This document shows, in pieces, positions 1 to 31,131 of a stretch of DNA of 31,131 nucleotides. Positions within the stretch are counted from its first letter, which is position 1. Every line of letters begins with the position of its first letter. This DNA comes from a virus. Its lineage: Duplodnaviria; Caudoviricetes. The stretch lies in the IMG/VR virus record IMGVR_UViG_3300020045_001881, positions 1-31,131 of that record. One strand, written 5' to 3'. The notes below the pieces were generated by a model, which worked only from the letters and a program-made list of their open reading frames with translations, ran no database searches and had not been told where the DNA came from. Both the position numbers and the translations under genes were made by a program.

Positions 1-88
1 CACGACCGACAAGCTGCGCGCCAGCTTCGCCCTGACCGCCGAGCAGGACGCCAAGGTAATCGACGAACTGAGCAACACAAATGCATAA
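1..88 (+). CDS. C-terminus of an upstream gene (partial), possibly a recombination/ssDNA-annealing partner
   Basis: Open frame TTDKLRASFALTAEQDAKVIDELSNTNA* ends at TAA 86-88, overlapping the exonuclease start; function inferred from position only. Confidence 0.5.
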   Translation, partial: TTDKLRASFALTAEQDAKVIDELSNTNA

Positions 89-707
89 ATTCCGCGCATC
101 AAGCCTCGGGCTGATCATGACCGATCCAAAGTCGAAGGACGAACCGCTATCAGCCGGCGCCAAGACGGAAATCGAGAAGCTGGCGAAGCAGCTTGTCTAT
201 GGGTACGACGAAATCGTCACAAGCAAATACATGGACAAGGGCATCCAAGTCGAGGACAAGGCAATCGAGCTTTACAACTCGGTTTTCTTCACCGATCACA
301 AAAAAAACACAGAGCGCAAGACAAACGACTGGATCACTGGCGAGTGCGACATTTTCGCGCAGGACAAGATCATCGACATCAAATCGTCTTGGTCATTGGC
401 GACTTTCCCTGCGACAAGTAGGGCCGGCCAGGACAAGCTCTACGAATGGCAGGGACGCGCTTACATGTGGCTGTGGGATGTTGATCTGTTCGAGATCGCC
501 TATTGCCTGGTCAACACGCCAGACGACCTGATCGGATGGGAGGATCAATCCTTGCACTACGTTGACCACATTGCCGAGCCGCTTCGAGTTACGCGCGTGC
601 AATACAAGCGCGACCGCGAGCTTGAAGCAAAGATTCAAACCCGCGTTGACGCTGCAAACAAATACATGGATGAAATCGTTCAGCAGATTGCGGCGGAACA
701 CTCTTAA
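81..707 (+). CDS. Phage recombination exonuclease, YqaJ/lambda-exo-like PD-(D/E)XK family
   Basis: FRASSLG N-terminus, G...E motif (KGIQVEDKAI), TGECD...IIDIKSSW catalytic motif, YEWQGRAYM. Confidence 0.8.
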   Translation: MHKFRASSLGLIMTDPKSKDEPLSAGAKTEIEKLAKQLVYGYDEIVTSKYMDKGIQVEDKAIELYNSVFFTDHKKNTERKTNDWITGECDIFAQDKIIDIKSSWSLATFPATSRAGQDKLYEWQGRAYMWLWDVDLFEIAYCLVNTPDDLIGWEDQSLHYVDHIAEPLRVTRVQYKRDRELEAKIQTRVDAANKYMDEIVQQIAAEHS

Positions 708-714
708 AACTTAC

Positions 715-794
715 GTTGCGAAAGCCGCGCAGCCACGAATAGCTTGAATCGCGGAGCGAGTAGCGCGATATCTGGCGGCGCAGCGAGTAGCAAC
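715..794 (+). ncRNA. Candidate structured intergenic RNA with loop-E-like GAA/AGUA motifs
   Basis: GTTGC(715-719)/GCAAC(790-794), GCCA/TGGC and TCGCG/CGCGA pairings; AGCGAGTAGC occurs twice (755-764, 782-791). Confidence 0.4.
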
Positions 795-809
795 ACCAAA
801 TGAGGATAG

Positions 810-1199
810 ATGATGTTAAATTTACAAGCATTGATTGACGGCATGAACGCGCAATGGCAACGCGAGCGCGCCGAAACGCAAATGACGCTAGGCAAGCTGA
901 TTGCCGCACTGGAAGCGATGCCAGAAGGTGCGAATGTGGCCAACCTATGCGACGTCGGCAGCTACCGTGGCTATTACAGTGACTTGTATTTCGAGCATCT
1001 TGAAGGTATGCGTTCTGCATCCGACCTGTTAGCCGAGTGCAAGGACGCGATGGGCCAGGTATTCACAGGATACAAAGGCGGCGAATTCATGATGGGCGCG
1101 ATGACGCCGCTATGGATTGCCAGTTATGGCCATTGCGGGCGAAAACTTATGGCCGTGCATGTTGGCGGTGAAGTTGAGACAGCAGAAGACGAGGAATGA
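810..1199 (+). CDS. Conserved phage hypothetical protein
   Basis: GAGG RBS; SYRGYYSDL and FTGYKGGEF motifs; overlaps next gene. Confidence 0.75.
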   Translation: MMLNLQALIDGMNAQWQRERAETQMTLGKLIAALEAMPEGANVANLCDVGSYRGYYSDLYFEHLEGMRSASDLLAECKDAMGQVFTGYKGGEFMMGAMTPLWIASYGHCGRKLMAVHVGGEVETAEDEE

Positions 1200-1498
1200 T
1201 GATGAGCAAACAACCAGAGGCACTGCGATTGGCTGATGAGCTTGAGCGATCGGTAAATAACCCGCATCTGTACTGGCAAGGGAAAGCAGCAGCCGAACTC
1301 CGCCGTCTTCACGCGCTCAATGTTGAGCTGGTGGAGGCGCTGCAAGCGCTTGTCGTATCAGCCGGCCACGAGATCAATTCCGCTTCTGACGCCGATCTAA
1401 TGGATGGTGTTGCAGACCCAAACCAAGAGGACGAAACAAGAATGCAGCTAGCCGCATTTTTGAGAGCACGCGCAGCACTCGCAAAGGCATCATCATGA
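1196..1498 (+). CDS. Phage hypothetical protein
   Basis: ATGA coupling; QPEALRLADEL, AAAELRRLHA and ARAALAKA phage modules. Confidence 0.75.
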   Translation: MMMSKQPEALRLADELERSVNNPHLYWQGKAAAELRRLHALNVELVEALQALVVSAGHEINSASDADLMDGVADPNQEDETRMQLAAFLRARAALAKASS

Positions 1499-2103
1499 GC
1501 CCGGAAACTGCTCGGATGGCGCTTGAGGCGCTGAACATGCTGCTGTCAACTGCAAACCACGGCGCGTCTGTAGAGCACGACGCACGCCAAGCCATCGCAG
1601 CCATTGAGGCGGAGCTTGCGCAGGCGGTGGACGAAATTGGCGTTCGCGGTTTGCTGGCTGCAAAGTTGTCATGCTGGCACCGGCTTACGGAAATTGAATC
1701 CGCTGAGCTGGTGGCGCTCTACACATCGCGAATTGCGCAGCCGGTGGAGCCGGTAGCGTGGCTCACCGGGGATGAAATTGTTTCTTTCGGGCGCATGAAA
1801 TACGGCTTTATTGATCGTAGGGACAGGGCTATACCCGACTCGTGGCAGCCGCTCTACACATCCCCGCCAATCCCCGCAGGCTGGCAGCCGATTGAAACGG
1901 CGCCGAAGGATGGGACGGCGGTACTGGTTTATCCGCCGTTGTGGAACGAACGAACGTGCTCCATTGCCAGATTTGACGACGACAAATATTCAAAAAAACC
2001 GCGCCCATTTTGGGCTAGAGACGATGACCTTGGTAGGGTTTCTTACAGCCGGGCTAACCCGCCAACCAACTGGATGCCACTGCCAGCAGCGCCAAAGGCT
2101 TAG
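1495..2103 (+). CDS. Phage modular protein with DUF551-like C-terminus
   Basis: EPVAW/PLYT module, then WQPIETAPKDGT...PTNWMPLPAAP. Confidence 0.75.
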   Translation: MSPETARMALEALNMLLSTANHGASVEHDARQAIAAIEAELAQAVDEIGVRGLLAAKLSCWHRLTEIESAELVALYTSRIAQPVEPVAWLTGDEIVSFGRMKYGFIDRRDRAIPDSWQPLYTSPPIPAGWQPIETAPKDGTAVLVYPPLWNERTCSIARFDDDKYSKKPRPFWARDDDLGRVSYSRANPPTNWMPLPAAPKA

Positions 2104-2105
2104 CC

Positions 2106-2543
2106 ATGAACACCGCCCAGCAAAGCTACACGCCGCACACGATCTGGCACGGTGGCCGCCCATCATGCCTGCCGCCGATGACGCCGAAGCCGAAGCGCGT
2201 AGCAAAGCCCGTCAAAGTGAAGCCGACGAAAAGCGGCCCGACGATGAAATGTCTGCACTGCGGCGCTGTTTTCCAAAAGCTTACAAAACAATCAGCGGCT
2301 GAGTTCAAGCGCCGCAAATACTGCTCTGAGGCGTGCGACTTGAGCGCCAAGGCGATTGTTCGCAATGCACGGCAAGACGCAGTTCTCGCGCTGCTACCGG
2401 CGACGATTGCAGAGATGATGCGCAGCGCTGGGATGACTTATGCGGAGACGGAAAAGGTCATCAGGCTTTTGGTCATCGCAAAGCGGATCGTCAGCGAGCC
2501 GAACGGACGGCATCCGCGAATTTACAGGAGGATAGGATCATGA
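2106..2543 (+). CDS. Putative zinc-finger/winged-helix DNA-binding protein
   Basis: CLHCG...KYCSEAC followed by a wHTH-like C-terminus. Confidence 0.6.
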   Translation: MNTAQQSYTPHTIWHGGRPSCLPPMTPKPKRVAKPVKVKPTKSGPTMKCLHCGAVFQKLTKQSAAEFKRRKYCSEACDLSAKAIVRNARQDAVLALLPATIAEMMRSAGMTYAETEKVIRLLVIAKRIVSEPNGRHPRIYRRIGS

Positions 2544-2929
2544 ACATGTGGGCCGCATTAGTTCCTGAACAGCGCATAACGCATCGCCATGTCGTCGCAA
2601 AACCGCAGCCAGACAAGCGAGAAAAGCGCCTGAATGACGCCGCATTGCGAACTTCTGCATCGCGCACGAAACGCGAGCTGAAACAGGCTGAAATCGCGCG
2701 GCTTATGGGGCTTGCAAACAGCAATGGCGCTAGCCAAACGCAGGGCGGCGCGCTGGAGGAAAAACGCCGCGAGCTTGGTTTGAAGCAATACGAACTTGCC
2801 GATCTTCTCGGAGTCAGCAAGCACTATTACAGCGACGTGAAGGCCGGCCGGCGCACACTGCATCTTGCTGCTGCGCGGCGAGCGTTTGCGCTTGGGGTGG
2901 ATGCGGGTGTGTTGCTGGGTAACGCATAG
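2540..2929 (+). CDS. XRE-family HTH protein
   Basis: ATGA overlap with AGGA RBS; RRELGLKQYELADLLGVSKHYYSDVKAGRR; stop codon lies within attC-like site A1. Confidence 0.7.
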   Translation: MNMWAALVPEQRITHRHVVAKPQPDKREKRLNDAALRTSASRTKRELKQAEIARLMGLANSNGASQTQGGALEEKRRELGLKQYELADLLGVSKHYYSDVKAGRRTLHLAAARRAFALGVDAGVLLGNA

Positions 2930-2970
2930 CTGCCCGGTGCGGAGCATCCGTGCCGAGCGTTGAGTTAAAC
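2917..2970 (-). repeat. attC-like site A1
   Basis: Minus strand GTTTAAC-TCAACG-CTCGGC...GGCAG-CTATGC-GTTACCC; R and L boxes present, L pairing imperfect. Confidence 0.6.
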
Positions 2971-2991
2971 CGAATTTTGATGGAGACGAAT

Positions 2992-3267
2992 ATGGACGAG
3001 CGAGGCGCGAAGGCGCAAGGACTAGAAGTGCACCGCCGAGATATGGCGTTTGTGCGTGGGTTTGTTACCTGCACGAACTGCGGAGCGAACTACCACGCGG
3101 CCAACCCGCGAGCAAGGACGTTCTGCCAGATGTACAGCAGGCCCGTGGAGCCGCTTGAAACTGAGAAGAACATTCTCATGGCCGAAGCGTGCGACCAGTG
3201 GGTTGCGGATGGACTGGACCGCAACATGGTTGTTCATCCTGACCACTCGTACAGATACGAAGATTGA
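2992..3267 (+). CDS. Cassette-borne hypothetical protein with CxxC
   Basis: GGAG RBS at 2982-2985; flanked by complementary GTTAAACCG(2964-2972)/CGGTTTAAC(3270-3278). Confidence 0.65.
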   Translation: MDERGAKAQGLEVHRRDMAFVRGFVTCTNCGANYHAANPRARTFCQMYSRPVEPLETEKNILMAEACDQWVADGLDRNMVVHPDHSYRYED

Positions 3268-3271
3268 TGCG

Positions 3272-3329
3272 GTTTAACGTTGGAGTTGAACGATGAACGA
3301 AGTGAATACGGTCGAACGACCTGTTATGC
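3272..3329 (-). repeat. attC-like site A2
   Basis: Minus strand GCATAAC-AGGTCG-TTCGAC...TTCAA-CTCCAAC-GTTAAAC. Confidence 0.7.
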
Positions 3330-3577
3330 CGGTGGCGTGGATGTCGCTGCGTGATAGGTTTTACAAGACCCGCATGATGGCTGTAGAGAACTGCGAACAA
3401 CTGGTGACGGCGCTATACGCGCTGACGCCTGAGCAAGTCGCTGTGCTGGAAAAGTACGCGGCAGATAAAGCATGGGCGGCGCGAGATTTGAGCAAATGCA
3501 AGTGTGACCACAACGAAACGTGCGAACACTGCTATCAGCCGAACCTACGGCATAACGCAGAAATAACCGGCGGCTGA
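3293..3577 (+). CDS. Cassette-borne phage hypothetical protein
   Basis: Starts inside A2 (alternative ATG at 3326), stops inside A3; PVAW module and Cys-rich C-terminus. Confidence 0.65.
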   Translation: MNEVNTVERPVMPVAWMSLRDRFYKTRMMAVENCEQLVTALYALTPEQVAVLEKYAADKAWAARDLSKCKCDHNETCEHCYQPNLRHNAEITGG

Positions 3578-3607
3578 AAGCCGTCCGCGTTGATTGACGG
3601 GTTAGCC
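3550..3607 (-). repeat. attC-like site A3
   Basis: Minus strand GGCTAAC-CCGTCA-ATCAAC-GCGGAC GGCTTTCAGCC GCCG-GTTAT-TTCTGC-GTTATGC; canonical architecture. Confidence 0.85.
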
Positions 3608-3632
3608 GTCTGATAACTACGGAGAAAAGAAG

Positions 3633-4052
3633 ATGAAACCGGAACAGAAACTGAAATGGGCGGTGCTGGCAAAAGTGGCCGGATGGGAGAAGAAGCCGGC
3701 GCCAGAGTACCCGTGCGCGAACGTGGACGAACTCTACGACGCGCTGGTCGAAGCGGAGTCACATTGGGATGGCAAGTCCGAAGTGCGCAGCGGCGAGGTT
3801 GAGACCGGCCTGCCGTGCGACTGGTCACGCCACTACGAGAGCAAGGCCGTTGCCATGAAGATGCCTGACGGCTCGTGGGTCGGATGGACGTACTGGTACG
3901 GCGGTGGCAAGCACGGCGAACCGGAGGCGATTGACTGGATGGAAGACGCCTACGACTTGGATTGCCGCGAAGAGGAAAAGACGATGATCGTGCGGACATT
4001 CAGCAAGCCCGAGACGGCTAACGCAAATTCCACGACACGTCCAAATAACTAA
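3633..4052 (+). CDS. Cassette-borne conserved phage hypothetical protein
   Basis: GGAG RBS; SRHYESKAVA...WVGWTYWYGGGKHGEPEAIDW; ends GTTAGCCGTCT(3601-3611)/AGACGGCTAAC(4012-4022) are complementary. Confidence 0.8.
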   Translation: MKPEQKLKWAVLAKVAGWEKKPAPEYPCANVDELYDALVEAESHWDGKSEVRSGEVETGLPCDWSRHYESKAVAMKMPDGSWVGWTYWYGGGKHGEPEAIDWMEDAYDLDCREEEKTMIVRTFSKPETANANSTTRPNN

Positions 4053-4062
4053 TTACTGCGAC

Positions 4063-4263
4063 ATGTCGCATAACTATGGAGCCGATATGCAGCGATCAAA
4101 AATAGCGATCTGCGTGCCGCGCGACAAAGGCATGCCGCCATACGCGCAGTGCGCCGGATGCTCGCGGACTGCTTGGGCTATTGCTGACGGCAAGCGGCCA
4201 ATTCAGCACCCGCCAGCGCTTGATAAACAGGGCGAGTGCCCGAGTAGATTGGAGATGAAATGA
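4063..4263 (+). CDS. Small hypothetical protein (start uncertain)
   Basis: Cys-containing ORF coupled to the next gene by ATGA. Confidence 0.5.
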   Translation: MSHNYGADMQRSKIAICVPRDKGMPPYAQCAGCSRTAWAIADGKRPIQHPPALDKQGECPSRLEMK

Positions 4264-4376
4264 CGGACAACCAAGTATTCGCTATCTGCGGCGCAGTAGT
4301 CGGATTGGCATTTTTTGCTGTGTGCGCGCTAAGAATCTGGCTTGATCACAAGGAAGAAATGAGGGAAGAGGAATGA
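4260..4376 (+). CDS. 38-aa single-pass membrane protein
   Basis: MTDNQVFAICGAVVGLAFFAVCALRIWLDHKEEMREEE; GGAG RBS; ATGA overlaps at both ends; too short for the ORF track. Confidence 0.65.
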   Translation: MTDNQVFAICGAVVGLAFFAVCALRIWLDHKEEMREEE

Positions 4377-4618
4377 ACAACGACGCGAGCCGGGAGGCGT
4401 TTGAAAAGTGGTGTCGCACAGACGACGAAGACCTTGAAGACGGCTCCCCAAGCCCACACGACTATGACGCTCATCATAAATACTGGCTTTACGCGGCTTG
4501 GCAAGCATCACGCAAGCAGGCGCTTGAAGAGGCGGCGAAAGCCTGCGACGACCTCAGCAATGGAGTGCTGCACTACGCAGACTACTACTGTGCAAAAGTA
4601 ATCAGGAGCATGAAATGA
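4373..4618 (+). CDS. Phage hypothetical protein
   Basis: REAFEKW...AWQASRKQALEEAAKAC modules; ATGA coupling. Confidence 0.7.
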   Translation: MNNDASREAFEKWCRTDDEDLEDGSPSPHDYDAHHKYWLYAAWQASRKQALEEAAKACDDLSNGVLHYADYYCAKVIRSMK

Positions 4619-4806
4619 CAAAAATAGGCTGCGTGCAGCACGACTGCGATGAATGCAAGAGGCGCGAATCAGATCAGCGCAAGTTGCGCGAAATGATCGA
4701 AACCGCGTGGATTGCCGGCTACTACCACGCGGGCTATACAAACGATGGCGCCTATGCTCAAGCCGAGGCGGCCAAGTGTGCGGATGAACTTTTGGGGGCG
4801 AAATGA
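4615..4806 (+). CDS. Phage hypothetical protein
   Basis: IGCVQHDCDEC motif; ATGA coupling. Confidence 0.65.
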   Translation: MTKIGCVQHDCDECKRRESDQRKLREMIETAWIAGYYHAGYTNDGAYAQAEAAKCADELLGAK

Positions 4807-5648
4807 TGACGACTATTGAAGCAATGAAGCAGGCGCTTGAAGCGCTTGCGAAGTACATTGGAGGCGTCAGCATTCTGAACGACGGCCCCGATGCTAGTGA
4901 TGTAGAGCATGCAAATGAAATGCTTGTCAAAAGTATGCAATTGGCTCGCCCGGCAATAAATGCCCTGCGCGAAGCCATTGCCCACGAGGAAGCGCAGATG
5001 GCGGAGCCGGTGGCATGGCGAGTTTGGATTGGCAACAATGACGGTCAGCAATACATCTACAGCGAGGATGGCGACGGCGAACCGCTCTACACACGCCCAG
5101 CCCCAGCGAAAACCAGCGAGCGGGCTGCGTTGATCAATGAATCCAGAGTATTTGCAGACAATTTACGCGTGGTGATGGAGGATCAAGCGGCTGGTGTTAT
5201 TGATTCTTTATGCGACATGCTGGCCGCTGATGCCGATGCATACAACCAAGGCCGGTATGATGAGCAGGCGGCCCAAGGCCCATATCCTTATCCGGAGGAT
5301 GAGCCGATGGCCGCCGATGCGCAGGAAGTGGCAGTGCCGCCTGGGTGGAAGCTGGCGCCGATTGAGCCTACTCAAAAGATGCTTGATGCAACTTATGCGG
5401 GACAGCATTGCAGCGAGATATGGCACGACATGCTCAACGCCGCGCCACAGCCGCCACAAGCAGGGCGCAAGCAGATGGCGGATGATGAGATTTTGAGCCT
5501 TGTAACAGTCCGCTATCCTAATTGGCGTCAGGACATCCAGCCTGCGTTTGTCTTATGGGTGGCCCGCGCCATCGAAGCCCATTACAAGATTGGCAAGCAA
5601 GAGCCTACGGATTGGAGTGCGGCAGCCATTGGGGAGGCGATGCCATGA
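4803..5648 (+). CDS. Phage modular hypothetical protein
   Basis: IEAMKQALEAL, EPVAW..PLYT, VPPGWKLAPIEPT and ARAIEA modules. Confidence 0.75.
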   Translation: MMTTIEAMKQALEALAKYIGGVSILNDGPDASDVEHANEMLVKSMQLARPAINALREAIAHEEAQMAEPVAWRVWIGNNDGQQYIYSEDGDGEPLYTRPAPAKTSERAALINESRVFADNLRVVMEDQAAGVIDSLCDMLAADADAYNQGRYDEQAAQGPYPYPEDEPMAADAQEVAVPPGWKLAPIEPTQKMLDATYAGQHCSEIWHDMLNAAPQPPQAGRKQMADDEILSLVTVRYPNWRQDIQPAFVLWVARAIEAHYKIGKQEPTDWSAAAIGEAMP

Positions 5649-5803
5649 CATGCGAACACGGCTGCAACGGCTGTGATGAGTGCATCGACGATGACGACTC
5701 ATACGATGAACCAGAGTGCGAGCGCTGCCACGGCGACGGCATGGACCCGTTGACCGACTGCCTGCTGCCGTGTCCACTTTGCCAAGGAGAACAACGACCA
5801 TGA
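5645..5803 (+). CDS. Small Cys-rich zinc-finger protein
   Basis: CERCHGDG...CPLCQGE (CxxCxGxG type); ATGA overlaps. Confidence 0.6.
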   Translation: MTCEHGCNGCDECIDDDDSYDEPECERCHGDGMDPLTDCLLPCPLCQGEQRP

Positions 5804-6045
5804 ACCGCTACCGCTGCACCAGCTGCAAAAAGATCAGCGCCGGCCTAGAGTTACTTCAAGCCGTCAACCCGTTTGATCCGACCGACGCGATAACCGGCTG
5901 CCCGCATTGCAAACAGATCGACAACTTTGATGCCGTGTGCGATGAGCCTGGCTGCGATGAAACTGTTTGTGGCGGCTGGCCGAGTGAAGCTGGGTATCGG
6001 CTTACTTGCAGCAAGCATTGGAATAAGAAAGTGAGGGTTGAATGA
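5800..6045 (+). CDS. Small zinc-finger protein
   Basis: CTSC, CPHC, CDEPGC...CSKH; ATGA overlaps. Confidence 0.65.
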   Translation: MNRYRCTSCKKISAGLELLQAVNPFDPTDAITGCPHCKQIDNFDAVCDEPGCDETVCGGWPSEAGYRLTCSKHWNKKVRVE

Positions 6046-6281
6046 GCGCCATGAACCTACAACCCATAGCAATTGACCCCGACGGCGCAGCGCAGTTTGT
6101 GGCCTTGTCGGTCAGCACACTGGAAAAACTTGTGCGCCAAGGCGACTTCCCAAAGCCGCGAAAAGTCAGCGACCGCCGCGTGGCTTATCTGGTGCGCGAG
6201 TTGATTGAATGGATGGAGTCGCGCCCGGTGAGTGATCTGCTGCCGCCTGCGAATACTGGGGCGAAGAAGGGGGCGGCGTGA
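6042..6281 (+). CDS. AlpA-family excisionase/recombination directionality factor
   Basis: LSVSTLEKLVRQGDFPKPRKVSDRRVAY; located near the integrase. Confidence 0.85.
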   Translation: MSAMNLQPIAIDPDGAAQFVALSVSTLEKLVRQGDFPKPRKVSDRRVAYLVRELIEWMESRPVSDLLPPANTGAKKGAA

Positions 6282-7000
6282 ATGAGTTGGCTCTTTTCGC
6301 GGGCGCTGGTGGAGGAATACTCGGCGGCAAGCTGCTCGGCTGGCGAACAGTCTGCGCAGTCGAGTTCAACCCCTACGCCGCAAGCGTTCTTGCCCAACGA
6401 CAGAATGAAGGACTTCTCCCTGCCTTCCCGGTTTGGGATGACGTTCGGACCTTTGATGGACACCCTTGGCGCGGACGTGTTGACGTGGTTTCTGGCGGCT
6501 TTCCCTGCCAGGACATCAGCGCGGCAGGCAAGGGAGGCGGCATTGACGGCGCCCGCTCTGGGCTCTGGCGAGAAATGGCCAGAATCATTGGCGAGATTCA
6601 ACCCCGATTCGTCCTCGTGGAAAACAGCCCAATGCTCACTGTTCGCGGACTCGGACGAGTCCTTGGGGATCTGGCCCAAATGGGGTTTGATGCTCGATGG
6701 GGAGTGCTGGGAGCTGCCCACGTTGGCGCGCCCCATCTCCGAGAGCGAATCTGGATTCTGGCCGACGCCGACGGCAGTTACAGCGACGGGTGGCGCAGCG
6801 CTCTGCAAGTGGGGCGGTTCGGGCGCCCGAGCAAAGTTGCGGACGATGGTGACGGCAAAGGAGTTGAATGGCCCGCTAAATCCCCAGTGGGTATCCTGGC
6901 TGATGGGGTGGCCGCTCGGGTGGAGCAGCTTACTGCCCTTGGAAACGGGCAGGTTCCAGCAGTGGCAGCAGCAGCATGGAGAATGCTCGGAGGTTGCTAA
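6278..7000 (+). CDS. C5-cytosine DNA methyltransferase, catalytic (alpha-like) chain lacking motif IX
   Basis: Motifs I (LFAGAGG), IV (GGFPCQD), VI (ENSP), VIII (HLRERIW), X (ALGNGQVP). Confidence 0.9.
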   Translation: MNELALFAGAGGGILGGKLLGWRTVCAVEFNPYAASVLAQRQNEGLLPAFPVWDDVRTFDGHPWRGRVDVVSGGFPCQDISAAGKGGGIDGARSGLWREMARIIGEIQPRFVLVENSPMLTVRGLGRVLGDLAQMGFDARWGVLGAAHVGAPHLRERIWILADADGSYSDGWRSALQVGRFGRPSKVADDGDGKGVEWPAKSPVGILADGVAARVEQLTALGNGQVPAVAAAAWRMLGGC

Positions 7001-7034
7001 ATTAACGCCTCCAGCCTCTCCGCCAGCAGCGTAA
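6282..7034 (+). CDS. Overlapping-frame methyltransferase partner (beta-like) chain with motif IX
   Basis: 250 open codons in the +1 frame; WPTPTA and LNPQWVSWLMGWPLGWS (motif IX-like). Confidence 0.7.
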   Translation: MSWLFSRALVEEYSAASCSAGEQSAQSSSTPTPQAFLPNDRMKDFSLPSRFGMTFGPLMDTLGADVLTWFLAAFPARTSARQAREAALTAPALGSGEKWPESLARFNPDSSSWKTAQCSLFADSDESLGIWPKWGLMLDGECWELPTLARPISESESGFWPTPTAVTATGGAALCKWGGSGARAKLRTMVTAKELNGPLNPQWVSWLMGWPLGWSSLLPLETGRFQQWQQQHGECSEVAKLTPPASPPAA

Positions 7035-8238
7035 GCCAGTGCCGGCGCTCTGTGTCGTATTCGTAAAGGTTATAAATCCCCACTACGCCAGGCTGAACGT
7101 GGCCCAATATCGCCTCACCTATTTCATTGTGGCAACCCATCGCCGCCAGCATCGTGCGCCCGGTGCGCCGCAGATCATGTGGGCTCCAGTGCGTAACGGT
7201 CAGGCGTTGGCGCACATGGTCCGGCCTGCTCTTGCAATACGGTTGCAGGTAGTTAACCTTGCTTTGCATGTAAGTCTGCTGCTGGTGCCCGACAACACCC
7301 GCTCTTGACGTGCTCGGAAAAAGCCAGCCATCACAGCGCAGGCGCTGCACGATCTCCAGCGCCCGCCCGACAAGCGGCACGCGCAGATCGGTCGCCGCAG
7401 CTCGGTGCGCGCCCTTGGTCAACGCCTTGGGAACGGTCCACCAAACCCCATCCGTTTCGTCCGTGATCTGGTTGCCGTGCATCTGCACAATCTCAGCGCC
7501 GCGCGTGCAGGTCCACAATTGAACTGTCAGAAAGTCCTGAACTTGCTGGGAAAATAGCGCCAGGTCGTGATTGAGCAGCGTCTTGATTTCCTTGTCGCTC
7601 AAGGTGCGTTTCGCCGTGCCCTTGTGCTTGCCATCGCGGATTGCACCCTTGCTGCGCAGCTTTCGCACCGCGACCAATCTCCACCAGTTTGGTAGCTCAT
7701 CGTCAATGCGCCCCGCGTCCAGCGCATAAGCCCAGGCCGCGCCCATCTCGGTTTTGACGCTGCCGGCAAGTACCGGGCGGTCACTCAAGCCTTCCACCAG
7801 ATCAAACACAAAGCGCCGGGTCACGTCAGCCGCTGGCAGGTCGGCATGGTCGGCCAGTGCGTTGACAAGACGCTGATGCACGGCCTTTGCCCCGCGCGCT
7901 TCCCGGCGTTTGGCAAGGTAGCCGCTCGCATAGTCGTCCACCATCTGGCCCAGGGTGTAGCCTGCATCCGGCGCGTTCTTTGGCTTTGTTTTGCGCGTCA
8001 GGTCTTCGCCTGCGTCCCTGCGTGCGCGAAGCTCCTGCCACTGCTGGGCGGCTTCGGCCACGGGCATTGCGGGCCATGAGCCGATTTTTATTTGCTTTAA
8101 TCTGCCGTGAAGATCGCGATGACGGTAAATCCAGGTGTGCCGCGTTTGCGCCCGCACAAGATGCAGCCCAGGGCAACCGCCCACGACAATGTGCTCACCC
8201 GGTTTAAGCAGTTTTGCAGCCCGCGCATCAAAGTACAT
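6997..8238 (-). CDS. int: P4-type tyrosine integrase with N-terminal arm-binding domain
   Basis: GLHLV...WIYR...IKIGSWPAM arm domain; catalytic TCTRGAE, HDLRRT, ILGH and IYNLY motifs; alternative GTG starts at 8241/8244. Confidence 0.92.
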   Translation of the reverse strand: MYFDARAAKLLKPGEHIVVGGCPGLHLVRAQTRHTWIYRHRDLHGRLKQIKIGSWPAMPVAEAAQQWQELRARRDAGEDLTRKTKPKNAPDAGYTLGQMVDDYASGYLAKRREARGAKAVHQRLVNALADHADLPAADVTRRFVFDLVEGLSDRPVLAGSVKTEMGAAWAYALDAGRIDDELPNWWRLVAVRKLRSKGAIRDGKHKGTAKRTLSDKEIKTLLNHDLALFSQQVQDFLTVQLWTCTRGAEIVQMHGNQITDETDGVWWTVPKALTKGAHRAAATDLRVPLVGRALEIVQRLRCDGWLFPSTSRAGVVGHQQQTYMQSKVNYLQPYCKSRPDHVRQRLTVTHWSPHDLRRTGRTMLAAMGCHNEIGEAILGHVQPGVVGIYNLYEYDTERRHWLTLLAERLEALI

Positions 8239-8248
8239 CACCACCCCA

Positions 8249-8502
8249 AAAACCTATACTAAAACCCATACCAAGGGCCAAGTGTAGCCGGGTTTAAGCA
8301 AGCGCAGAAAAGGCAAAACTACGGCGAAAAGTTACGCCAAACAGGCGAAATATGATGGTAAATCAACGGCTTACGAGATTAATCCCAATGAAATCAACGA
8401 CTTACGAGAATGCTGAAAAACATGAACATAGTGATTCTTGAAAACAGTCTTCTCCAATGGAGAAACGGAGTTTTCTGAAAAACACATACTAAAACCTATA
8501 CT
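8249..8502. other. Putative attP
   Basis: Two pairs of tandem 12-bp repeats (8249-8272, 8479-8502) bracket two WATCAANNNNTTR matches; lies beside the int start. Confidence 0.75.
8361..8404 (+). promoter_or_regulatory. Two IHF-binding consensus sites
   Basis: AATCAACGGCTTA (8361-8373) and AATCAACGACTTA (8392-8404). Confidence 0.75.
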
Positions 8503-8568
8503 TGAACAGTCAGCGCGACCGTTGGCGCATAGACCATTTTCGCGGCGTCACGCAAATGGAAATACCTG

Positions 8569-8597
8569 TTGCGATGCTGGTTTAATCGGAGTATATT
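8569..8597 (+). promoter_or_regulatory. Sigma70-like promoter facing cassette array B
   Basis: TTGCGA-17 bp-TATATT. Confidence 0.65.
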
Positions 8598-8604
8598 TAA
8601 TTGT

Positions 8605-8665
8605 GATTGACGCCGCCTTAACGCGACACCCGTAAGGGCGGTCGCCGTTGAAGGCACAGTTATGC
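8605..8665 (-). repeat. attC-like site B1 (terminal, degenerate R')
   Basis: Minus strand GCATAAC-TGTGCC-TTCAAC-GGCGAC...GTCGC-GTTAA-GGCGGC-GTCAATC. Confidence 0.7.
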
Positions 8666-8680
8666 AACAGGAAGGATGAA

Positions 8681-8923
8681 ATGGAAACGACACCTAGAGT
8701 TATTGGGCTATCGCGTGACAATAGAACCCAGCGATGGAGCGTAACGTGCCCGAAGTGCGGCCATGTATTTGAACCGCAAACGACGAGACTGTCATGGCAA
8801 GACATTGACCGTCCTAAATCAAAGTGCGGAGCGCGAATGATGGCTGACTACAACTCAGAGCCTCCGACCGTGAGGCTGGCGCATAACGCCGCGTTAAGCG
8901 GCGGGCGCAGCCCGTCCGCTTGA
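8681..8923 (+). CDS. Cassette-borne zinc-ribbon protein
   Basis: AGGAAGGA RBS; CPKCG; bounded by GTTATGC/GCATAAC; stop inside B2. Confidence 0.7.
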   Translation: METTPRVIGLSRDNRTQRWSVTCPKCGHVFEPQTTRLSWQDIDRPKSKCGARMMADYNSEPPTVRLAHNAALSGGRSPSA

Positions 8924-8937
8924 ACTGCTGGTTATGC
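8881..8937 (-). repeat. attC-like site B2
   Basis: Minus strand GCATAAC-CAGCAG-TTCAAG-CGGAC GGGCTGCGCCCG CCG-CTTAA-CGCGGC-GTTATGC; canonical. Confidence 0.9.
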
Positions 8938-8963
8938 CGGCGAACTTTGAAAGAGGAGGCGAC

Positions 8964-9290
8964 ATGAGTATTGAAAAACAAATCGTTGAAGCTCAGTACA
9001 TGACCAGTGCTTTGCGACGAGAAGCCGCAGAGGAAATCGCGAGGTTGCGCAACGCATTGGCCCAAAGCGTGCAGATTGTCGCAGAACACCGTGACGGGCG
9101 TCTGGCCGCACTGGAACGGGCCGCAGTCTTTGAGGCGCGGCTGCAAGAGATTGGCGACTTGGCGGCGAGTAGCCAAACAGGCCCGGCACTGCGTGAAGTG
9201 TTGGCACAGATCGAGACGATGACGGATATGAGGCATAACGCAAAAAGTGAGGGGGCGAGCGGATTTATCGCGAAGCTCCCTCTCGACTGA
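8964..9290 (+). CDS. Cassette-borne coiled-coil phage protein
   Basis: GAGGAGG RBS; EAAEEIARLR module; stop inside B3. Confidence 0.7.
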   Translation: MSIEKQIVEAQYMTSALRREAAEEIARLRNALAQSVQIVAEHRDGRLAALERAAVFEARLQEIGDLAASSQTGPALREVLAQIETMTDMRHNAKSEGASGFIAKLPLD

Positions 9291-9300
9291 CGGGTTCGAC
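9233..9300 (-). repeat. attC-like site B3
   Basis: Minus strand GTCGAAC-CCGTCA-GTCGAG-AGGGAG...CCCC-CTCAC-TTTTTGC-GTTATGC. Confidence 0.85.
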
Positions 9301-9343
9301 GGCGACCGTACTGGAAACCACACACCATACCGAGGACGATACG

Positions 9344-9613
9344 ATGCAAACAGAACAAGCGGTGAAGATGGCAGCGAAGCTCTACGAGTGCCGAGACACG
9401 GCAAAGCGGCTCTTTGGCACGGCCTACCAGCAGCGAATGGACGCCTACGGCCAAGCCGTGAAGTCTGCCGCCAACGCGATGAATTGCAGCGAAGTGGCCG
9501 CAGCGACGACGCTGGCGACCAAGGCGGGCGGACTGTCGGCGATCTGCTTCCTGGCCGCCGTGGTGGAGATGACCGAGCCGTCGAACGCTGGAGGTAAGCG
9601 GAGTGACGACTAG
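9344..9613 (+). CDS. Cassette-borne hypothetical protein
   Basis: GAGG RBS; ends GTTCGACGGC(9294-9303)/GCCGTCGAAC(9577-9586) are complementary; stop inside B4. Confidence 0.75.
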   Translation: MQTEQAVKMAAKLYECRDTAKRLFGTAYQQRMDAYGQAVKSAANAMNCSEVAAATTLATKAGGLSAICFLAAVVEMTEPSNAGGKRSDD

Positions 9614-9660
9614 GAGCGAAGCGACGACGGCGGTACGGCCGCTTGACCGCAATGTTATGC
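9580..9660 (-). repeat. attC-like site B4
   Basis: Minus strand GCATAAC-ATTGCG-GTCAAG-CGG...CCG-CTTAC-CTCCAGC-GTTCGAC. Confidence 0.85.
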
Positions 9661-10145
9661 GTATTTGGTGCTGCGGATGTGGTTGTGACGTGGATGCACG
9701 GCTGACGGACGGAGGAGAGATTTACCCGCACCGTGAAGACCTGCATAGCCTGCCGTTTTGGCGCTGCAACACCTGCGGTAACTTTGTTGGGTGCCACCAC
9801 AAGACAAAGAACCGGACGGCCCCGCTTGGGTGCATTCCTACGCCGGAGTTGAAGGAAGCCCGCAAGCACTTGCATGCACTGATTGACCCGATATGGCAGT
9901 CGGGGCGTATGGGGCGGCGCGAACTGTACGAGGCGATTAGCCGCGAGGTTGGCTGGAACTATCACACGGCCAAGACTCGCACGATTGAAGAGGCGCGGGC
10001 AGCCTACAAAGCCGCGCAGAAGCTGACGCATAAGCAATATATAGAGCAAAAGGCGCCCTATAACACCACTGCAGGCGCAACAAAAAGCGGCGCAAAGTCT
10101 CACACACCAGCGCCATGCAGCTACATTAAAAATAGCAACAATTAG
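9603..10145 (+). CDS. Cassette-borne DUF3268-like zinc-finger protein
   Basis: CCGCG...EIYPHR...CNTCGNFVGCH...PLG...H..IDPIW; start at GTG 9603 (GGAGG RBS inside B4) or ATG 9657. Confidence 0.75.
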   Translation: MTTRSEATTAVRPLDRNVMRIWCCGCGCDVDARLTDGGEIYPHREDLHSLPFWRCNTCGNFVGCHHKTKNRTAPLGCIPTPELKEARKHLHALIDPIWQSGRMGRRELYEAISREVGWNYHTAKTRTIEEARAAYKAAQKLTHKQYIEQKAPYNTTAGATKSGAKSHTPAPCSYIKNSNN

Positions 10146-10150
10146 AGCAG

Positions 10151-10306
10151 ATGAAAAAACCAGGCCGGCCAGTCGGAACAAAGAAGCCGCCGACCTACCG
10201 CGTGCAAGTGATGCTTGATGAACCGGCGCCGCGTCTATCGCGCATCAAGCGGCTGGAGTGGATTGTTGAGCGGTTGCAAAGGATGATTGAGAGGATGAAG
10301 CGATGA
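10151..10306 (+). CDS. Small basic, putative DNA-binding protein (51 aa)
   Basis: MKKPGRPVGTKK AT-hook-like start; ATGA overlap with the next gene. Confidence 0.5.
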   Translation: MKKPGRPVGTKKPPTYRVQVMLDEPAPRLSRIKRLEWIVERLQRMIERMKR

Positions 10307-10536
10307 AACGGTACAACCATTTTTGCGGTTATGACGGCGGCGGGCCAGCAGAGGCCGAAGAGTCGCCAGATGGCGCCTTTGTTCGATACGATGATGCGGT
10401 AGCTGCCGTTGCAGCAGAGCGCGAGCGGTGCGCGAAGGCTGTGGAGTCGCTGGATGACGACTACCTGCGCGCATCTCCGTGTCGCAATGCGCTGAAACGC
10501 GCCGCCAAGGCGATACGGGCGCCATCAATTCCGTGA
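10303..10536 (+). CDS. Phage hypothetical protein
   Basis: MKRY...ESPDGAFVRYDD and AERERCAK...AKAIRA modules. Confidence 0.7.
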   Translation: MKRYNHFCGYDGGGPAEAEESPDGAFVRYDDAVAAVAAERERCAKAVESLDDDYLRASPCRNALKRAAKAIRAPSIP

Positions 10537-10546
10537 CGCCACGAAA

Positions 10547-10798
10547 ATGAACGGAGACACAATGGACAACGTACAGTCAACCGGAATGCGGTACGTTTTG
10601 CACCCTGGTTACGTAACCAGCAAAAATGACGGTCAAGAGCATTTCATCGGCGGTCCGCGATTGGCTATGTTGTACGGGGTTGACATGCGCCAGTGCGTAT
10701 TTGGCGACGTGAAGGAATACCGAGAGCAGGAGGGCGACGTGCATTTGTGGCCTGACTACCACGGCAACTACACCACGCCTTCTAATGGAAGCAGTTAA
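10547..10798 (+). CDS. Phage hypothetical protein (likely start 10562)
   Basis: GGAG RBS before ATG 10562; YVLHPGYVTSKNDGQEHFI; abuts the o-spanin stop. Confidence 0.65.
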   Translation: MNGDTMDNVQSTGMRYVLHPGYVTSKNDGQEHFIGGPRLAMLYGVDMRQCVFGDVKEYREQEGDVHLWPDYHGNYTTPSNGSS

Positions 10799-11038
10799 TC
10801 ACCTGCCAAGCCGCGCCGCCCTGCACTCATCATACATAGCCGCCAGCTCCTGCGCCTTGAGAATCCAAGCGCCCAGCGATCCATCAAGGAGCGGCGTGCG
10901 TTCCGGGCAGCTTGAGACCCCCAGCGGGGTTTGTTGCGGCGGCTTTACCGTCACGCTGCTGCACGCTGTCAATGCTAGAATTGAAAGCATCGACAGCAGC
11001 CTGCGAAGATTTGCAATCGCGATAAATGGTGCTTTCAT
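10799..11038 (-). CDS. Rz1: o-spanin lipoprotein
   Basis: Lipobox LTAC, Pro-rich, overlaps the i-spanin 3' half in another frame. Confidence 0.75.
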   Translation of the reverse strand: MKAPFIAIANLRRLLSMLSILALTACSSVTVKPPQQTPLGVSSCPERTPLLDGSLGAWILKAQELAAMYDECRAARLGR

Positions 11039-11255
11039 GGATTTCCTTCTCCAGCGTCTGCCGGATGGTTTGGTGCTTCGGCTTTAGCTTGGCAATGGCT
11101 TCGGCTGCGACGGTGTTGGCTGCGTCAACCGCTTCGGCGACGAGTTGCTGCTTGTCGATCTGGCTGGCTTTTTCGTGATCCACGCCGAGCCGGAAGCCAC
11201 CGAAGCCGGCGCCAAGGACTGACAGCAGCGCGGCGATGATGATGTAAGGGTTCAT
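10884..11255 (-). CDS. Rz: i-spanin
   Basis: N-terminal TM, helical periplasmic region with Cys, downstream of endolysin. Confidence 0.75.
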   Translation of the reverse strand: MNPYIIIAALLSVLGAGFGGFRLGVDHEKASQIDKQQLVAEAVDAANTVAAEAIAKLKPKHQTIRQTLEKEIHESTIYRDCKSSQAAVDAFNSSIDSVQQRDGKAAATNPAGGLKLPGTHAAP

Positions 11256-11464
11256 GTCGATTTATTGCAGCTCTGCAATCCCTGCCGATAAGCCGCCTCA
11301 CTCGCGGCGCGGATGATTTGCATGAAGGCGTCGCGCGTGAAAAGTGCGCAGCCGCCTTCCGCCGCACATTTGGCCGCCTGTTGCTCAGGAGTAAGTTCAG
11401 CATCTTGGGCGACTAGCGCGGTCGTTCCGGCCAGCAGGAACACGATAAAAGCAGCTTTCAACAT
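11252..11464 (-). CDS. Small secreted protein in the lysis cassette
   Basis: GAGG RBS; signal peptide MLKAAFIVFLLAGTTALVA; three Cys; ATGA overlap with Rz. Confidence 0.6.
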   Translation of the reverse strand: MLKAAFIVFLLAGTTALVAQDAELTPEQQAAKCAAEGGCALFTRDAFMQIIRAASEAAYRQGLQSCNKST

Positions 11465-11537
11465 GATGATTCCTCTGTTGGCCAAAGACGAAACTCCGCC
11501 GCGCGATGACCAACTCGACCGCACGGCGGATAGAAAC

Positions 11538-11981
11538 TCATGCCATTCCGTCCTTGCTGAAAAGCTCTTGTTCAGCGTCACGGCGGCGAGCAAGCCCGGC
11601 GACAACCTTGCCGCTATCCTTGGTCCAGCGGTCAAGCTGATCGTGTGCGCCGGAATAGTTTCCGGCGTTCAGCATCTTGAGAAGCGTTGAATTTTTGAAG
11701 GCGTTGATGCCGCAATTGAAAGTGAAGTCCACCAGTGCATCAAACTGGCCCTGGGTCAGATCCACTGTGACGTGATCATTGACCGCATCAACTGCGTCCT
11801 GCACGTTCGCCAGCAAGTCAGCGTCGGCCTGTTCTTGTGTGATGATTGAGCCTGGAATTACTTTGCGCGTGTTACCCCATCCGTTTGTCCAAACACCTCC
11901 GCCATCGCGATATGCTTTTAGGCGACATGATTCAAAGTGCTTGGTTAGCTCCAGTCCATCGCGGCTGTATTGCATGTTCAT
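11538..11981 (-). CDS. Endolysin, GH24 phage lysozyme
   Basis: FESCRLKAYRDGGGVWTNGWG (E-8x-D-5x-T), QFDALVDFTFNCG, GLARRRDAE. Confidence 0.92.
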   Translation of the reverse strand: MNMQYSRDGLELTKHFESCRLKAYRDGGGVWTNGWGNTRKVIPGSIITQEQADADLLANVQDAVDAVNDHVTVDLTQGQFDALVDFTFNCGINAFKNSTLLKMLNAGNYSGAHDQLDRWTKDSGKVVAGLARRRDAEQELFSKDGMA

Positions 11982-12295
11982 GATTGATCTCCTTGTCTGC
12001 GTTGCCGTGGTAAACCTTCGCGAACCCGCGTCCTGATGATCAGCAGGGCAAAGCCGATAAGCACTACGTCATCCGCAAGTGGCTGCAAAAAAGTAAGGTA
12101 AGCGCCTGGCGCCAAAACTGGAGCCGCAACAGTTCCGCCAGCACCCATCGCAAGCGCGACCCAGCCGATGGTTTTCAGTAGTTCGACCACGCGCACACGC
12201 GGCGCGAGGTCGGCGCGGAATGGTTTGGCGCGCTCCAATTTGTTAAGCGCCTCTGCCAAGACGATCAAGCCAGCGATCCAGTGCAGCGCGTTCAT
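11978..12295 (-). CDS. Putative holin/antiholin (membrane protein)
   Basis: Three hydrophobic segments, basic C-terminus, directly upstream of endolysin. Confidence 0.6.
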   Translation of the reverse strand: MNALHWIAGLIVLAEALNKLERAKPFRADLAPRVRVVELLKTIGWVALAMGAGGTVAAPVLAPGAYLTFLQPLADDVVLIGFALLIIRTRVREGLPRQRRQGDQS

Positions 12296-12681
12296 TCGAC
12301 ATTCCTCTCGCCGCCTTGAAAGCGCTTGATCAAACTCACGAGTGCAGCCTGGGCGCCAGCACCGACGACAAAGGCGGTGGACAGTAGGGCTGGATCAGAC
12401 GTGAACAGTGCGGCAACCAATGGCGTTGCATACCCTGCGGTCAAAGACGATGCAAAGGCAACAGCCATGCGCCGGAATGACAGGCGAACCAGCTCGCGCC
12501 ATGTGTCGGACGCGCCTGGAACGGTATCGAGAAGAATGATTGCGACGATGGCGCCGTTGAAGCCGGCCAGCAGCAGATCAGGGCGCAGCCCAAGCGGGAT
12601 GCCGAAGGCGGTCAACGCAGGGACGGTTACGGCCGTTGCTATCAGGGTGGCTGTCGCGGTCGTTGTCGTTGGTTCAGGCAT
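12292..12681 (-). CDS. Putative holin
   Basis: Multiple TM segments; first gene of the lysis cassette. Confidence 0.6.
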   Translation of the reverse strand: MPEPTTTTATATLIATAVTVPALTAFGIPLGLRPDLLLAGFNGAIVAIILLDTVPGASDTWRELVRLSFRRMAVAFASSLTAGYATPLVAALFTSDPALLSTAFVVGAGAQAALVSLIKRFQGGERNVE

Positions 12682-12696
12682 TTTTTCTCCTTTGCG

Positions 12697-12978
12697 TTAC
12701 TTCGGTTTCGCCTTTGCGTCTTTGACGCGCTGGTAAGCCGCCCTGAGTTGAGCGGCGTCGCCAGTGATAAGCGCCTCGGCCAGCATCAGGGGGGTGATTT
12801 GCCGTTCGAGAGCGCGCAGCTCTTGCGCCGCTTCTGCGGCGGGGTCTGGTGGCGGGAAGCGGTGAGCAAGAACCTCGGCCTCGCTCATGGGTGCCATGCC
12901 TTCGGTGATGAGTTGATCTTGGGAACCATCGTCCTCGAAGGCCCAGGCTTTGCCGGCAAGGTCTTTGAAATACTTCAT
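12697..12978 (-). CDS. Putative tail fibre assembly protein
   Basis: MKYFKD...AFEDDGSQD family; directly downstream of the fibre gene. Confidence 0.6.
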   Translation of the reverse strand: MKYFKDLAGKAWAFEDDGSQDQLITEGMAPMSEAEVLAHRFPPPDPAAEAAQELRALERQITPLMLAEALITGDAAQLRAAYQRVKDAKAKPK

Positions 12979-12980
12979 TT

Positions 12981-13880
12981 TTAAGCCCTCAGTTCATTCC
13001 ACTTGGTCAGCGTGGCGTTTGTTCCGGCGACGTTGTAAGTGACGCCGTTCGGGACGATGAAAGACAACGAAACAAATTGCGCGGTTGACTCAAACGAAAC
13101 GTTTGTGCCTTGCAAAACAACACCGCCCACGGTGACGGCAAGATCGGCATATTGGCTGGTTGCGCTGGTGCCGTGAACGTGGACCGAGATGGGTTTGCCT
13201 GATGTGTTGGTGTAGTTGGTGGCGAATGCGCGGCTGCCGGTGAGGTCTTGCCAAGTCTGACCGACACCGAGCGCCACGGCGGCAAGCCCAGCCGGAGTGA
13301 CGGCGCGGGCGGTGTCGGTGCCGGTTTGCGCCTCGGCCACGGTGGCAAGCTCAACAATGCCGGACACGGTTTCCGAAGATGGCGCGTTGTAAAGCGGCGC
13401 GCCTGACTTGCGGGTGTAGTGGACCAGGCGCACAACGCCGGCGGCGTAGCCACGGAAGGTTGCCATGTCTTCGGCGGCGGTGGTGATGTCGCCTAAAAGG
13501 CCCATCAACACCAGACTAGCCCCATTGGTCAGCGTCAAGGCGCCAGTGAAGCGCACTGTGCGCTCGGCGCCTTCGGCCAGGGTGATGGCGGTGATGGTGG
13601 TGGTGCCGGTGATGTCCACCAAGTTTCCCGTGGCGGTGGTCAGGTTGATGGTTGAAGCGCTGGCTATGTCTGCCCCGTGCGCCTCATTGAGCGCGCCGGT
13701 GAGGGTGCCGCCTGCGGTGCCGAGCGCGGCCAAGGCGGCGCGGGCTTCGGCTGCGTCTCCGGTGGCACCTAGAAGGCCTGTAACGTAGTCGTAGAGCTTT
13801 CCGAATCCGGTTTTTGCGACGGAGTTTGTCGGGTTGGGCGCCGTATCAACAAGTTCAGTTCGTGCGGGTGGTGCTGCCAT
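12981..13880 (-). CDS. Tail fibre protein
   Basis: GIVELATVAEAQTGTDTARAVTPAGL repeat; GVGQTWQDLTGSR...YTNTSGKPI C-terminal domain. Confidence 0.8.
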   Translation of the reverse strand: MAAPPARTELVDTAPNPTNSVAKTGFGKLYDYVTGLLGATGDAAEARAALAALGTAGGTLTGALNEAHGADIASASTINLTTATGNLVDITGTTTITAITLAEGAERTVRFTGALTLTNGASLVLMGLLGDITTAAEDMATFRGYAAGVVRLVHYTRKSGAPLYNAPSSETVSGIVELATVAEAQTGTDTARAVTPAGLAAVALGVGQTWQDLTGSRAFATNYTNTSGKPISVHVHGTSATSQYADLAVTVGGVVLQGTNVSFESTAQFVSLSFIVPNGVTYNVAGTNATLTKWNELRA

Positions 13881-13881
13881 T

Positions 13882-16824
13882 TCAATAGCCTTTCAAAACA
13901 AGATCGACGCGGGCGCCTGGCCAGCCGTCGTGGGAGACGTTAAAGGGGTAGAGCACGGGAGCGAGGGGGTCGGTCTTGTCAATTTCGACCGTCTCCACGC
14001 CGCTGGTGTTTGTGATCAGCGTGACCTGGATGTTTTCGATTGAGGCGAAGGCCTTGGTGTAGGGGATGACGGTGCCGGTGGCGCCCAAAAGTAGGTTGCT
14101 GATGTTCTCAACAATGTCGGGCGCGTCAACAGTTAGCGCCATGGTGTTGATGCGGCCCTGTGTGGTGCCGGCTGCAATTTGCACGCGCAGTTGGTAGGTG
14201 GCGTTTGTCATTTCAAGCTGGGCGGGAAACGCCGTCCACGGGCTGCCTGTGCCGTAGAAGCTCTCGGAATCGTCGCCGTAGAAGCTGTCAGTGTCGGCAC
14301 CATAGAAACTGTCTGCGCCGACGATGCGGTATTCGACTTGCAAGTCGGCGCCAGCGGTGTCCATGGCCAGCGTTCCGAAGCTGCCGGCCAGTGCGGCGCT
14401 GATGGTGAATTCATCGGTGACGTAGGTCATGGCGGTGTAGTTGCCGCCACCAGCGGAGCCGGCCAGGAGGTTGCCGCCGCTCAGTGTGCAGCCGGTGAGC
14501 GTGCCGGGGTAGCTAAGTGCATCAAAGTCTATGGTTTCAACCACGTTGGCAACGTCTGCGTCGCCGAGGTCGGTGGCGATCACGGCGGCATTGGTTGATT
14601 CATTGCCGGTGGTGTCAACCGCTTTGACCAGGATGGTGACTTGACCGCTTGGGCGCGTGACCATGAGGTAGGGCGACTCGGTAATCACTCCCTCGTGCAT
14701 GGGCGTTGCCGTGGACCAGGTGTAATTTGTGCCGTACTGGAAGCGGATCAAATAGCCCCACAGATCAACGTCGGACACGGCGCTCCAACTCAACGCATCG
14801 CCGTTGATGGTCAGGTTGGCAACATCGCTGGGTGGCTCTGTTTTGCCGATGACTTGGTGCTGTACTTGCGTGCCCCAATCACTCACTGCCACACTGGTGC
14901 GGGTGCGGGCCTGGACGATGTAGTAGGCGCCATCGAGCACGTCGGAGGTGATGACTTGCGTCTCATTGCCGCTCACTGTCAGCACGGTCCAGGCGCCGGT
15001 GCTGTCGCTGGCGCGGAAGCGCACGTCGATGTGACCGTTTTGGATGACGGCTTGGTCGGCCACCTGCGTCCAGCTCACACGCATTCGGCTGGTGACGGTG
15101 CCGTCGTTTTGCAGTAGTAGCTCTGACGTGCCGCTGCTGATGGTGAGTGTGCCAACGCCAACAATGTCCCACGGCGCTGGCAAATTTGTATTGGCGGCAA
15201 AGCCCTGGGGCAGAAAGTCGGCGTCCATCTGGGTGATGGCGGCGGCGGTCTCTTTGAGGGTGAGTTGGAGCGAGGCGTCGCTGGTCCAGGTGCGGCTCAG
15301 GACCATAAAGGTCTTGTTGGTCCAGCCGTAGCGGGCCAGGGTCAGATCCACCGTGTCGAACAACTCGATGTAGTAGGCCGACAGCTTGAATGGCAGATCA
15401 ACCACGAGCGGGTCGCGCGCGTCACGCATCATGACGCCGGCAACGTGCAGGGCCTGGGGGGCGTAGCCGATGGCTGGCATGGTGACTTCTTGCACCAGCT
15501 CGACACCATCGCGCGCGAGCAGGGCCGAGCCGACGAGGGGCTTGAGGTCCACCTGTTTGTAGTCTTGCGCGTGGTCCCAAATTTTGGCTTTGACGGTGTT
15601 GAATTTTTGCGCGCGTTCTTTGTGGACGCTGATGCTGATGGGCTTTTGCGTCTCGCTCGCGCCGTTGCGCTGGATGACGGCGAGGTCTGCGTCTGTGAGT
15701 GACTTGACGCTGGCGGTGTAGGTGCCGGCCTTGAGGTGCAGCTCGCCACCGGAAAACGCCCAACTGCCGCCCATGGCCTGCGCGAGGTCGTCAAACACCG
15801 AGGCGGGCGCGGCGCCGAATGGCACGGCCAGGCTGGCGCGGTAGAGTGCGCAGGCGTCTTGGGCGACGCCATCGACGGTGTAGACGGTGCTGGTGTCGCA
15901 GGCGTTAGCGGCGGTGATGAAGCGGGCGTCTTCCGCGCTGCTGACGGTGGCCTTGCCGAACTTGGCGTGCTGGTAGACGTGGCGCAGCATCAGCGCGGGG
16001 TTTTCGCTCCAGACCGTGGTGGCGGTGCGCGGGTCGTAGAGCTTGGCGCCACGGATAACGGCGGTGACGTTGGGCACGCCGTTCGGAAAGGCGGTCTCGT
16101 TGTAGCTCAACCGAACGACAAGGTAGGCAATGCCGTCAACGACGTTGGCCGATGTCCAGTCTGACGGGAATGCGGCGGTGAGCAGAGGGGATGCGCCCTG
16201 CCCTGCTTGGCCGAGGTGCGAGGTGATCTGGACGTAGCTCTCGGTGGCGGTGTACTGAAATACTTTGTAGCCGGTGGGGGTCGGATCGCTGTCGCCGCCG
16301 GTACGGTATTCGGTGACGATGCTTGATTCAATGGTGCCTTCGGGATAGTCGTCAGGGAAGACGCTGGTGTCAATGATGCGGTCGGTACTGGTGACGCTGC
16401 GGGCATATGGATGGTCGGCGCTAGCCGTAACCCAGCCGTCAACATCGGTGCTGACTGCAACATCGTTAAGATAGATCGTCTGAACCGCGTCAATTTCGTG
16501 GCCAGCCAATGCGATTGCGAGGTAGAGCTCTTGTTGGTCGCGGCCAGTGCTCGCTTTGTAAAACACGGCGCCGCCCTTGCGCACGCGGCCCATGACCAAC
16601 TCGCGCGGTGCGACGGTGCTGCTGACGTTAACCATGCGGTCAACTTGCGCTGCGTTGTAGGCATCGCGGGCGGCGGCGCGGGCCTGGCGTGACTTCATGG
16701 CGCTGTAAGCCATGCCGCCGACGAGCAGGACCGCCGAGGCGATTTCTGTGGCGTACATGATGAGCGCAGCGCTGCCAATCTCAGCACCAATGGCGGACAC
16801 CACCCAGACAACTGCGGCCGGCAT
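13882..16824 (-). CDS. Tail tip/central fibre protein (lambda J-like)
   Basis: 980 aa; PRELVMGRVRKGG, GAKLYDPRT...WSENPA, FN3-like C-terminal domains. Confidence 0.85.
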   Translation of the reverse strand: MPAAVVWVVSAIGAEIGSAALIMYATEIASAVLLVGGMAYSAMKSRQARAAARDAYNAAQVDRMVNVSSTVAPRELVMGRVRKGGAVFYKASTGRDQQELYLAIALAGHEIDAVQTIYLNDVAVSTDVDGWVTASADHPYARSVTSTDRIIDTSVFPDDYPEGTIESSIVTEYRTGGDSDPTPTGYKVFQYTATESYVQITSHLGQAGQGASPLLTAAFPSDWTSANVVDGIAYLVVRLSYNETAFPNGVPNVTAVIRGAKLYDPRTATTVWSENPALMLRHVYQHAKFGKATVSSAEDARFITAANACDTSTVYTVDGVAQDACALYRASLAVPFGAAPASVFDDLAQAMGGSWAFSGGELHLKAGTYTASVKSLTDADLAVIQRNGASETQKPISISVHKERAQKFNTVKAKIWDHAQDYKQVDLKPLVGSALLARDGVELVQEVTMPAIGYAPQALHVAGVMMRDARDPLVVDLPFKLSAYYIELFDTVDLTLARYGWTNKTFMVLSRTWTSDASLQLTLKETAAAITQMDADFLPQGFAANTNLPAPWDIVGVGTLTISSGTSELLLQNDGTVTSRMRVSWTQVADQAVIQNGHIDVRFRASDSTGAWTVLTVSGNETQVITSDVLDGAYYIVQARTRTSVAVSDWGTQVQHQVIGKTEPPSDVANLTINGDALSWSAVSDVDLWGYLIRFQYGTNYTWSTATPMHEGVITESPYLMVTRPSGQVTILVKAVDTTGNESTNAAVIATDLGDADVANVVETIDFDALSYPGTLTGCTLSGGNLLAGSAGGGNYTAMTYVTDEFTISAALAGSFGTLAMDTAGADLQVEYRIVGADSFYGADTDSFYGDDSESFYGTGSPWTAFPAQLEMTNATYQLRVQIAAGTTQGRINTMALTVDAPDIVENISNLLLGATGTVIPYTKAFASIENIQVTLITNTSGVETVEIDKTDPLAPVLYPFNVSHDGWPGARVDLVLKGY

Positions 16825-17228
16825 CAGTCAACCCTCCAACACCAATCGCCCAGCGGGACCGTGACCAGGCCGTCGGCGGATGGGGCCAATGCCGCGCGGC
16901 CGTTGCAGACGGCCAGCATGTCACGCCGCCCAGCTTTGGTGAGCACGATGTCGCCCGTCTGCGCAAAGACGGCCGGGCGCGGCTCGCCCAGGGCGGCGGT
17001 GGCGATGGCGCGCAGGTCGCCGTGACGCGCGATGGCGCGGTAGGCTTGCTTGGCGGTGCTGTGCGCGCGCAGGCCGGACGGGGCCGGGTCAATGCCGGTG
17101 ATGGCTTGCACGCAGTCGGCGGCAAAGGTGGCGCAATCATTGGAGCCCCACGCGAATGGCGCATGGCGGCGCGCGGCGATGAAGGCTTCTAGCCTGAGTT
17201 GCCAGTCTTGGTGACGATTCATGGTCAT
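16824..17228 (-). CDS. Tail tip NlpC/P60-like protein (lambda K-like)
   Basis: FAWGSNDCATFAADCV and GDIV motifs; position between L-like and J-like genes. Confidence 0.75.
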   Translation of the reverse strand: MTMNRHQDWQLRLEAFIAARRHAPFAWGSNDCATFAADCVQAITGIDPAPSGLRAHSTAKQAYRAIARHGDLRAIATAALGEPRPAVFAQTGDIVLTKAGRRDMLAVCNGRAALAPSADGLVTVPLGDWCWRVD

Positions 17229-17839
17229 CTGTAGAAGTAGGTACGGGCAGGCCAGACGACGGGCTTGTCTATCTGGTCCACGACGTACATAAATGAGCCG
17301 TCATTGGCGTTGACCGTGCGCTGGTCGGCGTCGCTGTAAAACATGGGCGTGCCGCGCAGCAGATCGATAGCCTTGCTTTCGGCCGAGACGTGGATGGTGG
17401 CGCGCTCGCCGTCTTCTGATGTGCCCATGGTGTCGAGCTTGCCAACCCACTCGATGGGCGCATCAATAATCTGGTAAGTGGTGGCGCTCAGAATCGCGGT
17501 GCGAATGGTGACGACCGTTTCCTGCACAACGTCGGCGTCATCAAGCGCGGCGGTAATCATGGCGGTGTCACCGAAAAGCTCAAATGTCAGGCCCTGCAAT
17601 TCGCCGGGTTTATCGGTGATGGCGCTGACGCTGCCAAGGCCATGGGCGCCGAGGTAGTCCACGCCGTCCCAGGTGAGGTTCCAGGTGCTGGTGTTGAGGG
17701 CGATGGGGGTGGCAAAAGCCATGTGGATCAGCTGGACGATGACGACGGAGTTGGACGCCATGGCTTCTGCTGCCGATTCCGCGCCAGCGCGCGCGCCGCT
17801 GTATGGCTTGCTGCCAAAGGGGTTGCCGCCAAAGATCAT
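17225..17839 (-). CDS. Tail tip/hub protein (lambda L-like position)
   Basis: LTWDGVDYLGAHGLGSVS...YSDADQ...D..F.Y; ATGA overlap at 17836-17839. Confidence 0.7.
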   Translation of the reverse strand: MIFGGNPFGSKPYSGARAGAESAAEAMASNSVVIVQLIHMAFATPIALNTSTWNLTWDGVDYLGAHGLGSVSAITDKPGELQGLTFELFGDTAMITAALDDADVVQETVVTIRTAILSATTYQIIDAPIEWVGKLDTMGTSEDGERATIHVSAESKAIDLLRGTPMFYSDADQRTVNANDGSFMYVVDQIDKPVVWPARTYFYR

Positions 17840-19668
17840 GACAGAAGACTCCGAACATAGATGCACGTCCGGGCATTTGTGCCATCCAACATGTCATGCC
17901 ATGCGATTAACATGTTTCCGCCGCCTGATAGTTGCAGCAAATTCGGGTAGCCGTATTCCGCGTCGGTGCCAGTGCTTACAGACCCATAATTTATGTACAA
18001 AGGATCAATAGACACGGGGCTTGCTCGCCCCGTCGTCGGGTCTGCAAAATAGCTTGATGACGGCTCCGTACTGATCCAAAATGTTCTACCTGGCGGGTCC
18101 ACGCTGCCATCGCGGGCGATCCACGCCACAAGAACATCGCCATTGGCTTTAACTTCGTGCCACGCCGGAGCGGCTTGAGTCCACGTTGCGCTCGTGTAGT
18201 CATACACGCCAAGACTCGACCAGGTGGAGCCGCCATCGGTTGATTTGTAGTACCCGTATTGATCTTTGTTTCCACTGTCCAAGCGGGATACCGTAAGGAG
18301 GTTGCTCGCTGACAGTGCAAGGACGACGGGCTCGTTATATGCTGCCCCGTCGCCCCGGTTGTAGACCGTCACGGCGCCGCCCCAATTCTGCCCGCCATCC
18401 GTACTAAACAGGGCAACACATTTATCCGCTGTGTAAAACAGCTGCATCAGTCCGTTTGTAGTGCTTACCGTTCGGCCATATGCGGCCACACAGCCGCTTA
18501 GCGAAGAAGTTATATCGGTAGCCGCCGACCAGGTTGCGCCGTTGTCAGTGCTGGTTTGAAAAAATACCGCCAAATGCGTTAACGTTGGAGCGTCATAGGT
18601 TGAACTAAAGGCGATGAGGCGGCCGCTAGACGGATCAACACCAATCGCCGGGTTTCTTGTGTCCTTGCCACTGCTGTGGTCGTGAACCGTGATTTCAGTG
18701 CCCCACGTCCTTCCCAGTGTGGCGCTGCGCCTGCAAAACACAATTCCGTCATTGCTGACGTGGGCGCTACCGCGCCGGTAGATCATGACCACCGTTCCGT
18801 CATTGCACTGAACCATCTGCGGTTCGCTCGCGTATTGCTGAGCCCCGGACCCTGGCGCCATAGCATAGCGCCGCTGAATGGGTGTCGACGGGTAAGATGA
18901 GCTAACAATCTTTGGCGCCGGCTGAGTGATCGGTGTGTAGTTTGCCGCGCTGTGTCGCACTTGCTGCGTCAAGCGCAGAAAGCTGATATTACCGAGCATG
19001 TCGAGCGTTGTTACCCCGTTGACGCGACCGATTAGCAACGGACGCGTCTGAGCGACGGTGGATCGCACGGCGGAGGCACGACTGGCCTGCTCCTGCAACG
19101 CCCCGTCGAGCCACCAGCGCACATTGTTTGACGCGGTTATTGGGTCATAGACAAACGCGATGGAAAAATCGTGGTAATTACTGTCATTTGGCCACGCGGC
19201 AGTGCTGGTGAAGTCAATCAATGGCGCGCCAGATGCGTTGCGCCCGATCAACAGACGAATCTTGCGCGATGTGTCAATGGCAACCCACACCCCAACATTT
19301 GCGCTTGTTGCCCCTGCATTGTCTATGAGGGTGACAGTCTGAGATGTTGATGTAGGTCGACGCAGCCTGACCTCCAGCTCCCACTGTGATCCATCATGCA
19401 AGAACCGAAAGTCATCAGCCGCGCCGCCGACTGTCCAGTAGTCGCCCGTACCATCAAACGCCGCCGCGCAGGACGCCCAATCGGTATTTGTGGCTGATAG
19501 TGCAGCGTTGCCGCTGGCCGTGAGCGTGCGCGAGCGCGTGCCTTGGTCGGTCAGTGCACTTCCCGCGCCCTCATTAGCCAACAGCAATAATTCCGTGTCG
19601 TGCCACATGGCATCACCGGATGCATCAAGCAAAGCAAGCCACGGCACAACACGCCCAATCAAGCTCAT
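17836..19668 (-). CDS. LamG-like plus BNR/Asp-box sialidase-like protein, putative receptor-binding protein/depolymerase
   Basis: FDGTGDY LamG-like start; Asp-boxes SATLGRTW, STDNGATW, STDGGQNW, STDGGSTW; RNP and YGYP motifs. Confidence 0.75.
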   Translation of the reverse strand: MSLIGRVVPWLALLDASGDAMWHDTELLLLANEGAGSALTDQGTRSRTLTASGNAALSATNTDWASCAAAFDGTGDYWTVGGAADDFRFLHDGSQWELEVRLRRPTSTSQTVTLIDNAGATSANVGVWVAIDTSRKIRLLIGRNASGAPLIDFTSTAAWPNDSNYHDFSIAFVYDPITASNNVRWWLDGALQEQASRASAVRSTVAQTRPLLIGRVNGVTTLDMLGNISFLRLTQQVRHSAANYTPITQPAPKIVSSSYPSTPIQRRYAMAPGSGAQQYASEPQMVQCNDGTVVMIYRRGSAHVSNDGIVFCRRSATLGRTWGTEITVHDHSSGKDTRNPAIGVDPSSGRLIAFSSTYDAPTLTHLAVFFQTSTDNGATWSAATDITSSLSGCVAAYGRTVSTTNGLMQLFYTADKCVALFSTDGGQNWGGAVTVYNRGDGAAYNEPVVLALSASNLLTVSRLDSGNKDQYGYYKSTDGGSTWSSLGVYDYTSATWTQAAPAWHEVKANGDVLVAWIARDGSVDPPGRTFWISTEPSSSYFADPTTGRASPVSIDPLYINYGSVSTGTDAEYGYPNLLQLSGGGNMLIAWHDMLDGTNARTCIYVRSLLS

Positions 19669-20597
19669 GGCGTGGCCTTTGAAATGGCCAGCGTGACAGC
19701 GCCGCTGGTGATGGTGTGCGTGCCGCTTTGCGAGCCGCTAGTGGCGATGTAGGTGCCCGCCGCCACGTTGGCCAATGAGGTGCAAAGGTGGAAGGTGTCG
19801 GCGTTGATCTTGTGGATGTAGTAGGTGGTTGCCGCTGACAGTCCGGTGGGCAGCGCGCCCGTGGTGGAGAGCTGGCATTTTTGCCCGCTGATGAAGCCAT
19901 GCGCCGTTTTGGTCATGACGCCAGGGGTGGCGATGGTGGTGGTGAATGTGCCCGTGCTGTAGTAGTCCACGGAGTAGGCGAGCATGTCTTTGGTGCAACC
20001 TGCGGTGGAGAGCACGCCTGCCGTGCCGCCAGCCCATCCGTACATCCATGCATAGGCCAGGGTGCGAGAGCCGGTGGTGTCCTGGTACACATTGATCAGG
20101 CCCTGCTGGCCGGCCACGACATTGGTGGGCGCGCCAAGGGTGCGATTGCCGCCGAGGACCAAATTGAATTGGTTGGACAGAGAAAGGTCCACCGCAACCG
20201 TTGCGCCATCCGTGAGATCAACAAAGGTGCCACGCTGCGCGCCGACAAAGGTGTTGGCAAGCAAGGTGGCCATGGATCCGAAGGCGGTGGCGGTGATGCC
20301 AAGTCCGACGCGCTTGGTGCCTGCTGCCCAGCTGATCTTGCTGCCGGTGCTGCTGGCGGCGGGCGAGCCGACGATGGTGAGGGTGTTGCCGGTGCCCCAG
20401 GTGTACAAACCCGTCTCCCAGTCGCCGGTAGGCAGGCCGTCGCCGTCCACGGCCTCGATGTAGCCATAGAGGGTGTCGCCATTGGCGGCGACGCTGCTGG
20501 CGGCCACGTAGCCGACAACGGCGCCGGCCAGGGTGAGTGCGCCGGTGCCGGTGGTGGTGCTGGTCTCTAAAATGCGATCCGCGACGATGAGCGTCAT
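19665..20597 (-). CDS. Tail-associated fibre/adaptor protein
   Basis: ADRILETSTTTGTG N-terminus; LTDGATVAVD...LGGNRTLGAPTN domain; C-terminal HG..G..GALPTGL..TYY beta domain. Confidence 0.65.
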   Translation of the reverse strand: MTLIVADRILETSTTTGTGALTLAGAVVGYVAASSVAANGDTLYGYIEAVDGDGLPTGDWETGLYTWGTGNTLTIVGSPAASSTGSKISWAAGTKRVGLGITATAFGSMATLLANTFVGAQRGTFVDLTDGATVAVDLSLSNQFNLVLGGNRTLGAPTNVVAGQQGLINVYQDTTGSRTLAYAWMYGWAGGTAGVLSTAGCTKDMLAYSVDYYSTGTFTTTIATPGVMTKTAHGFISGQKCQLSTTGALPTGLSAATTYYIHKINADTFHLCTSLANVAAGTYIATSGSQSGTHTITSGAVTLAISKATP

Positions 20598-21187
20598 ATG
20601 GCTTCTCCGAATTCAAAAGTAACTGCGTCCGTGATGACGGGGACGTGATGCACGCCGCTGGTGGCAAGCAATCGGAAAAGCGCTGTCGGCTTGTTCCAAG
20701 TGACGGCGGCGCCGCTGTTTTGCGCCACGCGCAGGCGGTTTGTGATGGGCGCGGTGATCACGCCGGCAACTGCTGTACAGTCTTCGCGCACCATGAGCAG
20801 CAGGCCGCCGACGCCAAGCATGTCGCCTGCAAGCAGGGTGCCGGTCGATGGCGAGCATCCCGTGATTTCGATTGAGCTGGCGCCTTGCGATGCGGATGCG
20901 TTGAGGGCCAAGGTGCCGCGCACGGTGCCGCGCGGAACGGGGCGGACAAAGTGATAAAGCGCCACGTTATTCACCTGGCCGCGCATGGCGCCGATGAAGG
21001 CCTCTATCCATGCGGCGTCGGCGTGCAACTTTTCCGGCAGGCTGCAACTCATCATCCATCTGTCGTTCAGCAAATCAATGGCCTGCTCAGACCCGCCAAA
21101 TGGTGATGCCGACACGCGCTGACTTGCGTATGGCGTGAGTTGGCAGACGTTTGGCTCGAACAGCGTTGGGCGTGTAATTGTGCTCAT
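20594..21187 (-). CDS. Distal tail protein (Dit-like)
   Basis: Follows the tape measure gene; SPFGGSEQ...RW and LLAGDML motifs. Confidence 0.7.
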   Translation of the reverse strand: MSTITRPTLFEPNVCQLTPYASQRVSASPFGGSEQAIDLLNDRWMMSCSLPEKLHADAAWIEAFIGAMRGQVNNVALYHFVRPVPRGTVRGTLALNASASQGASSIEITGCSPSTGTLLAGDMLGVGGLLLMVREDCTAVAGVITAPITNRLRVAQNSGAAVTWNKPTALFRLLATSGVHHVPVITDAVTFEFGEAI

Positions 21188-23970
21188 GCCAATGCGCCCC
21201 CACGGGTCTTGCTGCGAACGATGGTTGATTGAATTTGCGCGGCCACGGTGCGCATGCCGGTCACAACGTCAGTTTTGCTGGCGATGTCGCCGACTGTGGC
21301 GTTGATGTTGATGACAAAGGTGTCGCCCTGTTTTGCTTCGCGGCCAGGGCCGTCCTTGGCGAGATTGCGCACGCCCAATTTGCCATCTGCACCACGGGCC
21401 AGCGGCATGACGGCCTCGGGGCCGGCTTCTCCGGCAACCGCCTGTTTGAACGATCCGCCAGAGGCAAACTTGAACGGCGTCGATTGTGTGATGACGGAGT
21501 TGTGAAACGCGCCGCCTCTGGCAAACGGCGTTACGCCAGTGCCGAATGTGCCGCCTTTGGCAAAGCCGAACATAGAGAAGAGGGTGGTGAGTAGGCCGGA
21601 GCTTCCAGCCGATCCATTGCCAACCAACTGGGTTGCAAGAGCGTCGGCCATGCTGTTGGAAACACGGGTGAAGATAATGTTTCCGAGCGCATCGCCAAAC
21701 GCCTGCATGGGGTCTTTGCTATCACGGAAGGCAGACGATAAGGCGTTTTTAACGTCGTTGTGCAGGGATTCTGCGGACTTTTGGAATTCTTCTTTTAATT
21801 TGTCACTTGCTTTTTCGCCTGCTTTTTTGTTGTCCAGCGCGGTTCCAGCAATCGCCAGCCGTCGGCGCGCATCAATCAATTCCTCGATTCTTTTGATTTC
21901 ATCGGCGGAACCTTCAAAGCCTCTCAGCACTTCAATGCGGTCCAGCATGCGCGCGACTGTCAACTCTTCAATCGCAGCTTTTGACATGCCATACATGGCC
22001 ACTTCATCTTCGAGCCTTTGCGCCTTGTCTCTGAGTGATTCGATCTCTTTGCCGTGCGATTGGATGGCATCCGTGCGGGCTTTGGCGATGGCTTTTTGGG
22101 CTTCTTCCATCGCCTTGGCTGCGACGGATTCTTTTTCGGCCGCAATAGCCGACCGGAATCTGGCCGCGACAAGTTCGTTGGTGCCTGGAATCAGCTTTTC
22201 TGAAATGGCCGCCGCGCTGGATGCCAGGTAGTCACGCAGCTTTCGCTCTGATTCACTCAGGCCGTCTGCTTTTGCCGTGGCTTTTGAATAGGCCGCATCC
22301 GCCTGTTCCATGGCTTGCGCCCACTCCTTCATGGCGGCGCGCTCGGACGCGAATGGGTCGCCTTGTTTGCCACTGCTTTTGGCTGACTCGGTAAACTGCT
22401 TGCGAATTCCAGCCTCGGCCTTGGCGATCTGCTTGGGATCGAGTAGCGGGCTGGATGGATTTGCCGCGCGCACCCTGTCAATCTCAAGGCGGTACTCTCG
22501 CAAAGCCTTGTTCATCTGCTCTTGCTTGGTGAACGCGCGCTCATTCGCCTTGGTGACGGCATCGGTAGCGGAAATACCTAGCGCTTGAATGCGGGCGCGT
22601 TCACCAGCGGCTTCTGAGCCGCGTTTTTCTAGGCGGGCCATTTCCTGAAGGCTGGCTTGAAGCTCAAGGTTTGATTTAAGTTTCGCCCTTGCCTCTGCGT
22701 TTCCGGCGCCGAATCCAGAAAGGTCTAGCGGCGCCCTTCCTTTTTCAATTTCCTTGGCGACTGCGGCAAGTTTGTCGGCTATGGTGTCTTGCCTGCCAAT
22801 GCTGGCCACCGCACTGCCCGCACCATTAATCGCGCCCATGACTTTTTTCCATGCGCGCTCAACATAACCAAGGTTCTCGACCAGCGCCGGGATTCTCTCC
22901 TTTGATACGTTGTAGAAAGCGTTTTGCGCAACCACGCCGGCCTCAAGCGTCTTGCCCTGATCCATTAACGCCTTGATTTGCTCGTAAACAGACTGCGTGA
23001 GGAAGTTTGTCGATTCATTCAGCCGCCTAGACGCCTGCAACGGGTCTTTGCCAAGTTCGGCAAACTGCTTGACCGTTTCGGCCACGGCAACGCCAGTGGT
23101 CTTTTCCATGCCCACGGCGACGGCGGCGATTTTCTCGAACTGCGCCGAGGCGATGCCGCTGCTGCCTGCCAGCGCCGCCAATGCGCCAGCGGCTGCGCTG
23201 ACGGTGCCGCCCGTGGTCTTGGCGACGTTTTGCGCCATGGTGGCGAGATGGCCCGCCGTGGTGCCGGCGATGTTGCCAGTCAGGATCAGCGCCTTGTTGT
23301 AGGCCTCACCCTCTGCCGCGCCCTTGAGATAGGCGGTGGACAGCAGGGCGACGGCGCCAGCGGCCAGCGTGAACGGGTTGATCAGGCTCAGGACGTAGCC
23401 GCCCAGGGCGCGGGTTGCGCCCCCGATGCTGCCAAACATGTCCTTGAGCTGGCCGCCTTGTTGCAGCAGTACGGTCAATGGCGCTTGACCACCTTGCAAT
23501 GAAATGATGATGTCGGTGAACTGCGCTGGCACGTTGCGCATGGATGCGCTCAAGCCTTTGACGGAGGTGCCAGCGGCTTCGGCGCGCTTGGCAAGTTCGG
23601 TCAAGCCTGGATTTGCAGCTCTTTGCGCGGCTTCAAATTGTTTGATGGCTTCGAGTTGCGGCCTAATGGCGTCCAACGGAACGCCGTAGGCATTGGCCTT
23701 GATAACCATCTTCTCGGACAACGATTTGCCCATGGCCTCGGCATCAACCTGCAGCCTGCGAAACTCGTTTGAAATTCTCCTGGCCGCTGCTTCTGTTGCC
23801 TTGGCTGCTTGGTCGCTGCCGCCACCAATTGAGTCTGATGTTTTCTTCCCAAGGTCAGACGCGACTTTCCCAACGTCTTGCAGAGATCGTTTTACCCTCG
23901 TTGTTCCAGCTTCGACGCCATCCGCATCCACTGAAATCTTGATGGTCGTATCAAGGTCTTTTTCTGACAT
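21184..23970 (-). CDS. Tail tape measure protein (lambda family)
   Basis: PAQFTDIIISLQGGQAPLTVLLQQGGQLKDMFG; Ala-rich helical; C-terminal FAKGG and GEAGPEAVMPL. Confidence 0.93.
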   Translation of the reverse strand: MSEKDLDTTIKISVDADGVEAGTTRVKRSLQDVGKVASDLGKKTSDSIGGGSDQAAKATEAAARRISNEFRRLQVDAEAMGKSLSEKMVIKANAYGVPLDAIRPQLEAIKQFEAAQRAANPGLTELAKRAEAAGTSVKGLSASMRNVPAQFTDIIISLQGGQAPLTVLLQQGGQLKDMFGSIGGATRALGGYVLSLINPFTLAAGAVALLSTAYLKGAAEGEAYNKALILTGNIAGTTAGHLATMAQNVAKTTGGTVSAAAGALAALAGSSGIASAQFEKIAAVAVGMEKTTGVAVAETVKQFAELGKDPLQASRRLNESTNFLTQSVYEQIKALMDQGKTLEAGVVAQNAFYNVSKERIPALVENLGYVERAWKKVMGAINGAGSAVASIGRQDTIADKLAAVAKEIEKGRAPLDLSGFGAGNAEARAKLKSNLELQASLQEMARLEKRGSEAAGERARIQALGISATDAVTKANERAFTKQEQMNKALREYRLEIDRVRAANPSSPLLDPKQIAKAEAGIRKQFTESAKSSGKQGDPFASERAAMKEWAQAMEQADAAYSKATAKADGLSESERKLRDYLASSAAAISEKLIPGTNELVAARFRSAIAAEKESVAAKAMEEAQKAIAKARTDAIQSHGKEIESLRDKAQRLEDEVAMYGMSKAAIEELTVARMLDRIEVLRGFEGSADEIKRIEELIDARRRLAIAGTALDNKKAGEKASDKLKEEFQKSAESLHNDVKNALSSAFRDSKDPMQAFGDALGNIIFTRVSNSMADALATQLVGNGSAGSSGLLTTLFSMFGFAKGGTFGTGVTPFARGGAFHNSVITQSTPFKFASGGSFKQAVAGEAGPEAVMPLARGADGKLGVRNLAKDGPGREAKQGDTFVININATVGDIASKTDVVTGMRTVAAQIQSTIVRSKTRGGALA

Positions 23971-23973
23971 GAT

Positions 23974-24240
23974 TTAGTCTTTTTTGTTCAGGATGGTCAT
24001 GGCTTCGGATTCGATGACGCGCATGTCGTCTTCAAGGTTGTCGTACTCGGATTCGCTGAGCTTCATGCGGTCCATCTTTCGGTACATGACGTTGTAGTCA
24101 AGGCCGGTATAGATGCATCCGACTTTTCCGCCTACAGGCATGACGCGCCATTGCGTTGATAGGAACGAAAGTAGGTGGATGGCCGGCATGTTTTCCGGCC
24201 AGACTTCAAAATCATCTGTCTTGAAGTCGCTGGGGCTCAT
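23974..24240 (-). CDS. Tail assembly chaperone T part (DUF1799-like), probably expressed as a G-T fusion
   Basis: VWPEN...TQWR...GLDY; the frame stays open upstream to the slippery site at 24306-24312. Confidence 0.8.
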   Translation of the reverse strand: MSPSDFKTDDFEVWPENMPAIHLLSFLSTQWRVMPVGGKVGCIYTGLDYNVMYRKMDRMKLSESEYDNLEDDMRVIESEAMTILNKKD

Positions 24241-24302
24241 GCCCCATGCCGATAGCTCATCGGCTGCTGGCGCGCCCTCATAGAACGCGGCAACAGCCCA
24301 CC

Positions 24303-24680
24303 TCAGTTTCCCAGGCGCCCCTCGGTACAGGCAACGCCGTAAGCAGCGGTCATGGCGGCAGCAGCGGCGGGAGCCTGGTTGTGCAGTGCAACGAGGTTTT
24401 CAGGCGTGACTGGTTCCGCCAAATCCCACGCAACAATGAACTTGGCCAAGTGTTCCGCCGTCTTCTCGCCGCCACGCTTGAACAGCGCAACAAAGTCGTG
24501 CGCGTCGTCAATTGGCTTTGCGTCGCCGGCATAGAGTTCGTCCATAAACTCGGCGAATTCGATGCGAGTGCGGTATTTGCACGTCAACGTCAATTGATCT
24601 TCGCCGCCTTGCGGTAGCTCGAATTTGACGGCGAACGGCTTGAAGGTTTCGGGGGTTTTGCCGAGGATGAGTTTGGCCAT
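24303..24680 (-). CDS. Tail assembly chaperone G
   Basis: Between major tail and tape measure genes; ends RLGN* on G GGA AAC TGA. Confidence 0.85.
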   Translation of the reverse strand: MAKLILGKTPETFKPFAVKFELPQGGEDQLTLTCKYRTRIEFAEFMDELYAGDAKPIDDAHDFVALFKRGGEKTAEHLAKFIVAWDLAEPVTPENLVALHNQAPAAAAAMTAAYGVACTEGRLGN

Positions 24681-24780
24681 TTGATAATTTCCGGTTTGCG
24701 GGATTTAGGAAAATGCCCGTGCCCAGCCCACCGAATCCCGCAAAGGAAACGAATGGGCCAGGCCGGTACAACTGGGGTGA

Positions 24781-25431
24781 TTAAGACGAGTAGCGCACCG
24801 GCTCAGCCAGCAGCGACAAGGTGACTTCAACGGCCATCAGTTCATTGACGGACATGCTCGGAGTCTTGTTTAATGAAATGTATGCGTTGTAGAACAGCAA
24901 CGAGCCATCAGGCAGAGTGATGCGAACGGCGCGGCACAAGCGGTCATCGTTGGCGGTGGACGCCAGGATGTAGCCGGCCAGCGTGGGATCGTCGGCAACG
25001 GATAGCGTCAGGCCGGCGGCATTCTTGAAGGTAGGAATGCGCTTTTGTGCATCGCCTTCAAGCAGTTGATATTCAAGGAACTGTTGCTCACCGCCGCTTG
25101 AGCTGGATTGCAGAATCTGCGTCAACTGCGTCCAGCCGCTGATTTCACGCACCGAGCCCGTGCCGCTTGCCGCCGGATAGATGGTGGTGCTGGTGGTAAC
25201 GATGTCGTCAAGCGTCACGTCATTGGTTGAAACAGCGCTGACGCGAACAATCTTGTCGGTCAGGCGCGACCAGCCGGAAGTGATTTCAAGGATGTCGCCA
25301 ACGATGACGCCGTGAGACGCCTCAAGGGTGGCAACGGCCTCGGCGGCGTTGGAGATGGCGGACATGGTTTTCGACGCGCCATAGCCAGACGCGATGTGGA
25401 TCAAAGACCCGTTAGGTAGGCGCACTGCCAT
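24781..25431 (-). CDS. Major tail (tube) protein
   Basis: AAGGA RBS; LPNGS...SGWSRL...SSSGGEQQF...DDP motifs. Confidence 0.88.
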   Translation of the reverse strand: MAVRLPNGSLIHIASGYGASKTMSAISNAAEAVATLEASHGVIVGDILEITSGWSRLTDKIVRVSAVSTNDVTLDDIVTTSTTIYPAASGTGSVREISGWTQLTQILQSSSSGGEQQFLEYQLLEGDAQKRIPTFKNAAGLTLSVADDPTLAGYILASTANDDRLCRAVRITLPDGSLLFYNAYISLNKTPSMSVNELMAVEVTLSLLAEPVRYSS

Positions 25432-25455
25432 GATGATTTCCTTTTTGAATGGACG

Positions 25456-25477
25456 AAAAAAAACCGCATTGCTGCGG
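25456..25477 (-). terminator. Rho-independent terminator-like hairpin
   Basis: CCGCA-GCAA-TGCGG followed by T8 on the minus strand. Confidence 0.5.
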
Positions 25478-25501
25478 CGGGTTACGCCCAAACGGGCATA
25501 G

Positions 25502-25534
25502 AAAAAGCCGCCGTGTATTGCTACGCGGCGGCTT
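25502..25534 (-). terminator. Rho-independent terminator-like hairpin
   Basis: GCCGCCGCGTA-GCAA-TACACGGCGGC followed by T5 on the minus strand. Confidence 0.6.
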
Positions 25535-25566
25535 GCCTGGTTAGCCTTTCGGCTTGAATTTGTTGC

Positions 25567-25923
25567 TTATCTAGTCGAAAAAACAGTGAAGTCCTGCATG
25601 GCGCCATACAGGCCCATGTCGTGGTCGTAATCGCTGCTTGGCGCACTCACAGGCCGCGCCTGAAACGCGGTTGCCGTGACAAGAGCGGATTCAATTTGCA
25701 ATATCAATGAGCTGCATGACGCGCGGGTATCGCCCCACACGTTGAATTGGAATCGGCCATTCTTTTTTGATGGCACGGTGTTTTCAACAAACGACAATGA
25801 CTCGCCACCGATCTGCGAATAGGTGATGAACGGGCGTGTCGTTGCCTGCGGCGCAAAGTCGGGATAGGCGCGGTTGCTGACCAGCCCCTTGATGGCATCA
25901 AATAAATCCACCTCAATCGTCAC
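25567..25923 (-). CDS. Tail terminator protein (DUF3168-like)
   Basis: YPDFAP...PFITYSQIGG...RFQFNVW; synteny. Confidence 0.82.
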   Translation of the reverse strand: MTIEVDLFDAIKGLVSNRAYPDFAPQATTRPFITYSQIGGESLSFVENTVPSKKNGRFQFNVWGDTRASCSSLILQIESALVTATAFQARPVSAPSSDYDHDMGLYGAMQDFTVFSTR

Positions 25924-26513
25924 GATGTTTTCTCTTTGACAAGTTGAAGAAATCTGTCTTTTGCGGCTTTGGCGGCCTCGGCCCTTTTGGCCTCATAGCT
26001 GGAGCGCAAAAACGACTTTGGCAGCCAGAAAACAGGCCCGCCTTTGCGTGGCATCCAGTAGGCGTCTTTTTGCGCCTGCGATGCGTTGCGCCCTGGTGGC
26101 TTGCCTTTTGCGCCGGGGCGCTTCACTGTGTACCACTCGCCATCTTTTCCGGTGCGCACCATGTAACGCTGCATGCGCCCGAACTCGATCCAGAACCCAA
26201 TCGTGCTGTACGGCAGGCCTGCGTCGGGGTTCTTCTCGCCCTTGACGTTGGTTTTTGCGCGCTGTTTTCGCCAGCTAATGTGATACGTTGCGCTGTCTCC
26301 GGTAGTTCCTTTGGCGCTATCCACTACAAACTTCTGATAGATAGACGCCTGCAATCTGCGCGATCCACCAACCGTCAAGGCGCGTGTTCTGACCTCGTTG
26401 TAAAACACGTCCGACCCGGCAAAAGCAGCGGGCCGGATGGATTCCTTGATGGCTTGCTCCAGGTTTGCAACTTTTGCCAGCACGGGGCCAAGGTCAAGAT
26501 CAAACTTCAGCAT
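25920..26513 (-). CDS. HK97 gp10-like tail completion protein
   Basis: WIEFG and SFLRSSYE motifs; synteny. Confidence 0.75.
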   Translation of the reverse strand: MLKFDLDLGPVLAKVANLEQAIKESIRPAAFAGSDVFYNEVRTRALTVGGSRRLQASIYQKFVVDSAKGTTGDSATYHISWRKQRAKTNVKGEKNPDAGLPYSTIGFWIEFGRMQRYMVRTGKDGEWYTVKRPGAKGKPPGRNASQAQKDAYWMPRKGGPVFWLPKSFLRSSYEAKRAEAAKAAKDRFLQLVKEKTS

Positions 26514-26823
26514 TGATGACCTGACAAATCAAATCCAAATGGATGTTTCGTTCGTCCGGCAAAACAGCTTTAATGTCATAAGCCGTTGATCCATGCAAAA
26601 CACGCATGCCGGCGTGGACGCCACTCAGGCGCAATATCCGAATCGACGCCTTGACCGCGCTCATGTCCATGCCGGCTTTGATGGCGCTGATTCCGCTTGG
26701 GTGCTTTATGCCGGCCCAGACGGTGGCGAACGTAGGCCATGAATTCACCATCTGGCCGTCGCTTGCCTGCGCGGCGCCTGGCGACTGGATGATGACGCGC
26801 TTGTCACGCTTGCCGGCACTCAT
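26500..26823 (-). CDS. Head-tail adaptor/head closure protein
   Basis: AGKRDKRVIIQ...WPTFATVWA...GMRV...YDIKAV. Confidence 0.85.
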   Translation of the reverse strand: MSAGKRDKRVIIQSPGAAQASDGQMVNSWPTFATVWAGIKHPSGISAIKAGMDMSAVKASIRILRLSGVHAGMRVLHGSTAYDIKAVLPDERNIHLDLICQVINAEV

Positions 26824-27627
26824 TCAAACACCCCAGACCTTATGCGAACTCAGTAGGGCAGAAACACCCATCGGGAGTTCATGCGCCTGGTAATCGCTGG
26901 TGTGCTCGCGATTCTTGAACCATTCTCCAATCATCAAAAGCATGGCTTGACGCATCGCGTGCCATGCGGAGTCGTCTGGGCCGCCAGCATAGTGCGTGCC
27001 AGTTCCGGCGCCTGTAATGTCCACTGCCGCGCCGCCTTCTGTCAGAGACACTTGCAAAGTGTTGCCGCTAACGCCAACGGCGTAATAGCTTGTTTGATCC
27101 AGCCCAGCGGGCAGTGCGCCGCCAGAATTGTGCAGGCGCACGATGTCGCCATTTGCGAACGGGTGCCCGGTGGCTGTCAGCACGTTAGTGGTTGCATTGG
27201 CCGTGAACGGCGTTGCGCAGCCTGCCACAAAATCCACCGTGACGGCTGCCGGGTGGCTGTAGGTGGCAGGCCACACACCGGCATACGATTGGCCGACGAT
27301 GCCTGGCAGCTCTGACAAATCAGCCGTGTATTCGGTCGTGGCCAGTGTTTGCGATGCATTGGCCGCGTCCAGGTATGTGATGGCCGTTACCTTGCGCAGC
27401 GGCGCTTTCAAATCAATCCGATCAGGCCAGCAAGCGAAAGTTGAGCGCAGGCTTTGCGTAATCATGGCGCGATTCGTCACGCTCTCGGCATGGGCGCGCG
27501 CAACCGCGATCAATGCGGTAATGGTCGCATCGTCATCGGCGCCATCGACCCTGCAATGTGCTTTGGCCTCCGTCAAGCTGATGGGCTCAGCACCAGGCCC
27601 GATGCGGATAACGACGTTGCCTTGCAT
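26824..27627 (-). CDS. Head-tail connector (gp6-like) with an inserted beta domain
   Basis: EPISLTEAKAHCRVD N-terminus; QAMLLMIGEWFKNRE C-terminus. Confidence 0.85.
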   Translation of the reverse strand: MQGNVVIRIGPGAEPISLTEAKAHCRVDGADDDATITALIAVARAHAESVTNRAMITQSLRSTFACWPDRIDLKAPLRKVTAITYLDAANASQTLATTEYTADLSELPGIVGQSYAGVWPATYSHPAAVTVDFVAGCATPFTANATTNVLTATGHPFANGDIVRLHNSGGALPAGLDQTSYYAVGVSGNTLQVSLTEGGAAVDITGAGTGTHYAGGPDDSAWHAMRQAMLLMIGEWFKNREHTSDYQAHELPMGVSALLSSHKVWGV

Positions 27628-27911
27628 TACTTGGCCTTGCGGTTATAGGCGCGCTTGAGCATCTTGTTCTCGGGCGCGGCGTCAATTGCTTTTTCTTCGG
27701 ACGTAAAAAAACCAGCCGAAGCTGGTTCTATTTGCGTTGGCGTGACTGGATCGGGTGGCGACTCAATGGCAAAGCGCGCATTTACCAACGCCTGGGCCAG
27801 ATCACGCGCGCCCGCCGAATTTCCAAGCTCGTATTCAACGCCCGCCTCATAGGTCGTTACGCGGATGCCGTCCAGCGATCCGGGGACGGTTTTGAGCATT
27901 TTGATTTTCAT
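27627..27911 (-). CDS. Small head-region protein
   Basis: MKIKML...DG...YEAG and APENKM motifs seen in genes before gp6. Confidence 0.65.
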   Translation of the reverse strand: MKIKMLKTVPGSLDGIRVTTYEAGVEYELGNSAGARDLAQALVNARFAIESPPDPVTPTQIEPASAGFFTSEEKAIDAAPENKMLKRAYNRKAK

Positions 27912-27920
27912 GATTTGGTG

Positions 27921-28217
27921 CTATCTGTAAAGGTGCTCTTGCTGTAACCACGCTTTTTCGCAGTGGTCGCTCTGCCAGGGCGATGCCAGCAAGTCAATCA
28001 GCGTCGCAAACACCCTGCCCTGCCACTTGCCAGACTGGTGCAGCGACCACGCGGCAGCGCTGATCGTCTCGCCAGGGCGGGAGCGCCCGAAGGTGCCGGC
28101 CCACAGCAGCTTGATGTCAAGCCAGAGCAAGAACCTGAAAATCATGACAGTCCTATCAATTGTGGTTGGGGCGCAGTTGCACAGCCGGCCCTGGTTGCAG
28201 CGCTGGCTACAGCTCAT
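27921..28217 (-). CDS. Conserved phage hypothetical protein (start 28217 or 28145)
   Basis: G.PGETISA...IDLL...DHC motif; optional CSQRCNQGRLCNC leader. Confidence 0.6.
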   Translation of the reverse strand: MSCSQRCNQGRLCNCAPTTIDRTVMIFRFLLWLDIKLLWAGTFGRSRPGETISAAAWSLHQSGKWQGRVFATLIDLLASPWQSDHCEKAWLQQEHLYR

Positions 28218-28611
28218 CGCGCACCATTTGCAGCCCCAGCCGCGACATCGCAGCAAAAGGCTCCTGATCGCTCACGTCAACCTGCGCCATGATGGCTTCG
28301 ATTGCAGACTCAGGCGGCGGTGTCAGCTTGTGCTCTTTGGCCAGCGCGGTGAAGGCTTTTGGGTCTGCTGGCGTGTCGGCAATCACAGCCTCGCCCTTGT
28401 CGTTAGCCGTGATGCGTTTGAGCGGCATGATGCCAGCGAACTCGGTGCCGATATGGCCAGTGCTGACCCAGTGAGTCGGCGGCCCATCACCCGTTGGCGA
28501 TAGCGGGGTTGAAAACATATTGCTTGCTGCTGGGCCGAATGCGTCGGCCAATGCCCGGACTGTACTGACGATTGAATCAGGCACGATCATTGTGCGAAAT
28601 GCGTTTGTCAT
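28207..28611 (-). CDS. Hypothetical protein
   Basis: MFSTPLSPTG..P.THWVSTG; coupled overlaps with neighbours. Confidence 0.65.
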   Translation of the reverse strand: MTNAFRTMIVPDSIVSTVRALADAFGPAASNMFSTPLSPTGDGPPTHWVSTGHIGTEFAGIMPLKRITANDKGEAVIADTPADPKAFTALAKEHKLTPPPESAIEAIMAQVDVSDQEPFAAMSRLGLQMVRDEL

Positions 28612-29117
28612 AGCGCCACCCCTTTAAACGCGCCCATATAAACCGCCCGTGCTGCGTCTGCCGCTGCCGCCGCATCTTCCAACCTCTTGTGATAACTGCA
28701 ATGAACTTTTTTCTTGCTTTTATAGACTCTGGCAATCCACAGATTGTCTTTCTTTGACCAATAGACGCCGCGATGTCCGCTGGTATTGCGCGAATCCATT
28801 TTTACACGGTGACACCCATTTTCAGACTGTGTCGCCAATCGAAGGTTTGACGGCCTGCGGTCGCTGGTGTCGCCATTCCTATGGTCCACCTTGAACCCAA
28901 TTGGGTCTACGCCTGTCGCCATAAAGTAAATTACCCTGTGCACAAGATACAAGCTGCGCATGACATTGACGCTTGGATACGCGCTAGTTTTTCCTCCAGC
29001 GACACTCCCGGCAAGCTCGCCGCCACTAGAGAGTTTTCTAATTAGTTTTCCTGACGCCGCATCTAGCGTGAACATTTCACGAAGCATTTCAATGGGAGGC
29101 ATCGGTTTGTATTTCAT
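28608..29117 (-). CDS. HNH endonuclease with C-terminal AP2-like domain
   Basis: HRVIY...VDHRNGD...NLRLAT.SEN followed by NTSGHRGVYW. Confidence 0.88.
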   Translation of the reverse strand: MKYKPMPPIEMLREMFTLDAASGKLIRKLSSGGELAGSVAGGKTSAYPSVNVMRSLYLVHRVIYFMATGVDPIGFKVDHRNGDTSDRRPSNLRLATQSENGCHRVKMDSRNTSGHRGVYWSKKDNLWIARVYKSKKKVHCSYHKRLEDAAAAADAARAVYMGAFKGVAL

Positions 29118-30463
29118 AGCGTCACTCCAGTCTTGCCATTTACCCAGCGTTCACCCGCTGCAATTTGGCTTGGTGTTGATGCCGCGCCACGAATTATCAG
29201 GCTGTAAAGGTTGCCGTTGAAGTAACTGCTGGTGCCTGCGCGTGCGCCGACGTAGAGTGTTTGAGCAGTGAAGTTGCCGGTGCCTGCGGTAGTACCTGCG
29301 AATGTTTGAGCGCTGGGTGCGGCCCCATTCACACGATATACGAACTCTGCGCCCTGCGTAGCTCCGGCAATATCGTATGCAGCGACCACAACATCAGTAG
29401 ACGGGGCGGTATAGGTGCGGCCCGCACTTGTTGTTCCCACCGTCGATCCACTAAGCGCCCCACCATAGGATAGTCTGTTGCCCCCTCCTGCCACGACGCC
29501 GACGCCTACACCAAATGTTCCTGCAGTCCCGTCAGGAAATCCACTTGTTTCCGCTATTGCCGCAAACGCAGCATCACTCAGCTTCCTAACCCCCGCCCAC
29601 ACTGTCATCTTGTCCGTTGCGCTGAAATCTACAGTGGCAGCGGTGGCAAGGGCGTCATCTACGCCGTCGAATTTAAGATAACGCTTAAAGCCTACAGTAT
29701 CGTAGTCCGTGGCAGCGTTGATGCGCTGGTAGCGGGTGGCGGTGGAGCCGGTTTCTATCTGACAACGTGTTGCCGTAACAGATAGTGGCGTTGTATACAC
29801 ATACGATGCCAGTGCGTTTGACGTAGATACATAAATAGCAAAACCGCCCGCTGCTGTTGTTGTCCCACACGTTGCTGTAACAGTCACTATCCATCCGGCG
29901 CCGTCCGCTGTTGCGGTAGCAGTAGCGCCGCCATAGGGCGTTCCGAGTGTGCCCGTTGTTAAATCTATCGAGCACCCCCTTGCGGTGTCATCGTTGTAAT
30001 GTATGCCCGCAAATAAGGCGGTCCCTTTTTCAAGCCTACATCGCAGCACATAGACCGTACCTGCCGTTAGCGACACGCTTACATTTTGTGTGAAGTGAAA
30101 ACCAGTACCCGCAGTATCTGTAATAACGCCTTCCGCCGTAACTGTTACAAGTGACTTGTTCCAAGCCGCATTACTAAAATCCTCGCTGTAAGTCAGCAGA
30201 TTAACCCGCGCACTCAGCGTAGGCCGCTTACTCGCGGTCGCTTGGATGAGATGGTTGCCGCGCCCGCTCTTGTCCAAGACTTTGCCCACAGGCTGCTCAA
30301 CCGCAGTAACTGGCGTAGTGCCTGCGCTGTCTTGGAATAGCGTTGTCAGGTCTGAAAAATCATAGTAACAACCCTGTTCACCAGCCCTAAACAAGTTCAT
30401 TATTCGTTGCAGAAGCGTTGGCTGCAACAAGATCACCTTCATCACGCTTCTGGCTAACGACAT
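29114..30463 (-). CDS. Virion decoration/fibre protein with LamG-like domain
   Basis: LFQDSAGTTPVTA...DKSGRGNH, NLLTYSEDFSNAAW, LKFDGVDD; Thr/Gly/Ala-rich. Confidence 0.65.
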   Translation of the reverse strand: MSLARSVMKVILLQPTLLQRIMNLFRAGEQGCYYDFSDLTTLFQDSAGTTPVTAVEQPVGKVLDKSGRGNHLIQATASKRPTLSARVNLLTYSEDFSNAAWNKSLVTVTAEGVITDTAGTGFHFTQNVSVSLTAGTVYVLRCRLEKGTALFAGIHYNDDTARGCSIDLTTGTLGTPYGGATATATADGAGWIVTVTATCGTTTAAGGFAIYVSTSNALASYVYTTPLSVTATRCQIETGSTATRYQRINAATDYDTVGFKRYLKFDGVDDALATAATVDFSATDKMTVWAGVRKLSDAAFAAIAETSGFPDGTAGTFGVGVGVVAGGGNRLSYGGALSGSTVGTTSAGRTYTAPSTDVVVAAYDIAGATQGAEFVYRVNGAAPSAQTFAGTTAGTGNFTAQTLYVGARAGTSSYFNGNLYSLIIRGAASTPSQIAAGERWVNGKTGVTL

Positions 30464-31131
30464 GCTGCCTCCATCTTTGCAAGACGGTACTTATCCCACC
30501 GATTTTTATTTGCCACGCGAAGGGCTGCTAAACGGCGAGCCTCGGATTCCGGATCTCTCGCTTTCGCACCAGCGGACATGTTTTCGCGCTGTTCCGCAGT
30601 TTTAGGCTTGCCCTTAAACCGTTCACTCACAGCCTGCTTCAAAGCGTCAGAGTGCGACCACCCGCTGCGTTTTGCGGCGTAATCCTCTTTTTCCTGGTCA
30701 GACATTGCGAGCCACCTAAGTCTCAGGCTGTCCGCTACTCGCTGCGCTGATTCTTGGCTAACAATTCGCCCCGTGTTTGCGCGAGATATCTTGGCCTTTG
30801 TCTCGTCAGAGTGCGTCTTGCCAGTATTTGCAGCACGTATTTTCTCGATAGCTTCCGGTGTAGGCTTGCGGCCACGCGCCAAATCAGACAGTCTGGCGCG
30901 CATTGCCGCGTCCATCACTCGCCCGCGTTGGCCAGCCGGCATGAGGTTGTACCCTTTGTCTGGGTTTCGGCAGTCGTACTCCTTCATCCAGAACATCTCG
31001 CGCGCATCAAGGAGTTCCGGGCGGCACTCTTCCAGCACTTCGCAGGCAAAGGAATCGACGCCGTAGAGCCTCATGGCATCATATAAGTGCGACTTGTCGC
31101 CCCTACGCGCCGACTTCCTGTGCTCATAGCT
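30454..31131 (-). CDS. GIY-YIG endonuclease with NUMOD3-like repeats (5' partial)
   Basis: Frame open to the window edge; EH...LYDAMRLYG...EVLE...RE..W...GYN; HSDETKAKIS-type repeats. Confidence 0.82.
   Translation of the reverse strand, partial: SYEHRKSARRGDKSHLYDAMRLYGVDSFACEVLEECRPELLDAREMFWMKEYDCRNPDKGYNLMPAGQRGRVMDAAMRARLSDLARGRKPTPEAIEKIRAANTGKTHSDETKAKISRANTGRIVSQESAQRVADSLRLRWLAMSDQEKEDYAAKRSGWSHSDALKQAVSERFKGKPKTAEQRENMSAGAKARDPESEARRLAALRVANKNRWDKYRLAKMEAACR

Follow-up and report, generated by a model that had tools for sequence, protein, structure and literature searches.

An attC cassette array with reversed polarity in the early operon of a temperate phage

Clusters of attC sites that lie away from an integrase gene are known as CALINs. 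In the available text of the sources (PMC4889954; Cury 2016, Qi 2023) they are defined by two or more same-strand attC sites lying within 4 kb, with no integron integrase nearby. Phages carry them as well. The phage CALINs and integrons of Qi et al. 2023 (PMC9892861) resemble the locus described here, being attC clusters without intI and with small hypothetical cargo, and five of six phage attC sites tested with IntI1 recombined (PMC9892861). The choice of strand by IntI is set by extrahelical bases and the cleavage occurs in the AAC triplet, as stated in the accessible part of PMC5027507. The first formation of gene cassettes is listed as an open question in the available portion of PMC8618304.

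The window analysed here is a whole virus record of 31,131 bases, with completeness estimated at 43%. It belongs to a temperate phage. An exonuclease gene stands at the window start, the early operon runs on the plus strand, and the genes for lysis and tail are encoded on the minus strand. The first-pass annotation had placed a three-cassette attC array inside the early operon, and we confirm that this block is a true cassette array. It works like an integron array and fits the CALIN definition, with three minus-strand sites within 700 nt and nothing in the 43%-complete contig that matches TIGR02249, the model for integron integrases. However, it departs from the canonical cassette in two features. 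The genes are on the plus strand and their sites on the minus strand, and the attC body does not stay with its gene; the bodies found in the window also precede other genes.

For the detection of attC sites we used a purpose-built model trained on bacterial sites, not the IntegronFinder model. Forty stretches were fetched beside intI genes of bacterial genomes and gave 132 strict attC candidates by arm pairing alone; the profile comprises 89 bacterial attC (at most five per locus, four evident false matches dropped, core-motif filter applied). In the window the detector returns seven sites: 2917–2970, 3272–3329 and 3550–3607, the very positions of the first-pass annotation, and four more at 8605–9660. 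Fifteen shuffles yielded one match in total at the same loose threshold and none at the stricter one. The model is tuned to one attC family: phage Rctr41k, where IntI is present, has no model site in its first 12 kb, and P12002L has none in 48 kb. The three sites of the block have outer AAC and GTT boxes, paired L boxes and spacers of 5–6 nt, with lengths of 54, 58 and 58 nt, inside the 50–140 nt range of attC sites. Sites 1 and 3 fold into hairpins (−11.1 and −11.5 kcal/mol), site 1 having one mismatch in the L stem, whereas site 2 forms no long hairpin (−4.9 kcal/mol). A search of Rfam gave nothing relevant.

The complementary ends of the three cassettes are exact: 2964–2972 pairs with 3270–3278 (9 nt), 3323–3331 with 3548–3556 (9 nt) and 3601–3611 with 4012–4022 (11 nt). 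Only five of the 2920 GTT..AAC pairs spaced by 150–600 nt in the window reach 9 nt, namely those of the three block cassettes, that of one cassette of the other array and an unrelated one at 2358/2652. The ends were said to be cassette-specific; this is not strictly so, as the end pair of cassette 2 surrounds other cargo in the related locus L180. The other structural claims stand. Eleven of the 13 junctions outside the block (81–7000) overlap by 4 nt in the ATGA manner, while at the block the four junctions are spaced by 62, 25, 55 and 34 nt, and the other array lies 4.6 kb away (4022 to 8605). We also considered whether long end complementarity is itself a novelty. This was ruled out, as the median is 9 nt both in 185 bacterial and in 55 phage-related cassettes. 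The 2358–2652 pair, an 11-nt complementary GTT..AAC, has no attC model match and is probably due to chance.

Upstream, the array is flanked by an XRE-family HTH gene (2540..2929, plus strand, Pfam HTH_3). Its last codons contain the outer AAC box 2920–2922, the predicted right half of the insertion target, and in the related locus L083 the array is likewise preceded by an HTH homolog, 43% identical, which ends at the same TAAC. The model match attC 1 (2917..2970, minus strand), which the textbook would count as cassette 1's own site, stands upstream of ORF1. Its orientation is set by the sequence profile alone, as the stems tie, and near-identical copies with other neighbours are present in all seven metagenome runs compared. 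The core of cassette 1 (2964..3278, plus strand, bounded by its complementary ends) contains ORF1 (2992–3267), which encodes a Cys-rich protein of 91 aa with 43 homologs. Within the poorly folding attC 2 (3272..3329, minus strand, model match) lie a ribosome-binding motif and the first 11 codons of ORF2, starting from an ATG at 3293, and this module stands before other genes in L180 and in metagenome contigs. ORF2 (3293–3577, 94 aa) hence starts inside attC 2 and stops inside attC 3, spanning the core of cassette 2 (3323..3556, plus strand, by complementary ends). It has three homologs besides itself, two of which keep the N-terminal extension, and its search returned no viral loci. In the related locus L081 (about 3330–3450) a decayed hairpin half is apparently translated as the N-terminus of a phage gene, similar to site 2 and ORF2.

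The best preserved site is attC 3 (3550..3607, minus strand), the own site of cassette 3 by model match, folding and profile. The core of this cassette (3601..4022, plus strand, by complementary ends) holds most of ORF3 (3633–4052, 139 aa, phrog_25120), which reads through the predicted crossover at 4020–4022. Cassette 3 is also found in L001 among other neighbours, with 85% identity over exactly 3550–4023, that is, the upstream hairpin and the core, and its ends carry compensated changes between the window and L001. The block closes with a terminal element (4016..4074, minus strand), likely a degenerate attI, made of a box with a 5-nt spacer, two direct repeats and a 14-bp palindrome. The other array (8605..10033, minus strand) consists of four cassettes with four attC sites at 8605–9660; its polarity is reversed too, and it likewise ends in a bare box. 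Its first outer box is GAC and its last box is AAG instead of AAC; its hairpin at 9581–9660 is 85% identical to a hairpin of L083 that precedes a different gene. Read-through of the 3′ box is seen in ORF2 and ORF3, and also in the HTH gene and in three of the other array's genes. Among such crossing genes AAC is an in-frame codon in 10/10 phage versus 6/13 bacterial cases, which are small and not independent samples.

The first reading of the block had overlooked its polarity. All seven sites of the window score on the minus strand with the genes on the plus strand, and the plus (coding) strand is shaped like the recombining 'bottom' strand, with the same arm asymmetry as the aadA7 bottom strand given in the available part of the supplement of PMC9892861. 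The extrahelical-base stem scores of the two strands are 7.5 versus 3.5 at site 2 and 9.0 versus 6.5 at site 3, and they are tied at site 1. In both arrays the first element is a full hairpin, the outer box of which belongs to the flanking sequence, and the last is a bare box. Seen from the minus strand, the block is a normal array with its start at 4022. The own hairpin of each gene is upstream of it, and the predicted crossover falls at the 3′ end of the gene, beside a weakly attI-like site.

We compared polarity in cassettes lying between consecutive same-strand sites 120–1600 nt apart, counting identical cores once and leaving out the duplicates L125 and L126 and the integrase loci L132–L135. 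Gene direction was that of the best-ranking ORF, with weight given to an ATG and to a ribosome-binding motif. On bacterial sites the detector agrees with the direction that intI implies. The 185 bacterial integron cassettes comprise 146 sense, 11 inverted and 28 uncalled ones (11/157 called are inverted). For the 55 cassettes of the window and related loci the values are 45 inverted, one sense and nine uncalled (45/46 called are inverted), in a sample biased by its collection via ORF1, ORF3 and the terminal element. Three published phages (TJE1, Vibrio and Shewanella) give nine sense, one inverted and four uncalled cassettes (n = 14). The sole sense case among the related loci is in L077 (3872–4523), where an ORF3 homolog occupies a normal-polarity cassette beside DNA methylase-like genes. 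Insertion of normal cassettes through the top strand was considered as a source of the reversed layout and dropped, as the extrahelical bases show the sites themselves to be reversed.

The unit of movement also differs from the textbook. Of 110 homologous phage core pairs, compared with L077 left out and not independent because 105 of them come from one family, none shares the flank at the gene 3′ end, 15 share only the flank at the 5′ end and 95 share neither. That family has 15 cores with 15 different 3′ flanks, and its 5′ flanks fall in seven groups. Thus the own hairpin is kept in 15/110 phage pairs versus 8/8 bacterial pairs, the latter being a small control with only one between-genome pair. 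In L084, L086 and L118 the cores are 97–99% identical and both flanks differ. Hairpins swap partners at the second (GTT) junction too, which the textbook model does not lead one to expect.

Seven metagenome runs contain near-identical hairpins 1 and 2 as separate pieces, and the four runs compared for hairpin 3 contain it in the same form; the loose ends of these pieces are at the boxes or a few bases beyond. Cores occur in metagenome contigs, of phage or other origin, as pieces ending at 3279 and 4023. Assembled contigs break at repeats, and only records continuing into other sequence were counted. Some junctions fall 9–23 nt inside the core (loose ends 2978, 2980, 2986 and 3331), and one contig joins 2986 to 3270 with other sequence between them. 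Just after the ORF1 core in L092, and just before it in L098 and L105, an AAC box is followed by 4–5 bases and a GTT box. These collapsed sites look as if the hairpin had been deleted by a crossover between L boxes.

The locus varies among relatives. L083 has the same upstream HTH gene, terminal element and shared downstream gene, and its cassettes differ; in L082 and L180 the terminal element comes after other last cassettes. The block is therefore not fixed; a fixed block would have been one of two findings that the first-pass annotation had named as speaking against its reading. It had also argued that a second array away from int suggests recurrent capture. This reading is supported in part, by a real array that varies across relatives; the position relative to int carries no weight. 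The integrase at 6997..8244 (minus strand), outside the array, is a phage (prophage) integrase with Arm-DNA-bind_3 and Phage_integrase domains. It gives no match to TIGR02249, and the whole 43%-complete contig lacks intI; as the enzyme is of phage type and not IntI, its nearness to or distance from the cassettes is uninformative. The two arrays may represent separate insertions or exchange of ready-made modules between phages. Two further features of the locus and its relatives are worth recording. The C5 DNA methyltransferase ORF at 6278–7000 is wholly overlapped by a 250-aa ORF in another plus frame (6278–7034 region), which also matches phage families and overlaps the 3′ end of the integrase with its own end. 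L083 has a small Cys-rich gene at each end of its array (about 2550–2670 and 4000–4110), the two copies having diverged.

The empty site proposed by the first-pass annotation, with 2922 joined to 4023, coincides with the predicted crossover position. It was found in no phage; the viral scan gave no HTH relatives, and the sole HTH relative, L083, is occupied. No sequencing run contained the whole block. At the other end of the array, we scored the terminal element with a profile built from 24 of 26 bacterial attI sites, the other two having been set aside as missed halves of attC. The 18 terminal bases of the window score −0.4, which is within the top 0.7% of 881 background sites, yet below 22 of the 24 true attI. 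Among 11 array ends, six others score from −0.1 to 7.4 and four are at background (L082, L090, L102 and L107). A sigma-70-type consensus scan of 2500–4400 gave no match; as the genes point to the attI-like end, a Pc there would read antisense. At the shared locus in L082, a cassette at 1998–2470 encodes a protein that, by its motifs, we take to resemble a NADAR-family ADP-ribosyl hydrolase.

A candidate integrase comes from a single relative. L122, a prophage end beside tRNA genes, carries intI over the TIGR02249 cut-off, in two frames. The gene starts about 45 nt after the last cassette, co-directional with the genes, so that, apart from the flipped genes, the layout follows the textbook order of intI, attI and attC. 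It is the only one of 15 related virus records with intI. Bacteria could supply the enzyme too: of 201 genomes drawn from the order to which one bacterial carrier of an ORF1 homolog belongs, 87 have intI, one row of this set being an unpublished genome. The frame change of the L122 intI (5170–5225) coincides with a short tandem duplication and may be an assembly artefact.

The cargo consists of viral gene families. A model site near the gene was found in 4 of 78 viral loci of ORF3 (phrog_25120): two inverted, one sense (L077) and one weak without paired ends. Homologous ORFs without attC flanks were the other finding that the first-pass annotation had held against its reading. This half is indeed observed, since most ORF3 relatives lack attC, but the block is variable. 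The attC-free relatives leave the cassette reading standing and show that the cargo are ordinary phage genes. A quick tree of 51 ORF3-family proteins places the inverted pair within attC-free phage genes, with L003 as its sister (support 90, unstarred). Separate origins of inverted and sense ORF3 cassettes are not supported, as a single clade is not rejected by the AU test (p 0.665). In a set of 33 different ORF1 proteins, 21 lie between paired ends, which are of five kinds, four are contig-cut or one-sided and eight have none. Loss of attC is suggested, because five of these eight nest inside the main cassette clade. Gene traffic into and out of attC cassettes seems to go both ways, its direction being read from weakly supported, unrooted trees.

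The search for cargo functions gave no assignment. ORF1–ORF3 match no Pfam or NCBIfam family over the cut-off. The structure model of ORF1 is weak (pLDDT 68) and has no PDB match; that of ORF3 is good (pLDDT 91), but its matches are all to uncharacterised phage proteins and none is in the PDB (best Z 2.7). The Atlas gave a Tad3 look-alike at 0.80, which was set aside as below the threshold for a lead.

We suggest that the block is a three-cassette array with hairpins antisense to the phage genes, likely built by IntI acting in trans at a degenerate attI-like site next to the HTH gene. Circular cassettes would be inserted one after another at the 4016–4022 end. The early-operon promoter would read the array towards attI; therefore only genes antisense to attC would be expressed, and thus be favoured by selection, and the newest cassette would be read last, not first. 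Hairpins would be exchanged at the second (GTT) junction as well, through top-strand events, L-box events or recombination between short homologies. Such exchange would let a gene gain, swap or lose its hairpin and could flip the core relative to the hairpin. The IntI mechanism is supported by the uniform polarity, the 3′ junctions at the AAC box, the variable locus and the intI of L122. Against this stand the 95 of 110 pairs that share neither flank, so that the textbook unit covers a minority only, together with the lack of intI in the 43%-complete contig, the weak attI-like score, the poor folding of site 2 and the missing empty site.

The main alternative, an unlikely one, is that the integron-derived hairpins are now portable short homologies and translation-start modules, that single-strand annealing and exonuclease proteins of the phage swap the genes, and that IntI plays a minor part today. 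It would account for hairpin bodies changing partners on both sides, for the near-identical spread of the poorly folding site 2 before different genes and for the junctions 9–23 nt inside the core, and it agrees with an exonuclease gene at the window start in a contig without intI. However, annealing would not maintain the end complementarity of each cassette with its compensated changes between the window and L001, and the 3′ junctions on the AAC box, the uniform polarity and the intI at the array end of L122 also speak against this alternative. Capture of a bacterial chromosomal integron fragment, once and whole, with decay since, is largely refuted and highly improbable. The hairpins do belong to the same sequence family as the sampled bacterial attC, sites 1 and 2 are imperfect, and such captures are published for Vibrio and Shewanella phages (PMC9892861). 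Yet 146 of the 157 called bacterial cassettes are sense, none of the eight proteins of the window arrays matches the 40 bacterial integron stretches, the cargo is viral, and L083 holds other cassettes at the same locus. Hardly any weight is left for ordinary sense cassettes whose inversion is a scoring artefact of near-palindromic sites. The tied stem scores of site 1 and the slightly better folding of the site 8881–8937 on the minus strand point that way, but the same detector agrees with the intI direction in bacteria and calls TJE1, Vibrio and Shewanella mostly sense, the flank that moves with the gene is the upstream one, and both arrays open with a full site and close with a bare box.

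On top of the array's probable origin by IntI, we tentatively propose a broader picture, which we hold to be possible rather than probable. Temperate phages might run a mirror-image integron system with a cassette pool of its own, where phage accessory genes enter and leave reversed attC cassettes via both junctions and hairpins serve as free modules able to carry a translation start. This pool would be silent in bacterial integrons, and the traffic would be a visible route to new cassettes. The reversed polarity would alter the logic of the array: the newest gene would come last, and shuffling would change protein tails. Phage cassettes would be silent under the bacterial Pc, and bacterial ones silent in the phage. 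Such a system would be a site-specific source of small-gene mosaicism in phage early regions. The same gene families occurring without attC, with several cassette ends and once with normal polarity provide concrete pairs for studying the birth and loss of cassettes.

Last, we compare the block with the described systems. Phage attC clusters are known already. No account of inverted phage cassettes was found in the literature searched, which excludes most subscription papers. The TJE1, Vibrio and Shewanella examples of PMC9892861 are, unlike the block, mostly sense by our detector, whereas MW202573, a genome in the same paper, has the same layout by the detector, with four minus-strand sites among plus-strand early genes. 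The main text of PMC9892861, in its available part, contains no mention of antisense genes, an upstream own hairpin, an attI-like end, hairpin partner exchange or the MW202573 layout. Sedentary chromosomal integrons, represented by the 40 stretches, are similar to the block in the family of their attC sequences, in having extrahelical bases and in the median of 9 nt for complementary ends, and they share the intI-attI-attC geometry with L122. However, their gene direction relative to attC is not reversed, and the 5′ end of the gene, not the 3′ end, meets the crossover. Top-strand insertion (Nivina et al. 2016, PMC5027507, as its accessible part describes it) offers a known route to crossover at the second box, of low frequency and varying with the site; there a normal cassette becomes inverted relative to the array, whereas in the block gene and hairpin are mutually inverted, throughout whole arrays. 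The attG insertion of the available text of bioRxiv 10.1101/2022.09.11.507474, where IntI acts at GWT triplets outside integrons and generates small CALINs, is similar as well. In the block, by comparison, one terminal element is reused by several phages and seems closer to an attI that was retained than to a GWT triplet hit at random.

What the first reader, a model, noticed from the sequence alone, without database searches (positions are those of the whole stretch)
2917..9660. All seven cassette ORFs are antisense to canonical attC polarity
Seen: the canonical top-strand pattern (..AAC-n6-NTC(A/G).. on the left, the one-base-shorter L box then GTT on the right) reads on the minus strand at all seven sites, while every ORF is on the plus strand. 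Established: most integron cassettes carry the ORF on the attC top strand. Inference: these may be a distinct inverted, phage-adapted cassette class that would be silent behind an integron Pc but expressed in phage operons. The polarity could also reflect replication-strand selection on attC folding.
Basis: partly seen in the sequence, partly recalled or inferred. Interest (0 to 1): 0.8.

Follow-up and report, generated by a model that had tools for sequence, protein, structure and literature searches.

The report
Phage gene cassettes with reversed attC
This phage carries seven small swappable gene cassettes of the integron type whose genes lie backwards relative to their recombination hairpins, a layout found in most other phage contigs surveyed but rarely in bacteria, which suggests phages likely trade their own mirror-image pool of cassettes with the same kind of recombinase.

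Summary
Confirmed and extended. The window is a temperate phage with two attC arrays (2917-4022, 8605-10034). A covariance model from bacterial attC sites ranks all seven sites on the minus strand (three weakly). The ORFs are on plus; the three tested are under purifying selection, and the overlapping minus ORFs are shadows. R boxes pair across each ORF (28 of 28 bases). In other phages three ORFs travel with the attC body upstream of them, so the crossover is the normal bottom-strand one and only the gene is flipped. With one attC motif, 47 of 51 scorable viral loci were inverted against 3 of 66 bacterial loci. Two attC sites of phage PH101, which Qi et al. showed recombine with IntI1, are also inverted, which their text does not remark. 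The window has no integron integrase; a phage sharing cassette B3 carries an intact one beside its inverted array. Canonical phage arrays exist too (TJE1). Expression and silencing behind Pc are untested; replication-strand selection is not resolved. Nine paper searches found no description, but this scan reported the same class at least six times on other DNA.

The parts
2540..2929 (+). HTH phage gene whose last codons run through the R box of site 1 (AAC read as Asn); left border of array A
   Evidence: Pfam HTH_3; frame
2917..2970 (-). attC site 1 (top strand on minus, recombinogenic bottom strand on plus); body belongs to cassette A1, inferred unit 2923-3277
   Evidence: 13.9 bits, E 0.5; pairs 4 of 4 with the box at 3272
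2992..3267 (+). ORF A1, unknown function (alternative start 2980); has its own stop before the next R box
   Evidence: 9 relatives in metagenome contigs; bottom-type sites upstream in L306, L307, L308, collapsed in L309, none in L305
3272..3329 (-). attC site 2; holds a GGAG and an ATG (3293) in frame with ORF A2; inferred unit A2 3278-3555
   Evidence: 33.8 bits
3293..3577 (+). ORF A2, unknown function; reads through the next R box as Asn and stops inside site 3
   Evidence: no full relative found in viral contigs
3550..3607 (-). attC site 3; inferred unit A3 3556-4021
   Evidence: 29.1 bits; homology to L066 and L067 spans 3550-4023 at 85%
3633..4052 (+). ORF A3, phrog_25120, unknown function
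   Evidence: 30 synonymous to 14 non-synonymous codon changes against L066; relatives without attC in L068, L069
4016..4075 (.). terminal R box (4016-4022) and a stretch resembling the array end that precedes intI in L306/L312; possible attI-like remnant (inferred, weak)
   Evidence: motif drawn after the fact from two sequences
6997..8244 (-). ordinary phage tyrosine integrase with arm-binding domain; not an integron integrase
   Evidence: Pfam; no TIGR02249 match; IntI tblastn against the window empty
8605..8665 (-). attC site 5, left box degenerate (GAC for AAC); inferred unit B1 8611-8886; a weak promoter-like match lies at 8569-8597 on plus
   Evidence: 14.1 bits, E 0.45; modelled fold z -4.1; promoter scan 2 found, 1.2 expected
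8681..8923 (+). ORF B1, small zinc-ribbon-like protein
   Evidence: 88% relative without attC in L314; weak family hits below cut-off
8881..8937 (-). attC site 6, the most canonical; inferred unit B2 8887-9238
   Evidence: 52.9 bits on minus against 21.8 on plus
8964..9290 (+). ORF B2, unknown function; C-terminal tail read from the next attC
   Evidence: seven close relatives agree up to the R-box Asn; six then differ in tail, one ends there
9233..9300 (-). attC site 7; inferred unit B3 9239-9585
   Evidence: 14.9 bits; homology to L208 spans 9232-9597
9344..9613 (+). ORF B3, unknown function; same cassette sits in a phage with its own IntI (L207, G456)
9580..9660 (-). attC site 8; holds GGAGG and a GTG (9603) and an ATG (9657) in frame with ORF B4; inferred unit B4 9586-10033
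   Evidence: 30.3 bits; homology to L224 and L225 spans 9575-10037 at 90%
9603..10145 (+). ORF B4, DUF3268 zinc-finger protein, phrog_1934
   Evidence: 27 synonymous to 6 non-synonymous against L224; 69 related viral loci
10028..10034 (.). terminal R box of array B, degenerate (AAG for AAC); L224 has AAC and a further attC here

Best explanation
The seven units are mobile integron-type cassettes of an inverted, phage-enriched class: each has its attC hairpin in front of its gene with the bottom strand as the coding strand, and they are likely excised and inserted by an ordinary integron integrase supplied in trans. Shown: polarity, mobility as units, crossover at the left R box on plus, plus-strand coding for three ORFs, enrichment in phages. 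Inferred: IntI from the host or a co-infecting phage folds and cuts the plus strand, probably during induction when single-stranded DNA is available; the genes are transcribed from the phage operon promoter at the end far from any attI; the attC doubles as leader and, for six of seven ORFs, the neighbour's attC or flank supplies the C-terminal tail and stop. Predicted: such cassettes would be antisense to Pc in a host integron, and host-type cassettes would be antisense in the phage array, so the two pools share the enzyme but not expression. New inverted cassettes may arise when an attC recombines with a secondary site just past a phage gene.
For: Polarity: control. Unit boundaries: A3 3550-4023, B3 9232-9597 and B4 9575-10037, with different attC bodies following; among motif-selected viral sites sharing a flank, 8 of 10 pairs share only the right flank, 1 only the left, 1 both; bacteria 32, 3 and 1 of 36. 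Coding strand. Enrichment: own gene on the bottom strand at 49 of 56 called viral sites against 18 of 95 bacterial; by locus 47 of 51 against 3 of 66. In G017, 13 of 13 sites follow the gene strand in two divergent arms. IntI competence: PH101 attC1 and attC2 recombine with IntI1, bottom strand above top (PMC9892861), and their bottom strands are the annotated coding strand. IntI source: phage G456 has capsid, portal, terminase, cassette B3 and an IntI at 430 bits; L306/L312 hold an A1 relative and intI; genome G051 holds an inverted array among phage-type genes and an IntI on another contig. Mixing of pools: one canonical cassette lies antisense inside the inverted array of L029.
Against: No recombination or expression data for these seven sites. 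No IntI in the window, which is an incomplete genome; 2 of 77 viral records searched have IntI over the cut-off, one of them a canonical integron. Three sites score weakly and two boxes lack AAC, so parts of the arrays may be fixed. The attC body does not always stay with one ORF: A1 relatives have different bodies, and L330 has the site-2 body before another gene. Canonical phage arrays exist. The survey rests on one attC motif, a home-made gene caller and related contigs, so its p-values overstate independence.
Confidence: 0.8

Rival explanations
1. The cassettes are moved by a different recombinase, or a phage IntI with reversed strand choice, so that the plus strand is the functional top strand and the layout is canonical for that enzyme.
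For: Some phages carry their own IntI beside inverted arrays; both have long branches in a small tree.
Against: The attC body travels with the gene on its right, as in bacteria, which places the cut at the usual box. intI sits on the same side and strand relative to attC in L207 and L306 as at 16 of 18 bacterial sites. IntI1 prefers the bottom strand of the inverted PH101 sites.
Confidence: 0.06
2. The inversion is driven by strand exposure: putting the bottom strand on the lagging-strand template or the non-template strand speeds attC folding, and genes must still follow the operon. This would be a cause of the class, not an alternative to it.
For: Bottom strand on the lagging template raises excision (PMC5371416, passages). 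GC skew is positive on plus over most of 1-21 kb, including minus-strand late genes; in G017 skew, genes and attC flip together.
Against: Gene strand and skew are confounded in every case examined; no origin was mapped; canonical phage arrays persist.
Confidence: 0.35
3. They are ordinary bacterial cassettes, or rare top-strand insertion products, picked up by the phage, and the true genes are on minus or the orientation is accidental.
For: Long minus ORFs exist (8814-10181, 455 aa). Top-strand recombination can invert a cassette (PMC5027507).
Against: Minus frames take mostly non-synonymous changes and stops in relatives and match no PHROG family, 0 of 8. Cargo relatives are phage genes. A3 and B3 had no match in plasmids. 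An inverted insertion turns ORF and own attC together and would not give seven of seven.
Confidence: 0.03
4. The sites are now relics: once mobile, today mainly leaders and translational couplers, reshuffled by homologous recombination or slippage without IntI.
For: No IntI in the window; two degenerate boxes; collapsed attC in L309; B1, A1, A3, B4 relatives occur with no attC.
Against: Perfect R-box pairing at all seven units and boundaries at the AAC in 85-90% identical relatives point to recent site-specific moves.
Confidence: 0.12

Closest known systems
Integron gene cassettes and attC sites (IntI, attI, Pc; bottom-strand recombination; PMC5027507)
   Same: R and L boxes, extra base in the L box, purine-rich folding strand, crossover at AAC, cognate R boxes across a cassette, one short ORF per unit.
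   Different: ORF is on the bottom strand and follows its attC; no Pc-attI-intI platform in this window; transcription would run towards the attI end.
Phage CALINs of Qi et al. 2023 (PMC9892861): TJE1, PH101, P12002L
   Same: attC clusters without integrase in phage genomes, recombined by IntI1. PH101 has the same inverted layout.
   Different: The text calls the PH101 and TJE1 arrays typical and does not mention ORF-to-attC inversion (parts 1-4 read, term search; figures not seen). TJE1 is canonical.
SALINs and attG insertion (Loot et al., bioRxiv 10.1101/2022.09.11.507474)
   Same: IntI inserts cassettes at short GWT sites and can excise at nearby sites; the left end of array A reads GTT on minus at the end of a phage gene.
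   Different: Describes ordinary cassettes in bacterial chromosomes; no inverted class in the passages and discussion read.
Individual antisense or gene-less cassettes in chromosomal integrons (bioRxiv 10.1101/2023.11.21.568050, passages; toxin-antitoxin cassettes with own promoters, recalled)
   Same: Transcription on the bottom strand occurs in some cassettes.
   Different: Those are minority cassettes with own promoters; here whole arrays are inverted and appear promoterless within an operon.
Reverse (inverted-integrase) integrons of the Treponema type (recalled)
   Same: intI and cassette ORFs point the same way, as in L207 and L306.
   Different: There intI is flipped; here intI and attC keep their usual relation and the ORFs are flipped.

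Membership tests
attC site | R boxes RYYYAAC / GTTRRRY at the ends | tested here: met
   6 of 7 sites; site 5 has GAC
attC site | L boxes with one extra base, giving polarity | tested here: met
   clearest at sites 2, 3, 6, 8
attC site | Bottom strand folds into a hairpin with paired R box | tested here: met
   modelled circle junctions pair the R box in 7 of 7; z from -1.4 to -4.2; plus more stable than minus in 6 of 7, one by only 0.1 kcal
attC site | Recombined by IntI with bottom-strand preference | not testable with these tools
   shown in print only for the related PH101 sites
integron gene cassette | Mobile unit bounded by crossovers at AAC with cognate R boxes | tested here: met
   direct for A3, B3, B4, protein-level for B2
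integron gene cassette | ORF on the top strand, ended by its attC | tested here: not met
   0 of 7
complete integron | intI next to the array | tested here: not met
   none in the window; met in the related phage G456
complete integron | attI and Pc | tested here: inconclusive
   attI-like resemblance at 4016-4075 to L306/L312 only
CALIN | Two or more attC sites close together without intI | tested here: met
   arrays of three and four sites

The most novel reading that the evidence does not exclude
Tailed phages run a mirror-image integron system: their own pool of inverted cassettes, made from phage genes, shuffled by host IntI or by IntI carried on some phages, with polarity acting as a firewall that leaves captured host (often anti-phage) cassettes antisense in the phage and phage cassettes antisense in the host. 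Gene families present with and without attC would give the first tractable record of how cassettes are born.
Probability: 0.45. Interest if true: 0.88.

Novelty: new variant of a known kind. Interest (0 to 1): 0.75.

Why it matters
Integrons are known as bacterial devices whose strand choice exists to keep genes facing Pc. A widespread phage class with the gene reversed means IntI probably also drives phage mosaicism, and that attC-based annotation puts cassette boundaries on the wrong side in phages. It sets up a direct link to integron anti-phage defence, since polarity decides which partner can express a traded cassette. Paired cassette and non-cassette versions of the same phage genes make the open question of cassette origin testable.

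Tried and rejected
Frame lock as a phage-specific trait: rejected. Seven of eight upstream ORFs read the R-box triplet in frame (six Asn plus one Lys at the degenerate box) and viral sites show 21 TAA stops, 14 Asn, 0 third frame, 16 earlier stops, but bacteria show the same pattern, 23, 9, 0 and 45. Phage integrase as the cassette recombinase: no IntI match. IntI remnant after site 4: none. One clade of phage IntI: a 17-row tree did not group the two inverted-array IntIs (2% of bootstrap trees), uninformative. Empty-site search through the HTH gene: no relative. B2 in viral contigs: none. A2: only an 11-residue match. B3 and the L029 protein in 401 genomes: not found in those searched, no positive control. 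Rfam: 0 matches. Phage-record BLAST gave partial ORF hits only. P12002L: no hit with my model, polarity not scored. No RNA holder listed; the one DNA run gave no cassette-skipping joint among the 10 listed. The profile survey found only 4 sites in 90 ORF-anchored loci at the score cut-off, all inverted. The published version of the attG paper was not held; the preprint was read. The Dryad annotation file and figures of PMC9892861 could not be seen and may show the PH101 orientation.
Full report
Setting. The window is a 31-kb temperate phage contig and is its whole record. Plus-strand early-type genes (exonuclease, HTH, AlpA, methylase) run to 7000, a tyrosine integrase lies on minus at 6997-8244, a short plus operon follows at 8681-10798, and lysis and tail genes lie on minus beyond. 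The finding covers two arrays: A (2917-4022, three cassettes) and B (8605-10034, four).

Observation. On plus each site has the 7-nt L box on the left and the 8-nt L box on the right. PMC5027507 (abstract and introduction read) places the extra G in L'' of the bottom strand, and Table S3 of PMC9892861 prints the aadA7 bottom strand in this layout. In bacterial loci with intI, it lay on the expected side at 18 of 18 sites. A covariance model from 38 of the 43 bacterial sites with top-strand genes on both sides put all seven window sites on minus with exact ends; four have E below 0.001 and three have E 0.29-0.5.

Coding strand. Against relatives, changes fall mostly on plus third positions (A3 130 of 232, B3 228 of 429, B4 545 of 892), with no stops on plus in 20 of 20 comparisons. 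The overlapping minus ORFs take mostly non-synonymous changes and often stops and match no PHROG family. A1, A2, B1 and B2 were not tested this way; A1, B1 and B2 have plus-frame protein relatives, A2 has none.

Mobility and crossover. The right box of each site pairs with the left box of the next at 28 of 28 variable bases, against 14 of 28 within sites. That shows units but not their side. Relatives do: A3 homology to L066/L067 starts at the left box of site 3 and stops at site 4; B3 in L208 and B4 in L224/L225 behave alike; B3 is followed by three different attC bodies in L207-L209; seven B2 relatives match to the R-box Asn, six then differ and one ends. Among motif-selected sites sharing a flank, the body goes with the right flank in 8 of 10 viral pairs and 32 of 36 bacterial pairs. 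So the cut is at the left box of the bottom strand in both, and only the gene is turned. Exceptions: A1 relatives carry different bodies, and L330 has the site-2 body before another gene.

Generality. With a home-made gene caller that reproduced most annotated genes of two test phages by eye, the gene belonging to each site was on the bottom strand at 49 of 56 called viral sites (62 in all) and 18 of 95 called bacterial sites (131 in all); after collapsing identical bodies, 38 of 44 and 14 of 79. A profile search with stricter gene scores gave 75 of 87 and 6 of 191 sites, or 47 of 51 and 3 of 66 loci with a majority (30 and 191 sites had no called gene). In G017, six sites in one arm and seven in the other follow the gene strand. 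Phage arrays of canonical polarity exist: TJE1, L014, L015. The sample is one attC family and related contigs.

The enzyme. The window has no IntI. Of 77 viral records searched, two pass the TIGR02249 cut-off: a provirus with a canonical integron and G456. G456 is a phage with capsid, portal and terminase; it carries cassette B3 in an inverted array directly before a full-length intI on the same strand. Metagenome contigs L306 and L312 show the same with an A1 relative. A bacterial genome with an inverted array among phage-type genes has IntI on another contig. Most telling, the two PH101 sites that Qi et al. found recombined by IntI1, bottom strand above top, have their bottom strands on the strand of all 17 annotated genes of that stretch.

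How it likely works. IntI recognises the folded plus strand and cuts at the left AAC (inferred). The unit is attC body, leader, ORF, R box. The genes are co-directional with the phage operon, so they would be read from the operon promoter; no RNA data were available. For A2 and B4 a ribosome-binding motif and an in-frame start lie inside the attC, and six of seven ORFs take their tail and stop from what follows the junction. In a host integron these genes would face Pc; a host-type cassette in a phage array would face the phage promoter, as one trypsin-like cassette does in L029. Whether this is a selected firewall is a hypothesis resting on that one case and on the anti-phage content of host arrays (bioRxiv 10.1101/2024.07.02.601686, abstract start and passages). 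Relatives of A1, A3, B1 and B4 sit in phage operons with no attC. Excision at secondary sites near an inserted attC is documented (bioRxiv 10.1101/2022.09.11.507474, passages and discussion) and would yield this layout; direction of change was not tested.

Replication strand. Bottom strands on the lagging template excise faster (PMC5371416, passages; PMC8946536, passages). Skew in the window and G017 is compatible with that but is confounded with gene strand. It may favour the class; it cannot explain it away.

Known or new. Nine full-text searches found phage CALINs (PMC9892861: parts 1-4 of 7, term search, supplement part 1 of 2) but no description of ORF-to-attC inversion; passages of PMC8618304, PMC8876359 and bioRxiv 10.1101/2023.11.21.568050 had none either. 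Subscription papers are mostly outside this library. This scan noted the class at least six times on other genomes; these are unchecked notes and not independent support. I file it as a new variant of a known kind: true attC chemistry, non-canonical cassette layout. What this window adds is boundary evidence for three cassettes, a shared cassette in an IntI-bearing phage, the PH101 link to published assays, and the finding that the R-box frame bias is not phage-specific.

Noticed in passing
L214 and L222, around 1900-2330: AT-rich B3 relatives: in L222 the ORF appears to lie between the two arms of an attC-like inverted repeat, and L214 has a similar left arm; L219 and L220 show cognate R-like boxes of another type around the ORF.
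   Followed up: no
window 8533-8559 and 10526-10549: A 24-nt inverted repeat pair (88%) brackets the plus operon holding array B; the left copy is itself palindromic and recurs in L005 and L050.
   Followed up: partly
window 4033-4068: Two copies of a short palindromic motif right of the terminal R box, the second a perfect 14-bp palindrome; not found as a pair in other loci.
   Followed up: partly
window 706-790: Intergenic stretch with inverted-repeat character between the exonuclease and the next gene; no hit with the attC model.
   Followed up: partly
window 8248-8501: attP-like region: two pairs of direct repeats (24 nt, 19 nt) upstream of the integrase start.
   Followed up: no
window 6278-7034: Cytosine methylase gene overlapped along its length by a second 250-codon plus-strand ORF in another frame.
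   Followed up: no
L330 1480-1713: An attC nearly identical to window site 2 precedes a relative of the window's non-cassette gene at 5645-5803, and a methylase gene reads into its R box.
   Followed up: partly
L309 about 1460-1500: A collapsed attC (left box, spacer, right box only) before an A1 relative.
   Followed up: no
L029 2302-2982: Canonical-polarity trypsin-like peptidase cassette antisense within an inverted phage array, with 12-bp complementary ends; not found in 401 genomes searched.
   Followed up: partly
L082 (G051): Inverted array in a bacterial genome with Mom-like, PAPS-reductase-like and radical SAM cargo; the Mom cassette family recurs in several viral loci.
   Followed up: partly
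window 28608-29117 and 30454-31074: Two probable homing-endonuclease genes among the late genes; the second has a below-cut-off group I intron endonuclease hit, the first is judged by eye.
   Followed up: no

What the first reader, a model, noticed from the sequence alone, without database searches (positions are those of the whole stretch)
8605..10034. Four-cassette integron-type attC array in a phage, with no IntI
Seen: four attC-like palindromes (8605-8665, 8881-8937, 9233-9300, 9580-9660) with R and L boxes and the unpaired L base, separating single ORFs. The two ends of each unit complement each other and vary together between units: GTTATGC/GCATAAC, GTTATGCC/GGCATAAC, GTTCGACGGC/GCCGTCGAAC, GTTATGCGT/ACGCATAAG. 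Established: this is the footprint of circular cassettes integrated by IntI, and attC clusters without an integrase (CALINs) are known in bacteria. Inference: the phage gains and shuffles accessory genes as attC cassettes, using a host IntI in trans or an unrecognised recombinase.
Basis: partly seen in the sequence, partly recalled or inferred. Interest (0 to 1): 0.92.

Follow-up and report, generated by a model that had tools for sequence, protein, structure and literature searches.

The report
Phage integron cassettes facing backwards
A bacterial virus carries four small genes joined by integron recombination sites, but each gene points the opposite way to bacterial integron genes; other phages hold the same gene units beside other neighbours, and many encode their own integron integrase, which likely does the swapping.

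Summary
The array is real. A model built from 26 bacterial attC sites hits three of the four sites (31-48 bits); the first is decayed (13 bits). Three of the four units recur elsewhere with other neighbours, homology ending at the integrase cut point. With one pattern, 65 of 84 viral sites are reversed (6 normal) against 13 of 122 bacterial-genome sites (74 normal). No unknown recombinase is needed: 70 distinct phage loci carry an integron integrase directly after a compact attI-like site, and one holds this array's third cassette. A second array in this window (2917-4089) ends in such a site. This array's own end is not shown to be attI, and the 31-kb contig is partial. Phage attC clusters are published (Qi 2023); I did not find reversed polarity or phage integrase clades in seven searches. 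A site Qi recombined with IntI1 is itself reversed. The scan noted reversed polarity before on other DNA, mostly Bacteroidota phages with Xer-like recombinases.

The parts
8569..8597 (+). Predicted sigma-70 promoter (TTGCGA-17-TATATT) reading into the array
   Evidence: 2 such sites in 8240-10850 against 1.2 +/- 1.2 expected, so only its position argues for it
8605..8665 (-). attC site 1, decayed (GAC for AAC); its body belongs to cassette 1
   Evidence: 13 bits, E 0.46; L stem folds; G at position 16 of the plus strand
8681..8923 (+). Cassette 1 ORF, 80 aa, Cys-rich zinc-ribbon-like; stop lies inside attC 2
   Evidence: Weak Pfam/NCBIfam zinc-ribbon hits below cut-off; 2 homologs, neither with the attC-encoded tail
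8881..8937 (-). attC site 2, intact
   Evidence: 47.5 bits; folding z -4.1; recombinogenic fold probability 0.48
8964..9290 (+). Cassette 2 ORF, 108 aa, no family; stop lies inside attC 3
   Evidence: 7 closest homologs (79-81%) agree up to ..RHN, then six carry different tails and one ends
9233..9300 (-). attC site 3; its body travels with ORF 3
   Evidence: 31.3 bits; alignment with L001-L003
9344..9613 (+). Cassette 3 ORF, 89 aa, no family; stop lies inside attC 4
   Evidence: 15 viral loci; same cassette in the IntI-bearing phage locus L001/L303
9580..9660 (-). attC site 4; its body travels with ORF 4 and holds that gene's predicted ribosome site and GTG start
   Evidence: 39.9 bits; alignment with L016/L017
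9603..10145 (+). Cassette 4 ORF, DUF3268 zinc-finger family
   Evidence: PF11672 58 bits, cut-off 28.4; phrog_1934
10028..10118 (.). End of the array: damaged R box (GCATAAG) and a possible decayed attI; not established
   Evidence: Homology to L016/L017 stops here; TAAC 30 nt on, attI mode 31; no attI-model hit; 13 of 150 shuffles align as well
2917..2970 (-). Second array (not in the finding): attC
   Evidence: 21.6 bits
3272..3329 (-). Second array: attC
   Evidence: 27.8 bits
3550..3607 (-). Second array: attC
   Evidence: 33.4 bits
4016..4089 (.). Second array: phage-type attI-like site; an unrelated ORF stands where intI starts in relatives
   Evidence: Best attI-model hit in the window, E 2e-4; alignment; 0 of 150 shuffles align as well
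6997..8244 (-). Prophage integrase; not an integron integrase
   Evidence: PF00589 + PF13356 arm-binding domain; no TIGR02249 hit

Best explanation
This is an array of four integron cassettes of reversed polarity, each an attC hairpin followed by its gene on the folding strand, likely built by a phage-type integron whose integrase this contig lacks and likely exchanged now only when an integrase comes from a co-resident phage or the host. Shown: site anatomy, polarity, exchange of units 2-4 at the AA|C point, and phage loci with the layout cassettes > attI-like site > intI on one strand. Inferred: IntI cuts the folded plus strand, circles insert at attI or another attC, new cassettes land at the promoter-far end, and the genes are read from a phage promoter upstream (8569-8597 here) instead of from a Pc at attI. 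Most ORFs have no stop of their own and end inside the next site. The two damaged outer ends suggest cassettes 2 and 3 are the ones still able to move.
For: Polarity: model hits all on minus; G16 and 10 of 10 box pairs with plus as folding strand, 6-8 of 10 with minus; same polarity as the published aadA7 bottom strand. The upstream body stays with its gene and the downstream one changes. Viral 65 reversed / 6 normal / 13 unclear of 84; genomes 13 / 74 / 35 of 122 (Fisher p 1e-23 on called sites). 50 of 50 model hits in 80 loci of ORF 3/4 relatives are antisense to the query gene. Upstream of phage attI-like sites 66 / 4 / 16 of 86; upstream of bacterial intI 2 / 33 / 8 of 43. 9 of 9 phage IntI tested pass TIGR02249 and form two viral-only groups. 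L001/L303 holds cassette 3 two cassettes from its attI-like site and intI. PH101_attC2, recombined by IntI1 in PMC9892861, lies on the coding strand of its flanking annotated genes.
Against: This array's end is not recognised as attI, and a scan for one guessed intact form gave only chance hits. No intI or remnant in the contig. The one relative sharing this integrase and attachment region diverges at 8562, 43 bases before the first site and not at a cut point, so the array arrived or left there as a block by another route. Cassette 1 is not shown to move. Sites 3 and 4 have low predicted folding (0.0004, 0.013; 14 bacterial controls 0.011-0.89). Orientation calls use my own ORF/ribosome-site heuristic, and the loci are related, so counts are not independent events. 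Normal-polarity phage arrays exist (TJE1, M16-3). No recombination was assayed here.
Confidence: 0.78

Rival explanations
1. The array was built in place by a host IntI inserting cassettes at a secondary (attG) site and then at resident attC sites, with no phage integron in its history; reversed cassettes were kept because only they are read from the phage promoter.
For: IntI inserts cassettes at short GWT sites (10.1101/2022.09.11.507474, passages). IntI1 recombines reversed phage sites (PH101). 82 of 151 genomes in the family of G002 have an IntI over the cut-off. The array's end is not recognised as attI.
Against: Neither outer junction fits G|WT (top strand reads G|TC and C|TT). Bacterial cassettes are mostly normal (33 of 43 beside intI), so the host pool cannot readily supply reversed ones. 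Cassette 3 occurs in a complete phage integron, and the window's other array ends in a phage attI-like site.
Confidence: 0.14
2. A frozen remnant of a bacterial chromosomal integron picked up in one piece, with no cassette traffic among phages.
For: Such captures exist (Vibrio and Shewanella phages in PMC9892861). Both outer ends are damaged, and the block is missing in a relative without a cut-point junction.
Against: Captured bacterial pieces have normal polarity. Units 2-4 occur with many neighbours. The ORF 4 family is mostly ordinary phage genes: 57 of 65 loci without matched ends.
Confidence: 0.04
3. The palindromes are phage intergenic hairpins (regulatory or recombination-promoting) that resemble attC, and units swap by homologous recombination between similar hairpins.
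For: Hairpin bodies are alike, phages recombine short homologies, and sites 3 and 4 fold weakly.
Against: Breakpoints fall at AA|C, outside the hairpin body, not within it. Unit-specific ends co-vary. A model from bacterial integrons recognises the sites strand-specifically, and IntI with an attI-like site follows such arrays.
Confidence: 0.04

Closest known systems
Phage CALINs (attC clusters without integrase), Qi et al. 2023, PMC9892861
   Same: attC cluster in a phage, single small ORFs between sites, no intI nearby. Two of their phages (PH101, MW202573) have the reversed polarity seen here.
   Different: The paper does not describe genes antisense to attC; it calls the TJE1 and PH101 cassettes oriented in the same direction, as typical of bacterial arrays (figures not seen). 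It shows no exchange among phages and its complete integrons are bacterial types. TJE1 has normal polarity.
Classical integrons (class 1; Vibrio and betaproteobacterial chromosomal integrons): intI, attI, Pc, attC cassettes
   Same: attC anatomy, cut point, integrase family (TIGR02249), and the geometry of intI against attC (85 of 86 sites opposite intI).
   Different: Genes face attI and intI instead of away; attC precedes its gene; the attI-like site lies a median 110 nt from the aligned intI start; a LexA-type box is rare (2 of 58 against 15 of 55); the integrases group apart from the bacterial ones sampled.
'Inverted integrase' integrons (passages in PMC8352920 and PMC13323075)
   Same: intI is transcribed in the same direction as the cassette genes.
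   Different: There intI and attC are on the same strand; here intI and attC are opposite as usual and only the genes are flipped.
SALINs and attG insertions (10.1101/2022.09.11.507474)
   Same: Cassettes away from an integrase gene.
   Different: The outer junctions here do not fit the GWT consensus; the cassettes are reversed.

Membership tests
attC site | R and L boxes that pair, with central spacers | tested here: met
   sites 2-4 above 20 bits; site 1 at 13 bits with GAC for AAC
attC site | Extrahelical G16 on the recombinogenic strand | tested here: met
   G at position 16 on the plus strand in 7 of 7 window sites
attC site | Folds into the recombinogenic hairpin | tested here: inconclusive
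   Predicted probability 0.04, 0.48, 0.0004, 0.013
attC site | Recombined by IntI on the bottom strand | not testable with these tools
   Not assayed; shown in print for the reversed PH101 site
CALIN | Two or more attC sites, no intI nearby | tested here: met
   contig partial
Integron gene cassette | Unit exchanged at the G|TT (AA|C) point | tested here: met
   Units 3 and 4 at DNA level, unit 2 at protein level; unit 1 not shown
Integron gene cassette | Gene precedes its attC, on the attC top strand | tested here: not met
   4 of 4 reversed
Complete integron | intI gene | tested here: not met
   None in the 31 kb; present in related phage loci
Complete integron | attI at the start of the array | tested here: inconclusive
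   Not detected for this array; detected for the second array
Complete integron | Pc promoter at attI reading into the array | tested here: not met
   The only candidate lies at the far end and reads towards the attI end
IntegronFinder attC model | Hit with the published covariance model | not testable with these tools
   Not held; Rfam gave no hit; a home-built model was used

The most novel reading that the evidence does not exclude
Temperate phages run their own branch of classical integrons, with their own IntI clades, compact attI and a reversed cassette pool made again and again from ordinary phage genes; the reversal keeps the two pools apart, so that bacterial cassettes (many of them anti-phage) are silent in a phage array and phage cassettes are silent in a bacterial one. 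Gene families caught both with and without cassette ends would then give a direct handle on how cassettes are made.
Probability: 0.35. Interest if true: 0.9.

Novelty: new variant of a known kind. Interest (0 to 1): 0.74.

Why it matters
Correct cassette orientation is treated as central to integron function: strand choice puts the gene under the Pc promoter (PMC5027507, passages). Here the same sites and the same integrase family are used with the gene flipped, across many phages. That points to site-specific, programmed gene exchange as one source of the small accessory genes in phage genomes, and to integrase groups missing from cultured phages (tblastn found 9 of 50,697 records). The origin of cassettes is an open question (my own knowledge); families seen both as plain phage genes and as cassettes with several different end sequences make it traceable. 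It is testable now: PH101 is an isolated phage, and the standard conjugation assay can take a phage IntI and attI.

Tried and rejected
Rfam: no hit in 6500-11500. Relatives of the prophage integrase with flanks: none in viral or metagenome contigs; ORF 2 in metagenome contigs: none; so no close relative with this locus could be aligned cassette by cassette. GenBank phages: only DUF3268 homologs, 23 records. A 3-base-deletion reading of the array's end: 40 hits, none in an attC or intI context; rejected. A position-weight model, an HMM and pairwise alignment did not identify 10028-10118 as attI. No intI stub follows either array end. Sequencing runs: one DNA holder with a small share, no RNA holder listed; its contigs showed no joint skipping a cassette, which proves nothing. 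The 24-base inverted repeat around the array is a palindrome that recurs in other phages, not evidence of an inversion switch. My first scanner missed Vibrio-type long sites at its strict setting, so the covariance model was built. L192 (bacterial) and L130 were first noted as reversed integrons but are 'unclear' and group with bacterial integrases; dropped. Rctr41k has an IntI-like gene with no attC hit in 10 kb. P12002L gave no hit with my model, so its polarity is untested. Reading frame at the junction did not separate viral from bacterial sites usefully.

Full report
Setting. The window is a whole 31,131-base viral contig of a temperate tailed phage: early genes and excisionase on plus, an arm-type integrase at 6997-8244 on minus, lysis and tail genes on minus. 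No terminase, portal or capsid gene was among the 52 ORFs scanned, so the genome is partial. The host is unknown; named integrase homologs include a Polaromonas bin at 64%, which suggests a betaproteobacterium. The array lies between the integrase and the lysis genes.

Observation. The four sites and their paired ends are as described. Units between cut points are 276, 352, 347 and 448 bases. A covariance model from 26 attC sites beside bacterial intI genes (26 of 30 candidates used) scores sites 2, 4 and 3 at 47.5, 39.9 and 31.3 bits and site 1 at 13. A structure-only scan separates only site 2 from shuffles, and sites 3 and 4 do not fold better than shuffles. The outer ends are damaged: GAC at site 1, AAG at 10034.

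Polarity. Every model hit is on minus while the ORFs are on plus. With plus as the folding strand all four sites allow 10 of 10 box pairs and have G at position 16; with minus 6-8 of 10. The plus strand reads like the aadA7 bottom strand printed in the supplement of PMC9892861. Relatives settle which site belongs to which gene. L016 and L017 match the window at 90% from the AAC of site 4, through its body and ORF 4, to GCATAA at 10033, with other DNA on both sides. L001-L003 match from the AAC of site 3 to the AAC of site 4 and carry three different downstream bodies. The seven closest ORF 2 homologs agree up to the His-Asn encoded by the box; six then carry different tails and one ends. The mobile unit is therefore attC body plus downstream gene. 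Cassette 1 has only two homologs and is not shown to move.

How general. One attC pattern was scanned in viral contigs (96 loci) and in bacterial and archaeal genomes (123 loci; the scan stopped at 25 of 64 parts). By my ORF and ribosome-site heuristic, 65 of 84 distinct viral sites are reversed, 6 normal, 13 unclear; of 122 genome sites 13 are reversed, 74 normal, 35 unclear. Of 5 reversed genome loci whose long ORFs I scanned, 3 carry phage genes. Annotated records agree without the heuristic: TJE1 3 of 3 hits, the Vibrio chromosomal piece 6 of 6 and M16-3 6 of 6 lie with the annotated array genes; MW202573 4 of 4 and PH101 4 of 4 lie against them. The loci are related and the pattern is of one attC type, so these are not independent events.

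The integrase. The contig has no intI or remnant, and its integrase misses TIGR02249. But L001, which holds cassette 3, continues through two more cassettes to a non-palindromic site, an IntI gene and the prophage integrase. Two scans gave 110 viral loci (the second kept the best 80 of 573 tyrosine-recombinase matches). Of 94 distinct rows (5 of them reference loci), 70 viral ones show a short site before intI, picked with patterns I wrote after viewing them: an R box supplied by the last cassette, an L-like box and one or two repeats ending TAAC. All 9 integrases tested pass TIGR02249 (330-431 bits, cut-off 265) with the catalytic residues aligned. Upstream of these sites 85 of 86 attC calls are opposite intI, as in normal integrons, but the genes are reversed in 66, normal in 4, unclear in 16 (44 of 70 loci had a call). 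Beside bacterial intI the same code gives 2 reversed, 33 normal, 8 unclear (26 of 62 loci). In a FastTree tree of 147 proteins, 78 of 84 viral ones fall in two viral-only groups (52, support 0.99; 26, support 0.87) and 6 among bacteria; the bacterial side is only the best hits from one class and one family, so this is provisional. A LexA-type box (motif recalled) lies upstream of 2 of 58 phage and 15 of 55 bacterial intI. That these sites are attI is inferred from position, not assayed.

This genome. A second array, not in the finding, has three reversed sites (2917-3607) and ends at 4016-4089 in the best attI-model hit of the window (E 2e-4, window not in training); an unrelated ORF starts where intI does in L379. 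So this phage has at least one integron platform without its integrase. The end of the finding's array is unresolved: a TAAC lies 30 bases on (mode 31 in 26 of the 50 attI-like sites that have one; chance 0.6%), but the HMM misses it and 13 of 150 shuffles align as well. A contig in run X1 with the same integrase region (about 91%) diverges at 8562, before the predicted promoter, so promoter and array came or went as a block.

Mechanism. Inferred from integron biochemistry (PMC5027507, passages): IntI binds the folded plus strand, cuts at AA|C, and moves single-stranded units between attC sites and attI. Because intI, attI and attC keep their usual geometry, flipping the gene puts cassettes and intI in one transcript read from a phage promoter, with the newest cassette last. 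Three of the four ORFs here stop inside the next site and ORF 4 starts inside its own; a start inside the site was found for 28 of 220 viral sites on the bottom strand and 0 of 146 bacterial sites on the top strand. Experimental support by analogy: PH101_attC2 was recombined by IntI1 (PMC9892861, 5 of 6 sites worked), and that sequence lies on the coding strand of its flanking genes.

Cargo. ORF 4 is DUF3268. Among 65 loci including the window, 6 have matched cassette ends, 57 do not and 2 are cut; the cassette forms sit in three places of a weakly supported tree. For ORF 3, 8 of 16 loci are cassettes with four different end sequences; in three of these types the downstream end is made of the gene's own Glu-Pro-Ser codons and the upstream end follows their synonymous changes. 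This fits repeated making of cassettes from phage genes, or selection on pairing with loss in others; it is a lead only. Bacterial cassettes include anti-phage systems (10.1101/2024.07.02.601686 and 10.1101/2024.07.02.601719; listing and start of abstract only), which is the basis of the silence idea; untested.

Novelty. Phage attC clusters are known: 17 in 10,705 genomes (PMC9892861; I read the main text to the start of the references and part 1 of 2 of the supplement; figures and the Dryad annotation file were not seen and may show the polarity). Seven searches found no description of cassettes antisense to attC or of phage IntI clades; the library lacks most subscription papers. Passages only were read in PMC5027507, PMC8352920, PMC8876359, PMC13323075, 10.1101/2022.09.11.507474 and 10.64898/2026.09.14.751636. 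I noted the polarity before consulting the scan's index; it then showed several unchecked notes of reversed arrays in other phages, mostly Bacteroidota with Xer-like recombinases. What this case adds is the classical IntI version with bacterial controls. Verdict: a real array, a member of the attC-cluster kind by site anatomy but failing the gene-orientation feature; new variant; interest 0.74.

Noticed in passing
window 2917-4089: Second reversed array of three cassettes (355, 278, 466 bases) ending in a phage attI-like site, with an unrelated ORF in place of intI.
   Followed up: yes
window 8534-8559 and 10526-10549; L118 4705-4730; L007 4400-4425: A 26-base quasi-palindrome (CCATTT...AAATGG) flanks the array twice and recurs in other phages, in L118 just before an attC. 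A relative's homology ends 3 bases after the first copy.
   Followed up: partly
L015 about 2860-3330: An ORF 3 homolog appears to sit between the two arms of one Bacteroidota-type hairpin, that is inside its loop (by eye); a possible intermediate in cassette formation.
   Followed up: no
L001-L008, ends of ORF 3: The upstream cassette end is the reverse complement of the gene's own last codons and tracks their synonymous changes.
   Followed up: partly
window 6278-7000; L304 5236-5961; L388 3924-4883: The Dcm-type methylase has no attC here, but homologs are the cassette next to the attI-like site in two phage integrons. A 250-codon overlapping frame (6282-7034) is also open.
   Followed up: no
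L020 2110-2180; L152 1997-2061; L008 3091-3142; L117 6916-6981; L132 881-955: Further attI-model hits in viral loci without an intI in the stretch held.
   Followed up: no
L524 4601-5599 (Rctr41k, KX853513): IntI-like gene annotated xerD in a phage record, with no attC hit within 10 kb.
   Followed up: partly
L308 and L328, 9901-10383: attC calls downstream of intI as well as upstream, on the same strand.
   Followed up: no
window 8254-8271 and 8486-8504: Repeated CTATACTAAAACC-type sequences on either side of an AT-rich gap next to the integrase, likely arm sites of attP.
   Followed up: no
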